Shown here piece by piece: positions 1 to 64,000 of a stretch of 64,000 nucleotides of DNA (position 1 is its first letter; each line of letters begins with the position of its first letter). The stretch is taken from positions 6,386,001 to 6,450,000 of the forward strand of contig CM030332.1 in the NCBI GenBank assembly GCA_017654855.1, written 5' to 3'. The position numbers and the translations under genes are program-made. The notes under the pieces are model-generated. The model made no database searches. It saw only the letters and a program-made list of their open reading frames with translations, and was not told where the DNA came from. This DNA comes from Podospora anserina (Eukaryota).

Positions 1-357
1 GTTGCTAGCCGTGAGATCCATTTCTTCCTCCTCCTGACTGTTGGCGGAAGCACCGCCCATGGGGTGCTGAGAGGGGTTCATTTTAAGGTTGTGATTGGTG
101 TCCATGTCGATGTCGTGGGATGGTGGTGGTGGTGAGTGAGGTCTGGGTTGGGGTTCAAGGTGGGGTGCACCTATCGACCCTGAAGACGTCATCCCGCTTT
201 GCCCATCTTCTTGCCCCTGCGTCGGTGGTGTCACTGTCACCACGACTTCTCCTGCAGCTTCTTGGTGGTGGTGTGGTTTGTGATGCCCTCCTCCAATCGT
301 ATCAAACACTCGTAGTGTAGATAGCTGGTTGAGGATTGGGAAGTGAATGGTGAACAT
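1..357 (-). CDS. 5' part of a hypothetical low-complexity protein, running off the window edge
   Basis: ATG at 357 and 119 stop-free codons to position 1 (MFTIHFPILNQLSTLRVFDT...EEEEMDLTASN). No recognisable domain; start and splicing uncertain. Confidence 0.5.
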   Translation of the reverse strand, partial: MFTIHFPILNQLSTLRVFDTIGGGHHKPHHHQEAAGEVVVTVTPPTQGQEDGQSGMTSSGSIGAPHLEPQPRPHSPPPPSHDIDMDTNHNLKMNPSQHPMGGASANSQEEEEMDLTASN

Positions 358-1117
358 GCATAATGTCAAAAATGACAGGGTGCCAAAGATTATGAACAGT
401 GTCCGCCGTGGTGGTTGGCGGTTGAAAAGGTTGGTTATTGCCGGCATCGTGTTTTGGTCGTGTGACGAGCTGTGGCAACGGGAGTGCTGTTTCTCAGTTT
501 GCTGAAGGAAGGGTTCACGGAACCCCCATATTGTCAAGGATCAATTGATGGAACCAAAAACCGTTTGAAAGGGGTGATCCAAAGTTGAAGTCGGTGAGAA
601 TAAGTAGCAGGTCCACGAGTCACTGACCCTTGGCCATGATGTGCAAAAGTCGATGGTGGATATCTGATTTCTGTGCCACGGTCAATCGCTCCGGGGTCCT
701 ATTTTAGTGCTGCGTAGCAGGGGTCTCTTTTTATGACTTTGCGCTGTCACGTTGCACCACCATTGGCTCTTGTTCGTCTGGGTGTTCAGATCGGAGAGGC
801 CAAGACTGTCGACTACCTGAAGTTTGTTGAAGAGAGTGTGCCTCCTTTGTCTGATGAGTTCTGAAGGGTGGAAGGAATGCTGTGCCGGATGTTTGGAAAC
901 GAAAGAGCATCCCGTCACCTGCCGCTGACCTCTGCCCCCAACAACACCCAAGTGACAGACATGCCTCTTTGCCCAGAGTCTGATTTTGTTTTTGCCAAAA
1001 CGCCTGCTATGCCCTAATGACCCAATTCAAATATAATACAGATATCGCACATATGTTTTCCTTATCCCATTACATTGCGCAACCCCGGGTATCGTCCCAT
1101 GCTTTCCCATAGGTCTG

Positions 1118-1576
1118 CTATGACTTCTTCGCAGCAGCTTCCTGTGCTTCTCTGTATTTCCTGTTCTCAGCTTCTCTCCAGTCCTCTGGCGCCTTGTTGG
1201 TGCCGTCTGTCTCGCCGCGTGTCCCTGCGAAAGCAGACTTGCCCGCATACAACTGGTATCCCTCGCCGGTGTCCTCTGTCTTTTGGATCTTCGTGAAAGC
1301 AATGGGCTGGTTGCCTCTGAAGCGCTTGCGCATGTCGACCATGCCACGGCGGCATTCACCGAAGCCCTTCTTGAGTTGCTTGCACTTGAGCGGGAGGGTA
1401 TCGACGAGAGGTTCGCGGAGGCAGTCGGCGGCCGAGTTGCGCTGCACCATGACGCATTCAGACTCTTGGAGGCATTGCGCCAAGGCGTCTCCTGGATACC
1501 AGAGGTTAGTTTCGAGAAGGCTGTAGCAATTGACAACGAGGAACACACGAATATCTTTACATGAGCTGGTCGGCAT
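1118..1576 (-). CDS. PET191: Cytochrome c oxidase assembly factor Pet191/COA5 (Cx9C protein); exons 1549-1576, 1118-1491
   Basis: Removing the 57-nt intron 1492-1548 (GTGTGT..CTAAC..CAG) gives MPTSSCKDIRDALAQCLQESECV...CKQLKKGFGECRRGMVDMRKRFRGN, with Cx9C spacing and the Pet191 DMRKRFRGN motif. Confidence 0.9.
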   Translation of the reverse strand: MPTSSCKDIRVFLVVNCYSLLETNLWYPGDALAQCLQESECVMVQRNSAADCLREPLVDTLPLKCKQLKKGFGECRRGMVDMRKRFRGNQPIAFTKIQKTEDTGEGYQLYAGKSAFAGTRGETDGTNKAPEDWREAENRKYREAQEAAAKKS

Positions 1577-1707
1577 CTTGAGGGCTGTGGAGGGGTTGTT
1601 GTATTGTTGATCGCTCTTCCGATGCGGCAGGCAAGGAATTAGACAGTGCTCGGCAAAGCACGGTCCGCGGGTGCAAAGCTGGCAGCTCAACCTTGATAAA
1701 CACCATT

Positions 1708-1718
1708 AGGGTTAGGGT
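1708..1718. promoter_or_regulatory. Telomere-repeat-like promoter motif AGGGTTAGGGT (identical copies at 2841-2851, 6620-6630 and, reversed, 25219-25229)
   Basis: The same 11-mer occurs in four upstream regions. TTAGGG motifs are bound by Tbf1/Myb-type factors in fungi. Confidence 0.55.
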
Positions 1719-1956
1719 ATCTGCAGTCTCACGTACACAAAGGTACAGACTGAGTTCATGTATGTTCATATAGCAACTTGTTTATACAGCTTTCTTGTGG
1801 TCATTGTATCCCGTAGAGCTGCCGCAATACTAATCCACCGAAAACTTGTTCAACAACTAAACAAAAGCTCACCCAACTGCTCACTCACCTCTGTCTGCAA
1901 GGAATGGACATCATCAGCCAGACACCATCACTTTGGAGTCTTGGTTTGTCTCATGA

Positions 1957-2552
1957 CTACAGCTCTTTCACCCTCCTTGTCTTTTTCCTTCCCCTGGTGT
2001 CCTCTTCATCTGACCCATCGGGTCCGAACACCCCCAGAAAGTACAAACTCCTTACAGTGAAGAGAAATCCCTTTACCCACCGCACGTGTCAGCGAATATA
2101 CCACAACAATGGATTGAACTTACAGTAGCACCCAAGTTTCCCCAAGTCATCTCGTTCCACCTCAACATCCCAACCGACTCTTCCCACCCAAGAATACGGC
2201 ATGTAACAGCCATGTGTCCAATGTCAGCCAACCACAGCGCCCAGAGGTAGCTCCTCACGACTTTGATCTCGGTGGTACTGTGAAGGACAAAGAGGCCGAG
2301 GAGGAAGGCGAGGAAGTACATGTTTCCTAGTTGTTGGGAGACCAGGAGGGATTGTTCTGGAAATGATAGCATGGGGGTTGGTGTTTGAGCTGCGAGGAAG
2401 TAACGGGGGAATACAACGGCGCCAATAGTGCCGGAGATGCTGAGGCATGTGGTTAGTGGGTGACGTCGAGAGCGACCAAAGAGATCTTACAGTGATATTG
2501 GCTCTGCTACTGTAAAGACAAAGCGAGGGAAGGCTGGAAGTTGGGAGGCCAT
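1957..2552 (-). CDS. Small multi-pass membrane protein of unknown function; exons 2491-2552, 2124-2439, 1957-2070
   Basis: Two canonical introns (2440-2490 GTAAGA..CTAAC..CAG; 2071-2123 GTAAGT..CTGAC..AAG) join into one frame, MASQLPAFPRFVFTVAEPISL...LWLADIGH...WGNLGATGFLFTVRSLYFLG, with about 4 hydrophobic segments. Confidence 0.85.
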
Positions 2553-3005
2553 TTTTGGGAGAGTATCGTTGTCTATACAAGTTGGAGCGTGTGTATCAGA
2601 ACTGAATTTCAATGACGCTGTCAACAAACTGAAGTGATGCAGTTACAGGATGCGAGTTTGAGGGAAGAGCCAATTGATGCGCAAAATGAGAACAGTATGA
2701 ACTCGAACATAAAAAGTAGTAATATATCAGTCAAGGCTTGTTTTAAACACTCAATTCATGCCACGACTCCTGAGATCAACCGGCTTTCATAACCACGTCC
2801 CTTACCGTTGCGGGCTCTCCGCCTCCGTTCAGGCAACTAGAGGGTTAGGGTCACACCGACACCTCACCTGGCCAGTGCTCACCAACGCACAGACAATTTG
2901 CAGTTTCCCCAGATTTTGCAGGCGTGCACAGACCACTCCCACTCAAGTACAAATTCAGCAAATCCCTACCAGAATTTCAACTCTCCTTTCTCTTTTTCTT
3001 CTCCA

Positions 3006-3130
3006 TCCAAGTGCAGGGGTTTTACGCGTATCAGTGAGGATTCGTCCGAGATCGCGTTTTTGCTAGTTGAAAACTACATACCTGACCGCTCCTGCCAGGC
3101 TTGTACTGGTAGGGAATTTTTGTAACCTCT
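3006..3130 (+). ncRNA. U4: U4 spliceosomal snRNA
   Basis: ATCCAAGTGCAGGGGTTTTACGCGTATCAGTGAGGATTCGTCCGAGATCGCGTTTTTGCTAGTTGAAAACT matches yeast U4 as recalled (5' stem-loop and U6-pairing stem I). 3' hairpin CCTGCCAG(3091-3098)/CTGGTAGG(3106-3113) is followed by the Sm site AATTTTTG (3115-3122). The 3' end is approximate. Confidence 0.92.
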
Positions 3131-3322
3131 CTCTCCTTGTGGGATTTCTCATCTCTTCATTGCTGTCGGTCTGCGGATCGTGGTGAGGAAGACGTTGGTC
3201 ATACATGACATGTGAAGCACTGGGCCGGGTTTGTAAGTTTATCCGAACATATAAAGTCTATTAAAGTCAAGTCTTGCAAATGGGTATCACATTCTGCTTG
3301 TCTGATCAACAGCCAACCATGC

Positions 3323-4390
3323 CTACGCGGTATCCAAAACCACAACCTCAGCCTCGACTTCGCCAACACTTTCCACTAAGAGCTTATCTCCCTTGTTCAC
3401 TCCTTCGATGAACGCTCCATCTCCCTCCTTCAATACAGCATCGTCTCTCCCATCCAACCTGATACTCGCCTTCCCTCCCTTGGTCATGGGCAAGTGAACA
3501 AAAACCTTCCTCTTGTTCTGCTCCGTCACATTCCCTCTTCCTCCCACAATCCATTCAAACTTGCCACCACCAGTGATAATCCCCGCCCCCATCAAGAAGT
3601 CAGCATGAATAGGAATTGTCCCTTCGACCACCGCCTCCGCCTTGGCCTCTTGCTCAGCAGTAGCGTCCACACCCCCCTTCAGCGGACTTAAAATCGTCAC
3701 AAACCCTTTCCTCTTATCCTCCTCACTAAAATGCCTGGTATGATACCTCGGCTTCAGCCCTCTCTTCCAAGGCAAAGCCCAAATCTGCAAGAAGTGGACA
3801 GTATCCCTCCTGTGCTCGTTGAACTCTGAGTGAGCGATCCCCGTTCCGCCGGTGGTGAACTGGATGTCACCGCGCTTCATGCGGTAGAACTGATCGGGGG
3901 AGACATTGTCACCCTCGGCGCCTTTGGTGAGCATGGAGTCGCGGTGGGTGAGCTCGCCGGAGAGGATGTAGGAGAAGATTTCAAAGTCGCGGTGGGGGTG
4001 GGTTGGGAAGCCGGATTGGGGCTTTACGCGGTCTTCGTTGAGGACGCGGAGGGAGCCGAAGCTGGTGTAGGAGGGGTGGTACCAGTTTGCAAAGGAGAAG
4101 GAGTGGTAGGTGTTTAGCCAGCCGTGGTCTGAGTGGCCGCGGGTGGAGGAGAGATGGGGGGTGATTTTGGCGTGGTGGAGGGTGCGAGACATGGTTGTTT
4201 TGGCGGTGTTCATGTGTGATGGGGTGGTGATGTTGGGGTTGGTGATTAGGCTTGTGAGGTGGGTTGTTAGGGTGAGGATGGTGGTGCCTGTATATGTAGT
4301 CAAGATCTGAAGAATGTCAGGCTTGTAGTATGTGAGGATGATTGCGAAAAATGCGATGAGAATTGAGAGGAGAAGGAAAGGACGCCTCAT
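3323..4390 (-). CDS. Pirin-family bicupin (YhhW/quercetinase-like) with an N-terminal hydrophobic extension
   Basis: RGHSDHGWLNTYHSFSFA, FGSLRVLNEDRV, GFPTHPHRDFEI, GTGIAHSEFN (His/His/His/Glu metal ligands) and FLQIW motifs. Intronless. First ATG is at 4390, with downstream ATGs at 4213 and 4192. Confidence 0.9.
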   Translation of the reverse strand: MRRPFLLLSILIAFFAIILTYYKPDILQILTTYTGTTILTLTTHLTSLITNPNITTPSHMNTAKTTMSRTLHHAKITPHLSSTRGHSDHGWLNTYHSFSFANWYHPSYTSFGSLRVLNEDRVKPQSGFPTHPHRDFEIFSYILSGELTHRDSMLTKGAEGDNVSPDQFYRMKRGDIQFTTGGTGIAHSEFNEHRRDTVHFLQIWALPWKRGLKPRYHTRHFSEEDKRKGFVTILSPLKGGVDATAEQEAKAEAVVEGTIPIHADFLMGAGIITGGGKFEWIVGGRGNVTEQNKRKVFVHLPMTKGGKASIRLDGRDDAVLKEGDGAFIEGVNKGDKLLVESVGEVEAEVVVLDTA

Positions 4391-4862
4391 ATAGACTATA
4401 GGATTGCTTCTCGATGGAGGCGAGAAGAAGCTGGTAGACACTGGATTGGGAGAGAAGTCGTGACACGATGCTTAAGTGAGATTGAGTGATCATATATTCA
4501 TGTATTAGAGACCTAGGGTTCTAGATCATCATTTTCCGATCTCTGGATTGCTTTGTCTTCATGATGGTTGAGGGTGGTGGAGAGTTGCCTGCCGAGACTT
4601 GCTGACCGACGATTACCTCATGATTATCCTTCAGCTGCGGCATCGCGCCTCGGCTTTTGACGGCCCGATGAGTAAGCGTTCAACATAACAACATCAACGT
4701 TTCCTACTTGCAGGCTCGTCCATTCTCGTGAGGATCATGTTGAAAATCAACCTTTTGGTTTCGTTACGTCGCAGTATGGGACATTATCTGAACGAGAACG
4801 GAGATGCCACCTGCCCACATAATAATTGACACACAAATAAGTTGGCCCATATTTTATCTACA

Positions 4863-4960
4863 CCTTAAAGGATGACTACTAGGCTCTTAAATAAAGTTAA
4901 TAGGCCTTCGAGATAATTAAAAGGCCTTTAAAGGTATTTAAAAGGCCCTTTAGTTTACTT
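4863..4960. repeat. Short AT-rich patch with a RIP-like dinucleotide signature (possible repeat relic)
   Basis: About 98 bp rich in TpA with essentially no CpA and one TpG. Contains recurring AGGCCTT/TTTAAA words. Confidence 0.4.
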
Positions 4961-5434
4961 TCAATGCATGGTTTACAACATCACATGGACCAACATACTT
5001 ATGTGTATCAACTATTTGTGGTGAAGGAGGATGCTTGCTCCAAAATCCATTATAGCCACTGCCTAACCTGTTCGCAACTCTCACCCAATCATTTTGGTGA
5101 CCTTCAACAATACCATTATGACCTCTTTGTCCCTGAAGTTGCCAAGTTACTGTCTGATACTAACGCTCACAAGAGAACTGATGCCGGAACAAAGCCATTG
5201 TTTTGACTACTGTCAACAACTCCCGACTACAATGCAGTTATATGCATCAATGATGTTGGCTTCATCTCGTGTATTTAAGGCCAACGCTGGTCGTGATGGC
5301 ACTACAACAGCATCGTTTCACATCCCACATCTCAGCTTGCTTCAACATTCGTGTTATCGTAAAAGCCTGTCTCGATATCGACCTACTTAACTTTTTGAGT
5401 ATAGAGATAAAGCTAGCCCTTTTTGACCATCAAA

Positions 5435-6232
5435 ATGTGTCAACTCGAGCACAAGGTTTATACGGTGTGTACACATATCTACGAGCATGCTGTTCCGTGT
5501 ATGTTGACTTCGAGGACTCGGGCTCGGTGTGACAACCCGGAGGTGATTACTAGTGCAAAATTCGGTTTTTGCCGAGAGTGCCGTGATTTCTACGCGCCTC
5601 TTGTAACTGACAGCCCTTACATCATCTTGAGCTACTGGGCTTACAAGGCTGAGCGTGGCATTAATTATGCTGTTCATCCTTCGTATGTCCCTAGTGCTGA
5701 GCTTTTCTGGGTATCTTGTGACCCTGCTGAAGAGTACCGGAAGCGTGTTCACTCTCCCCGTAATGATCTTTCCACCCTGGCCAAGGTCCTTCGTCGCTAC
5801 AGAGGAGAGACACGGGATGAGTATCTTGAGCGCCTTCAGTATATCCGCCACGCTACATTGGAGTGGGCTGGGCGAAGGCGCAGGGAGCGGATTGAGAGTG
5901 AGGAGGTTGTCTACCCGCCGGCTGAGAACTCCCCCTCAAGACCGAGTCTGAGTGAGTCGTCGAGGCAATCTTCTCAGAACACCATCACTGATCGAGAAGC
6001 CCCACAGGTTCATGATGAGACTCTGGCTCGATTATGCGGAACCTGGACGGGCATCTCTTCGAAGAACAACATCGCTGAACCCGAGCGAGAGGTACGCTGG
6101 ACACAACTGAGCGTTGAGTCAAATCAGGCGAGCGAGAACCTTTTTCCCGAGTCCGCTGGATTTTCTCAGAACAATGATTTTGCTCAGTTTTCTCCTGGAA
6201 TACAGCCCACTTCTCGGTTTTCATTCGACTAG
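5435..6232 (+). CDS. Hypothetical protein with an N-terminal Cys/His cluster (possible zinc binding) and a repetitive C-terminus
   Basis: caaaATG context; MCQLEHKVYTVCTH..C..C..CREC; 265 codons, intronless. Confidence 0.7.
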   Translation: MCQLEHKVYTVCTHIYEHAVPCMLTSRTRARCDNPEVITSAKFGFCRECRDFYAPLVTDSPYIILSYWAYKAERGINYAVHPSYVPSAELFWVSCDPAEEYRKRVHSPRNDLSTLAKVLRRYRGETRDEYLERLQYIRHATLEWAGRRRRERIESEEVVYPPAENSPSRPSLSESSRQSSQNTITDREAPQVHDETLARLCGTWTGISSKNNIAEPEREVRWTQLSVESNQASENLFPESAGFSQNNDFAQFSPGIQPTSRFSFD

Positions 6233-6921
6233 GTGAACAAGTCTCGTTGTCTGTATTTCTTTCAAGGTGAGATAACAACAAGAAGTGGGTTTGGAGTGAG
6301 CTGAGCGTTGAGTTAAATCAGCCTACAAGATAGGACTAACTTGTCTTTCTCGTAATCACGATATCGCTGAGCTTTCTCTTTGCACAAGCCTCTTCTCGTT
6401 GTTCATTTGACGAAGGTAGGTGAGCTGTATTTAGTCGTGTGGATCTCCCTAGGGTAAGGTATATCGGTAGGCACCAAGTGGTGTCTCGATTGTAATAATT
6501 GATATTCTACTTTTGTTTTTTTCTTAATTGAGCCCTCCTCCCTCTTATTAGTTTCGTGCAGTGAATCATATATAGTTTTCTGAATCTTTTTTGTATCTTT
6601 CCAGTGCTAAATCACTGTAAGGGTTAGGGTCCGTAGAGTGACGTATCTCGGTATGACTCTTATCGGTGTACCACTTGGCGATAAGGAATTGCCCCGCGCC
6701 ACCATTCGTGAAGCTTTGAAATAATGATTTAAAAAGATCGTGTTGGAAAGCATACTATTGCTTGGAGCGGGAGATAGAGCCAGGTGTCTCTCAGTCTAAT
6801 TATCCCCATGAAAAGACCGGTGTTTGATTGAGCTGCGATCCAAGTCCTCATTCCACGAAACCTCCAACCATCAACGCTCCCTATTATCGCCAGTCGCAAA
6901 CGCCCCGAAACCAAGCGCGCA

Positions 6922-8844
6922 ATGGCAAAACCACAGGACGAGCTCCTGCGGCGGCCACTTTACCTCTACGATCTCCCACAAGACGTTGTTACCACTCTGT
7001 CCCTCAAGACCGATGCCGATGCGAGCGATGGACTGGCAGTTCAAGACGATACCACAACAGCGACCCAAACTCCAAGCCCCGCGACGGCCGACAATGTGAT
7101 CGGATCGCAAGCTTGTTCCCTTTGCAGTCTGTCGTTTGTCACAGTACAAGAGCAGAGGGAGCATCTCAAGACCGATCTACACCACTACAACCTCAAGCAA
7201 AAGCTCCATGGCCTCAGCCCAGTCTCCGAGGCCGAGTTCGAAAAGCTTGTCGATGAGCTCGACGAGAGCATTTCAGGTTCCGAAAGCGAAGATAGCGAAG
7301 ACGAAGAGGAGGATACCGGGCGCAAGGAGACCACTCTTACCGCTCTGTTGAAGAAACAGGCCAATCTGGCGGACAAGCGCAAACCGAATGACGAAGGTGA
7401 CGATGTGGATACAAAACAGAAGAAAGGCACGGGCAAGGCACCATTACTTTGGTTCGAGTCCCCCAAGCTGCCAGAAAAGACATACTATGGAATCTACAGA
7501 GCCCTGTTCACCGCCGAGGAGCTGGAAAATGAGGATGTCATCGTGGAGGCGATCAAGAAGAGACAGCTTGCGCCCATCTCCATGCCCAAGCCTCCAAAAG
7601 ATGCGCAGTCTGTGCCGGCGAGCTACAATGGGCAGCACATATTTATGTGTATGATCGGAGGTGGCCATTTCGCTGCTATGGTTGTTTCACTGGCACCGAA
7701 GAAGAGCAAACACGGCACTACAGGCCCCTTGAACAGAGAAGCTGTTGTCCTGGCGCACAAGACGTTCCATCGTTATACCACTCGTCGCAAGCAGGGTGGC
7801 TCTCAGTCGGCGAACGATAACGCAAAGGGAACGGCCCACTCCGCTGGTTCGTCCCTTCGTCGTTACAACGAGCAGGCCTTGGTTGAGGATGTTCGAAATC
7901 TCCTGAAAGACTGGAAGAACCTCATTGACACCTCGGACCTCCTGTTCATCCGCGCAACTGGCATGACGAACCGGAGAACCCTTTTCGGTCCATATGAAGG
8001 CCAAGTCCTTCGCGCCAACGACCCTCGCATCCGAGGCTTCCCCTTCAACACGAGAAGAGCAACCCAGAACGAACTCATGCGGTCGTTTATCGAGCTCACC
8101 AGACTAAAAGTCAAGGAGATTCAGCCAGAACCAGAAGCACCGACTGCTGAGCCATCCAAGATTACAAAGCCAAAAGAGTCAAAGCCAGCGGCGCCGAAAC
8201 TATCAGAAGAGGAAGAGGCGGCCATCTTCCACACCACCCAGCTACAGTCCATCATCCGCCGGTCAAAACTCCCTGCCTTGTTGTCGTATTTGACCAACAA
8301 CAAACTCGGCGCCAACTTTGTCTTCCAACCAAAAGACACCCAACAAAACCATCACACTCCCACCCCTCTACACTTTGCCGCCTCGCAAAACTCGGCAGCC
8401 GTAATAGTAGGTCTCATTACCCGCGCCGGCGCTGATCCAACGATTCTCAACTCGGAAGGGAAAACTCCCTTCGATCTTGCCGGTGATCGCGCCACGCGGG
8501 ATGCGTTTAGGGTAGCGAGGTCAGAGGCAGGCGAGAAAAAGTGGGATTGGGAGGCTGCGCATGTTCCTGCTGCTCTGAAAAGGGAAGACGCAGATAAGCG
8601 AGCGGAGAGGGAGAAGAAGGAGGAGGAGCAGAGGAGGAAGGCTGAGGAGGAGAGGCTGAAGAAGGAAGGGCCGGTGGTGAAGGAGGGTAAACCAAGGAAG
8701 GGGGGCGTGTTGGGAGGGGCTCCGCTGAATCAGAGGGAGGAGGAGACGAGGGGGTTGACGGCTGAGCAGAGGATGAAGCTGGATAGGGAGAGGAGGGCGA
8801 GGGCGGCGGAGGAGAGGATTAGGAGGTTGCAGGGGGGTGCGTGA
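6922..8844 (+). CDS. VMS1: Vms1/ANKZF1 ribosome quality-control factor (C2H2 finger, VLRF1 domain, ankyrin repeat, VIM)
   Basis: CSLC..H..H finger; HKTFHRYTTRRKQGGSQS catalytic loop; SAGSSLRRYNE; TPLHFAA ankyrin; C-terminal RERRARAAEERIRR Cdc48-binding VIM. Confidence 0.95.
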   Translation: MAKPQDELLRRPLYLYDLPQDVVTTLSLKTDADASDGLAVQDDTTTATQTPSPATADNVIGSQACSLCSLSFVTVQEQREHLKTDLHHYNLKQKLHGLSPVSEAEFEKLVDELDESISGSESEDSEDEEEDTGRKETTLTALLKKQANLADKRKPNDEGDDVDTKQKKGTGKAPLLWFESPKLPEKTYYGIYRALFTAEELENEDVIVEAIKKRQLAPISMPKPPKDAQSVPASYNGQHIFMCMIGGGHFAAMVVSLAPKKSKHGTTGPLNREAVVLAHKTFHRYTTRRKQGGSQSANDNAKGTAHSAGSSLRRYNEQALVEDVRNLLKDWKNLIDTSDLLFIRATGMTNRRTLFGPYEGQVLRANDPRIRGFPFNTRRATQNELMRSFIELTRLKVKEIQPEPEAPTAEPSKITKPKESKPAAPKLSEEEEAAIFHTTQLQSIIRRSKLPALLSYLTNNKLGANFVFQPKDTQQNHHTPTPLHFAASQNSAAVIVGLITRAGADPTILNSEGKTPFDLAGDRATRDAFRVARSEAGEKKWDWEAAHVPAALKREDADKRAEREKKEEEQRRKAEEERLKKEGPVVKEGKPRKGGVLGGAPLNQREEETRGLTAEQRMKLDRERRARAAEERIRRLQGGA

Positions 8845-9495
8845 GTGAGTGTGCGGTGGATGAGGTGATATGAATAATAGACCAAGATCTGGAGCTTCTT
8901 TGATGACATTTTGATGTTGACTCGGTGGTGATTGTTGCCCTATTTTTGGTTGTTTAAGCAATGGGATTCTTAGTCTATATCCAGTCATCGATTTCATCCA
9001 AGGGTTGCATAGGTAGTATGTGAAAGAGATTGTCCACAGCACTGAGAAACTTAACGAGATGTGCCTGGAAGCCATGACATATACCACCAGTGTCGACTTT
9101 TGATGGAGGATGCGGCAGATAAACAGCCGATGTGGTATCCCTGTATGAAATGCGTAAGATATGCCATGATTAGACAACAAATAGCAACAGTTTATTTATT
9201 ATGACTTTTCACCGACGACTTTCCCGTCAGGTGCTTTCTTACAATATATGTACCTCACTAACATTCGAGAAGAACTGATAGTTACTGTTGGACAGAGAGC
9301 AAATAGGTGCCATGCCGTTTGCCGTATTCATCTTCTGGAAGACTAAAATAATGAAATCCATTACTTGTTGTCGCTCGACATGAGTCTGTTGGGGTTTGTT
9401 TATCAGGCCTTCGAACGGTGACATACCACCAGAATAATCAACCATCATCACAATACGAAACAGAAAAGAAAAATGGAGAAGCCAGCAAAACGAAC

Positions 9496-9604
9496 TTCCC
9501 ATACCGGGAATTGAACCCGGGGCTCCAGGGTGGTTCAGATTCCTCTTAACTGTTGTCAGTAGGTAGGTGAAAGCCTGGTATGCTAACCACTACACCATAT
9601 GGGA
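9496..9604 (-). tRNA. tRNA-Glu(UUC) with a 37-nt intron (9531-9567)
   Basis: Acceptor TCCCATA/TATGGGA, anticodon stem CCAGG/CCTGG around CT-TTC-A, T arm CCGGG-TTCAATT-CCCGG; TTTT terminator just downstream. Confidence 0.93.
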
Positions 9605-12600
9605 GTTTATTGCTTGTTGAGGGGAGGTGTGGAAGGAATGGCTATAAGCTGGAAGGAGGGGAAGGAGAGAAGGAGTTGCGGCTGGCAGATGAGGAAGGAA
9701 GGGGCGGATTGGATGCTGGGGAAGGAACTAGGGCGGTGGGAAGGAGGAAGGGTTGGTTGGTGAGGAAGGTAAGGAGGGAATATGTGTGAAGGGAAAGAAC
9801 GTATGATGAGAAGCTTCAGGCTACGCCGGTCTGTTCAGAATCTCGTCTGTAGCTGATGAGCAGATTTGATTGTGTCATTATTTCTCCACTTATAGTTCTG
9901 ATGAATGGCTAGGGAGATACTACGGTGGCAGGCACAGACATGCTTGTCTTTATGAAGTTTTACATGACGTTGAACACACCAGTTCTTACCTAGTAGCCAT
10001 TAATGCAGCTTGCAAACTGATAGCTTCATCAGATAAGCGGCCTCAAATCAACCAACTTCACGTCGAAAAAAGTACCGCTCGACCATAAGCAGGCCCGAAT
10101 AAAGTTTCCGGAGCGCAGTTATCAAACTTGACCGAATGAGAGGGACATGCTTTAAGGTTGTGTAGGTGGTCCCAATGCCTACAGATCTACAAGTTCTACG
10201 AGGCCGGCGGGATTTCAATGCTAACCCCCCACTGAATAGAGCTAAACTATTCTATTTGATGGGTGTGGGTGTGGCGTCTTCCGAACTGTCCTCGTACATA
10301 GGCCGGAAGACAGTCCGGCCGTGTCGACAGGACACAGTACCTCGAACACTTGGCTGAAGGCTGAGACTCACTTGTGTGGATAGTAAAGCTTACAGCATGT
10401 TTATGATGACCAGTTTACCTGATACCAAAGCTGGTTCTTTTGCTTAGCAGTGGCCGGTGGTCACTCTATCAGACCAGCCGAGGTAATACAAACGCCGGTA
10501 TAATATCACCTCAAACAGACGGAAACGGGCCGGCGTTCAAGCAAACGGGCAGGCAGCTGTCGTTGGACGTTATGTATACAAATTAAGTAGTTAAGAACGA
10601 GGCCGGTCGTCCGGGCCGGAAGGAAGACCCGGAACGGGACCTGAAAGGCGGTGATATGCGGCCATCTGGTGTGTGCCGCATTTTGTGCCCCCATCCAACG
10701 TTTGACAGCCGGTGGAGGGAGGATAACAGCGGCCGATTCGTCTCTTTTTAGGCAGTCCAGACGGTCGGGTTGGCTACGCCGTGCCGTGCCGTCCGTCTTT
10801 TGAAGAGGTGCATTGAGCTTTGGATGAGTTATACAAACATGGTCGAGGACCAGAGGTCTGGTGTAACGAGGTGGGCATGACTGGTTAGGAAGGGGATAAA
10901 GATCTGATCTTTGTTTGTTTACAATTTGATCGACCTGGGCAGCGGGCCGGCGCATCAGGATGAATATCCTGCCATGGGTATGACAGATGCAAAGTAGGAT
11001 CGTAAAGGATCTTGGTGTAGCGTATTCGCCGTTCGTGTGGTGTTGCTTTGTTTCATCCAGACCGCTGGGTTCTTGTTCAGAGCTTTGACTTGGCGTTATC
11101 GAGCTGGGCTGAGCTGGAAGGGATCGTGATTTTCCCAACCCAAGAGACGATGACACAAGAAATGCCGAAGTCGCAGCCACGAAGTAGGATCCCCATATCC
11201 GTATGGCTGGAATCGCCGCCTCGGTCTCATCAGACATCGGTGTTACCGGGTCTCGAAGACGCTTGAAGACTCCATACACCATGAACTTGTCCAGCGCACG
11301 ATAACTTTGCGCTTTGAACCAGCTGTTGGTGGCTCGGGCCTTGGGTAATCTCAACATGACTTGGGTGATGGACCACAACTGAATGGTCTCTTTCTCACAG
11401 GCGAAGCTATCTGCACATTCTTGCGGTGGCCAGAGCTTTGGTTCATGTGTGTTCCAGCGTTGGATACGAATGTGATGGCTTCAACTCGAAACAAGACTGA
11501 GGAACCCCTGAGCAGAACACAACAAGGGGTTGTGCTTGGCATAACTCTCCACCGTTGCACCACCTGTCTGAACTTGGAAAGAAACGCCTGGCGATGGTTG
11601 CTCTTGGCAGTGCGTGCTCCAAGCGAGTTGTGGGGTTTACACCCTGTCCCTGTCGCGATGTCTCGGTCGTCCACCAGTTCTCGTCAAAGTGCCCGGACAC
11701 CGAGCTATCAGCGTACCATTTGTCATTAGCAAGAAGTTATTCACAATTACTGCGTATGCGAGAAGAATGTCTGTGATGAGCGTTTTTGAGAGTTGAGTTG
11801 ACACTGAAGGCGGCGTTTCGGGCGGCTCCTAGACGCCTTCAAGGGCTGGGTGGGCGGTTGTCAGAAACGGAGGCTGCCGATCAACCCGATCTGACGGGGC
11901 GATTCGCTGGCGGCAGCGCCTCGTGGACCCAGGAACCGCGAATTTGGCGAGCGTCAACCGGGGATTTTCTTGCTGGATCGCTCCTATTTTGGGACTACAC
12001 TAAAACGGCACCAGTGCTTGATATGAACAGCAAGCTATGTTCGTTTCTCGATGATGCCAGTTGAACCCGTGACAGCTGTGTTGAAATTGCAGACTCCATC
12101 TCGTCGTCAAAGCGGCCGATACTAGGGGAATTGGCCGTCCAGCAGATATTGGAGATCGGCAGCTTGATGAGTCCGTGAATACCGTTGCAATGTGATCCAG
12201 TTTTCCCTATTTCGTTGGAGGTCGTGACTGTGAAAAGCGCACAGGACGCTCCGTGGTCAGCCGTCAGTGTAGCAGTGCATATGATCGTTTGGCCTCTGCG
12301 AAATTGAGTTCACGATGCTTCTGGACATCAGTGACATCGTGGAAAGGGAACAATGTTCCAGTGGAGACGTCGGTCCGAGAAAAGCGGCTCATGTTGATTG
12401 GTCAGATATCCCCGACCCAGACTCTGATGGGCTGGTCAGACCTGAAACATGAAACTGCTGGCGCCAGTCCAGGGACAACTGACAGCGGGTGCGGTGAAAC
12501 GCGGCACTTCGATTCTGCGGACACCCGTTCGATTACGGAGTACTAGGTAGCGATTCTGTGTGTTGAATGCACTCACAGACAGAGAAATAATACCAGCTCA

Positions 12601-14318
12601 GCTGACCTCAATTAACGGGTGTATTTTTGAAGTTATTCTGAGCATTGACAATATCTCTTGGCAGCGGAGATGAGGCGACGACTCGTTTGTGAGCCCCCTT
12701 TTCCATCAATCGATAAACTCGGTCGCTACTCCCGGCGTGGACAGATCGGAGGTCCGGTTGTTGGAATGACGGACAGGGTTGACTCTAGAACAAGCAAGTC
12801 GGGCCGTGATTGAGCATCGTTTTGGGAAACGCTTCATTGTGGGGAATAACGAACCACAGCCGTTTTGGGCGGGGGTGGAGTTTTGATGATCGGTTCCTGG
12901 TAGCCAACGATCCCAGAGCCGAACGCTGGGGAAATCCAGGAACATCGCTGAAGCAGAGAGGGCTGCCAGAAGTCGAACAATGACAGAAGGATCAATTGGA
13001 AGTCAGCAGCTGCAGCCCAAAATGCATCGTGCGGGAATGGCTTCGTACCTGCAGTAGCGTCACCGTTCGAATGTGGCTGAGCAGCCTGAAGCAGACAGCC
13101 ACCTGTTTCAAGCTTTTGGGCAAGTCCCCATTTTGCCTGCACCATCAAGGTGCCATCCGCGCGCTCATCACTGCCTTCTTTTGCCGGAATCACTCTGTGT
13201 ACGGGTGAAGGCACAGGACGTAAAGGGGTGCGTGCTCGTGCTCAACATTCAATATCATCACAGAAAATGGATCCTATCTCGTGTCCGGCAGCATGGCTTT
13301 GCTTACCCAGCAACGAGAATAGGGTTACCGACATGAAGAATACCCGGATTGTAGCACGGTGAGCTGTGACAGAGAGGCAACAGCGAAATGCTCATCGCAT
13401 TCGCCCTTTTTGCCGCAGGCAGGCCTCTTGCCGCTCACGCAGAGCCATTTATAATTGCAGTGCCTGAACTGACCCTTTTACAGGACAGAAGTGAGAGAGT
13501 AAGACATTCCCTTTCCGTTCAGACGTCGAGATGTGTAACCGATTGGGCCACATCGATGGGCAGCTTTCAAAGCCTTCAGCCAACCCCTTGACCAGATCTC
13601 TAGCGCACCCCTGTCGCTTACCAGTACCCCCTGCCTGCCGCCCCTGGAGCCGCGCGCCACCAAGAGACAGCAGCGCAACATCGGCCGGGCATTTTCAATG
13701 TGGAGACGACTGTTTTCGTGAACTTTGGCCCTGACCTCACCCCTCGCCAAACGTCACATCGCCAGAGGAGCAAAGGGTCCTAGCGCCCACGAAGCCCTCA
13801 CTGGCTGCCATGTTGGGCCGTTCTGCCCGTTCCCAACGACACAGGGTGTGAACGCAGTTGCTAGGGGATGCTGGTCTGGCTGGCCCACGGCCTTGTCTGG
13901 GCCAGACTCTCCACCATGAAGTGACATGAGTTCTCCTTTGCATGGGGGGTCATGGACCCGATGTTATGCCCTCATGTTGGTATAAACAGAGTCCTGCCCT
14001 CGCCTCCGTTCCCGCTCTTCTCTTTCTCGGTCAGTAGTGTTCAAACGTTTTGTGGTGTGGCATTTCCTTTACCTTACCTCTAACCAACAACCGACGGCAA
14101 AGTCATTCGCTTCTTTGCCTCAAGCTTCTTTTCTTTTCCAACCATCATTGGATTTCCTTGTCGACACAATCGTTCAGACGGCATCATCATTTTAAGCCAG
14201 CATTGTATCTGAAGGCGCAAGGTTCGCCCGATATTCTACCGGCATTCATTCAGCCCACCGCCATAAACTATACCCAGTCTATCGTTCTACTGTCTATATT
14301 GACACGCAGCTCGTCACC

Positions 14319-16477
14319 ATGAAGAGCTATATCCCCCTTATCGCCCTCGCGGCCGGCGTAGAGGCCACTGTAAGTTGAAAGATCGTCATCTCTTCCACAC
14401 CTGGCTCAGTCGCTTACACCTCCAACAGTTCAAGAAGGCTCCTGCTTTCACCTGCCCCGAGAACATCGACAACAAGTGTACCCCCAAGCAGCAATCCGGC
14501 TTCGACTGGGCTGATCTCATTCCTGGTCCGTTCGCCAACTACGGAGACTTCACCTTCAAGGGCTTCGAGTGCGGCAGTGACGGAAATAAGGGTCGTTTCG
14601 ACTCTCGCCCCGGCAGCGGCAAGTTCATTGGTGGTACTTGCCACCCTGAGAAGAACAAGTCTCCATCTTTCGGCTGCGGTCCCGTTGTCGACAAGTTCTC
14701 CCTCGGCACCATTGTTGTCCAGCCCGAGTTCGACTGCGATCTCGAGTTCCACTATGACATGCCCAACGGCTCTGTCTGCAAGACTCGCCACGCTTGCAAG
14801 AAGTCCGGTACCACCATCAAGAACAAGCAGTGCGGTGGTGCCAAGAATGTCACCATCATCTTCCCTCCTCAGAACAAGCCCAAGAAGAGCTGCGCCATCA
14901 AGGTCCCCACTGTCTCTTTCGACTGCAACACTGCCTCCAGCACCAAGCCTGTGACTACCAAGCCCGCGACTACCAAGCCTGCCACCACCACTGCCGTTGT
15001 CACCACTCCTGCCGATGTGACCAGCACCGCCCCTGTTGAGACCTCGCCCGCTGAGACCGAGACTTCTACTGCTATTGTTCCCGGCGAGACTTCCACTGCT
15101 GTCCTTCCCGAGACCACTGCCCCTGCTGAGGAGACTTCCACTGTCCCTGCCGAGGAGTCTACGGCTACCGTCCCCGCCGAGGAGACCTCCACTGTCCCTG
15201 CTGAGGAGTCCACCGTCACCGTTCCCGCTGAGGAGACTGCTACGGTCCCTGCTGAGGAGACCACCACTGCTCCTGCTGAGGAGACCGCTACTGTTCCCGC
15301 TGAGGAGACCACCACTGCCCCCGCCGAGGAGACGGCCACCGAGCCTGCTGGTGAGACTACTACTGAGGTTGCCGGCGAGACCACCAGCACTGAGCCTGCC
15401 GCCATCACCACTCCCATCACGACCGTGATCACCACCGAGTTCGAGACCATCTCCACCATCTTCACCACTCAGACCGAGACCATCACCCAGTGCGAGCCTA
15501 CCGTCCCTGACTGCCCGGCCAACTCCATCAAGACCACAATCGTGACTGTTCCCGTCTCCACCACCATCTGCCCCGTCACCGAGACTCTCACCACTGTCAT
15601 CGAGACCCCTATTGTTGAGGAGACCTCTGCCCCCGCCCCTGTCGAGACTTCTCCTGCCGCTGGCGAGACTTCTCCTGCCGCTGGCGAGACCACCCCTGCC
15701 GCTGGCGAGACCACTGTCCCTGCTCCTGGTGTTACCGAGACCCCCGCCACCACCGTCATTGACATCCCCACCACTGGCATTGTCACCTCTGTCAAGCCCG
15801 TCGAGACTCTCCCTTGCCCTGAGGTTGTCCCCTCGTGCTTGAACACCTTCCTCTTCCTGGTCGGCTGCTCTGACAACACTGATGCGGGGTGCTACTGCCC
15901 CGATGCTCTCTTCGTCAAGAACGTCTACGACTGCTTGTACGCCCACGGTGGTTCCGATCAGATCATCTCCGAGGCCGTCATCTTCTTCCAGGGTCTCTGC
16001 GCTCCTTGGGCTGGTGGTAACCCCGCCGTAGTCACGGCTCCTACTGTCACCACCTACCTCACCATCACCGCCACTCCCACTGTTGCTCCCATCTACACCA
16101 CCATCACCATCGACACCACCACTGTTGTTCCCTGCACTGATGATGCCGGTGTTGAGATCCCCGGTAGCAGCACCACCGTTGTCATTGCCACCACCGTCCC
16201 CGTTCCCGAGATCGGCTTCACCACTGGCACTGCCGGCGTTGTTGATGTTGTTCCCATCACCGCTGCCCCCATCGTCGACGGCGGTCTCCCCGGTGTTCCT
16301 GGCAACAACGGTGGCGGTGCCATCATCACTGCCAACGGCACCACCATCTCGGTCCCCACCGGCACTGAAGGCCTCGTCCGCCCCACCCAGAGCGTCGTCC
16401 TCGCCGGTGGTGAGCGTGTTGCCGCCAGCTTCGGCCTTGCTGCCGTCGTCGCGGCCTTCGCTGCCTTTGCCCTCTAA
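14319..16477 (+). CDS. Mad1-like GPI-anchored cell-wall adhesin with Thr/Glu repeats and a CFEM domain; exons 14319-14369, 14429-16477
   Basis: Signal peptide MKSYIPLIALAAGVEA; intron GTAAGT..CAG; Cys-rich N-domain; PAEETxTV repeats; CFEM-like CPEVVPSCLNTF..GCSDNTDAGCYC..DCLYAHG; hydrophobic GPI-type tail; TATAAA at 13981. Confidence 0.9.
15122..15400 (+). repeat. Coding tandem repeat of 24-27 bp units (PAEET[S/A/T]T[V/A]) in the adhesin
   Basis: About 9 CC(T/C)GC(T/C)GAGGAG-initiated units plus degenerate AGET units. A second 21-bp repeat (PAAGETS) lies near 15650-15715. Confidence 0.9.
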
Positions 16478-18054
16478 ATCTTTTGATTTGAGCGGCTACA
16501 AAACGTGTACACTACAAACCCCATTTCCTTATTTTTATCAAAAGTGTCTTTTTCGGCGCCCTGGTGGGTTCAGCCTTGATATCCAATTCTTACGATCCTT
16601 CACGAACACATAGCATTACTGCATTGCATTATTTGGCGGCTATTTTTGGGGGCGGGATTTTTCTATTTTTTTTTTTCGCTTTATCGCAAATACCCCCCAT
16701 AATCTCGTCACCCCCTTGAGTTTTCTTTTTGAAAGTTTACATGATCGGTCGGAACAATTGATGGGCTAAAGAAGGATATGCTCCTTGGGCAAAGAGAGGG
16801 TGATGAGAAGATTCATGGGAAGGGTTCACTTATTATACATGGGACAGCTGGGAAGATATACATGGCGAAACGTATACTGTACATAATAGTTAATACCCCC
16901 AAATGGAAAGACCACAATGTTCCGATCAAATACTGTTCAAACTTTGTGATTTTTGGTGAACACGTGATGCATTATACAATTTTCGGTCAGATCGAACATA
17001 CCAAACCACTTCCAATTCCGTGAATGTTGATACTGACGTATTATTCACCGTGAAGAGTATCGCAATATCCTAACTTCTTGATACCTAGGTAAATAATTGC
17101 CATGAAAGCTAGCACCTATTCGTTCATTCCTCATATCAACCTCAACCCTTTCCCAGAAAACCCACACAAAACCTCCAGGTCTGTTCAAACAGTTTGTTTA
17201 GTCTTGGACGGCCCATGTCCCACCTGCGGATGTCTCTAATCACCGGTGAGACTTGCCCGTCAATCGTCGAGATATGTCCTCCTATTATCGGGGCAGGTCC
17301 GCCGACCATTCACAGAGAATTACACCCCTTCCATCCAGCAATCACCCCCCTTGTGCACACCGTACCTATCAAGCAACTGCAGGGCACCCAAACACTCTAC
17401 CCAATGGCATATTTCCTCAAACTGAGAATCAGTCGCACCCTCTCCCTCTAAGAGCTCTAGCCACCTCATGAACCGGGGCCCGTCACGGAAATTGCAGCTC
17501 TCTCTATCGGGATGAGGGGCTTCCACACGGAGCGAGCGAGCGCGAATCCACCTCCCAATCCAGTCCACAACCAACAGTACCTTAGGTACCTCACCCAAAC
17601 GTTTGACTATATGATCCAACTCGGGCTTGCTTTGGTGTTGGTTGATTGTTGGGGGAGGGGGCCAATGGTGGTCATTGGGTGAGGGTTATTGATGTTTACT
17701 GGGGGAGTGGCGTTGAAACAAGTCATTGACAGAAGAAGATTTTTGGGACGGGTTTACTTGTGTCGTATGGATGTTTCGGGATATAGTTCGTTGGCTTTAC
17801 CATACTAAATCGTTCGATTCTTCTTATTGAGAAAAGAGCTGTCGGACCAAGTGGTTATAAGCTCTCGAATACTCCGTGGACTGTATCACTTTGCCAGATA
17901 TCGTTACGCTGGAAAGACTTCAGATGGTCGTGGTGGAATGATGTTCACGGTTTAACTGATGCAACATGTCTCATGCTTAATATGCCTGGAATCGGCGCCT
18001 CATTATCATTATTTCATGCCTTTCAATGCTATCAAATGAGTACACCAGCCCCAT

Positions 18055-21000
18055 CTACCCCCTCCCAACTCCATACTCCCCAATACCCACCCTCACACCC
18101 CCCGTCTGAGCCTCCGTCACCTCCCCAAAAGTAACATATCTCCCCCTCTCCCCCTCCGATCCCTCCGTCTTCTCCCCTCCTTGTCCCCTTCCCTTCCACC
18201 ATCCCCGAACCCCACCCCCGTTCTCAACCTCCTGCCTCCTGCTATAAACCTCCCCCAACTCCGCCCTCACATTCGAATCGCAAAGATAATACACCCACCC
18301 AACCAACCCCATCCCGTCACCCCCCGGATTCACCGGCATATACGGGTACCTCACCGCAACTAAATTCCACCCAAGCACCAAAATCATCAACACCAACGTC
18401 CCCACCACCGACCAAGCACACGCCTGGTGAGTCTCCCACGTAAGCCAAGGAACAAACGGTATGTTGGACAACAACGGCGGGGTCAGCTTCGACAACACCG
18501 TCACAGCCGCCACGGTAGGGACGATAAATGATCTATCCTGGAGGCTGTAAAAGACGCTAGAGGGGGTGAGGGCCTCAAAGACGTGCAGGGGGGGAGGGGT
18601 GGTGAAGAAGCGGTTGGATCGTCTGGTGCCGTCTGTCTGGAGGAGGCGGGGGTGACGGGAGAGGAGGCGGTAGGGTTCTCGGGTTGCTATGTCTGTTGGG
18701 AAGTGGTTAGCTATCTGGTTTTAAAGAATAGGAGTAGGTGAGGTACTTACTGAAGAAGTAAGAATCCCAAAACAGCGAGATGATGAAACCCAAACCGGCA
18801 AATAAGGCGCGCACACCGAGGTTCTGTGAGTTCATAAAGATCTCAAAGGCCGAGTCGTGAAAGCTTGTGAGCTCGTAGTACAAGATCATGATGAGAAAGC
18901 CGATGATGGTGAGGAGAAAGAGCACCTGGGCAATGTAGTCTTGTGCTACTGGGTTGAGAGAAAACAGCTTCTTATCGCTTGTCTTCTTGCTCGCGCCGGG
19001 CTGTTTCTGCCCTTCGTTTGGCAGTGTAACAAGGGCCAGGTGTGGCCTGTTTGTGTTCGACCGATTCGACAAGTGCCTCACTGTGCAATACGGACCATAC
19101 TTTTTCTGTGACGACGACTGTGACGAGGACAGTCCCAGGGATGTCTCGCTGGATGTGGACGTTGCTGTTGGGGAGTGCCTCGGGTTGGGCGGCAGTAGTG
19201 GTGCCTGCGCAACTTGACGCAGGGCAAATCTATGGTCCCTCAGTTCCTTGATCATCTTCTCTCTTTCGACGTACTTGTCCGTGATGTTGACTTTGGCCTT
19301 GTGGATGGTTTCTCGTGTTGTCTGCTCCGTAAGGAGCGCAGCAACACCAGCAATACTCCTCATATCCGATCCGCAGTTTCTGTGCCAGTTCCACATTGCG
19401 AATATCAAAAAGACAACCACAGCTAGACTTAAACTCAAAAAGACCTGTACAAGCCGACCCGGCGCCCGGAAGATAGCAATCTCCATAAAACAGCCAGCAA
19501 AGCTGTCGATTGTACAACCTCCATGGAGCTTAAAGCCAATAGCTTCTGTTGCGAACGAGGCGGTAACAGAGGAGACAAGAATCAACATCTGCGAGAGCAG
19601 CAAACCTGGCTCTCTTGAATGAAACAAGAGACGCCAACTGGTGAAGAAACCCTTGATGCCACCTGTTGTAAGAAACAATGAGTCCTCGGCCGATGACCCA
19701 TCGGAGCGGCGTGACATGGCTTTCAAAGGTAGTAGCGCCTTGACGTGCGAATCGATGATTTGCGCCAGGATAGTGAGCGGTAACGTGATGATGATGGGCA
19801 GGAACGATGCCAAAAGATAAGCACCCCATGAAACCGTGTCCAAGGTGGCGGGATTCCCGTCGCTGTCATCGTCCCAGGCGCGAAAGATACCGGCGTCATC
19901 TTTGGACCACACTGTGGCCACAGGTCGACCGTTGGAATCTGTAATCGTGACCCCCCAGTCGTATGTTGTGGGCACCTGCGTGGTTACCGTTGCCGTGGGA
20001 ACCCCGTTAGAATCACGCATAGTGATGGTCTTGGGAACAAGAGGAAATTTGCCCGTCACAGTCGTTAACACTCCTTTATCGTCATACCCAGTGACAGTGG
20101 CAAACTTCAGAGTCGCAAAAGCAGTGATCGTTGCGATCGGTGTAGTCCCATGCCCACCTGTCATTGTTCTTGTCTGCCATACCCATCGCCCGCCGTTCAC
20201 AATGACTGTGGCCGTAGGTTTCCCCTTGTCATCGAAGAGGGTTCTTGGTTGGTTCGCTAAGCTCCTCCCATGTCCGGTGATTGTGGCGGTCGGCCTGCCA
20301 TTACTGTCTGTCAAGGTCATGACGGTTGTTGTGTATACCGCCGTTTCAGCAGGCACCCAAACAGGCGTAGTCACCGTGGTGGTGGGCTTTCCGTCAATAT
20401 CACTCAGAGTGTAGGTCGAAGGAACATATGACCCCTGGCCCGGTCCTGTCACCACGACATCTTCGTATATGAGCTCAGTGGTTGTGACTGATGGAAGAGG
20501 GTTAAACAGAGTAGCAGTAACCGGTCTGGTTTCCACAATATCTGGGGCGACCTTTGCACACGGCCGAGCACCGTCGAATGGAAATTCGTTGTACTCTACC
20601 ATGATCGATGGATTGAGAGCGCGCATGTCGCGTTGGGCTGTTGCAACCTTTGACCACTCAGACCAACACGAGGGCTCCAGAAAGACGAAGGCAGGGCCGT
20701 CGCAAATGATCGTACAGTCCGATTCAGTTGCTTTATCCAATGGAAAGAAGTTGATAGTGCTGATAAACTTTACTGGGGTGCGGACGTATGGTATGTCCCC
20801 AGGCCGAGAACTTTTCCAATATGCCACATGCCAGAAGGATAGCCTGATTCGGTATCCCGCTATTTGCCCATACTTGTCCTTGGGCGGCACTCGACGCTGT
20901 ATTCCATAGGGGCTGGTTCTGTTTGGGCTCAAAGTTCCGTTGGTCGGAACGTGTATGACAGGATATCCGATACGCTCACCGAATTCCATGGCCTCTGTTG

Positions 21001-21570
21001 GCAGGGCATCCCATCCTGACGTTGCCGTTGACGTTGACGTTGAAGTCGACGTTGAAGTCGACGTTGAGATCAAGATCGGCTCCGGGGTGAACACTGAGCT
21101 GCTGGTGTTTTGCGGAAAGGATGTGAAGACCGGAGGAGCCGTGCTTGTTGCAGATGGCGTTCCAGTGGACGAGAATCCAGTGGTCGTGGACAACTGGGAC
21201 GAGTCTTCCTCTGCTCTAGCCTTATAGAGGCGTGGTGCCAGGAAGGGGCCATAGGCTCCGGTACCGTCTTCGTACCCGTACTCATTAAGGACGGGCAATC
21301 GGTTTTCCGCGATTGTGATTGTTCGAAAACCATATTCGAGTGCCACAATGAGGCCAATGATGCTAGCACAATGAGTCTTGTTAGCGAACCTTGATCATGA
21401 AAGTGGAGAAGAGGCACCTACTAGAGACCGATTGAAATCAAGAAAGGAGTTCTAAGGACCAAAGGCTTCGTGTTGTGAAGATCCTCGTCTGGTTGTTGAG
21501 ACTGAGTATCACTCGATGGCGGCGACCTAGTCCGTAGGACCTTGAAAGGCGCCTTCAAAATTCTGGACAT
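18055..21570 (-). CDS. Large multi-pass membrane protein, DUF3433-like, with Thr-rich TLxDSNGxPTAT repeats; exons 21422-21570, 18751-21362, 18055-18692
   Basis: Introns 21363-21421 (GTAGGT..CTAAC..TAG) and 18693-18750 (GTAAGT..CTAAC..CAG) join the 879-aa and 152-aa ORFs and add an N-terminal TM (KPLVLRTPFLISIGLYIIGLIVALEY). Two C-terminal TM clusters. The family name is from recall. Confidence 0.82.
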
Positions 21571-22588
21571 GGTCGGCTTACAACAAGCACGCCGACTTCC
21601 ACGAGATCCAAGACGGTGAGAGAGTCGTGGTCAGGCGTGAAACTCGGGGTCAGGCGGGGGAGAAGCCCACTCGCTTGTATACTCATGAAGAAGGGAAAGC
21701 CATCACGTCGATCTGAGTCGTCTGCGGGCCATCTCTAATGCCGTTGCTCAAGACCCTTGCTTATCTGTTCATCAATGCAACGACACCATCGCGTCTCAGC
21801 GACCAGAATGAGACCCAAGAGCCGCGAGGTACCGGCATAACCTCTATGCATCCGGCCGGTTAGGGCTACAGTTTTCGGGTCAGTACTAGCCAAGCGTGTG
21901 CCGATATTTCTGTTGCTTACCATCTGAGAGGCACAGCCTCGAGATATACACCCATGTATCGTTGCCGTAGTGGCTCGCTTGGGTTGAGTAACCGCTCGGG
22001 TAAAAAAAGCTAGTCCAACAGACAAGGTCTAGGTCGGCGTGCAACTGTGACTCCAGGCAGCCTTGCAGATTTGGGAAATGATTCTCGGCGCCGACGACTC
22101 ATCGTCCACCTATGGAATGCTACGCTTGCCGGACGACTAGACGTAGTAAGCTTAGCATAAGGCGCAGCACCAACAAAGGTACCTACTTTTAGAGGCAATT
22201 CAGACAAAGGTACCGGCATTTGAGGCCGTTGAGAAGAATCAAGAGGTGATAACGTGATGGAGTCTTTGCGCAAGCCTTTGGGGGCCACGGGGGCTAACCT
22301 CCACTTCCGTCCTCCCCGCCCCTTGTTTAGCCCCCACACACTCGCGTCCTCGAACGGCCGACCTGAGCACCTTCCTGTTGGAACATTGGGACAAACTTTG
22401 TTCATCCATCAAGATCGTGGGAGCAATAAAGTTGCTGTCACGTTACCAGGTACCCGAAATGTAACAACTAGATCATGAAATCAATCGATATCCTAAACCG
22501 TCCAGAACAGTGTCATATGCATCACACACATCATCTCAATTTGAGCCTCCCAACCCAGCCATGCAACGCCGAAACATCATTCAACTTC

Positions 22589-24698
22589 TTACATATCATA
22601 TCTCTGCCTCCAACCTCCAGTAGCCACCCGCGGGGCATTTAACTTTTCATCCACCACTCTCCCCATTGCCATCCCCTCATCCTCACTCTCCTCCCCATCA
22701 TCATCGTCAGCCTCGTTGTACCCATGCACGCTTGCCGTTCCCGTATCATTCGCCGAGCCATTCCACGAACTAGCAACCAGTACCGGCGCATTCGGATGCC
22801 ATCCCACATCTCTCACAATAGTACTCCAGTCATTCTCGAAGCTATGCAATCTATACCGCCTCGTCCTGAGTCTCGCGTTGCTTCCAGTGGCTGGCTCTGT
22901 GGCTTTTTGAACGTCAATGGTCTTCGCGAGTGTGGCGTCCATGTTCCAAATGTATACATGCCCATCTGCACTTCCAGAGTAGACGTATCGACTATCTGTG
23001 CTGTTGGGTGGCGAAAAGTGGCATCTGATGAGTGTCCTCTGAACCTTGTGTCCACGGAAAGTCACGACTGAGTTGTCGTGCGGGTGCTGATACCATCGTG
23101 AGTCGTCATATTCTTGCCAGCGGTAGTCGAACTGATAATCTGGAGATTGAGTGATGGCCGTTGGGTTTGTTGAAAGGAAGGTGGAGGTAGACATTGCTTT
23201 GCGCAAGTCCCACAGTTTCATCGACTGGTCTTTACCATTGGAAAGGATGTAACGACCATCCTGCTTGGAGTCGATATAGGTAAGGCCTTCGGTGTGTCCT
23301 ACAAAGGCCCCGGCTGGGCGGCCATCACCAATGGAACGGGTGTCCCATACTTTAATCGTACTATAGAGACATGGCATCAGTTACCATCTCAAGACTTTCT
23401 GTGCAGAAAAGAAGAAAACCTACCAGTCATCTGAGCCGGAGTACAGGATGTGAGGCGAGTTCTTGTCGGCAAAGCAAACGGCGTTCACATCGTCGTTATG
23501 CCCATGAACGTGATGTAGTGTTGTGCGTGTTTCGATGTCATACACTACCACGGAGTCGGTATTCGTGCCCGCGACAAGCTGACGCCCATCGCCTGAGAAC
23601 CTCACGGAGAAGATGGCAAAGCTCCCACCATACCCAGGCTGACTGTGCCCTCCGGCAAAGTTAAGTGTGTATGAATCGCCGGTATCCTTCGGGTCGGTGG
23701 GAGCAATCGCAACTTCAGGCTGCAACGACGTAAACGCCAGCCAGCGGTTATCAGGGCTGAGGTCGGCATCGGTCATCGTCCATTGACCAAACGGGTAGTC
23801 GAATGTTTTGTAGTACTTCCAGTCGTAAACATTCGAGGTATCGTATAACCGTACTTTAAAGTCTTTGTTGCAGGTGTAAAAGAAGTTGCCATCGTCGGAG
23901 AACTGGCCGCAACAAACGGGATCGTCGTAATGGATAATCATCTCTGGCTTGGATACCGGTATCATCTGTTGCAGCATCATTCCTCGATTCCTCAGCTGCT
24001 CAGCCTTGCCGCCCAGACCTAGCTCTCGATCGAGAATCCTCCTCGAGATATCCTTATACCTCCGATCACGGATATCAAACGACCCAAACGCCCCCGACTC
24101 CATCAGTTTCCTCCCCTCCTCACTCGGTACCTTGGGAAACCTATCCGGGTCTTGTCTGTTGGTCCGCCGCTGATACATCATCTCATCAACCTCGGCATCA
24201 TCAAAAATCAAGTCCGTGAGATCATGCCCTCTCAGCAAAGCAAGAATCTGTCGCTGGCTCAACCCAACTGCCCCCGAGGCACCTACAAATCGTCAGCCGG
24301 GTCTCATCAATCACCCCCAGTCAACACTCACCATTCCCAACAAGTCTCACAATTCTCCTCAGTAGCTGACCCCCCTCCCTCTCCTCGGCAGTAGCTTGAT
24401 TATCATCATCTTCTTCTTCTTCATCCTCATCATCCTCATCATCCTCATTACCGACCGGAACTTGCTCCAATACAACCTCCAACTCGAGTCCCTCCGCATC
24501 GCCGGACGCATGAAGCCGCTCATGTTCTGCCATTTCTTCCCTCAAAATTTCATCATAATACTCCTGGTCATGTTCCTCTCCGTCTTCGACCCGCTCGCGA
24601 GTAGCTTCATGCATTGGATACGGAACGTAGGAGGTCCAGTCGTCGGAATCCAGTGGGCCGCCATCGTTGGGGTCACCGCGGTAATTGTCGCTACTCAT
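22589..24698 (-). CDS. WDR23: WD40 protein WDR23/DCAF11 (LEC14B-like), CRL4 substrate receptor; exons 24332-24698, 23424-24282, 22589-23360
   Basis: GQFSDDGNFFY, GQWTMTDADLSPDN, HNDDVNAVCFAD..LYSGSDD, VWDTR, GHTEGLTYIDSK.DGRYILSNGKDQSMKLWDLR, TFRGHKV.RTLIRC. Two canonical introns keep the frame. Confidence 0.92.
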
Positions 24699-25509
24699 TG
24701 TGATAGACTGAAAAACTGTTGAAACGTCGACGCTGAAAGTACAAAGTGTTGTTGTATTTCGACCGGTTGAAGCCAGCTGTGGTGAGAGGCAAGTCGATTG
24801 ATAAGCCACGAGGGGTAGTTCAAATGCGCTTTAACAGATCGCTCTTCAAAAGCAAGAAATATCACTCGTGACAAGCAAACGAGTTATCAAAAGCGCATCA
24901 TGAAGAAAAGAGCAAAGCAATTGTTTCATTGACTGAATGGATGACACGGGCATGGCACCTCACTTCGCCGCCGTTGTACCAGAGCCACAAGCTATCTCAC
25001 CCACCCTTCCCGCACTGAACACCGGCCGATATATACTAGTGACGACATTGCTGGGACAAATCGGATGCTGGGCTCTGGGGAGGTCGCTATCATGCGGAGT
25101 TTAGCACCGGAATTAACTTGTGAGGGGAATGAGTGAGGGGCAATCAATCGGCTGGGTGGGGCGGTGATCGTGCTGACAAAGCACATCTCAACATCACTTT
25201 CATCCGAAGATATGATCAACCCTAACCCTTCACTTGAAATCAGAAGGGACAAGTTCCCCCAGGTCAATCAACTTTCATCTACTTTATATGTCATATAGAA
25301 GATATATTTTATGCGTTTTACACAGCCGGCACTCATCAAAACAACTCTGTCTCAGTATGTCTGTTGCCCCTCTTGACTCACCTGCCGTGCCCCCATAGCA
25401 TCCAACCCCTTATCGGCATGGCTCCTCTCCTCAGCTGAGAGCTCCCCACATATAATCCAATAAGCTGATGCCACATCTCACACAAACAAAGAATTCCAAT
25501 GTTCCAAAT

Positions 25510-25601
25510 GGCCGTGTGGTGTAGTGGTAGCATACTTGCTTTGGGAATTTCCTCTCATAAGCTGTTGCAAGTGGTCCCAGGTTCGAGCCCTGGCTCGGCC
25601 C
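25510..25601 (+). tRNA. tRNA-Pro(UGG) with a 20-nt intron (25546-25565)
   Basis: Acceptor GGCCGTG/CTCGGCC (U6-U67 mismatch as in yeast tRNA-Pro), stem CTTGC/GCAAG around TT-TGG-G, T arm CCAGG-TTCGAGC-CCTGG; TTTT at 25607-25610. Confidence 0.93.
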
Positions 25602-25805
25602 CAATGTTTTGATGTTCATTCATCATTATCATGATACCTTTTTGGTACATCATGAGATTCGACTGCATAACCTCACAATTATGCACAAGAGTAAATGTAA
25701 AGGGCCATCCATCACACACACAGCATTCATTCCGAGAAAATCAAAGTCTACTATTTTTCATCTCTATCCAAATATTTACTCCCCCAACCAACATATCCCT
25801 TCTAT

Positions 25806-27465
25806 CTAATCATCATCCCAATGCCTCCTACTGATAATAATGGGCCTCGCCGGATCCCACGGCCCATAAATCTCATTCTTGTACTTTTGCATCCCAATCA
25901 ACCACCAACTGCACCCCCCAATCGCAACCGCACTGATCAAACACCCAATCACCATCCCGGCCAGTCCTCTCTTCCATGGCCACGACGTCGCCGGTGCCTC
26001 CCCTAATATGATCCCCACTCCACCCCCCGCTCCCAAAACCAACAGCACAGTCAAAAGAAAATGATACCGCCAGCTTCGGTGCCTAGCGTATGATCTGAAA
26101 ACTGGAAACAGGCCAAACACCTCGATGCTGAAGAGCGTGAGGGAGAAGACTTGGCCTGTGGAGGGAAGGCGGGAGGCAAGGACGGTGGACGCCATGAGAG
26201 CGGCGTTGGTTGACAAGGAAGCGACCGGCATTTTCTTGGTTTTGTGCGGGCCAGAGATGTGGGAGGGGGTGCCGCCTGAGTAGTCGAAGAAGAAGATGTT
26301 GATTGCTAGGAGCCAAAAGGACATGGCCCAGATGGAATCGGAGGAGGTGGATCGGGTGAGGGACTTGAGGATGGGGGATAAGCCCAGCAAGGTGAAGTAG
26401 ATGAGGATGGCGGATTTGATGGTTGATACGCGAAGGTACGCGCGTGTGTTGGGGAGGGAGTCTGGGTCGGAGTCGTGGTTTGGACCCCTGGTGCTGGTTG
26501 GGGAATTGGCGCTGTTCTGCGATGTTGCCGAGTGAACTGAGGAGACAGAGCGCGAGTGTGAGTGTCCTGGAGTCAGGAGCTTAGGTGCTGTTGAGTTGTG
26601 AGAGGTATTATCATGATGCTGGTGAGGTGTCGGATTTGGTCGGTGGTTGTATTGGAGGAGATTGGTAGTCGAGCTGGCTGCTGATGGTAGGTTCGAGGTG
26701 CTCGATATGCTAGCTGTGCTGATGTTATTCGGCAATGGTTGGTGAAGACTTGGCCCAGGTAAAGAGTCTTGTCGCCGAGGGGGTCGGTATTCTCTGTAAA
26801 TTCGCCCATCCCGCATGCTCCTTGTCATGTCACCGCTTTCGCCAGCACCGGTCTGGTCCTCCTGGGTCATCCACCAATCCCATAGCAGCCAACCGAGAAA
26901 CGTCGCAAAGCTCCCCCATCCGACTACCGACACGGGGCTCACCCTCTCCTGAAATATGCCCACAAAGCAAACAATGAATATTATGACGGAGCAGACATGC
27001 TGCAAGATGACAGTCGAATCGGCGACCAGGGGCCAGAAGTCATACGGCTGCACCCGTGGGTTGCGCTGTAGGTTCTCGAGAAAGGTCGCTTGGTCGGTAT
27101 AGTTGTCGGGATCTGCAATGCGCTCGTGTTAGGTCAGGAGCAACCACAAGAGAACGGTGTCCAGTATGCGCACATGATTGCTTCACCCATAAGAGCTTCT
27201 GGAAGCGCTTCCGCCTTCTACTACGACTCCTGCTCGTGTCATTACGCCTGATGTGCCGTGGACGCGTATCGAGACCGGTATCGAAGAGGCCAGGCTGTCT
27301 GGGTGGTGAAATAGGGGTATATGCGTCCTCGGGGGCCAGATGGGATGGGTCGGCGCGGTGCGACTTGAGGCTCGCTGGGACGGTCGAGGAGCGCACCAGG
27401 GCTGGGAAGGGCTTCTCAAAGTCGGAGGGAATGGCCGATTGATGGAGGCCCGACGGAGGGGCCAT
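25806..27465 (-). CDS. GPI2: GPI-GlcNAc transferase subunit Gpi2/PIG-C; exons 27174-27465, 25806-27112
   Basis: The spliced join gives KLLWVKQSYPDNYTDQATFLENLQRNP. Also LSPILKSLTRSTSSDSIWA, STNAALMASTVLASRL and QKYKNEIYGPWDPA. Intron 27113-27173 GTGCGC..CTAAC..CAG. Confidence 0.93.
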
Positions 27466-29587
27466 GGGGTGGAGTCACTGCTCTCCCATATGCACAATGA
27501 TATTGTCGATGAATGCCACAGCAGTGCTAAACATGTAGGGGAGGAATCTGATGTGTTCGCCAGCAGCAAAGCCGCATTGGCAAGCCATTGCACTGGCGTG
27601 TGGCAGGCAATAGCTGCTCCTTGGCACCGAGCACGCTAAAAGCTTGGGCCACTTCTTGATTTGTGGGGCCCTCAAGGGGCACGCCTTGTCAGGTCCCGCC
27701 ATCCACCTTCCGTCTTGACCACATCAAACCTCAGGAGAAAGAGTTCAATTTTCTGTCATCACTCGAGTCCCTTGCTTGTCGTATTTTCTGGACATACTGT
27801 ACACGTACGCATGCTCCCACAGACATGGGTAATCAGGGCGATTTAACATGAGCGACTCCTACGACGCTTAAGCAATGATCATCGTCACCAACATATCTCC
27901 AAAAACAGCTGGAGCTTTTCATGGTTCCATTCACTTCAAAGATTGAGCATGCAACCTTTCCAGGCACAGGACCAGGATCCCGCCTTCGGACCGCCTGTGT
28001 AACCCAGAAAAAGGCCTGATAACCACCCAAGGTGTACCTCATGCATGAAGGGGTCAGTCAAGCTTTTTCCTGTTCTCCTCCCGAGCGGCATCCGGGCCAT
28101 GGCTGGCATCGTCAAGCTTTCTAGGAGTTGGCCTCGATCGCTCCAGCCAACGAGTTCCGCTGTTTTGGATGCGTATTGATGCGGCGAAGATGTAAGTCTT
28201 CACGGGCTGCATATTCATTGCATTTCTCGGCGATGGATATACCCTATTCTAGCTCAACGGCCGTGGATGAGCGTAGGAGGCATCCGTTGTCAAAGTGGGC
28301 CATCAGCAGCTCAGAAGCTCGTGTTACAGATGCAGACGGGCCTTTTATACAAGTGGCGCCTTGCTTCCAGTTCAGAGCCATTGAAACACCTACTGGGGCA
28401 GCTAAAGATGCAGAACTTACTTGCCCCCACGAAGCCAAGACAAAGATCGCATAAACCGCGGCTTGCTGGAGAATCAACACGATGGTCAAACGGCGTCGTT
28501 TTGGGTAACTCGTATGATGGGTCGTTGGTCCGGAACGGCGACCGATTATTGAAATACGAGATTCTCTGTGTCGCTACGACTTCCCCCCTCCCTTTTCAGC
28601 ACCCCCCAAGAGAAGGACGAGAAGGACAGGGCTGCCAAGTTGACCCAATCTTTTCCGGCACCTACCGATATGCATGCAACGTGCCGCTCACAGCTTGTCT
28701 CAGCACACGCAACTCTCTCGCTCGTCGTCGCCGTCGTCTCGCACATGGCCATTTTCTAGCGTGGGCCGCTCCATGATCGGCTTCGCCGTTTGCCCACCGG
28801 TGGCATAATGGTCGCGAAAAAAAAGGCTGGGGATCCGTTGGACGCCTTCCCCCACAACGGCCGACTGGCAACAAGTCAGCGCATCATCACATTGTTCCAA
28901 GAGGTGGTCACCACAGTATAAATCCGATACACGACAGACTGCCTGCCTTGGACCAGGCGCCAAGAGCAGATTGAGATGCACTGCGGCGCAGTGGTTCGGT
29001 TGGTGTAGACCCTCCGGGTGCATGGCGGCGTCTAGGCCCCCAGGGCCTGTTGGCCTGGTGCGCCCTGCTTATGGACGTCGTCCTATGTGAGCTCGACGCT
29101 ATCGTGAAATGCCCTGCTTGGTGGTGGCTTCCCGTCTTCATAAAGACCCAACCACCCACACTACCTTCGCGGGGCCAACACGCCGTCCTTTTCAGCTTCT
29201 CCGACTTCCCCTCCCGTGTAACGGCGTTTGTAAGCTCAATTTCTGCTCTTCCTCCATTTAGCCTGCTGCATAGCATCTGTACTCTGTGTTTCTTGTCTTT
29301 CAACATATTGCGCTCGGCATATTCAGCTGTCTGGGCCTGCCTCTGCCAATTACCCGGCCTCACTGACTTTCGAATTTCCTCATCGCTGCGCATCATTGCG
29401 CCTCGGCAAGCTCCTGCTCCCCTTCCTTTGTTTGGATTATTCCACTACCGCCCCCTCGGTTTCGAAGCCCGACGTCACTCTTTGTTCTTTGTCGCCGGGG
29501 TGCTCCTTAAAAGGACGCAAGAGCGACCAACCCGTGAGTTCTTGGATTTGCCCGAGTTAAACTGTCGCACCTTGGTCGCATATCAAA

Positions 29588-30243
29588 ATGAGGTGGTACA
29601 TTGTGCTTGGCCTTGCGCATATGGCGACGTGCTCGCCTGTGCCTGTTTTGTTGAAGGAACGATTGGAAATCTTCTCGGACGCTGCCAATGGAGTGGTGAC
29701 TGTCCTCCAGTCCCGGTCGAGCGAGCTCTCCAGTGTTATCTCCGAGAGGAGTCAAGATGGATCTGCGCAAACACCAATAGAAGTCGCTTCACCGCAGTTG
29801 CGACCGCTCACAAAACACCGGCCTGCGGCGGAAACATGGGAGGACGAAATGGATGCGCCTGTCGTGACACTGGGCGATGAGGACTTGCTGGAGGTTACCG
29901 AGACTGACGTCGATATCACCACCTTTGCGTCGTTCGCCCGACCAGGAATGCCGTGTCGTCATGGGAGGCTACTACGCGAAAACAACGATATGCTCATCAT
30001 CTATCTTGCAACCTCTTTCCTTCTTGTGGTGGTAATGGTGGAGACTTGGGGTAGCTATGTGAGGAGGTAAGTCATAGTTGACAAAGTATGGATGGAAGGG
30101 CTTCACTAACGATACATGATAGACAAGAGCAAGGCACGATCAGGTTAAAAGAGAGCCCAATTCGAGAGGTGTGCTCAATCCAGTCAGAAGCTGCTCCGGA
30201 TGTCCCCAAGGATGTGTCGGATGAGAAGAAAGCCTTGCTGTGA
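29588..30243 (+). CDS. Small type-I membrane protein of unknown function; exons 29588-30066, 30123-30243
   Basis: caaaATG; signal peptide MRWYIVLGLAHMATCSP; TM MLIIYLATSFLLVVVMV; intron GTAAGT..CTAAC..TAG; ends DEKKALL. Confidence 0.8.
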
Positions 30244-31503
30244 AGATGAGCAGAGCATAGCTCGAAATTCGCCTCGATACCTCTTTTCTGATGGCTATTA
30301 GGCCAACCTGAAGCTCGACTGTGTGTCAGCATATCATCAGAACCAACAACGAATGGCCTCAAGACCAACATTCGTGAGGACTTGATAGGGCATGTTCATG
30401 TTCCGTTGCCTTCGTCTGGCAACCGAGCAGGTGTTGCTTACTTGAATATATCTCGCAAAAAATATAATTATCATTAGGCTCCCTCGTGCACTTGTTTACC
30501 GAACAATTTGTGCAACAACACTCGAGCACGTGTGCAATTTCCGTATGGTCACTCAGGAGTGGGCCGATGTGAGCTCCAGAAGGCCTCACTGCAGTCCAAC
30601 GAGCCGAGCCCAACCTGTTCCGCTTCCATCCCTCACCCGCCTCGAGGAGATCTGAAAGAGCAAGTTACCTATCTCAAAGGGCGATATATTAGACATCCTA
30701 TGACGTTAAGTGCGGCTTCTACACCCGTGCCAAGGACCATGGAGGCTGAGCCGGCCGCCCCGGGATCCGCCTTTCTCGCATATCGGCGCCGGAAATGCGG
30801 GGTTCGGAGGTCCCGACTGATCATTCCTACCCCGTGATGCCAAGCATTCCATCGCCAAGCCCTTGCAACTCCATCTTTGAGGCTGTTCGCTGTGATCACA
30901 AGCCACATCGGCAAGCGGCTCATGAGCAAGTCGACACCACTGACTGTATTCATTGCATAAGTCGAGCTCGGGAATGCAGAGTGTGAGAATTAAGATTACC
31001 AACGAATACATCGGCGAATAAGACCTCTTGATTATCGTCAGGATGCAGAGAGAGCGGCGTGGTAAATGCCCACTGATGTTTCATGGCTTATGGAACTCTC
31101 ATGCAGCCCAGCCTTTTCAACCCAATCACGAGCGATCCCAGAAGCCCAACTCAGCACAAACCCCCCTCCCTTGATACCCATGCCTTGCCTCAGGCCTTCA
31201 GCCTTCCTTTCCCTGATCCTCATCCGTCAGCCGTCCCCCGACCAACATCTTTTTGCTCTTCTTTTCTTTCAGATAAAAAGAATTCGGTTTTTCTCTTCCT
31301 GCAGAAAGTCAAGTCCGAAGCTTGCTGCAACCGCGTCACCTGTATCTTACGCCAAGACCAACTCACACTTGGTTCACCCCGCATTTTTGGGTCTCATCCG
31401 AACTCCGGGTCGACAAACAGTTTGCCGTGTGAAAGCTCAAACCCGGCATCTCACAGCTGCAAGCCAGCCGCGAGCTTACTTCCAGAAGTAGCAAGACATA
31501 ATA

Positions 31504-33550
31504 ATGTCTCTGCAGGTTGACGATGGCGGCCGGCGCGCCCGGTCCCGTTCTCCGGGCCGGCGCGCCGATGTGGTGGAAGCATCACCGTACAGCTCTACCG
31601 ACCGCGGATTCACACCCTCTACGGTGACGGCATACAGCGAGTATGAACGGCTCTCACAGTGGGGATCTGCCGCCGATGAGGACTTTTACGGCGCGAGACC
31701 TCCCTCGGTGGTGAACCTCCAGGGACAGGGTCATATCTATGGTGATCCTCTTGAAGCTGAGTATGGTCGATATAGCGGTAGAAGAGCAGACCGCGACCGG
31801 GACTCGGACAGCGACAGCCAGAGACGGAGATATCCTGAGATCAGAACCGCCGAGCCCTCGTCTTCGCCGAGAGACTCCCGCGATTCTTTCGGCAGGGAGT
31901 CCGATAAGGAGCGCCGCCGCAGGGAGAAGAAGGACAAGCTCCAGGATGATCTCGCCTATGGGAAGCTGCCGGGGCAATCCAAATATGATGCTCCTGTCCC
32001 CCAGTCCATCCCGATCCCGATCCCCAACCCTTCTGCCTCGGCACCATCGTTCAACTACGCCCAGCCGAGGCCTTACGAGTATGGTTCCGTCTCCAAGACA
32101 GACCGCTACGGCACCTCGCTCGAACCTGCCCCTCGCCCCGGCCGTTCCCCCTCTCCCGGCCCATCATCCCCCTTGAAATCCGCCATGAAGCGAACCTCTT
32201 CCCCTCTGCCCCCAACGAATCGCATGTCAACCCTGTCGGTCCACAGCCCCCACCACTCCCTCTCCCTCTCCTCCGCCCCCCCTTCCCCGCTATTGGAAGC
32301 CTACCACGGAACGTACCAATCCATGTCACCCATGCCCTCCCCCCTGCTCATGCCCTCCTCTCCCGGACATCATATCCTCGAAGCGCTCTCCCCCCTCGGT
32401 TCAGACTCTGAATCCGAACAGAAGAAGAAACGACGCGCGAGGTTCCACGACCCGGTCGACGACGCTGCCAGGCTGGCAAAAGCCCTAAAGGGCGACCGCC
32501 GCCCTCCCGAAACAGAACCCCTCATCGAAATCCTGCCAGGCATGTCCCACGAGCAAATCATGGAGCTGCGCCAGGAATACAAGCGCCTTGTCAAAACCGG
32601 CACGGAAAGAAAGGGAGTCAACATTGCGAAACATATCCGTGCCAGGCTCAAGGATGAGGATCCCAACTTGATGAAGGCGTGTTACGCTACTGCGCTCGGC
32701 AGGTGGGAGAGCGAGAGTTACTGGGCTAATTTTTGGTACCATGGGGATAAGACGCGGAGGGAGTTGCTGATTGAGAGTTTGATGGGGAGGTCAAACGAGG
32801 AGATTAGGCTGATCAAGGACGGGTTTAGTGACAAGAAGTATGGGAATTCTCTGACGAGGGCGATGAGGACGGAGCTGAGGGAGGACAAGTTTAAGAAGGC
32901 GGTGTTGATGGTGCTGGAGGGGGGGAGGCAGGAGGATGTTTGGGATGGTAGGGAAAGGAGGTGGAGGATTGATGCCGATTTGGTGGAGCAGGATGTTAGG
33001 GAGTTGTACAAGGCTGTCAAGAGCGAGAAGGGCGGGGAGAGTAAGATGTTGGAGATTGTGGTGGGGAGGGGGGAGGAGCATTTGAGGGAGGTGATGAGGG
33101 TTTATAGGGAAGTTAGTAGGGGAGGGAACTTTGCCAAGGATGCGCTGAAGAAGAGTGGGAATTTGGTGGTAAGTTCTCTCTAGTCCTGCAAGTTTTGAGC
33201 ATGATGTTGACGCGTGACGAATATAGGGCGAGGTTCTAGCGCATATCCTCAACGGGGTGATCAACAAGCCCATGAGAGACGCCATGTTGCTCCAGCACGC
33301 GCTCAAGGCGTCCAAGAAGGACGAGCTGAGAAAGGAGCTGTTGATTTCGCGGTTGGTGAGGTATCACTGGGATGCCAATCACATGCAGCAGGTGAAGCGG
33401 GCGTTTAGGGAACAGTATGGTCAGGATCTGAGCGACGCTGTAAAGGAGGGCACCAAGGATGAATGGGGTGCTTTCTGCAGGGCGTTGTGCATCACACGTA
33501 TGCCTGATGCGGAAAAGGTTATTGCGAGGGTCGATATTCATCGGAAGTGA
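31504..33550 (+). CDS. Fungal annexin (ANXC4-like) with a long Ser/Pro/Arg-rich N-terminus; exons 31504-33168, 33227-33550
   Basis: DAARLAKALKG..LIEILP, RRELLIESLMGRSNEEIRLIK, ELLISRLVRYHW..VKRAFREQYGQDL annexin-like repeats. Intron GTAAGT..TAG joins KKSGNLV-GEVLAHILNG. Confidence 0.88.
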
Positions 33551-33910
33551 GAGAGACGTGATGAGCTGTTGAATGCAGGATGATAAGGTTGAATGAGATC
33601 ACGTTGGAGATGATGGTTTTCTACGTTTGGTTGTATATTTCCTTGCTATACCATTTATTCTCTTTTCTTCTTTACAGAAATCGCTTCCTTCATTCTCATC
33701 TTATACCATCGGAATTTGCTTTGAAGATTTGCCTGGATTTCATTCGATTTACTTTTGCCACATAGCATTCTCAATACATCCCCATACTATTAGCCAAGGT
33801 GTTCAAATCCCTTACCTTCAAAATAGCGCCATAGATATTCATACTTCATCACACAAAACACACAAAAAAAAGATATTTATCTTCCGACATGTAGTCTGCT
33901 TTGCTAAAAA

Positions 33911-34044
33911 TGACAAGGGTGAGATTCGAACTCACGCCCCTTTCGAGACCACGGAACTTGTTTGCTTTCCTCAAGAGAAGTATCCAAGTGTGGATTAAGG
34001 GAAGATCCTTAACGTGGCGCCTTAGACCGCTCGGCCACCTTGCC
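33911..34044 (-). tRNA. tRNA-Leu(AAG) with a 52-nt intron (33955-34006)
   Basis: GGCAAGG/CCTTGTC acceptor, GGCCGAGCGGTCTAAGGC D arm, CCACG/CGTGG around TT-AAG-G, long variable arm, GTGAG-TTCGAAT-CTCAC, and an immediate T5 terminator. Confidence 0.94.
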
Positions 34045-37000
34045 TGTTTGTTTCTGATGTTTTCCGAGGGCCGGAAGAGGCAATTTTTGCACAGGGCGTA
34101 GTGGTTGTGGTGGATATGGGGGATCGTGGTGAGGGTTTGGCTGGGGTAGCCCTTGCTGTATGGGTTGTGGGTTGAGTGAAGCCGATGGAAAGCCGATAGC
34201 GTGCAGACTCAGCCTCGACACGACCGAGGGTTCTGTAGGTACAGAAAACGTTGAATGTACCTAGGGTAGCTAGGGATGAGTGTAGAAAGATCCTGTCGTA
34301 GATCATCCCCAGAAAATGTTTGGCTGGCTTGATATTGGGAGCTGAGAGTAGGCGGTGAGGAAGGATAGGCAAGCAACCTAATAGTGAGGCGGATGAGATT
34401 TCTGAAGATTGGCACGTGGAGTTTTGTCTCATGGGGAGCATACTGTGATCGGTATGGAGGATGTTGGATCTCGCTTCTCCCTGCTTCGTGGAAGCGAAGG
34501 CGCAGTTTGATGGCTGGCTGAGAGACTGACTGAACCAGCAAAGAGGCCCTCAGACTGGAACGATTCTGCAATTGGACGTTTCCCGGGGAAGTATATGAGC
34601 TTGGCATCTGTTATAAATAACATAGCACAGCAGTAGAGTGGACATGTACATGTATGACCCCAGATAAGCGTGTTTCTGCCAAGAGACGGCAGGCGGGAGC
34701 CATGGGAATCTTACTCGCATGTGTCCTTGGCGAAACTGTCTCTCCGATGATAGATGTCATTGTTGCCATGGATTTTGGCGATGTCGAAACTCGCTGTCTC
34801 GGGCTTGCCGAACGGTGTTGAAAGATGCAGTTCAGATGGCCGATGCTTGGCTTTACCTGTGGGTCCGGCATTGTTTGTGCCAAGCATTACCGGCTAACGC
34901 CCACCAAGACGGGATGACGTCAAGCCTATGCGAAAAAGAATTTGGCGCGTCGGCGCCAGCTCCGAGGATCATGACGGCTCGTAATTTGCTTTGTATTCGA
35001 AGGTAGCGAAAAACTTTCTACGTATACGCTTGACTCTACGATAGTCTATCCTGCACTATACTTCCAACACGATCTACAATTCGGCCGTTCAAATGAATAG
35101 GCGGTGTCTTCTCACGTTCGCTGGTTCGCTCTTCAGGGATGGTCACGCCACGAGAATGATGTTTCTCCACTCGATACAGCTTCGAGGCTCGGTAAAGTCT
35201 CGCTCGCTCTTCGGCATAACTTCAAGTTCTATCGATGGGCCAAATCCTGCTCTTTTCAACACGGCGATGAGGATGTGGGGGAGGTCGAAGATCTTTGCCT
35301 GATGCCATGTTGCACAGATATACGCTTCACATCATGAATCGCTATCAGTGCCCATAGCGGCAACAGCTAAGACTTTCGTTGTATGACAACCGTTGTTCCA
35401 TCAGTATCTCAAACACTCGGATGTGCCAGCCGGAGAATACCATTCTCGACGTTTCACAGCGCCGGCAAACATGTTTGGGGCCCTGAAGGGCTGACTCATG
35501 CTGTACGCTCGCACTTAAGTGCGAAGGGAACAGTTGCCAGCCACATCGATCGGCAGGTTCTGCTCCCATCTCAGGGTATCTTTTGAGCAGATTACCCCTC
35601 ACCTTACGAGTCTCATCTTTACCATTATCCAAAATCACTCAGGTTCATGACACCAATCACGAAGGAGCGAATGGTGTTGCTGGTCCAACTTAGTGTCCTG
35701 TAGTGCAGTCCCACAGGCCCTCGTATCGCGCAGATTAGTACTGAACCCCGATCTTAGGTTGCCGTTTCCCCGGTCTTCTTCTACAAAAGACAATTAAGCA
35801 ATTGCCAAGGCCCGTCAACTCATCCCTTGGGCCTGGAGATGCAAGGACATCATGCTCAAGGGGGACAATGCAATATCGACAAGGCTGTGGCGTCCCGCGC
35901 CCTGGGCCAGGATCCGGGGACGGGGACCAGAGATATCGCGACATTGTTATCGTTGTCTCTGGTTTATGGTGGGTACCCTACCCAACTGTTGCAATGCCGA
36001 GATTCAGGAAGGCACGGGTGAGGCCAAGACGAAACAAGACTTGGTGATATCTACCAGCTTCGGTGGCTACAATACCGAGTGACCGCCTTATGGTGAGCGT
36101 CAGCAACTGCAACGCTGTCCCCTAATAACGGCGAACAGGAGAACCCCTGGGCGGTGTGAATAGTCTGTCTTAGTCTGACCAACGAAAACGGAAGATGTCG
36201 TGCTACCCTGCTATATTGCCTCCTTCCGATACAGGTATCCCACAAGGCTAAGGATGCGGCCGAGGAATGTGACGATGCTGGACAGGCCAATGACAGGTAA
36301 CGACCCCAGTTTAAGGTAGCCAGCGCTCTCGAAATAGTAGGCTGCCTAGGTCCTGCTTTGCTGAAGCTAAGCTCTTCGCCATGATCCTTCAAGGCGATGC
36401 TCGAGCTATGAGTTTGCCGATACATCTGGGCACTTTCATACGGGGACGGACTCTAACAAAGGGGACAGCAGGATCTGTATCTAGAGGACTTCCCAGTGGG
36501 CCCATAAGCATATCCAAGGCGTGTCTCGAAAAGGGGCATCACCGATCTGATAAGTGACTGATAATTGGGCTGTTTTTACTTGAGAAATACTTTTTTTGAT
36601 GGCTTGGTCAGCCAGGCTCAACTCTGTTATTTGGTAACAACATTGTTCCAGTCGGGATTCGGCGAGAGTTGGGCTGTCAACCCCGATCCGACTGCTTCTC
36701 GCGCGATTAACAGGGCCCTGGTGCTTGCAAAAGAAGCAGGACGTCTGGTGGACGGGTTTCGGGTCTTCTAGGTTTCTTCCATAGCTTTCAGATGCATCGT
36801 GACAAGTCGGGATGAAACAGCCAAGCGGTTGATTGGATCGAGTCAAGAACAAGCCCCTCGTCCGCCATGTGGGAAAATGCACACAATATCTTCCGTTAAG
36901 GGCTCGGAGGTCGGCCTTTGGCACACACGAGCTCCGGGAGGACGACATGGAAAGGCCCCACCCGTACCGAGCCAGCGAAACAGAGAAACCCCCACTAGGG

Positions 37001-37399
37001 CAAGCCACTCACAATTCGAATTCGAGAAGCACAGCAGCACATCACCAACCCAACATCACCAACAATCGTCATGAACACCACAAGAGGCATGTCAGACGCA
37101 CAAAGGGCAATTGAGCTGCAAATCTGCTCAAACACAGCGACAAGTACCGCCGGCGACACATTTCGACAAGAGTATTTGAATTCTTTCTCTCAAATGATAT
37201 ATCGACACTACTTCCCAGTTCGGTCGGCTCTCGGTTGCGGGAACACCCTGATCGGAAACATCCCGTATTGTCTCCGACCTTGATCATCCTGGTCTTTTCT
37301 GATCGCGAGCAAGCACCTCAGACTTCTCCACGTTGGGATCTCCCTTGTCACCCTGCTTTTCCACTTTCTTTCGATTTCTGGTCTTGGTTAATGGTTTCC

Positions 37400-37427
37400 T
37401 TTTTTTTTTTTTTTTTTTTTTTTTTTT
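37400..37427 (+). repeat. Poly(dT) tract, 28 nt, about 1 kb upstream of the Zn2Cys6 gene
   Basis: Direct reading of the sequence. Confidence 0.95.
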
Positions 37428-38417
37428 GCGTCGATGAGCACATCCTGACGAATCGAGCCTCACACGGCAGCGGATCAAATTACCCTGGCCGCAACGGAGT
37501 AATCATGTTGAGATGCAGCAGAGAGAAGATCGACGCAGGAGCCAAAGGCGTAGTGCGGCCGCAGAGGTTCTTTTTGAAGGCCAACAAAGTTGTTGCTGCA
37601 TGTCATGAAGAATCTTTTGGCTGGCCCTAACGAGGTGTCCACAGTCTTTTCTACTTGGGAAAATCATCATGAAGTTTGCGCGCTCTCGGGGATAACTAAG
37701 AGACCGACTGTTGAGGCCGTTTAAACACCGTCCAATACCACATTAAATCCCCCCCCACACACCCACCACCACCAATACGCAAAATCGAACGCCGCAAAGT
37801 GATTCATTCATACAGACAAGGTACTGTACGAACGGTATGATTCCATCCAGAAGAGGTGTTGGACCCGGCGCGTGGGCTTTGCCGGGTACACACACTCAGC
37901 GAGTACATGAGACCTGCAGACATCGCCTCGCGACAAGAAGTACTTGTGCTCTCAACCCCAGTCCCCAGTCTCGAGTCCCCATGTTCCTCATGCCCCTGTC
38001 GGTCCCCTTGAACCCTGTCAGCATACCTGATGTACCCGTCATCCTTGTCATCCATGTCAGTTCACTCACAGCTAAGAGAGGGCCGCGCAGCCCTTCATCT
38101 TTATGTACATTAATAATCCCCTGCTCTCTCCTGCTTCCCTCTGCTGGACTGCTTATGCACCCACTCCCCCCTCGTTCTCGAACACTGGTCTTGGCCTCAT
38201 CCGTGCAAACCACCCCGATCTCATATATTATTTCTTCATCCCACACCCCCCTCCAGAACTAGCTCACCATTATAAGACCTCATCTTGCCACCATCGTCTT
38301 AACACCTTCTCGGTTCTAGAAGACACGAACTTTGACTTGACAGCTTGACAGCTTGACAACCAAGTTTACGGACGACATCAAGCTATTGCCACACAATACC
38401 TACACATTCAGCATACA

Positions 38418-39672
38418 ATGGACGGCTTGCCAACACCACCCAACGAGGACTTCCTCGGTCACAAGAGACACCACACCATCTCCAAGTCAGTCAAGGCCGT
38501 TCACAGGACATCAAAACGCACCAGCTATCACGGCCACCCGCCTTCGCCTGTCCATGACACCCACTCATCACACAGCGGAGATGCCAGACATAAGAGAGTG
38601 TGGAAGGCCTGCGAGAGGTGCAGAATGAAGAAGACCAAGGTTGGTTTCAACTACCTACCAACCTGATCTCTCTTCAGCTATCTGACTAACCACTTTTCAG
38701 TGCGACGGAGAGTTCCCCTGCAAGAGGTGTAAGGACGACGGCCTTGTCTGCACAGCTGGAGTTCGCAAGAAGACCGAGTACAAGCAACTACCGCGCGGAT
38801 ACGCAGAGGTGCTCGAGAACACGCAGTTTGCCCTCATTGCCACGGTACACAAGCTTTATGCTATGGTCCGAAACCACCAGACATGGGATCTCGGCGAGCC
38901 AGATCTCAACGACAGAGGCCAGCCGGTGATTCACAATATTGCGTCCAAACTGGGGTGTATACGACCCAGCGGGGACATGGACCTGCCTCCTCATGCTGTT
39001 TTCCCCGAAGACGAAGCCGGCCTCACCGAACTTGCCAGACAACTAGAGGAGCAACAGAGGAGAGAAGCCATCGCCGCCCCATTATCCAGCAACGGCACCA
39101 CCACTTCCATCCCCCACAGCCACCACAGTAGACAAAACACGATCGACTCGCGAACCGACGACCGGGCCAGCTCGTCCTCCCCCGAACTCGACCACTCGGA
39201 CTTTGAGACCAGCATGGACAACTACCGAAAAGCGACCTTTGGTACCACCACGGGAGCAACCTCAGCGATCACCATGTCACCCGCCAGCCTGTCCTATCAC
39301 GACTTTGACATGTCCGGCTGCCCTACGCCTTCGGTGGACGGCAGGTTCCCACCGCACACGACGCAGTCACCTACCTCGGCGGGGAGCATTCCCACCAGTC
39401 TGAACTGGCTCAACGCGGCAAGGACTTCTTCTACGGCTGTGATGGACGCGCTGGAGTTTACCTCGCAGCCTGCGGCGCACTACGGGGGGTATACGTTGGA
39501 CATGGACATGCTTAATCAGAATCTGCTAGAGTCCGCGTTTGGAGTTGGAAGTGGGGTGGGGATGAAGGGGTTGGCTTGTGCGGCGAATCCGGATGTCACG
39601 CTTTTGGGGGGAATGGGGGACACGATGATGTACGGGGGGGTGTATGGGGGGGATGATGGGTTGAGGATGTGA
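38418..39672 (+). CDS. Zn(II)2Cys6 transcription factor, Fcr1-like; exons 38418-38639, 38701-39672
   Basis: KACERCRMKKTK|CDGEFPCKRCKDDGLVC binuclear cluster split by intron GTTGGT..CTAAC..CAG, followed by PRGYAEVLENTQFALIATVHKLY and GQPVIHNIASKLGCI. Confidence 0.93.
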
Positions 39673-41949
39673 GTGAGATTGTGGGGAGTGGTGACGGGAC
39701 TTTTTTTTTGGGGGGTGGGGAATTTCGGATGTCATGGGGGTCAGTCAGTCAGGACAAAGGTACAGACGCAAGAGAAGAGAATGCAGATTATCGGGTTTCG
39801 GTACACGGGTTGAAAGGGTTTTTCCATCCGTCTAAACTTTTTTTGTGAGGGAAGCGGTGGTGCGGCGGGACCGGGGACGGAGACGGGGAGAACCGTTTAG
39901 TTTTTGTGTGGATGCATGTATGTGTGTGTATGTGTGTGCCTGTCAGGGGGGTGTAGGATGTGAGAGGCTGCGGCGAGGGGGGGTGTTGAGCGGCGGGTTT
40001 TTGGGTTTGGCTTACCGTTTCTTTTTTTTTCCTTCTCTACACGGGAGGGACATATGCAAGTGTTCGGGTTACCTTGTTTAGAACGTTCGTTTCTGTTGTT
40101 TACATATTTATCTTCTTTTTATTTTATTGGGATTGGATGGGATAGGTAGGATGGAGTTCACTTGGCGCCTTGTGGGGGTTAGGTAGGGGAGGAGGTATGG
40201 TTTGGGTACAAAGGGTTTTAGACAACACAACAATACTCTTTTTTTTTTCAATTGTTTTTTCTCTCATTAGAGCCGCTTGTCTTTCTGTTCGGGGTGTGTG
40301 TACTTTTGCTGATGGATGGTGGGACAAGTTGAGGGCTCATTTTTATTACGTTGCAGTGGCTTTTTCGGTCGGAGAGGGCAGGGCTGAGTGTTGGGAGTGG
40401 TACCGAGGGGGTTGTGATAGTGAATTGAACGATGAATGATGATTACCACGCTTATCCCACTGTATCTTGTGAAGTCAATATCATCACCGAAGTGTTTCAA
40501 GATGAATGTGTGGAAGTATCTACTCAGGTACGTACGAACTGGGGGGGTGGTAAGGCATTTGATTTGCTCCCCCATCTCATCCCGTCCCGTCTTGTGGAAT
40601 CCTTCTAGAAGAAAAAACTTCCCCGGTTCCTTACCTACGGTTCATTCCCAGCCACGTTGTACGCTCGGTCGGTTAATCATCCACGTTTCTCTTTTCCACC
40701 CGCTCCGGTTCAGTCCACTAGGCTTCATCCCACCCAAATTGCTTTGTTGCTTAGCGGCTGGGGGGAATGGAATGCCCACGCTAGAAGACCGGCGACCCCT
40801 TCTAGAAGGAGGTTAAAAAGCCACTTGAATAAGGCCGAAGCCGCTCAGCGGCGGATGTTTCCAGACGAAGGAGGATTGCAGTGTATAAGGCTCAGGTGAA
40901 GCCAAGGTATTGGTCGTCAGGTTGGGGTGATCGTCAGAATGTCTCACTCCGCCTCTTGTTTTCTGTTGTGAACGCAGGCGTTGACTGTTGTGCACCGTCG
41001 TCTGCCTTGCTTGTACGCTTTGGTGGGCTGGTAAAGGAACAGAAGGACTCGGTTAAATTTAGATTACACGCATCACAGGGGCATGACAGGATTCCGGGTA
41101 GGCACTGGACTATTGTTTCTTTTGGTAACCTAGGTAGGTATGTACCGTGAAGACGAAAGAGACGGGTTGAGATGAAAATGCAGAAAACACCCCGATGGAC
41201 ATTACATAATTTTGATGATGCTGAAGGGCTTTTTTTGTCTGGGATGTTTTCAGGTTTATTTTTTTTTCCCTAGGCCAGATCCTTCGTCACATCCCTTCGA
41301 ATGGCATGCGTACGGCAACGGCGCGATTGTAGATCCCCGAGCGCCCTTTCCATCACGCTGAAGAAAGGTACGCAGATGCTTCGGTGGTATCCCGCGTCCT
41401 TGAGGGAAGTGATCGTCTTTTTTCTATGTGCCTACATATCTAATCACTGGCGATGTAGGCTTTACATCCGCCCGTCATGTTCCACGTCTCCCACGCAGTC
41501 ACATTGTTCTATCCTGATCTAGATCCCCCTCCCCCACGGGCATGTCATGGCATACCACACACTGTTGACTGACGCATCAACTCTGGGAAAATATCGACGC
41601 TGTCAGATAAGGCACGTAGATGTTTGTTGTTCGCCCCCGATGCAGATTGAGTTGTAATGGTTGACGGGAGGAGCTAGTGTCAATATCTCCTCAGGGCTTC
41701 TTCGGGAGAGAACCAAGATAGGTTGCCAAATCTGACAAGGGTGGAGGGGCTGGTGGTGCGTGTAGATTAGGCGCGTTGAATCACGTTCCTTCTAACGACC
41801 TGCAGGACCTGCATGTGTTGTTTATCTATTCTATCTAGGGAGTTGGTTTTACCAAATTAGGGGACTCCGACTGGATCTGATAAATGTTGGTGGGCTGGCT
41901 TTTGATAGGAACGGCTGCTGGAGGTTGGAAGATGAGTGAGATCCTACAT

Positions 41950-42278
41950 CCTACATTCGGTAGACCTACGGCAGAGGAGGGAGATATCTTACGAGAGAAA
42001 GAGCTGGTAGTCCTTCTGTTCGGGTATTGAGAGGGTGGGTACAAGGGCGAAAAAGGAACATGTGGTGGTAGCTGGTGTTGGTAGGAGCGGTCCCACTATC
42101 GATGATACAACGCAAGGGTTGGTGATCAATGGTCAGATTGACGAGATAGTTTGGGAGCTTTGCTCTGTAGATCAAGGGTCCATTGGTGGAGGCCTTCGCG
42201 AGCCTGCGAGCCGATGCTACAACGGCCTCGTGGCTCGGGGATCTGTGTATACTGTAATGTAATCACCACAAATCTCAT
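41950..42278 (-). pseudogene. Frameshifted fragment of a secreted pepsin-like (A1) aspartic protease
   Basis: Three consecutive frames read MRFVV.. / HRSPSHEAVVASARRLAK..NYLVNLTIDHQPLRCIIDSG / CSFSPLYPPS. This resembles signal start, propeptide, first catalytic D[ST]G strand and the CxFGPLY segment. No second DTG found. Confidence 0.5.
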
Positions 42279-45200
42279 CGCTAGAGCGGTAGAGGGATGA
42301 AGCGAGTGAACGAGCTGTCCAATCAGTTTGGTGACGATTTCAACCCAGCCACCCGGCCGGCCGGCAAGCAACCTAGAAGGGCAGGGTTTTGAGAGCTCCC
42401 GTGTATCTTGCTCATATCCAGGGTCTTCAATGAAGTAATAGTTGAGCTTCCGTGTCCGTGGAAGGCTTCAGAGGCTGGCTGGTGCTTACTGTCTTGCCAT
42501 GAGTGCGAGAAGCAGAGACTCAGACAGTGTTACTGCTGCGTTCCAGGCAGACGTCCCAAGCATCTAACCTACCACGCAAGGCCAGAGTACTTTTGTCCAC
42601 CCGTGTCCGTTGTTGTATAGGTATCATGTATATTTGCTCTCGAGTCAAGCGGCGGGACGTGCGTATGCGCCATGATCTACACTGTACGTCTGCGGCCGCT
42701 GCTTGTAGAAAGTGCTGTGCCTGGTAAAACCGAACTGGGATGTGCGTTGTGTATCCTGTGCAGCTCCATCTACACGGATTTGGAACTTTTAGGCTAACCT
42801 GCGACTTCAAAGCGTGTCTTGCTTTCTAGGTAGTATCTATCGTTCAGGTAAGGGAGGGCATGTGTCACTTTGCTACCCGCTGTCAGCAATGCAGAAGCCA
42901 AGAAGTTGGTATGCACTCGCAATTAATTTGATGGGGGTGTCATCTACGACCTGGTAGGATAGGCGGTGTCCTTTTTGTCTCAGCTTAGTAGGTATGTTCG
43001 GTTCGTCTCTGTCGGGTGTTGTTCTCCCGTTGTCAGGGTTCAAGACAAAATGTCTTCATACAGACCACCCAAGTCAACCTAGGGGTGTGCCTTTACCACC
43101 TGAGGGAGTGTATCGTAGGCACGTGTGGTGATACAATCACCACATCACAGTATCAGTATTGGCCTTACTGTTCCTTCTTTGTACAGAATGTAGGGACAGC
43201 GTTGTAGCATGTGGTACGTACACCGCCTCGTCTTTGATCGATCAATCCTTCTCCAGCGGTTGGCTTTGCGGCGCAGAACGGGCACCGTCGATTTCTGCCG
43301 AGAGTAGTCCCGAAGTTGGAGGATGACTGGACCAGATTCAACTCTGCGATTGCTGGTGCTGCGAAAAAAATGGATGGGAATTTCACAGAAGGATCATAGG
43401 CAAATGTTCAGAATTCCCGTCCTCGTTTGCCGCGCCCCGTCTCCGCCATGAGGAGAAGTCCCGAGCCAAAGGGTTCAGATGTCTCAGCATGGCGTAGCCG
43501 ATGCTCGTATGTGTCTGAAAAATGCATACATCCGCACACCAGCTACAGAATAAGCATAATATATGGATGGTCTATTCTTGCAAGAATGCTTCTTCAGCCT
43601 TCGGCTCACCCGACCGTTGAGACCCGGGAGGATGGGGGGGAAGCTGTCCGTCCTGTATCAGCGGCAATGACAGAAGTCGACTTGTAGAATCAAATAGACT
43701 CCAGAGATCGGTGTATATGCACGCTTACCTTCTTGGTCTTGGCCCCATCTTCATAGAATGTCCTTCTTCATTTGGAGGAATGTTTCGGCCACTCGTATAA
43801 CCTTTCCCACTTACGTCAAGGCTCGGCGTCAAGGATGATATGGTTGATATCGCTGCTGTGGTTGAAAAACCTAGCCTCATAATCGGCTGCGGGGTTGAAA
43901 GTTGGGGAAGTTTGTAGATGAGGCGTCGTCATGTTTTTGGAGCAAAGCCACAATCTGCAATTTCCAGCGGGCTGGGCAACGATTGGGCGAGCCCGACAAA
44001 GGGCCACGCTGGGGGTCAACGTGGTTTGTTTCCAGGATGCGAAAACCGACGTGAGGTTCTTTTCTACCCCAAGAAGGAAAGATTGACAGTCAGACCAAAG
44101 CGTTTGTTCGAGAAGATTTCTCATCTTTGCAAACATCATAGAGATAGATGGGCCTTGGGGTTCAAGGCCGGACCAACAGCAGGTCTTGTCACCGCTGTCG
44201 TGGTACCCTAGAGCACAAGTTCCTTAATCGCCGGTTTTATTTCCACCCAGTGATCGCTATTGGACGCAGTTCGCGGGACTACAGAACTCGGACTCTTTTC
44301 GTCGTCGGTGTCTCAATCCGGTAGGCGCTCACCTCCACCATCTATTACGAAACTGTGCTCCATACCAAGCTCGCCCAGGGTCGCTCGCTAGGCTGAGATG
44401 TCACGATGTCCGCACCTGGAGGCCGAACGGAAAACGGAGTGGTTGATCAACCCGGAGCTCCGATGCCGAGAAGTCGACGGACTTGAAGAAACAACGGGGA
44501 CGGCCCCACAACGGGCGCCGATTCGATCCTAGTTTCGATCCCAGCAAAAGAAAAGTGAAGCTAGCAAGCATGCTTAGCGGTCCCGTTTTAGCGGCGGGTT
44601 TCAACGTCTTGTTCGAGAATGATTGTCTTGGCTCGATACCAACCTTCATCCTACATCGCCAGCGGCGAGCCGGAAGGGGATCCCGTGTGCTGAAGTGAGT
44701 GCGCGGAAAAACGGTTAGTTTCCTCAATCATGACATCTTCAAGATGACATGTTTTCGGCAAGGCTGCCGAATAGGTTTATGTCCCACGCCAGTCGCTCCC
44801 ACATAAGCCCGCTGCCTATCTCTGCCGAGTGCTGGTTGCGTTTCAGGGTGAGGTGTGTAACGTGCTTCAAAAGGCGTCGGCCTCGCTCATGATGCACAAG
44901 GCTCGGCCGCCGATAAGCATGTTGGATCAGCGGGGGCTCAACAGCGCCAACAAGGAGGGTGACGGAAAACCAGCGAAGTTGTAAAAAGATCTTGGCATCA
45001 TCAGGTGGGGGACCACAGCAGAAGTGCCCGACCCTTGAGCTCGGTGTGTTTGGGAGCCTGTGCTGCAGTGATGCGGCGGCATGAGAAGTTTGTGTAGACA
45101 GATGGAAGATATTGCCAAGATATCAGTTGATAGCTAGCAGAGCAACCCAAGCCAACATGACAAGCCGTGGTAATCCAGCTCACGGTCGACACTGATGTGA

Positions 45201-47522
45201 CAATATTTGGGCCTCATGTTGCCAACGACTGAAGAATGATTTCAGCGAAGGACGAGATAATAGAGGCTTATACCTAGTCATGCTGCAGAGAACGATGGTA
45301 AGTTGATGCCGCGAAAATAAACTCACTGTTGGCGCAATGATCGCCCACGGGTCCAGATCCGCTTACCGGGAGAATGAGTTGGTGGAAGATCCATATCCAT
45401 AGGGCTCAAGACACACGTCAGTAAGCAATTACTGATGGGTGTGAGCTGCTCTTTTCAGCAATGGCCAAGGTCCCGTTCGTCCGCATTTGGAATGAAGGCA
45501 ATAAGAGAGCACTCCTTGTCATGTTGAACAACAGTCAGCCTCACGGAGTTTTGAGCGGCCCAACAACCGCCCCCGCTTCAACGTACCTATCGTCAAACCC
45601 CGTAGGACCCTTTGTCTTCGGTGCGCTTGATTCAATGCAGAAGAGGTCTTGGAAGAAACTCGGCAGTTCATACTGTCTATTCCAATAGGTGGGTAGATAA
45701 TACTGGGCGTAAAGCAACCCCCTCCAACCTCCTCACGACGAACACAAAGCCGCCCGTCAAGACCATCCACTAATCTAGCTTCAGTCAGCGTCGCTGCCTT
45801 CGGGCGAATTCACCACCTTCCATCACGGCAGTCATTCCTCGACGACCTCGTGGCAAGTCATTTCCTCACTGTGCTGGCGGCGACGGAACATATACTCCGC
45901 GATTGTGACCCTGCCAACATCAATAGCTTTGCAGATCTTGTCCTCTCTTGTCCCGTCCTGAATCCATATCTCTCAGTGAACCTCCCGACTCAAACGCGTG
46001 GGTACCTTCACTATCGTAGGATGTGCGAGGCAGATATGTTGGTGGTTGTTGGGCCATAGCACGTTGTTATCTAATGCTGATGCAAGCAGATGTGGTTGTA
46101 AGTGGGCCGTCTGGTTTGCGTTGTTGTTGAGCCATGGCTGTCACTATTCGCCTCCTCAGTATTCTCGGTGCATCCGCTCTCGTCCCTCACAAGGAGCCGA
46201 GCCTAAAGTGAAGTGTAAGAAGGGGAGCCCGCTCGAGATTGCTGTGCCCTCTTGTGATTCGCGACCTGGGCGGTGAAGCTGCAACCGAAGGAAGGGCTGT
46301 CGAATGGTGCCGATGGCAGTATTGAGTGTTCTGACAAGACGGAGCTCTCGATTTGTCCCGTCTACCCGCCTGCCGGATGGCTGGTCGCCGTCCGGGCGAG
46401 GATGTCGGGGGTGTCGTGACGTCGGGGGAGGGACGTGACTTGCGTTGCGTGCTCGGGCCTGCTAAAGGATCTGGGGGTGGGATGAAAAGGTACCTTCGCG
46501 ACCCGGCCCGTCATCCAGCGAATCATCAACACACCCCTTCTCGAGCTCCCAGGAGCGGTGTCGGTGCCATTGAGGTTCTTAGCTTACATCCCACGCTCTT
46601 GATCTGCTATCCGCTCCCGTCGAGATGTGGCTTCTCACCAGCGCAGGACAGCCGGAGCATCGAAATGTATGGGTACGGCCCGTTCGTTGGATCACAGTGT
46701 GTGCTCTTCTAAGCTGTAGAGGAGCCACGTCTGTCAGCCAATGCCCGTCAGTGCAAGTCGCAATCCCGAAGAAGATGGCACCACGAAAGCTGTCTGGGAA
46801 TGCGCTAGACAGTGTTCTCTGATTATCTCGCTATTGGTCATAGTTGACCTGCCGCCTCGGTGTAATTGTTCCCTATCAGTCGGGCAATGAGGGTAAGCTG
46901 CTTTATCGTAGCTCTTGTCCATGCAGAAACAAAGGTACCATCCTTACGGCCCATATTGCACGTTTGATGAAACGTAAACCCGCCGATCAATCCCTGAACA
47001 GGTCGTTCGAAGGAGTCTAGAAAGGTTCTTTTTCGAGTGCCGAATCTCGTGTCAAACACAAAAGGACCGGCAATATCGTCCTTCAGGCTTCTGCCAAGCC
47101 ATTTTGGCGAGCAGTGCGGGCACCGGGCTGGGTGGCTGGCCACGGTGGGTGGTGGTGTGTGGTGGCATGACGAAGGCCGGACTCCTTCCCGGACGGAGCA
47201 TCCTCTTCTGGACATTGCTCCTGGATGGGCGCAGAGCTGACAGGTCGAGCGGTTCGGACAACTGCCGAAGGGAGGGCTAGCTCGCCAACTAACAACAAGC
47301 TTAAGTCAACTCTCGTTCCAACGGTAGTGCTGCGTACCTGTCGATGGTATGGACGGGCATGGCTTCGAGGGATCTGTGAATATGGATATTTTGGACATGG
47401 CGCTTTTCCCAAAGCGAATCACGCGAATCAATTTTCGACGCAGTTGACACCCCCAGCCATGTGCTTAGGTGGCGCTTTCCTTATCAATGAACTACCAGTC
47501 CGGAGCCGGAGCGTTTTCGCAG

Positions 47523-48780
47523 GTTCACCAAACCCGTGCCTCGTTATCCCGTTCTATCTCCGCCATTACCATCTCCTACAAACCGTGAGAAAACACCAGC
47601 AGTGAAACACCTTTGACGGCGACGACGGGAAGCTTCTAAATTAAATGTCGCACGTAACCTTCTTTTCACACAGAACAGAACACACTCGCCGCCCATCATC
47701 ACCAATGTCACGGTAAGCTGCAGCTAGCTCTCTTCAGCAACAACAGCAACAACAACAACAACAACCAAATATTGAAGCCCGAGAGTCTGGGTTGGTGTAT
47801 CTGTGATACCCACCATGATCTGATCTCCGGACGGTATTCCGTTGCTTCGCTGACCACCATCGCCACCAATCACCTCCCTTCCGATACCACCCTCTCCAGG
47901 ACCCTGAACTCTTCAGACCGCCGAATCGATCTACACTTCCCCTACTCTGCAGCAACGCCCAGTCTTTTCTTTCTTGCACAGGTCAACTTGATTAGGGCTA
48001 CTGTGCCTGTTGAGCCTCGTCTTTAAACGGCCACCCACCAGTAGTCAACGCAGTAAAAAGCCACATAACCAAGGTTAAACATCCATCCCCGATCCTCTGC
48101 CCCGCCCGTAAACCGGCTGCGGTCGCCGACAACGGGCATTGGGGCGAACCGCAGAATCAGCACAGCATCCGTCCAAAGCCCGTCATCCTCTTACCAACAT
48201 TGCAGCACACACACCCCTATCCGAAGGGGTTCCGGCCAGCCGACCTGGGGGAGGGGAGGCAGTGCTCTGCACCATAGCGGGTCCCTCCCTTCCATCCCAT
48301 CCTATCTCTTCCCCCATCCATCTGATATCCCACTATCCCTGTTTCTGTCCCTACATGTCAAATCTGACGGATGATAACAGACGACAGCCTTACAGAAATT
48401 GTCACAGAAGTTTCTTTCTGTGAGTGTGTGTGTGGCCTTCTATGTGCAAGCCACCTCATCATCTCACCACTCTGTTTTTGTTGTGCTCCGGCTCCGATTG
48501 ACGACTACGGAGAATAAAATCCTAGCGGGGAGAGGGGAAAGTTTGTACGACTACCTTTTGGGAACCAACGAGAGGTTTGTGTTAGGGTAGTGGGTTCTCA
48601 GTACCTGGATTGGGAATACAAACCCGGTGTTTGGGAGGGGGGATGGTATGATGGCGAAGGTGGTGGGACATAGGTGGAGGTGTTCATCCCATGCTGGGGA
48701 GTAAAGGTAGAGATTGTAGAGAATGGTGGGGATAGGATGATTGTGTTCCTGAGGGGAAACGTAACACGGTGCTGAGGTGT
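47523..48780 (+). pseudogene. Multi-exon eroded gene or spliced non-coding/small-ORF transcript
   Basis: Intron-like units at 47585-47673, 47713-47899 (GTAAGC..GCTGAC..CAG) and 48420-48525 (GTGAGT..TTGAC..TAG), plus an acceptor at 48380. No long continuous frame. Confidence 0.4.
47735..47765 (+). repeat. (CAA/CAG)n microsatellite, about 10 units
   Basis: cagcaacaacagcaacaacaacaacaacaac. Confidence 0.9.
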
Positions 48781-49189
48781 CGAGAGGATCTGAGTCGGCA
48801 GGGCTGGCAAGGGAAACCCGGAAAAAGCCTCAGAGTTGATTAAATGTAAAAACTGAACTTTGTAGGAATCAGCGCGATGTAACGGGAGGGGAGCTGTGGG
48901 AATTGAGATTGTTAGTTGGGATGTAGGAATGTATTGAAGTGAAGATGGGTTTGGTCTCCGGGGCCGGTTGTTGCGGTGATGCAAATGGGACTGCAGAGTT
49001 GCTGTTGATGTTGATGTCGTTTAGGCCCCTATTCGAGTCGATTCCAATGTGATTCAAAGTTGTTGAACGGAGCGGGCGGAAGAAGCTGTGCTTGTGTTTT
49101 CATGAAAATGCGTACGGCATGTTGTGCGTATACGTCTGCTCTGCAATTAGCATGTCCTGCCGCTCGGAAGAGTACCTATTTGGCTTAAA

Positions 49190-49600
49190 TCGTGCGATTG
49201 TAGTTGTATTCCTGGCAGGCTCATACTTGTTATGATATATCTTGGGGTTGTAGTTCCTGGCTCTGGGTTGCTCTCGGTGCCTTTTGTTGTACCTAGTCGT
49301 CGGCTGGTTCCGGGCAGGCTCTCATTGTTGTTGTCGTTCCTTGGTGGGCCCCTATTGTACCTGCTTGTAGTTATAGTCGTACTTCCCGCACACGTTGGTC
49401 AAAACATTATATGGGCAGATACCTCTCGGCGGCCTTGTTGTAGTTGTGGTTCTCGCAGATTCTACTTGCAGCTGTGGTCCTTGGCCAGCTGTAGTTGCTC
49501 TTATGCGGGTCCTGGCAGTCTCAAATTGTAGTTGTTTTCGGCAGGGTCTAGTTGTAGTTGCTCTCGGCGGTCATAGTTGTAGTTGTAGTTGTAGCCTTAC
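49190..49600 (-). repeat. Degenerate minisatellite built on GCCGAGAG..CAACTACAAC
   Basis: Repeated TGTAGTTG words on the + strand with variable GC-rich spacers. Confidence 0.7.
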
Positions 49601-51616
49601 TGGTCACAGTTGATGTTGCTCCGAGCACAGAGCGCCCGATGTTGTGAGATTCGATGTAGCCACAACCCCTTTTGGCAAAGTGAAGTCCAGAGCTACAGTG
49701 GTATAGTCTGGTCGGAACCCCTTTTCTGTACAAGATGCAGTTGTGATACCCTTTCCATCCCTTTCATCCCCTGTTCAGAGGTTGGCAGCAGCTGCCACGT
49801 AGGTATCGTATCGATTGAGCTAACAGGCTGGTATGATCCAATGGTCAGGTCGGTAGCTTGAAAGTTTGGTCTGGAGATGTCGGTCGTCTTCTCGGGCTCT
49901 TGTTGGATTTAGAAGTACATATCAGTGCCAGCTCGAAGATATTTTCCACAGCAAGGCATACCTCCAAATTTTGTCTGTCTTTATGTCGACCTAATGTGGT
50001 TGGCGGCCAGGAGAGAATACGACGAGCCAGGGATGTTGGTAATGGAAGATGAGCCAACGATGGCGGTGAGATAGGAGTGGTGACTTTTGCCGTCGAGTGC
50101 ATTGTGGGTTTTGTTGATGGCCGAATGACTGTTGACGTCGCCCTGGAAGCAGGCAGGGCCTCTTTCGATGCGTGTACTGAATGCTGGTTGCTCAGTCATG
50201 TGTCTCGGTGCCAGGAACCGAATAAGGCTGTCCGGGACCCTCTATCAATTCGACATCATCTCTGCGGCTTTCCCGGAGATTGCTGAGATATTGGAAGCCC
50301 GAGCTCCCATCCAGTTCCGCGCCAGCAGGGGCGGATCCGGAAAGAAGACGGGAGCGCTGACTGTTCGCAATGATGCGGAGCCGGCGCCGAGCTGGCCGGA
50401 GCTGAACTGGCCGGAGCTCTGGCCGAACCTGGGCTGTTAACTGGAGCTGAGCTCTCCGGAGCCGTGGGTATTGACGTAACGAGAGATTCCAAGTCCAAGG
50501 GAATCTCACCAAACTCGCCTGGCAAGGACAAGCAGTTCGCCGGCTCCTCCTCCATGACCATCTTCTTCTTCGACATCTTCTTCACCACCAACTAGCCTCC
50601 CACATATACCCCTTCTCCCTGGAAGGACGTGACGCCAACTACCTCTAATAAAACTGCATCATCGAGAACTCAGCGGCAGAAACTCCGATCTCTCCCCTTT
50701 GAGAAAACCCGTCTATCGCTGGACACACAGGCTGCAGAACACCCCTTCCATGGCCTCACTGATACCACCGCCTGCATCTTAAACGACTCGAAATTAGCCT
50801 TGTAGGCAACACATGCCTATCAAGCATTGAATTAAAGGTAAGTCGATGTCGAACCCAAGCGCTCAGAATAGCAGCTGAATTTGCAGAAAACCCAGTTCCG
50901 TTAGTTCCAATACGATCTTTCCTCGCAACATCCATGCCCATACCACAACGATCAATTACCAATAACCCAAGAAGGAGGATATAAAACAGCAGAGATGGAA
51001 GGACACACATTCCCTGGTTATGGACTGTAGAACGAAGTCTCCAAACACCAGAAACAATAGACAATCGCAGTTCACTCCAAGTTAGTGTGGGACGGTAGAC
51101 CGTTCGTTATCCTATGACAATTAAGGACCCTTGATTCGCACAAGAAGGACTCAGGGGGCCATGCTTAATTGGACCTGTCCATTAAGACCAGGCTGTCCAG
51201 TACTGAGGTAGAGAGTTAGTTAAACTGTGGTCCTTTGGTGATGCGTGGTACGTGCTTGCCTGAAAATAAAACGAGCTCATTTGGTACTAAACAAGCTCGT
51301 TTAACTTTAATATGAGTTTGCTTAAACATTGAACTAAGATGTGAAAGAGACTACTTTGTCTCAGGTCTCCATGAAGTGGATCACATGTATATTATCGCAG
51401 CCTTGAGCTTTTCCACCTCGTAATGTGACTGATGCTAGTGAAACAGACATAAATTGTGAGCCATATGTACTTGCATAACCTCCGCGAGGCAAAAGTTGTT
51501 CCATCAAAAGGGTACTAGTAAAGAATACAGCCCACGTGACGTTATTGGATTGCGCATAGTGGTCCAAAGAAGACGAAAAGACATGGATCCTGCGCACGTT
51601 ATCCCAACCACAGTCA

Positions 51617-51664
51617 CCAGATAAACAGCAGACCAGATAAACAGCAGGCCAGATAAACAGTAGA
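51617..51664 (+). repeat. 16-bp tandem repeat x3 (CCAGATAAACAGCAGA)
   Basis: Units start at 51617, 51633 and 51649, each with at most 1 mismatch to the first. Confidence 0.9.
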
Positions 51665-51846
51665 GGCGAGACTACCCACCAGACAAAAGAAAGAGAAATG
51701 GGATGATCTGCAGTCCCGAAGCCACCGGCTTGATATAAAGCCGCAGTACGATGAATGTTGGAAGAATAATAACCGCAGAGGCAGCCCAGGGATTCCATGT
51801 GCCAATATAATTCAACCTAGAGTGCCATCGAGGGGACCATGCCATA

Positions 51847-54800
51847 ATGACTGACTGGTTCGAGGTGCCCCACTCAGTTCAAGACATGCTCGGGCCAGAT
51901 ATCAGTGGATGCCTCAGCAGCAGTCTCGGGCCGCCGGCATAGAGACTCGCACCAGCAGTTTCGCGGAGCCAAAGGTGCCCCGGCGGTACCAGAGACCGAA
52001 AGTGAAGCTCAGAAGGAATGCAAAGAATTGCAAAGGCGCATGGTAGGCAGCATAAACGATAAGAAAGAGTACTCAACTCAGCCAAAAGATATGCCAGGAG
52101 ACGAGGACTTTCGTCCTCAACCAGGAGCAGTAGTGCCGTCTGCGAGGTTGTACATATCAAGATTCTGGGGTACTTACCGGGAGACCCGCCACCATCTCGG
52201 ACCCGCGGTCCTGCCGCCGCCGCCGTCGACCTCACCGGGACTTGGCCCCCGGTTCATGGAGATAGCCAGATAATTTGCAGCCTGGCATTGAAACATAACT
52301 CCTCATCGGGTCACCAAACAGCCTTCCTTCGATGCCCAAGAGGAGCCCCAAGTAACCGTAGATACCTTATTTCACAGTGATGATGTTCCCCGAAGTTTAG
52401 GCAGGGCCCAACGCCAAGTCTCGGGTAACACAGCGCCTGGTAAACCTTGTGTAGCTTATCCCTGCCGCCGCCAAACCCGCGTTTTTGCCGAAGTTACCTA
52501 GCGCGCACGGGTCAACGTTGCTTCGGTTGCTGGTGGTGCATGCTTGGTTCAGCCTCGTGTCGCGCCAGTTGATCCATCGCCAACTCCCTTCAACTTGCAA
52601 GAGACCTATGCGACGGTCTGATACTCGATCCATACCACTTTTCCCAAGTCTTTACGTGTGCCGGCACCCCTCAAAGAACCCGGTAAGCTGCTTTGATGGA
52701 CATTCTGGCTCTTCAATGCCCCGTTACAGAGCCCCTTCACTCCTGGAAGCACATGCTTTGTCTACATAGCCATATCTACATCATGGCGCCTGGCCTGGTC
52801 TGCCTGCTAACCTGATTGATATCTCCAGACTCTACACAAGACTGTACCCCGCTTCGGACGACGACGAGCCCCGAACCGATCGAATACCGAATAGCAACCA
52901 AGGAGGAGACAACTTCAAGGTATGGACATCTGATTATGGTCTTGTTTTAGTTTCGTATCTCTCCCGTCAAGCCGACTGCCCGGATTCAGGGCCATCAACC
53001 GAGATACCCCAACCCCGTTCCCGAAGTCTAGCACCCACGATATATGCTCTACCCCCAAGCCCGTCGTTCCCGATTACACCCGAGAAGGATACACTGCCCA
53101 AGACTCCCGCTGAGCCGGCCCCTATTCTGTCAACCTCATCCCGCCGGTTCGTGTGCCCAGTGGTATCAAAGCAGGACTCAACAGGTATCAGCCCCACTCG
53201 CCAGCCAGTGGCTATGAGACTATTCGGAGGAAAAAAACGTGAGCATAGGCATCATGGATGCTTGTTCAGTCTCTAGTGCTTGACTTGCTGCCTGGGAGTC
53301 TAGTCAGTTGTTGAGCTCGGTAGTGTCAAAAGTTTGCCCCGAAGAGCCTTTGGCTTATTAAAGCCAGCCCGTGGTTGAGGAAGCTTCATACAGGAGGAGG
53401 GAACAAATGGCCGGCATTGATGGACAACCAGGCTCGCCAGCGGCTCGACGTCGTTTATGGCGGGGCCAGAAGCTTTGCTGTCTTGAAAGGGGAAGGTTTC
53501 CAGAGACATCCACAAGGGCCGAGGACATTGGACGCCTCCACATTTCTATACTTCTGGGGACTATAGTCTGTCAGACTTCGGTTGCTTGCCAGAAGTCCAG
53601 GTAGTGGCTGGAGGAGTGCCTTGTCACCCAAGACTATTCACCTCCTGGTCTAGGGGCTCAGAGCGATGGACCAGGGGTTCAGAGCAGATGACTGGAGGAA
53701 ACCTGACGGTCGACCCCTCGACGCAAACCCAAGCGCTTGAATTTTCAAACGGCCGCCCTATGTCACTGCTCGTCCTCTGCCGTTGTCGACGACCCACGCG
53801 ATGAAGATTGCCCAGCTTTCGTCGACTGGAACTCGTCGACCCTTCGCGTTAGAAGGACTCCTTGGCTTTCACACGCATCTTGTCTTGCTTGGCCGGCTAC
53901 TCGTGGCTTCGGGATGGGATTGCCATGCAACAGGCTACATCGAAAGACAGGTTTCGTTCGTCAGCGACTCCCCATTCTCGAGTCGAGTCACCTGTGGTTA
54001 GCAACCGCCCTGCCATACGATCCGTCCTCAACTCGCCCCCTTAGCCTCTGCCTTCGAACAGCTCACCGCTGGCCCTTCGAGTAGCCACGACATCGATAGA
54101 CTCTGGGATACGACATCGGTAGACTGCGACAAGACAGGCGGGGAATACTGGGTTACCACAGGCTCCTCATACTTGTTGGTTTCGTTGCCTCTCGCCAACT
54201 ACAGCCATCTCCGAGCCAACCAAGAGAATAGGGGAGTTGAACTACACAGACCAGAAATATCGTTGGACGTGTTACCCACACCAGACCGCCGAGCAATTTT
54301 TGCCAACCTCTCAGCCAGATGCTTGTCGTCGACCATGATCCTTCTCCAGTCTACCAGGAGTACAGACTGCCCCCAGCAGAAACGACACTCCGCCTCGAGC
54401 CCCCGCTTTCACAGCACTACCATACCGGCAACTCCCAGAAGGCTTGTTCAAGGCGGGTAGCAAGGACCAGATTCCCAAACACTCAAAGCTCCTGCTGCAC
54501 TACCTCCCCGGCAGCTCTCGATCCTGATCTAGTCCCAGACCATCACCAAGGCTACGCTGCGCGAACTGTCAGCTACATTTGCTTCGGCTCTTTCCCCGTT
54601 GCAACCCATGAGGCACTGGACACTAGAGACCCCAGACATGCCTTCGAGGACCAGTCTGCTGCTGTCTCATTGCGGTATCCGCCCCGAATTCCCTGAAGTC
54701 CAACCCAGTCAAGGAGCTCATATCTCCGCCCACGTTCGACCGGAGCTCTTCGTTTTTCAATTACTTCTTGTCCTCCATGGTCACAAGCCAGTGATGCAAA

Positions 54801-56690
54801 GAAACCAGCAAAAAGCGGCAAAAAATCTCAACCGTGTCTGGGGTGTCGACAAGCTCCATGCTGCTTGTTTGAGATTCCACGCCTTCACACAAGCCAGCTC
54901 TCCATCTGAGCCTCTAGTTGCTTCACAGCAGGACGAGAACACGCCTGATATGTCACATAAGTCACCCACATGATAGTGCTATCTCTCTGTGCTGCTCTCC
55001 CTGCTTGTGGTGCCGCTCCACTCCGCTAGCCCGAGCTCGCCGGAGACGCCTTACGCAGCCACAGACATCCTGTGCTCCGTAGACAGCACGTTTCAAGATT
55101 GAAAAGATGGGAGCAGGGTAACATAGTGTTCTTGGTACTGGAGGCTTCTACCAGTAGGCATTGGCAGTATGCGGCGCTTCGCGCAGTTCCGCTGAGAGAG
55201 TCCAAGAACCCCTTTTACAGCCCCACCGACCACAAACAAGAGCTTGGCCGCAGTAGCCACATGCCTGGCTTGGCACAGGCGCCTCTTTTACAAGGCTGAG
55301 AACCCCTTTCCAGACGTATTACTGGTCATCAGATGGAAGAGTCCGCAATCACCACGAGAAAAGGTCACCAAAAATTACTCTGGGAGGCAAATGAGATGCC
55401 TATCAGCCTACCTACCCGCGAGCGTCCACCTTGGCCCAGTCAACCTACCTCTAAACAAGAGCCTGTCAAGCAACCCACATCTGCCTGACCATCAATTTGA
55501 AGGATCCATGGTAGAGCAGAAACAATTACCACCCGACAGACCCGAAACGACTTCAGACAAGAGTAAAAAGCGGAGATAAGAGACAAAGCTATATCAGACG
55601 GAGAACAATGTAGGCACAGAACTAAGGAGACAACGCCCCACTGTCGGGCTTTAATTGTCTTTCGGTCCTACCGGTCTTTTCTTGCCTGTCGGGGTCGACT
55701 GCTTGACGGCGCCGAAAGGCCGAAGGTAGCCACCAGAGGCGCGCCCTATCTATTGAGGCTCCTTTCTCTGAGATCTCTTCCCGCTCTCTCTCTTCCTGGT
55801 ACTGAACCACAGTCAAGACGTCAAGAGAACCCAAGCCGCCAAGGACATCCAAGCCGTCAATAACATCCAAGTCCAAGTACCGATATTCATGCTGCCAAGA
55901 CCATTCAGGCCATCAAGAACCCGGGGAGAGCCAGGGCCTAGCACTTGGTTTGCCGTCCATGTGCTTTTCCGTCGGTAGACGGTTGAGCCAAACAAAGTCC
56001 ATGGAAGTAAGTAGTCCTCCCCGTCATGCCATCATCTCCAGCACTGGCTAACCGTTCTTTCCCAGGCACTCTTCTGAGATGGACATCGTCCTATTCCTTT
56101 GGACTTGCTCTGCTACCTCATAGTTCTCACAAAGACGCCGCCCCTTTTCACGATCCACCGAGTTATTCCTCAACCTACGGCGTGAACACATCACTGGCCC
56201 TCCATCCGACGAAAGAGATGACTCCGAACAAACCCAAAACGTCTCTTCAATCAAGATCCCTCCGATCGAACCCTCAACTGTCAAGCCAAACTCTATTCAA
56301 AGGCCTCGAGCAGGCCCAAGGCAGCTTGAAGACAAACTCCCGGAGCCAGTTGCACCGCACTCTAGCTCGATCGATCCGTTCCACGGCAGGGCTTCAGTTC
56401 GCATCAGAAACTAGCCAGGACGGATGGGAGTATACTCGAGACGGTACAGAGCCGAGAAGGATTGACATGCCAAAACGCCCATGTTCTTGGATCATTGCTC
56501 TACACGCCGCGACAACCGGACACATTGGAGCGGGTTCGACCGGGACTTCTCTCTGCTTAGGGGCTTTCGGCGGTCCTCTGTTTGTTGTTTTGTCCACAGC
56601 CTCCGAGATTGTTTCAACCGGGAACTCTGGACTGGCGTGCTTTTGCCTGTTCAAAGTTGGCAACACTTCTTCTAGGACGGGAACTTGACC
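51847..56690 (+). pseudogene. Long decayed orphan gene(s): chain of frameshifted protein-like ORF pieces
   Basis: gccataATG at 51847; overlapping ORFs of roughly 70-220 codons tile the + strand; intron-like 52683-52828 (GTAAGC..GCTAAC..CAG); no recognisable domain. Confidence 0.35.
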
Positions 56691-59003
56691 TAGACGACGT
56701 GGAATACTTCGAGATGGTTGTAGCTGCCCTTGACCAAAGTTGGTTTGCTGGGTGGCTCAGCTGTGTCTACTGCTTGGTTTCTTGTTGTTTCCAGATGATT
56801 ATTGGAACACTTCTAGGGGTTGGATCGTGTGTCTGTTACTCTGCTTCCCGATTTCCCTGGGGAATTGGCTATGGAAGACTGGACGCCTACTTGGGGGTAG
56901 TTTACCGCCTGGAATTTTGGCAACAGTGCTAGATGACCTGTCTTTGGACCCCTCTGCTTGCACCTCCTGCTCTCATTGCCTCTGTTACTGGACTAGACAC
57001 AAAAATAACTGGCCATAATCAACTACTAGGTGTGCTGACCCCCTCACAGGTACGCCACACCGCCCACGCCCTGCCCCGAGCTCCCTTCCTCCACCCAGGA
57101 TTGTTTATTTCTGCCTTGTGGTCGCTCCTCACCCCACACTACCAAAGACTTTTTCTTCCTGCAACTTCGTTCTCATTCTTCGTGGCATTTGCCCCCCACG
57201 AATCACTCATCACCAGCTCTCGCGACCTTTTCTCACAGGTTACAGCAGATTCAGGACTACGACCACACTTGAACCATCATATCAGGTATGTATTCACGAT
57301 TCTTTGCCATCATCTTTTGGTTTTCCCTTCATCCCCAACTGTGGTCGCGGGCGAGGACTAGTTTGGTCCGGTCTCTTTTGACCACACTGCCAGTAGCAGT
57401 AATTTCCTACCTCACCTCTGCTTTATCCTTCTCAAACTCCTCAGATGTGTTTTCGTCCACCTCTCATTGTATCTCCCCAATCACAGATTGCACCATTGTT
57501 CCCTTCCCGGCTGGATTCATTGTTGTTCGTCATTCCTGGGCTTGTTGGTGATCAGGGTGTAAACAAACAAACAATCATTGTATCATCCTCTTCCAACACC
57601 CATTATATCTCATCTGAATGTCGGTTTCCCTCTGTCTTTGAAACACTGCTTTGTTAGCGTGGACTGGACACACATCGGACAACTTTAATCTTCTCAACTT
57701 CTCCCCGTTTATATACTCCCTCCACATTCAGCACCCTTCTATCCTATTGCCTACCTATCCACGCGAGCACCCATACTCTCTCGTGGTTCCCTTCAATAGC
57801 GATCCCGTACGTCGATGACGTATACAGGACACAACAGTATCGCTTCTCAATTTTCCTCGACCTAACAGTCAGCCAGCCCTATTAGCGTTGTCTACCACAA
57901 CACCCATCCACCATTCAGGTATTTGGAAACCCCCTCTTGTTTCTTTTCCCCTGCACCAACACCTTTTCTTCCACAGCCACAGTTGGACTTGAGACCCTTC
58001 TTCAATCACATCCTGTTCTTCCACCCTATGCCTCGTTGATCTTGAGTACCCCTTCACCTTCGAGTCGCTTGTCCACCCAGTCACTTCTTCATCAAAGCCA
58101 AGCACAACTCCAGTAAGCGACTCTCCACCGGGTCTGCTACCTTGACTGTCCTCCCCGTCCGCTGCCTTCACCTTCTTCACCTCTCGCTACACCCTCCCTG
58201 TTTGTCCAGGACATTACTAACACTTGATAATAGTTCCTCATTCCCGTCTTCAAACCGACCGCTTAACTCAGCCATAAGGTATACCATTCATCTTCTATTC
58301 ACTTATGAAAGACTTGAAGCTAACAAGTATTCGGCCCCCAGATAGCACCGACCTGACCGCAACGTAAGTCTACCACCCATCACAGCCCGATCTTCTAGAT
58401 CTATCGACATCAAGCTTCAGTCCAGCCAAGACGTTATGTGGTCGTGAAACCCCATCATCCTCTTCACCTTGCTTCTACACACCACACTACACCCCTATTA
58501 CAACTGCTGCACTGGCCACGCCTAGTCGCTCTTGGCAGACCCGCTTCTCCCACCCCTTTCCCCATTGTTTACTTTGGGTGGGGTCGGCGAAGTTGCTCCT
58601 AATGACCAATGCTCAGGCAGAAGTCACAAGGAGCTCACTAGGTTTCTCCTTAGGGAGTGTCCTATGTTCGCCCTGCACTCGTCCCTCATTTCCCTCACTT
58701 TATCCTACCTTCTCCGAGTGATTCCCACTGACTGCACAGCTCTCACTTTGGTTTCACAGCTTTTCGAGGAGAACAGACAATAACCATGATCTAGGGTTTT
58801 AGGCAGGGGTTTTCAGAGTTGGCAGTTCAAGAGGAAGCAAATCATTGGGATTTAGTCCTCGTCTTTCACACCTGTATCTCCAAGAACCACACTTGAGAGG
58901 GAAGAAGGGCAAACAAGAAGCCAGCACCAGGAGTTCACAAGCACAGAGCTTGACTCCTTGATTTCAGTTTTCGTCGATCGCCACCTTGAAGGTTGATCGA
59001 AGT

Positions 59004-59198
59004 GTACGTATTACAAACTCTCTGCCTTTGTTTTCCTATCACATCTTTATGGATCATCCTTTTCATCGCATCATATTTGCACTTTCACTTGGTCGGCGTT
59101 GAAGCTGGGACATGTTGTCTCGAGCCAAGGGTGCCGATTACGAATCGCAACCGTACATTTTGTTTCCGTTTGGGCATGTATTCTAATCTAATAGCCAG
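59004..59198 (+). other. Probable 5'-UTR intron of the RRM gene
   Basis: GTACGT donor at 59004, CTAAT branch at 59183, TAG/CAG acceptors at 59194/59198. Confidence 0.45.
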
Positions 59199-59253
59199 GG
59201 CTTAATCATATCTGATTTCAAAGCACACAAGAACTCTCACAAAAGCATCCACA

Positions 59254-60690
59254 ATGGCTGAGAACGACGATTTCGTCCTCGACGTCTACGGGGATGAGAA
59301 GAATGACCAGGGCGGTAACGATCACCAAGAGAACGGCAACAGCGGTCACTATGACAGAGAGGATGCCCACGCCGGCAATAGCCAGGGCAACCACGAGGAC
59401 TATGACTACGCCGGTGAGAACGGTGACGAGAACCAGGGTCAGGGCCACAACGGCGCCGACCTGTACGACATGGGCGAGTCTGACGGCCAGGCCCAGCCGC
59501 GTCAGAGCCCTCAGCCCAAGCAGGGCATCAAGCGCAAGGAGGGTGAGGGTTCGGATGAGCGCCCTGTCGACCCCGGTGCCACCACCGCGCTGCTCATCAA
59601 TGAGTTGAACTGGTGGACGACTGACGACGACATCCGCGGTTGGGCTGTTCAGGCCCAATGTGAGGCTGAACTCAAAGACATTACTTTCAGCGAGCACAAG
59701 GTTAACGGCAAGAGCAAAGGGTAAGTTTTGTTTTGTTTTCTCTCGCACATCAGATAAAAGCCTTGGAGCGGTTTGCTAACACCAATACATCGGATTAGAC
59801 AAGCTTATGTCGAGTTCACGTCCCAGCAGGCCGCCACGGCGGTCAAGCACCGCATCGAGTCGCTGGCCAACGAGCCGAATCAGCCGGCGTCGAAGCGTCC
59901 CACGGCGATTTACAACAATCCGTCGTTCAACCCTTTCCGGACGCTGCCCAAGGACACCCCCAACCGGGGCGGTGCTCCCAGAGATGGCCAAGGTGGTGGT
60001 CGTCCTCCTGTTGGCCCAAACCACAATGATTCGCAGCGCCCGAACAGCTACCAGGGCGGCAACAACGGCTTTGGTGGTGGCGGTTACCGCGGTAGAGGTG
60101 GTTACACTCCTCGTGGTCAGATGAACCGCGGTGGTTATAGCAATTACCAGGGCGGCATGAACAACCAGTTCAACCCCGGTAACAACATGGGCTTCAACGC
60201 TGGCGGTGGCGGTGGCGGTGGTTATGGTGGTGGTGGTGGCGGGTTCAACAACAGAGGTGGGATGGGCATGATGGGTCGTGGTGGTGGCATGCGCGGTCGC
60301 GGTGGTGGCGGCGCTGGAAATGCCATGGGCATGATGCCCATGAACCCCATGGCTGGCGGTGGCATGATGGGAATGGGTGCTGGTATGAACCCCATGATGA
60401 TGGGTGGTGCTGGCCCAATGGGTATGGGTGGACCCATGGGTGGTATGCCTGGTAAGGACCCCAGAACTGACTTTTCCCCTGGCGGCACTGGGCCGTCTCG
60501 ACTTTTTCTTTTCTTTTTTTGACCGCCTGCTAACCCGAAAGGACCCATCTCAGCCTTCCAAGGGATGGGCAACCAGTTTTCCCAGCCGTTCGGGTTTGGT
60601 GGAGGTTCGGGTGGTGCTGGTGGGTTCGGTGGCGGTGGGAACAGCCAAGCCCAGAATCCGCATGGTGCGAAGCGTCCCCGGGGGGAGTAG
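59254..60690 (+). CDS. CPSF6: CPSF6/CFIm68-like RRM protein with RGG and Gly/Met low-complexity tail; exons 59254-59720, 59799-60451, 60554(or 60542)-60690
   Basis: RRM LLINELNWWTTDDDIRGW..LKDITFSEHKVNGKSKGQAYVEF matches the CPSF6/7 LTWWTTD..F.E.R.NG.SKG signature. Two introns (GTAAGT/GTAAGG..GCTAAC..AG). Ends NPHGAKRPRGE-TAG. Confidence 0.88.
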
Positions 60691-60708
60691 GACTCCTCTC
60701 CGGGCGTT
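60671..60708 (+). promoter_or_regulatory. RNA hairpin presenting the UAG stop codon in its loop (candidate A-to-I editing site, A60689)
   Basis: GGGGGGA(60680-60686) pairs with TCCTCTC(60694-60700), extended by CCC/GGG and AGCG/CGTT. Loop is GUAGGAC. Confidence 0.65.
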
Positions 60709-63700
60709 TCTGGACAACAGGGTCGTGAAGGAGGTGGTGCTGGTGGTGCTCCTGGCGGCAACGGACGTGGCGGTCAGGGCCATGGCCGTGGTGGTGGTAC
60801 TGCCGGTGCTGGTGGTGTTTGTCCTCGCCGTCAGAACCAGGTTTAAACACCTGGCGAATTGAGGCTGCTGGAGATGGAAGTTTGAGGTTGGAACGAACTG
60901 ATCATCGCGACATATTCACAGCGCAGCACAACGGGGTGGTTTTTTTGTGGGAAGTGTATCAACATATTGCAACATGGGCTTCTTTCTTCGCGATCTTTTT
61001 CCGGCTTTCCCCCTTCGCCATCGCCAAATCGCCAATCAATCTCTCGACTTTGCCACCCGACCCCCTCGTCATCGCCAAACCTCCTCCTCCTCTTATGCCC
61101 TATGTCGAACGGTGTTCTCCCAAATCCGGGGGAATACTTAGTAGAGTAAGGGAAAGGAGGAGTGGTGGTGCGGCAAGGGGTCGTTGGTGTTTTGAGATTT
61201 GGTCTTCGACATGGCAAGTTCTTTCATCTCAACACTTGGCAAAAATTCGTTTGCCAACGAAAAAATCGCTCGGCAACGAAGAAGATTTTGAAGTTTTTTT
61301 TTCGCTCGGAAACAATCGCTCTGGATGGTTTGCGGGCGTGGCATTCTCAAAATTTTGCGTTTGCAAGCGCTGGGGTTGGGGATAGCTGGGATGATGGGGG
61401 AAGGATATGTTTTTACGTTTCTTTTTTCGCTTTTCTTTTTACAATAGCTCGACACACAGTTTGAGAAACCAGGGCTATTTTTTATTTATTTTGTGGGTTT
61501 TTGTTTGAAATATGGGGAGTTGGAGTTGGGAAATAGTTGGCTTGAGAATATTAAACTGATCACCAACATACGACATTTGCCTGGCAACCATAGCCCAAAA
61601 GATCGAAAAATGGAGTTGGTGGTAAGGTGGTTAGGGCTGAATAAACTGGTTAATTTGTTTTATTTTTGTGTTTCGCTGTTTATAATTGGGATGAGGATGA
61701 GAGATGTGGTGAAGTGCTTTGGATGTGTTTTCATGATTATTGTTGCTCACGGATGGTGTTGTGTAAGCAGTGTGGTTTTTGATGTGGTGGGAGTAGCTAT
61801 ATGTTGGGTGTATGATTGAGTGGAAGGCAGAACCTTAGAATGTGAGTTGAATATGACCGTTGAAGTATCAAAAGGAGATTGGGTAAATGGATAGGACATG
61901 TGGGATATCTTCTCCGGAGGTGCTTGGAGTTCAGTTGATAATTATAGAACAGGGGGGCTCAAGAGATGTGGAAAAAACAGCACTTGTTGTTATTATCTGC
62001 ACTGTAGGTAGGCTCGGTGATGCAAAGGCATATAAGTGAGCGTTCAACGGTGCTTATTCCATGGAGCCAATATGTGTTGAGAATGTTCGTGGTTGTGAGT
62101 CAGTGTTCTCAATGCTGCGTCGGTTGATACGGACTATCGATTAAAAGTGATCCATGAAAGTTAGAGCTCATGTGTCAATACCATGGGCTTACCACCTGAC
62201 TTTGTTTCACGCTGCAAATATGCTTCCACGTGATGATCTGCTTATCAAGATTATATGTGTCGTGGCTCAAAAGCTGGCTACACTTAGCTTGTCGTCCGAA
62301 CTTTCGTCCCAGACTTGCCGTTTAGTCATCTATTTCTATCCCTGAAGGCTTGGAGATTATAGATTCATGGACGTTAGTTGTCTTTGTGCTCGCCGGTGTG
62401 GCAAAGATATGTATTCAGTCAACCGTCCCAGCTTGCACTGCGAAGCACGGTGTATGGGGGTGCAAACTGTAGTTCACGGCTTAGAGATGTGATAATCACA
62501 GTTACAGCCTTTACCGAGTACTACTTCCAAGAAATCGCTTACAGTTTCCCTTGTTTAAAGCAGTCTTTTCTTGCTTTCAGATGCGGAAAGCAAACACCGG
62601 AGAGGAACCGGGGCCGGGCACCAGTGACACGGAAGGAAGCACGAGCCCCGGTCCCGCTCCGGTCCGGCATCGGCCGTCAGGCACAGTTTCAACCCAACCC
62701 ACAAACCGGAGCCTAGGCCCCAACCCCATGTGACTCTGAAACTTGAACAAGCCTGTGTTTGTGATCAGCAAAACCGCCGACAGATGAGACAAGATCGAAT
62801 ACACACGAAAATAGGGACTCATCTATAATCACGCCACAAAAGGGTTGCAGCCAAGTTCTACTACAGTTTGTGGCAACTTACGGGCAGTGTTGTGCTACAT
62901 TCTCTTGTCATTCTTAGGTTCTATCGGAGGGTTTACTTCGCGCCTGGCCATTTAGGATGATCGCCTCTGTCGTAGGGGCGATATTCAGAGATGATTGACA
63001 GGGGAAATCGCTTACACCATCCCACCACAGCAAGTCACGAACAAAAAAGGGGTCTAGCCCAGAGTATGACTTGAGTGAGGTTGCTTTCGCCACTCCCAAC
63101 CTTGAAACGCTGCTTCTGGGCCTCTTGAATGCAAGACCAAGTCCGTTTTTCGAGGTTCAAGTCCGCAACTTCAAGATACTTCCTCTCGCTCGGTCCGTTT
63201 ACTCCTCCTTAAATGCATACATCCTATTATCTGAACCCCCTCTCCACCTTGGACCCAAACATCGGGATGGGATGAGACGATAGACGGGACCTAAACTCAA
63301 TTCTATCCTAACCATCATCCGAACCTTGAAAACGAGCTCCCATTCGAAACAGCAACTCTACCTAGTCTCTTGGTAAACTGTCTAGTCTATACCAACAGAA
63401 GCAACACGGTCAAAAAACTCCGAAACTAGCACAAGACCAAGCTAATGCTGCATGCCTCTCTGCCCAAAGTAGGTATATGCTGTCAAGCTTAGCCTGGGTA
63501 CGGGTTCCATAACGTGCGATAGGCTGGACGAGTAGGAATCCATGCCCAGTTTCCTCTTTTTCTTGTCGTCAACTCGCTGTCAGCAGATTCCTCCTCTCGC
63601 TTATGATCATAACATCGACAGAGCTTCAGTCATGTTGCACTCGCGCTTTTGCGCCGGTGCTACATAACCTGTCTTTCAACCATCTATGTAGGTCTAGTCG

Positions 63701-64000
63701 AATACTTGTGCGCCTACAATCCACACATAATACGATCTGGAGTTCCAGACCCGGGCCATTCCGTCCCACTCGAAAGGAGCGCCAGCACCAGAGTGGTATT
63801 TCATGATGGCAAAACGCAGTTTCCCGTCTCACATTGATGTCAACACCATACACAAGGAGTAAACAGACATCAAGAAACCAAAATCCACAGTGGCAAACCC
63901 CCCGAGCAGGTAAAGCAAGTCGTCATCCATGTTAGCCACATTTAGTGCCTAATCTCTTCCTAAATAAAGCATAAAAATCAATAAAGCCATTCCACTTACC

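What the first reader, a model, noticed from the sequence alone, without database searches (positions are those of the whole stretch)
60671..60846. Stop codon of the CFIm68/CPSF6-like gene sits in an anticodon-loop mimic and hides a 52-aa RGG extension: predicted A-to-I stop-loss editing
Seen: after GAG-TAG (60688-60690) the same frame stays open for 51 codons to TAA (60844-60846), encoding DSSPGVSGQQGREGGGAGGAPGGNGRGGQGHGRGGGTAGAGGVCPRRQNQV. It has two GRGG motifs and the same GGT/GGC-rich coding as the upstream tail. The stop lies at the apex of a long hairpin (60680-86/60694-700, plus outer pairs). Its 7-nt loop G-U-A-G-G-A-C puts U and A at the positions of tRNA U33 and A34, with an AGG 'anticodon' and a purine at 37. 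Known: Sordariomycetes edit mRNA A-to-I during sexual development using the tRNA deaminase Tad2/Tad3 (with Ame1). They prefer U at -1, purines at +1/+3 and hairpin loops, and UAG->UIG reads as Trp. TAG-G is not a typical leaky readthrough context, and splicing the intron-2 donor to the AGs at 60690 or 60720 does not reach this frame. Inference: a stage-specific switch lengthens the RGG tail of a poly(A)-site-selection factor and internalises its basic KRPR terminus, linking RNA editing to alternative polyadenylation.
Basis: partly seen in the sequence, partly recalled or inferred. Interest (0 to 1): 0.85.

Follow-up and report, generated by a model that had tools for sequence, protein, structure and literature searches.

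The report
Hairpin-held stop codon, likely RNA-edited
The stop codon of a Podospora gene for an mRNA 3'-end processing factor sits at the tip of an unusually stable RNA hairpin that related fungi also keep, which makes it a good but unproven candidate for the known sexual-stage RNA editing that erases stop codons.

Summary
The gene is a CPSF6/CFIm68-like RRM gene of the Podospora anserina species complex and ends at TAG 60688-60690. The same frame stays open for 51 codons to TAA 60844-60846. The TAG lies at the apex of the most stable stop-enclosing hairpin among all 1086 TAG triplets in the window.

New evidence comes from orthologues on metagenome contigs. All 16 distinct Sordariomycete-like sequences, the window included, end in TAG. 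In the 14 tested, the 3' flank folds back on the coding arm far better than shuffled or swapped flanks do (z about -6 and -4). The 25 non-Sordariomycete orthologues show no such signal. This is the signature published for conserved A-to-I stop-loss sites such as DBF2.

Editing itself is not shown. Contigs of 4 RNA runs of unknown stage carry A at 60689. No protein with Trp plus the tail was found.

The Gly-rich tail uses codons like the gene's own in frame 0 only, but relatives do not share it; their extensions are 7-63 codons. The proposed RGG/poly(A)-site switch is therefore speculation.

Verdict: a credible new member of a known kind, with moderate interest.

The parts
59004..59198 (+). 5'-UTR intron (GT..AG, 195 nt)
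   Evidence: RNA contigs of 4 runs start at 59199. Their loose 5' letters match the window up to 59003.
59254..59720 (+). Exon 1 of the CPSF6/CFIm68-like RRM gene (ATG at 59254)
   Evidence: Translation. 99% identical to a 416-aa Podospora pseudopauciseta protein. The joint 59719/59798 is seen in 4 of 4 runs.
59799..60451 (+). Exon 2 (second half of the RRM, then a Gly/Met/Arg-rich low-complexity region)
   Evidence: The RRM's best solved relatives are CPSF6 (E 6.9e-6) and CPSF7 (E 0.0012).
60554..60690 (+). Exon 3, ending in the conserved ...KRPRGE terminus and TAG 60688-60690
   Evidence: The joint 60450/60553 is seen in 4 of 4 runs. All 13 Sordariales orthologues read share a closely similar terminus: 12 end in KR[PA]RGE and one in RPRPLE.
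60665..60715 (+). Hairpin enclosing the stop. Inner 9-bp stem 60680-60688 / 60692-60700, loop 60689-60691, outer pairs beyond
   Evidence: MFE -29.4. Rank 1 of 1086 TAG sites. 0 of 400 flank shuffles reach it. A60689 is unpaired and in a hairpin loop in all 200 sampled structures.
60689..60689 (+). Candidate edited adenosine (UAG to UIG, read as Trp)
   Evidence: The context fits the published preferences. The site reads A in the contigs of 4 RNA runs, so editing is not shown.
60691..60846 (+). In-frame 51-codon Gly-rich tail plus TAA
   Evidence: Codon usage is like the CDS in frame 0 only. The RNA-run strain differs at 60797 (G>A, which changes Gly to Asp in this frame). No homologue found.
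60847..61600 (+). Rest of a long 3' UTR (contigs run about 350-480 nt past 61600)
   Evidence: Contig pieces, table 8. A contig may merge neighbouring transcripts, so the true 3' end is not fixed.

Best explanation
The TAG stop of this CFIm68-like gene is presented in the apical loop of a stable hairpin. The 5' arm is the coding sequence for the conserved ...RPRGE terminus. The 3' arm is the first roughly 12-25 nt of the 3' UTR. Sordariomycete-like relatives keep both the TAG and a stop-enclosing hairpin, so the structure is selected.

The most likely reason is that the loop adenosine (60689) is a substrate of the sexual-stage Tad2/Tad3 (ADAT) mRNA-editing activity of these fungi. UAG would become UIG, read as Trp, and part of the mRNA pool in fruiting bodies would encode the protein plus Trp and a 51-residue Gly-rich, presumably disordered tail.

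By analogy with published stop-loss tails, the tail more probably changes protein amount or stability than adds a specific RGG function.

Shown: the gene model, the stop, the open frame, the hairpin and its clade-specific conservation. Inferred: editing, its stage, translation of the tail, and any effect on the protein.
For: (1) The hairpin is exceptional within the window. It ranks 1 of 1086 TAG sites and 1 of 84 G+C-matched sites. z is -3.5 against 400 flank shuffles.

(2) Fourteen Sordariomycete-like orthologues were tested (16 distinct; 2 near-duplicates of L070 left out). Mean stop-enclosing hairpin energy is -20.8 kcal/mol. Mononucleotide shuffles of the flank give -15.3 +/- 0.9 and dinucleotide shuffles -16.0 +/- 0.8; 0 of 400 of either kind reach the observed value. 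With flanks swapped among species the mean is -17.5 +/- 0.8, and 0 of 20000 permutations reach it. All 14 have negative z.

(3) The 25 non-Sordariomycete orthologues show no signal (z -0.5 and -0.6; permutation p 0.12).

(4) TAG is present in 16 of 16 distinct Sordariomycete-like sequences, against 3 of 8 Leotiomycete-like and 2 of 4 Eurotiomycete-like.

(5) The context matches published preferences: -1 U (85.7% of sites), +1 A/G, +2 G, +3 A/G; 62% of sites lie in hairpin loops, and more stable loops are edited more (passages of PMC4817773).

(6) The same triad of TAG bias, hairpin-embedded stop and poorly conserved disordered tail is described for the conserved DBF2 stop-loss site. F. graminearum has 323-403 stop-loss genes (passages of PMC13123824; PMC4817773).

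(7) Inference: once a ribosome reaches the stop, the 5' arm is already unwound. The hairpin must therefore act on free mRNA, which fits an RNA-modifying or RNA-binding factor better than a termination signal.

(8) The tail has CDS-like codon usage in frame 0 only.
Against: No A>G was seen. In 4 RNA runs from 4 studies the contig across 60553-61600 (to about 61120-61130 in two runs) differs from the window only at 60797 and by one inserted T after 61293. The stage of these runs is unknown, and contigs drop minority variants.

No protein with Trp plus tail turned up. One search gave 3 hits among 8000 candidates, all covering only the pre-stop 46% of the query. One search gave 0 of 19 candidates. 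One search gave 1 hit, on query residues 1-44 only.

The tail is not conserved. Extensions in Sordariomycete-like relatives are 7-63 codons, and nothing in the 3' UTR aligns with them. In six Chaetomiaceae-like sequences the extension is no better conserved than the 30 nt after its second stop (0.54 against 0.55 and 0.52; shuffled 0.46).

A single fixed helix register is not conserved. 53.3% of cells pair against 50.7% in shuffles (39 of 500 reach it). The covariation score is 0.118 against 0.102 (80 of 500), and a slide of +1 scores higher.

TAG is also kept where no hairpin signal exists: 7 of 7 Lecanoromycete-like and 10 of 10 unassigned sequences. TAG retention alone is therefore not specific. 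G-ending two-fold codons are likewise favoured here (14 of 15 for both AAG and GAG).

No editing catalogue for Podospora surfaced (search).
Confidence: 0.5

Rival explanations
1. The conserved hairpin is a cis-acting mRNA element unrelated to editing. It could be a binding site for an RNA-binding protein, or an element of stability, localisation or autoregulation in a gene with a very long 3' UTR. The TAG lies in its loop without being altered, and the tail is never translated.
For: The hairpin is selected, but no edited read was seen. The tail peptide is not conserved. The 3' UTR exceeds 900 nt, which is common in autoregulated RNA-processing genes (general knowledge, recalled). TAG is kept in clades without the hairpin.
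Against: No Rfam family matches 60400-62200. The helix register and loop size vary between lineages, which argues against a sequence-specific protein site. The hairpin signal is confined to the clade in which hairpin-loop UAG editing is documented. This reading does not explain the frame-0 codon usage of the tail.
Confidence: 0.28
2. Neutral by-product. G-rich Arg-Gly-Glu codons happen to pair with a C/T-rich UTR start. The tail is a GGN-rich low-complexity stretch, made by slippage or an old insertion, that falls in frame by a 1-in-3 chance.
For: Five of the six frames carry no stop across the tail. A 9-nt unit is repeated twice in the tail (60733-60750). One nonsynonymous strain difference lies in the tail. 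Column-wise covariation fails. The unconstrained loop-probability test is weak: Sordariomycete-like mean about 0.61 against 0.37 in shuffles, with single p-values mostly above 0.05 (the means are my arithmetic).
Against: Composition-preserving shuffles and partner swaps reject chance for the hairpin (0 of 400, 0 of 400 and 0 of 20000). The site ranks first of 1086 TAG sites. The tail is not a detectable copy of the gene's own coding sequence (27% of 300 codon shuffles reach the score). Apart from one two-copy 9-nt unit it is not a tandem array.
Confidence: 0.12
3. The tail is reached without editing, either by programmed ribosomal readthrough of UAG or by a minor splice variant that removes the stop.
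For: TAG is kept widely, in 38 of 46 distinct orthologous sequences. In-frame extensions in Sordariomycete-like relatives are mostly short: median 13 codons against 48 and 32 in the other two frames over 13 lineages (my arithmetic; lineages are not independent). That could reflect back-up stops behind a leaky stop.
Against: The GT that overlaps GAG-TAG is absent where the last codon is GAA and TAG is still kept (L077, L011, L021, L037). It therefore cannot be a conserved donor. Only the two canonical CDS joints appear in 4 of 4 RNA runs. The intron-2 donor joined to the nearby AGs gives another frame. A hairpin with the stop inside its loop is melted when the ribosome arrives, unlike the downstream structures known to promote readthrough (recalled).
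Confidence: 0.06

Closest known systems
Stop-loss A-to-I editing of DBF2 (also MOB1 and CDC14) in Fusarium graminearum and other Sordariomycetes (PMC13123824; passages read)
   Same: [quoted passage not shown] TAG strongly favoured within Sordariomycetes. A conserved protein terminus before the stop. A disordered extension that is poorly conserved outside close relatives.
   Different: There, editing was measured (70-78%) and the 11-27-residue tails were shown to destabilise the protein. Here editing is unobserved, the tail is longer (51 residues) and Gly/Arg-rich, and the gene is a 3'-end processing factor. That paper's main text has no occurrence of 'polyadenylation', and its gene list is in a supplement I could not open.
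Genome-wide sexual-stage A-to-I mRNA editing by Tad2/Tad3 ADATs in filamentous ascomycetes (PMC4817773, PMC11156358, PMC5381528; passages read)
   Same: Sequence and structure preferences fit: -1 U, purines downstream, a hairpin loop, and stable loops edited more. Stop-loss sites number 323-403 in F. graminearum, 47 in S. macrospora protoperithecia and 149 in Pyronema.
   Different: Those sites were called from RNA against DNA. This one is only predicted. No catalogue for Podospora turned up. A 2025 preprint only notes ADAT genes regulated during P. anserina sexual development.
white collar-1 stop-loss editing in Sordaria macrospora with peptide evidence (PMC6794485; passages read)
   Same: A long C-terminal extension (131 residues) in a Sordariales species, produced by UAG-to-UGG editing.
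   Different: That case has peptide proof and a domain-like extension. Here there is no peptide evidence and the tail is low-complexity.
Anticodon stem-loop of A34 tRNAs such as tRNA-Pro(AGG), the natural ADAT substrate (recalled, not from a call)
   Same: U precedes the target A, followed by G-G and a purine. A stem closes the loop.
   Different: The predicted loop has 3 nt, not 7. The stem has 9 bp or more, not 5. Loop size varies from 3 to 17 nt among relatives.

Membership tests
Fungal ADAT-dependent A-to-I stop-loss editing site | Canonical stop is UAG (U at -1 of the target A, G at +1) | tested here: met
   TAG at 60688-60690. TAG in 16 of 16 distinct Sordariomycete-like orthologous sequences.
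Fungal ADAT-dependent A-to-I stop-loss editing site | Target A unpaired in a stable local hairpin loop (+/-30 nt fold) | tested here: met
   loop probability 1.0; rank 1 of 1086; z -3.5. This is a preference of the family, not an absolute requirement: 62% of sites.
Fungal ADAT-dependent A-to-I stop-loss editing site | Downstream purine preference (+2 G, +3/+4 A or G) | tested here: met
   +2 G and +3 A fit; +4 C does not. In relatives +2 is a purine in 15 of 15 and +3 in 14 of 15.
Fungal ADAT-dependent A-to-I stop-loss editing site | A in genomic DNA but G in part of the RNA reads from sexual tissue | tested here: inconclusive
   Contigs of 4 RNA runs read A. Stage is unknown, contigs drop minority variants, and no raw reads were available.
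Fungal ADAT-dependent A-to-I stop-loss editing site | In-frame extension to a second stop | tested here: met
   51 codons to TAA 60844-60846. 7-63 codons in Sordariomycete-like relatives.
Fungal ADAT-dependent A-to-I stop-loss editing site | The host carries out sexual-stage mRNA editing | not tested
   Documented for other Sordariales (S. macrospora, N. crassa). For P. anserina I saw only a remark on regulated ADAT genes.
CFIm68/CPSF6-like subunit of cleavage factor Im | RRM most similar to the CPSF6/CPSF7 RRM | tested here: met
   The best solved-structure matches of orthologue P0001 are CPSF6 (E 6.9e-6) and CPSF7 (E 0.0012). Pfam RRM_1 scores below its cut-off (17.9 against 20.7 bits).
CFIm68/CPSF6-like subunit of cleavage factor Im | Binds CFIm25 and acts in poly(A)-site choice | not testable with these tools
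   No experiment or complex prediction was run. One source names an orthologue 'HRP1'.
Programmed translational readthrough signal | Leaky stop context and/or a structure starting a few nt 3' of the stop | tested here: not met
   The stop lies inside the loop, not 5' of the structure. The criteria for a leaky context are recalled, not taken from a call.

The most novel reading that the evidence does not exclude
A core poly(A)-site selection factor carries an old, clade-wide editing switch. In Sordariomycete fruiting bodies, ADAT editing of a hairpin-presented UAG would convert part of the CFIm68-like mRNA into a tailed isoform; in Podospora the tail is a 51-residue RGG-bearing one. The tailed isoform would have altered stability or RNA-binding and condensate behaviour. 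That would couple RNA editing to a developmental shift in 3'-end choice.
Probability: 0.12. Interest if true: 0.7.

Novelty: new member of a known kind. Interest (0 to 1): 0.45.

Why it matters
If the site is edited, one RNA-processing layer (A-to-I editing) would regulate another (cleavage and polyadenylation) at a defined developmental stage. It would also add a case in which the editing substrate structure, not the tail, is what evolution keeps.

The comparative result stands on its own. It gives a clean example of a coding 5' arm and a UTR 3' arm being kept complementary through changing registers.

The limits are plain. Hundreds of stop-loss sites are already known in related fungi. The event is unverified here. 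The proposed functional link to poly(A)-site use has no evidence yet.

Tried and rejected
RNA runs: no RNA holder is listed as such. I laid 4 of the 16 runs guessed to be RNA, one from each of 4 of their 7 studies, chosen from the table alone. They proved to be spliced RNA but are kept only as contigs. No A>G appears at 60689.

No whole genome is held for this window, so no genome-wide background and no search for a donor copy of the tail was possible.

Searches for a hard-wired Trp plus tail, or for an edited-transcript protein, found none. One search was limited to the 8000 candidates sharing most words, and Gly-rich words crowd it. Searches also found none.

Neighbouring genes as a control for stop-codon turnover: no window ORF outside this gene matched any locus.

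Tail as a recent copy of the gene's own Gly-rich exon: 27% of 300 codon shuffles reach the score, so rejected.

Tail as a microsatellite: only one two-copy 9-nt unit.

Alignment of the 3' UTR or tail with relatives: no meaningful alignment. An apparent tail resemblance to L055 that I read by eye was not recovered by that alignment.

Coding-type conservation of the short extension in Chaetomiaceae-like relatives: not supported.

Fixed-register covariation with a covariance model: not significant.

Splice donor overlapping the stop: rejected, since the GT is absent in 4 TAG-bearing sequences.

Rfam and tRNA scans: nothing.

Two other very stable TAG hairpins in the window (63520 +, 19196 +) are not ends of long ORFs.

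Supplementary tables listing edited genes in N. crassa, S. macrospora and F. graminearum were closed. They may already list the orthologue.
Full report
**What is there**

The window comes from a member of the Podospora anserina species complex. Exon 1 of the gene is 99% identical to a 416-aa protein of P. pseudopauciseta, and the next best hits are other Sordariales.

The gene on the + strand has three coding exons: 59254-59720, 59799-60451 and 60554-60690. It also has a 5'-UTR intron at 59004-59198. Both coding introns are confirmed by spliced contigs in 4 of 4 RNA runs laid, and the UTR intron by the contigs' loose ends.

The 418-residue product carries an RRM whose best solved relatives are human CPSF6 and CPSF7. 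After the RRM comes a Gly/Met/Arg-rich region and then a terminus ending ...KRPRGE. All 13 Sordariales orthologues read share a closely similar terminus: 12 end in KR[PA]RGE and one in RPRPLE. The annotated stop is therefore the ancestral one.

**Checking the observation**

TAG lies at 60688-60690. The frame then runs 51 codons to TAA 60844-60846 and holds two GRGG motifs.

The open frame alone means little, because five of the six frames carry no stop across the stretch. The tail is nevertheless codon-like in frame 0 only. Its log2 odds per codon under the gene's own codon table are +0.60, against -1.7 and -1.8 for the other frames. With a table from the non-Gly-rich exon 1 the values are +0.13 against -1.2 and -1.5. 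Gly codons are GGT 12, GGC 6, GGA 3 and GGG 0 in the tail, compared with 55, 34, 5 and 8 in the CDS. Base composition changes after the TAA.

The tail is not a detectable copy of the gene's own Gly-rich exon (27% of 300 codon shuffles reach the score). It is not a tandem array either, apart from one two-copy 9-nt unit.

The hairpin is real, with MFE -29.4 kcal/mol for 61 nt and z -2.6. This leaves a 3-nt loop with A60689 as its first base, so the '7-nt anticodon loop' is at best an opened form. In a 121-nt context the overall folding energy is unremarkable (z -0.3).

**More than chance**

I forced a hairpin to enclose each of the 1086 TAG triplets on both strands of the window. This site is the most stable of all, and 1 of 84 at matched G+C. 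None of 400 shuffles of its 30-nt 3' flank reach its energy.

**Relatives**

A scan of metagenome contigs returned 80 loci encoding orthologues. The conserved terminal motif was found in 60 of them. That gave 46 distinct 108-nt segments around the stop, the window included. I assigned each locus to a class by its best named blastx hit. These labels are rough, and L064 in particular is doubtful.

Stop codons overall: TAG 38, TAA 4, TGA 4. By group:

| Group | TAG / distinct sequences |
|---|---|
| Sordariomycete-like | 16 / 16 |
| Lecanoromycete-like | 7 / 7 |
| Unassigned (best hits P0093, P0023, P0016, P0025) | 10 / 10 |
| Leotiomycete-like | 3 / 8 |
| Eurotiomycete-like | 2 / 4 |
| L066 (unnamed best hit P0032) | 0 / 1 |

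TAG retention is striking but not specific to the clade known for editing. G-ending two-fold codons are also strongly favoured here. I therefore give TAG retention limited weight.

The hairpin result is stronger. I tested 14 Sordariomycete-like sequences, leaving out two near-duplicates of L070. The mean energy of the best stop-enclosing hairpin is -20.8 kcal/mol.
- Mononucleotide shuffles of the flank give -15.3 +/- 0.9 (z -5.9; 0 of 400 reach the observed value).
- Dinucleotide shuffles give -16.0 +/- 0.8 (z -6.0; 0 of 400).
- Flanks exchanged among species give -17.5 +/- 0.8 (0 of 20000 permutations).

All 14 sequences have negative z. The Gly codon's third base and the 3' arm change together in several lineages: GGT with ACC, GGC with GCC, GGG with CCC or CTC (read).

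The 25 non-Sordariomycete sequences tested (5 near-duplicates left out) show nothing: z -0.5 and -0.6, and permutation p 0.12.

Two results cut the other way.
- A single helix register is not conserved. On the ungapped alignment 53.3% of cells pair against 50.7% in shuffles (39 of 500 reach it). Sliding by +1 gives a higher covariation score.
- The unconstrained probability that the stop's A lies in a small hairpin loop is only moderately raised. The mean is about 0.61 against 0.37 in shuffles (my arithmetic).

What is kept, then, is 'a hairpin around the stop', rebuilt in different registers with loops of 3 to 17 nt, and not one fixed structure.

**The tail in relatives**

Extensions in Sordariomycete-like sequences are 7-63 codons. 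About 9 codons is usual in Chaetomiaceae-like ones, and the closest Podosporaceae-like locus, L055, has 13. No part of the window's 3' UTR aligns with any relative.

In six Chaetomiaceae-like sequences the extension is no better conserved than the sequence after its second stop (0.54 against 0.55 and 0.52).

No protein anywhere carries a homologous tail or a Trp at the stop. Each of those searches is limited by low complexity, length windows or clustering.

The 51-residue Gly-rich tail is thus specific to the Podospora lineage. One strain difference falls in it: 60797 G>A, which changes Gly to Asp in this frame.

**Direct test**

Only contigs were available. In 4 runs from 4 studies the contigs are spliced, so they are RNA. 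They read A at 60689. Their developmental stage is unknown and contigs drop minority variants. This excludes only majority editing in those four samples.

**Mechanism**

Published work (passages read) shows several relevant points.
- Sordariomycetes edit mRNA A-to-I in fruiting bodies with the tRNA deaminase Tad2/Tad3.
- U at -1 and hairpin loops are preferred, and stable loops are edited more.
- About 9% of UAG triplets are edited in F. graminearum.
- 323-403 genes there lose their stop this way.
- The DBF2 site combines a TAG bias, a hairpin-embedded stop and a poorly conserved disordered tail that lowers protein abundance.

The present site shows the same combination. A hairpin that contains the stop is melted by an arriving ribosome, so it should act on free mRNA.

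I therefore put stop-loss editing first, at about 0.5. A non-editing cis-element comes second (about 0.28), a neutral by-product third (about 0.12), and readthrough or alternative splicing last (about 0.06). The GT overlapping the stop is missing in four TAG-bearing relatives, which removes the splice-donor idea.

**Comparison and novelty**

If edited, this is one more member of a well-described class. What is new is the gene, a CFIm68-like 3'-end factor, and the comparative evidence for selection on the substrate hairpin.

I saw nothing in print that links fungal editing to a polyadenylation factor. Searches gave no such paper, and 'polyadenylation' does not occur in the main text of PMC13123824. 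The gene lists are in supplements I could not open, so the site may already be catalogued in other species.

A dosage or stability effect of a disordered tail is the more conservative expectation.

Noticed in passing
window 60847-62050: The RNA contigs continue from the stop to at least 61600 and run about 350-480 nt further. This implies a 3' UTR of roughly 1.3 kb, very long for a fungal gene, unless a neighbouring transcript is merged into the contig. It is G/T-rich and C-poor beyond 61100.
   Followed up: partly
window 59004-59198: A 195-nt intron lies in the 5' UTR. Two of the four runs also hold contigs across 59100-59228, which suggests unspliced or alternative 5' forms.
   Followed up: partly
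window 60797 and 61293: All four RNA runs differ from the window by G>A at 60797 and by one extra T after 61293. Six DNA runs hold all of the window's sampled words. The RNA therefore comes from another strain than the window.
   Followed up: no
P0002 (Cercophora samala) and P0003 (Triangularia setosa), at the position of the window's intron 2 (60452-60553): The annotated orthologues carry an extra stretch of about 80-110 residues exactly where the window has intron 2. It is either a translated, retained long intron in those gene models or a real lineage-specific insertion.
   Followed up: no
window 63520 (+), 19196 (+), 17238 (-): These are the next most stable TAG-enclosing hairpins in the window (-27.1, -24.7 and -25.3 kcal/mol). 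The two on the + strand are not the ends of long open reading frames, so they are probably not stop-loss candidates. The minus-strand site at 17238 was not checked as closely.
   Followed up: partly
loci L001-L080, stop codon of the orthologues: TAG is the stop in 38 of 46 distinct orthologous sequences across several ascomycete classes. These include Lecanoromycete-like and unassigned groups that show no hairpin signal. I have no explanation beyond ancestry and G-ending codon bias.
   Followed up: partly
loci L070, L045, L047, L001, L063, L055, L003 (first 7-13 codons after the stop): In many Sordariomycete-like relatives the in-frame extension ends after 7-13 codons, while the other two frames stay open for tens of codons. 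This would fit a back-up stop behind a leaky or edited stop. The lineages are not independent and the effect was not tested formally.
   Followed up: partly
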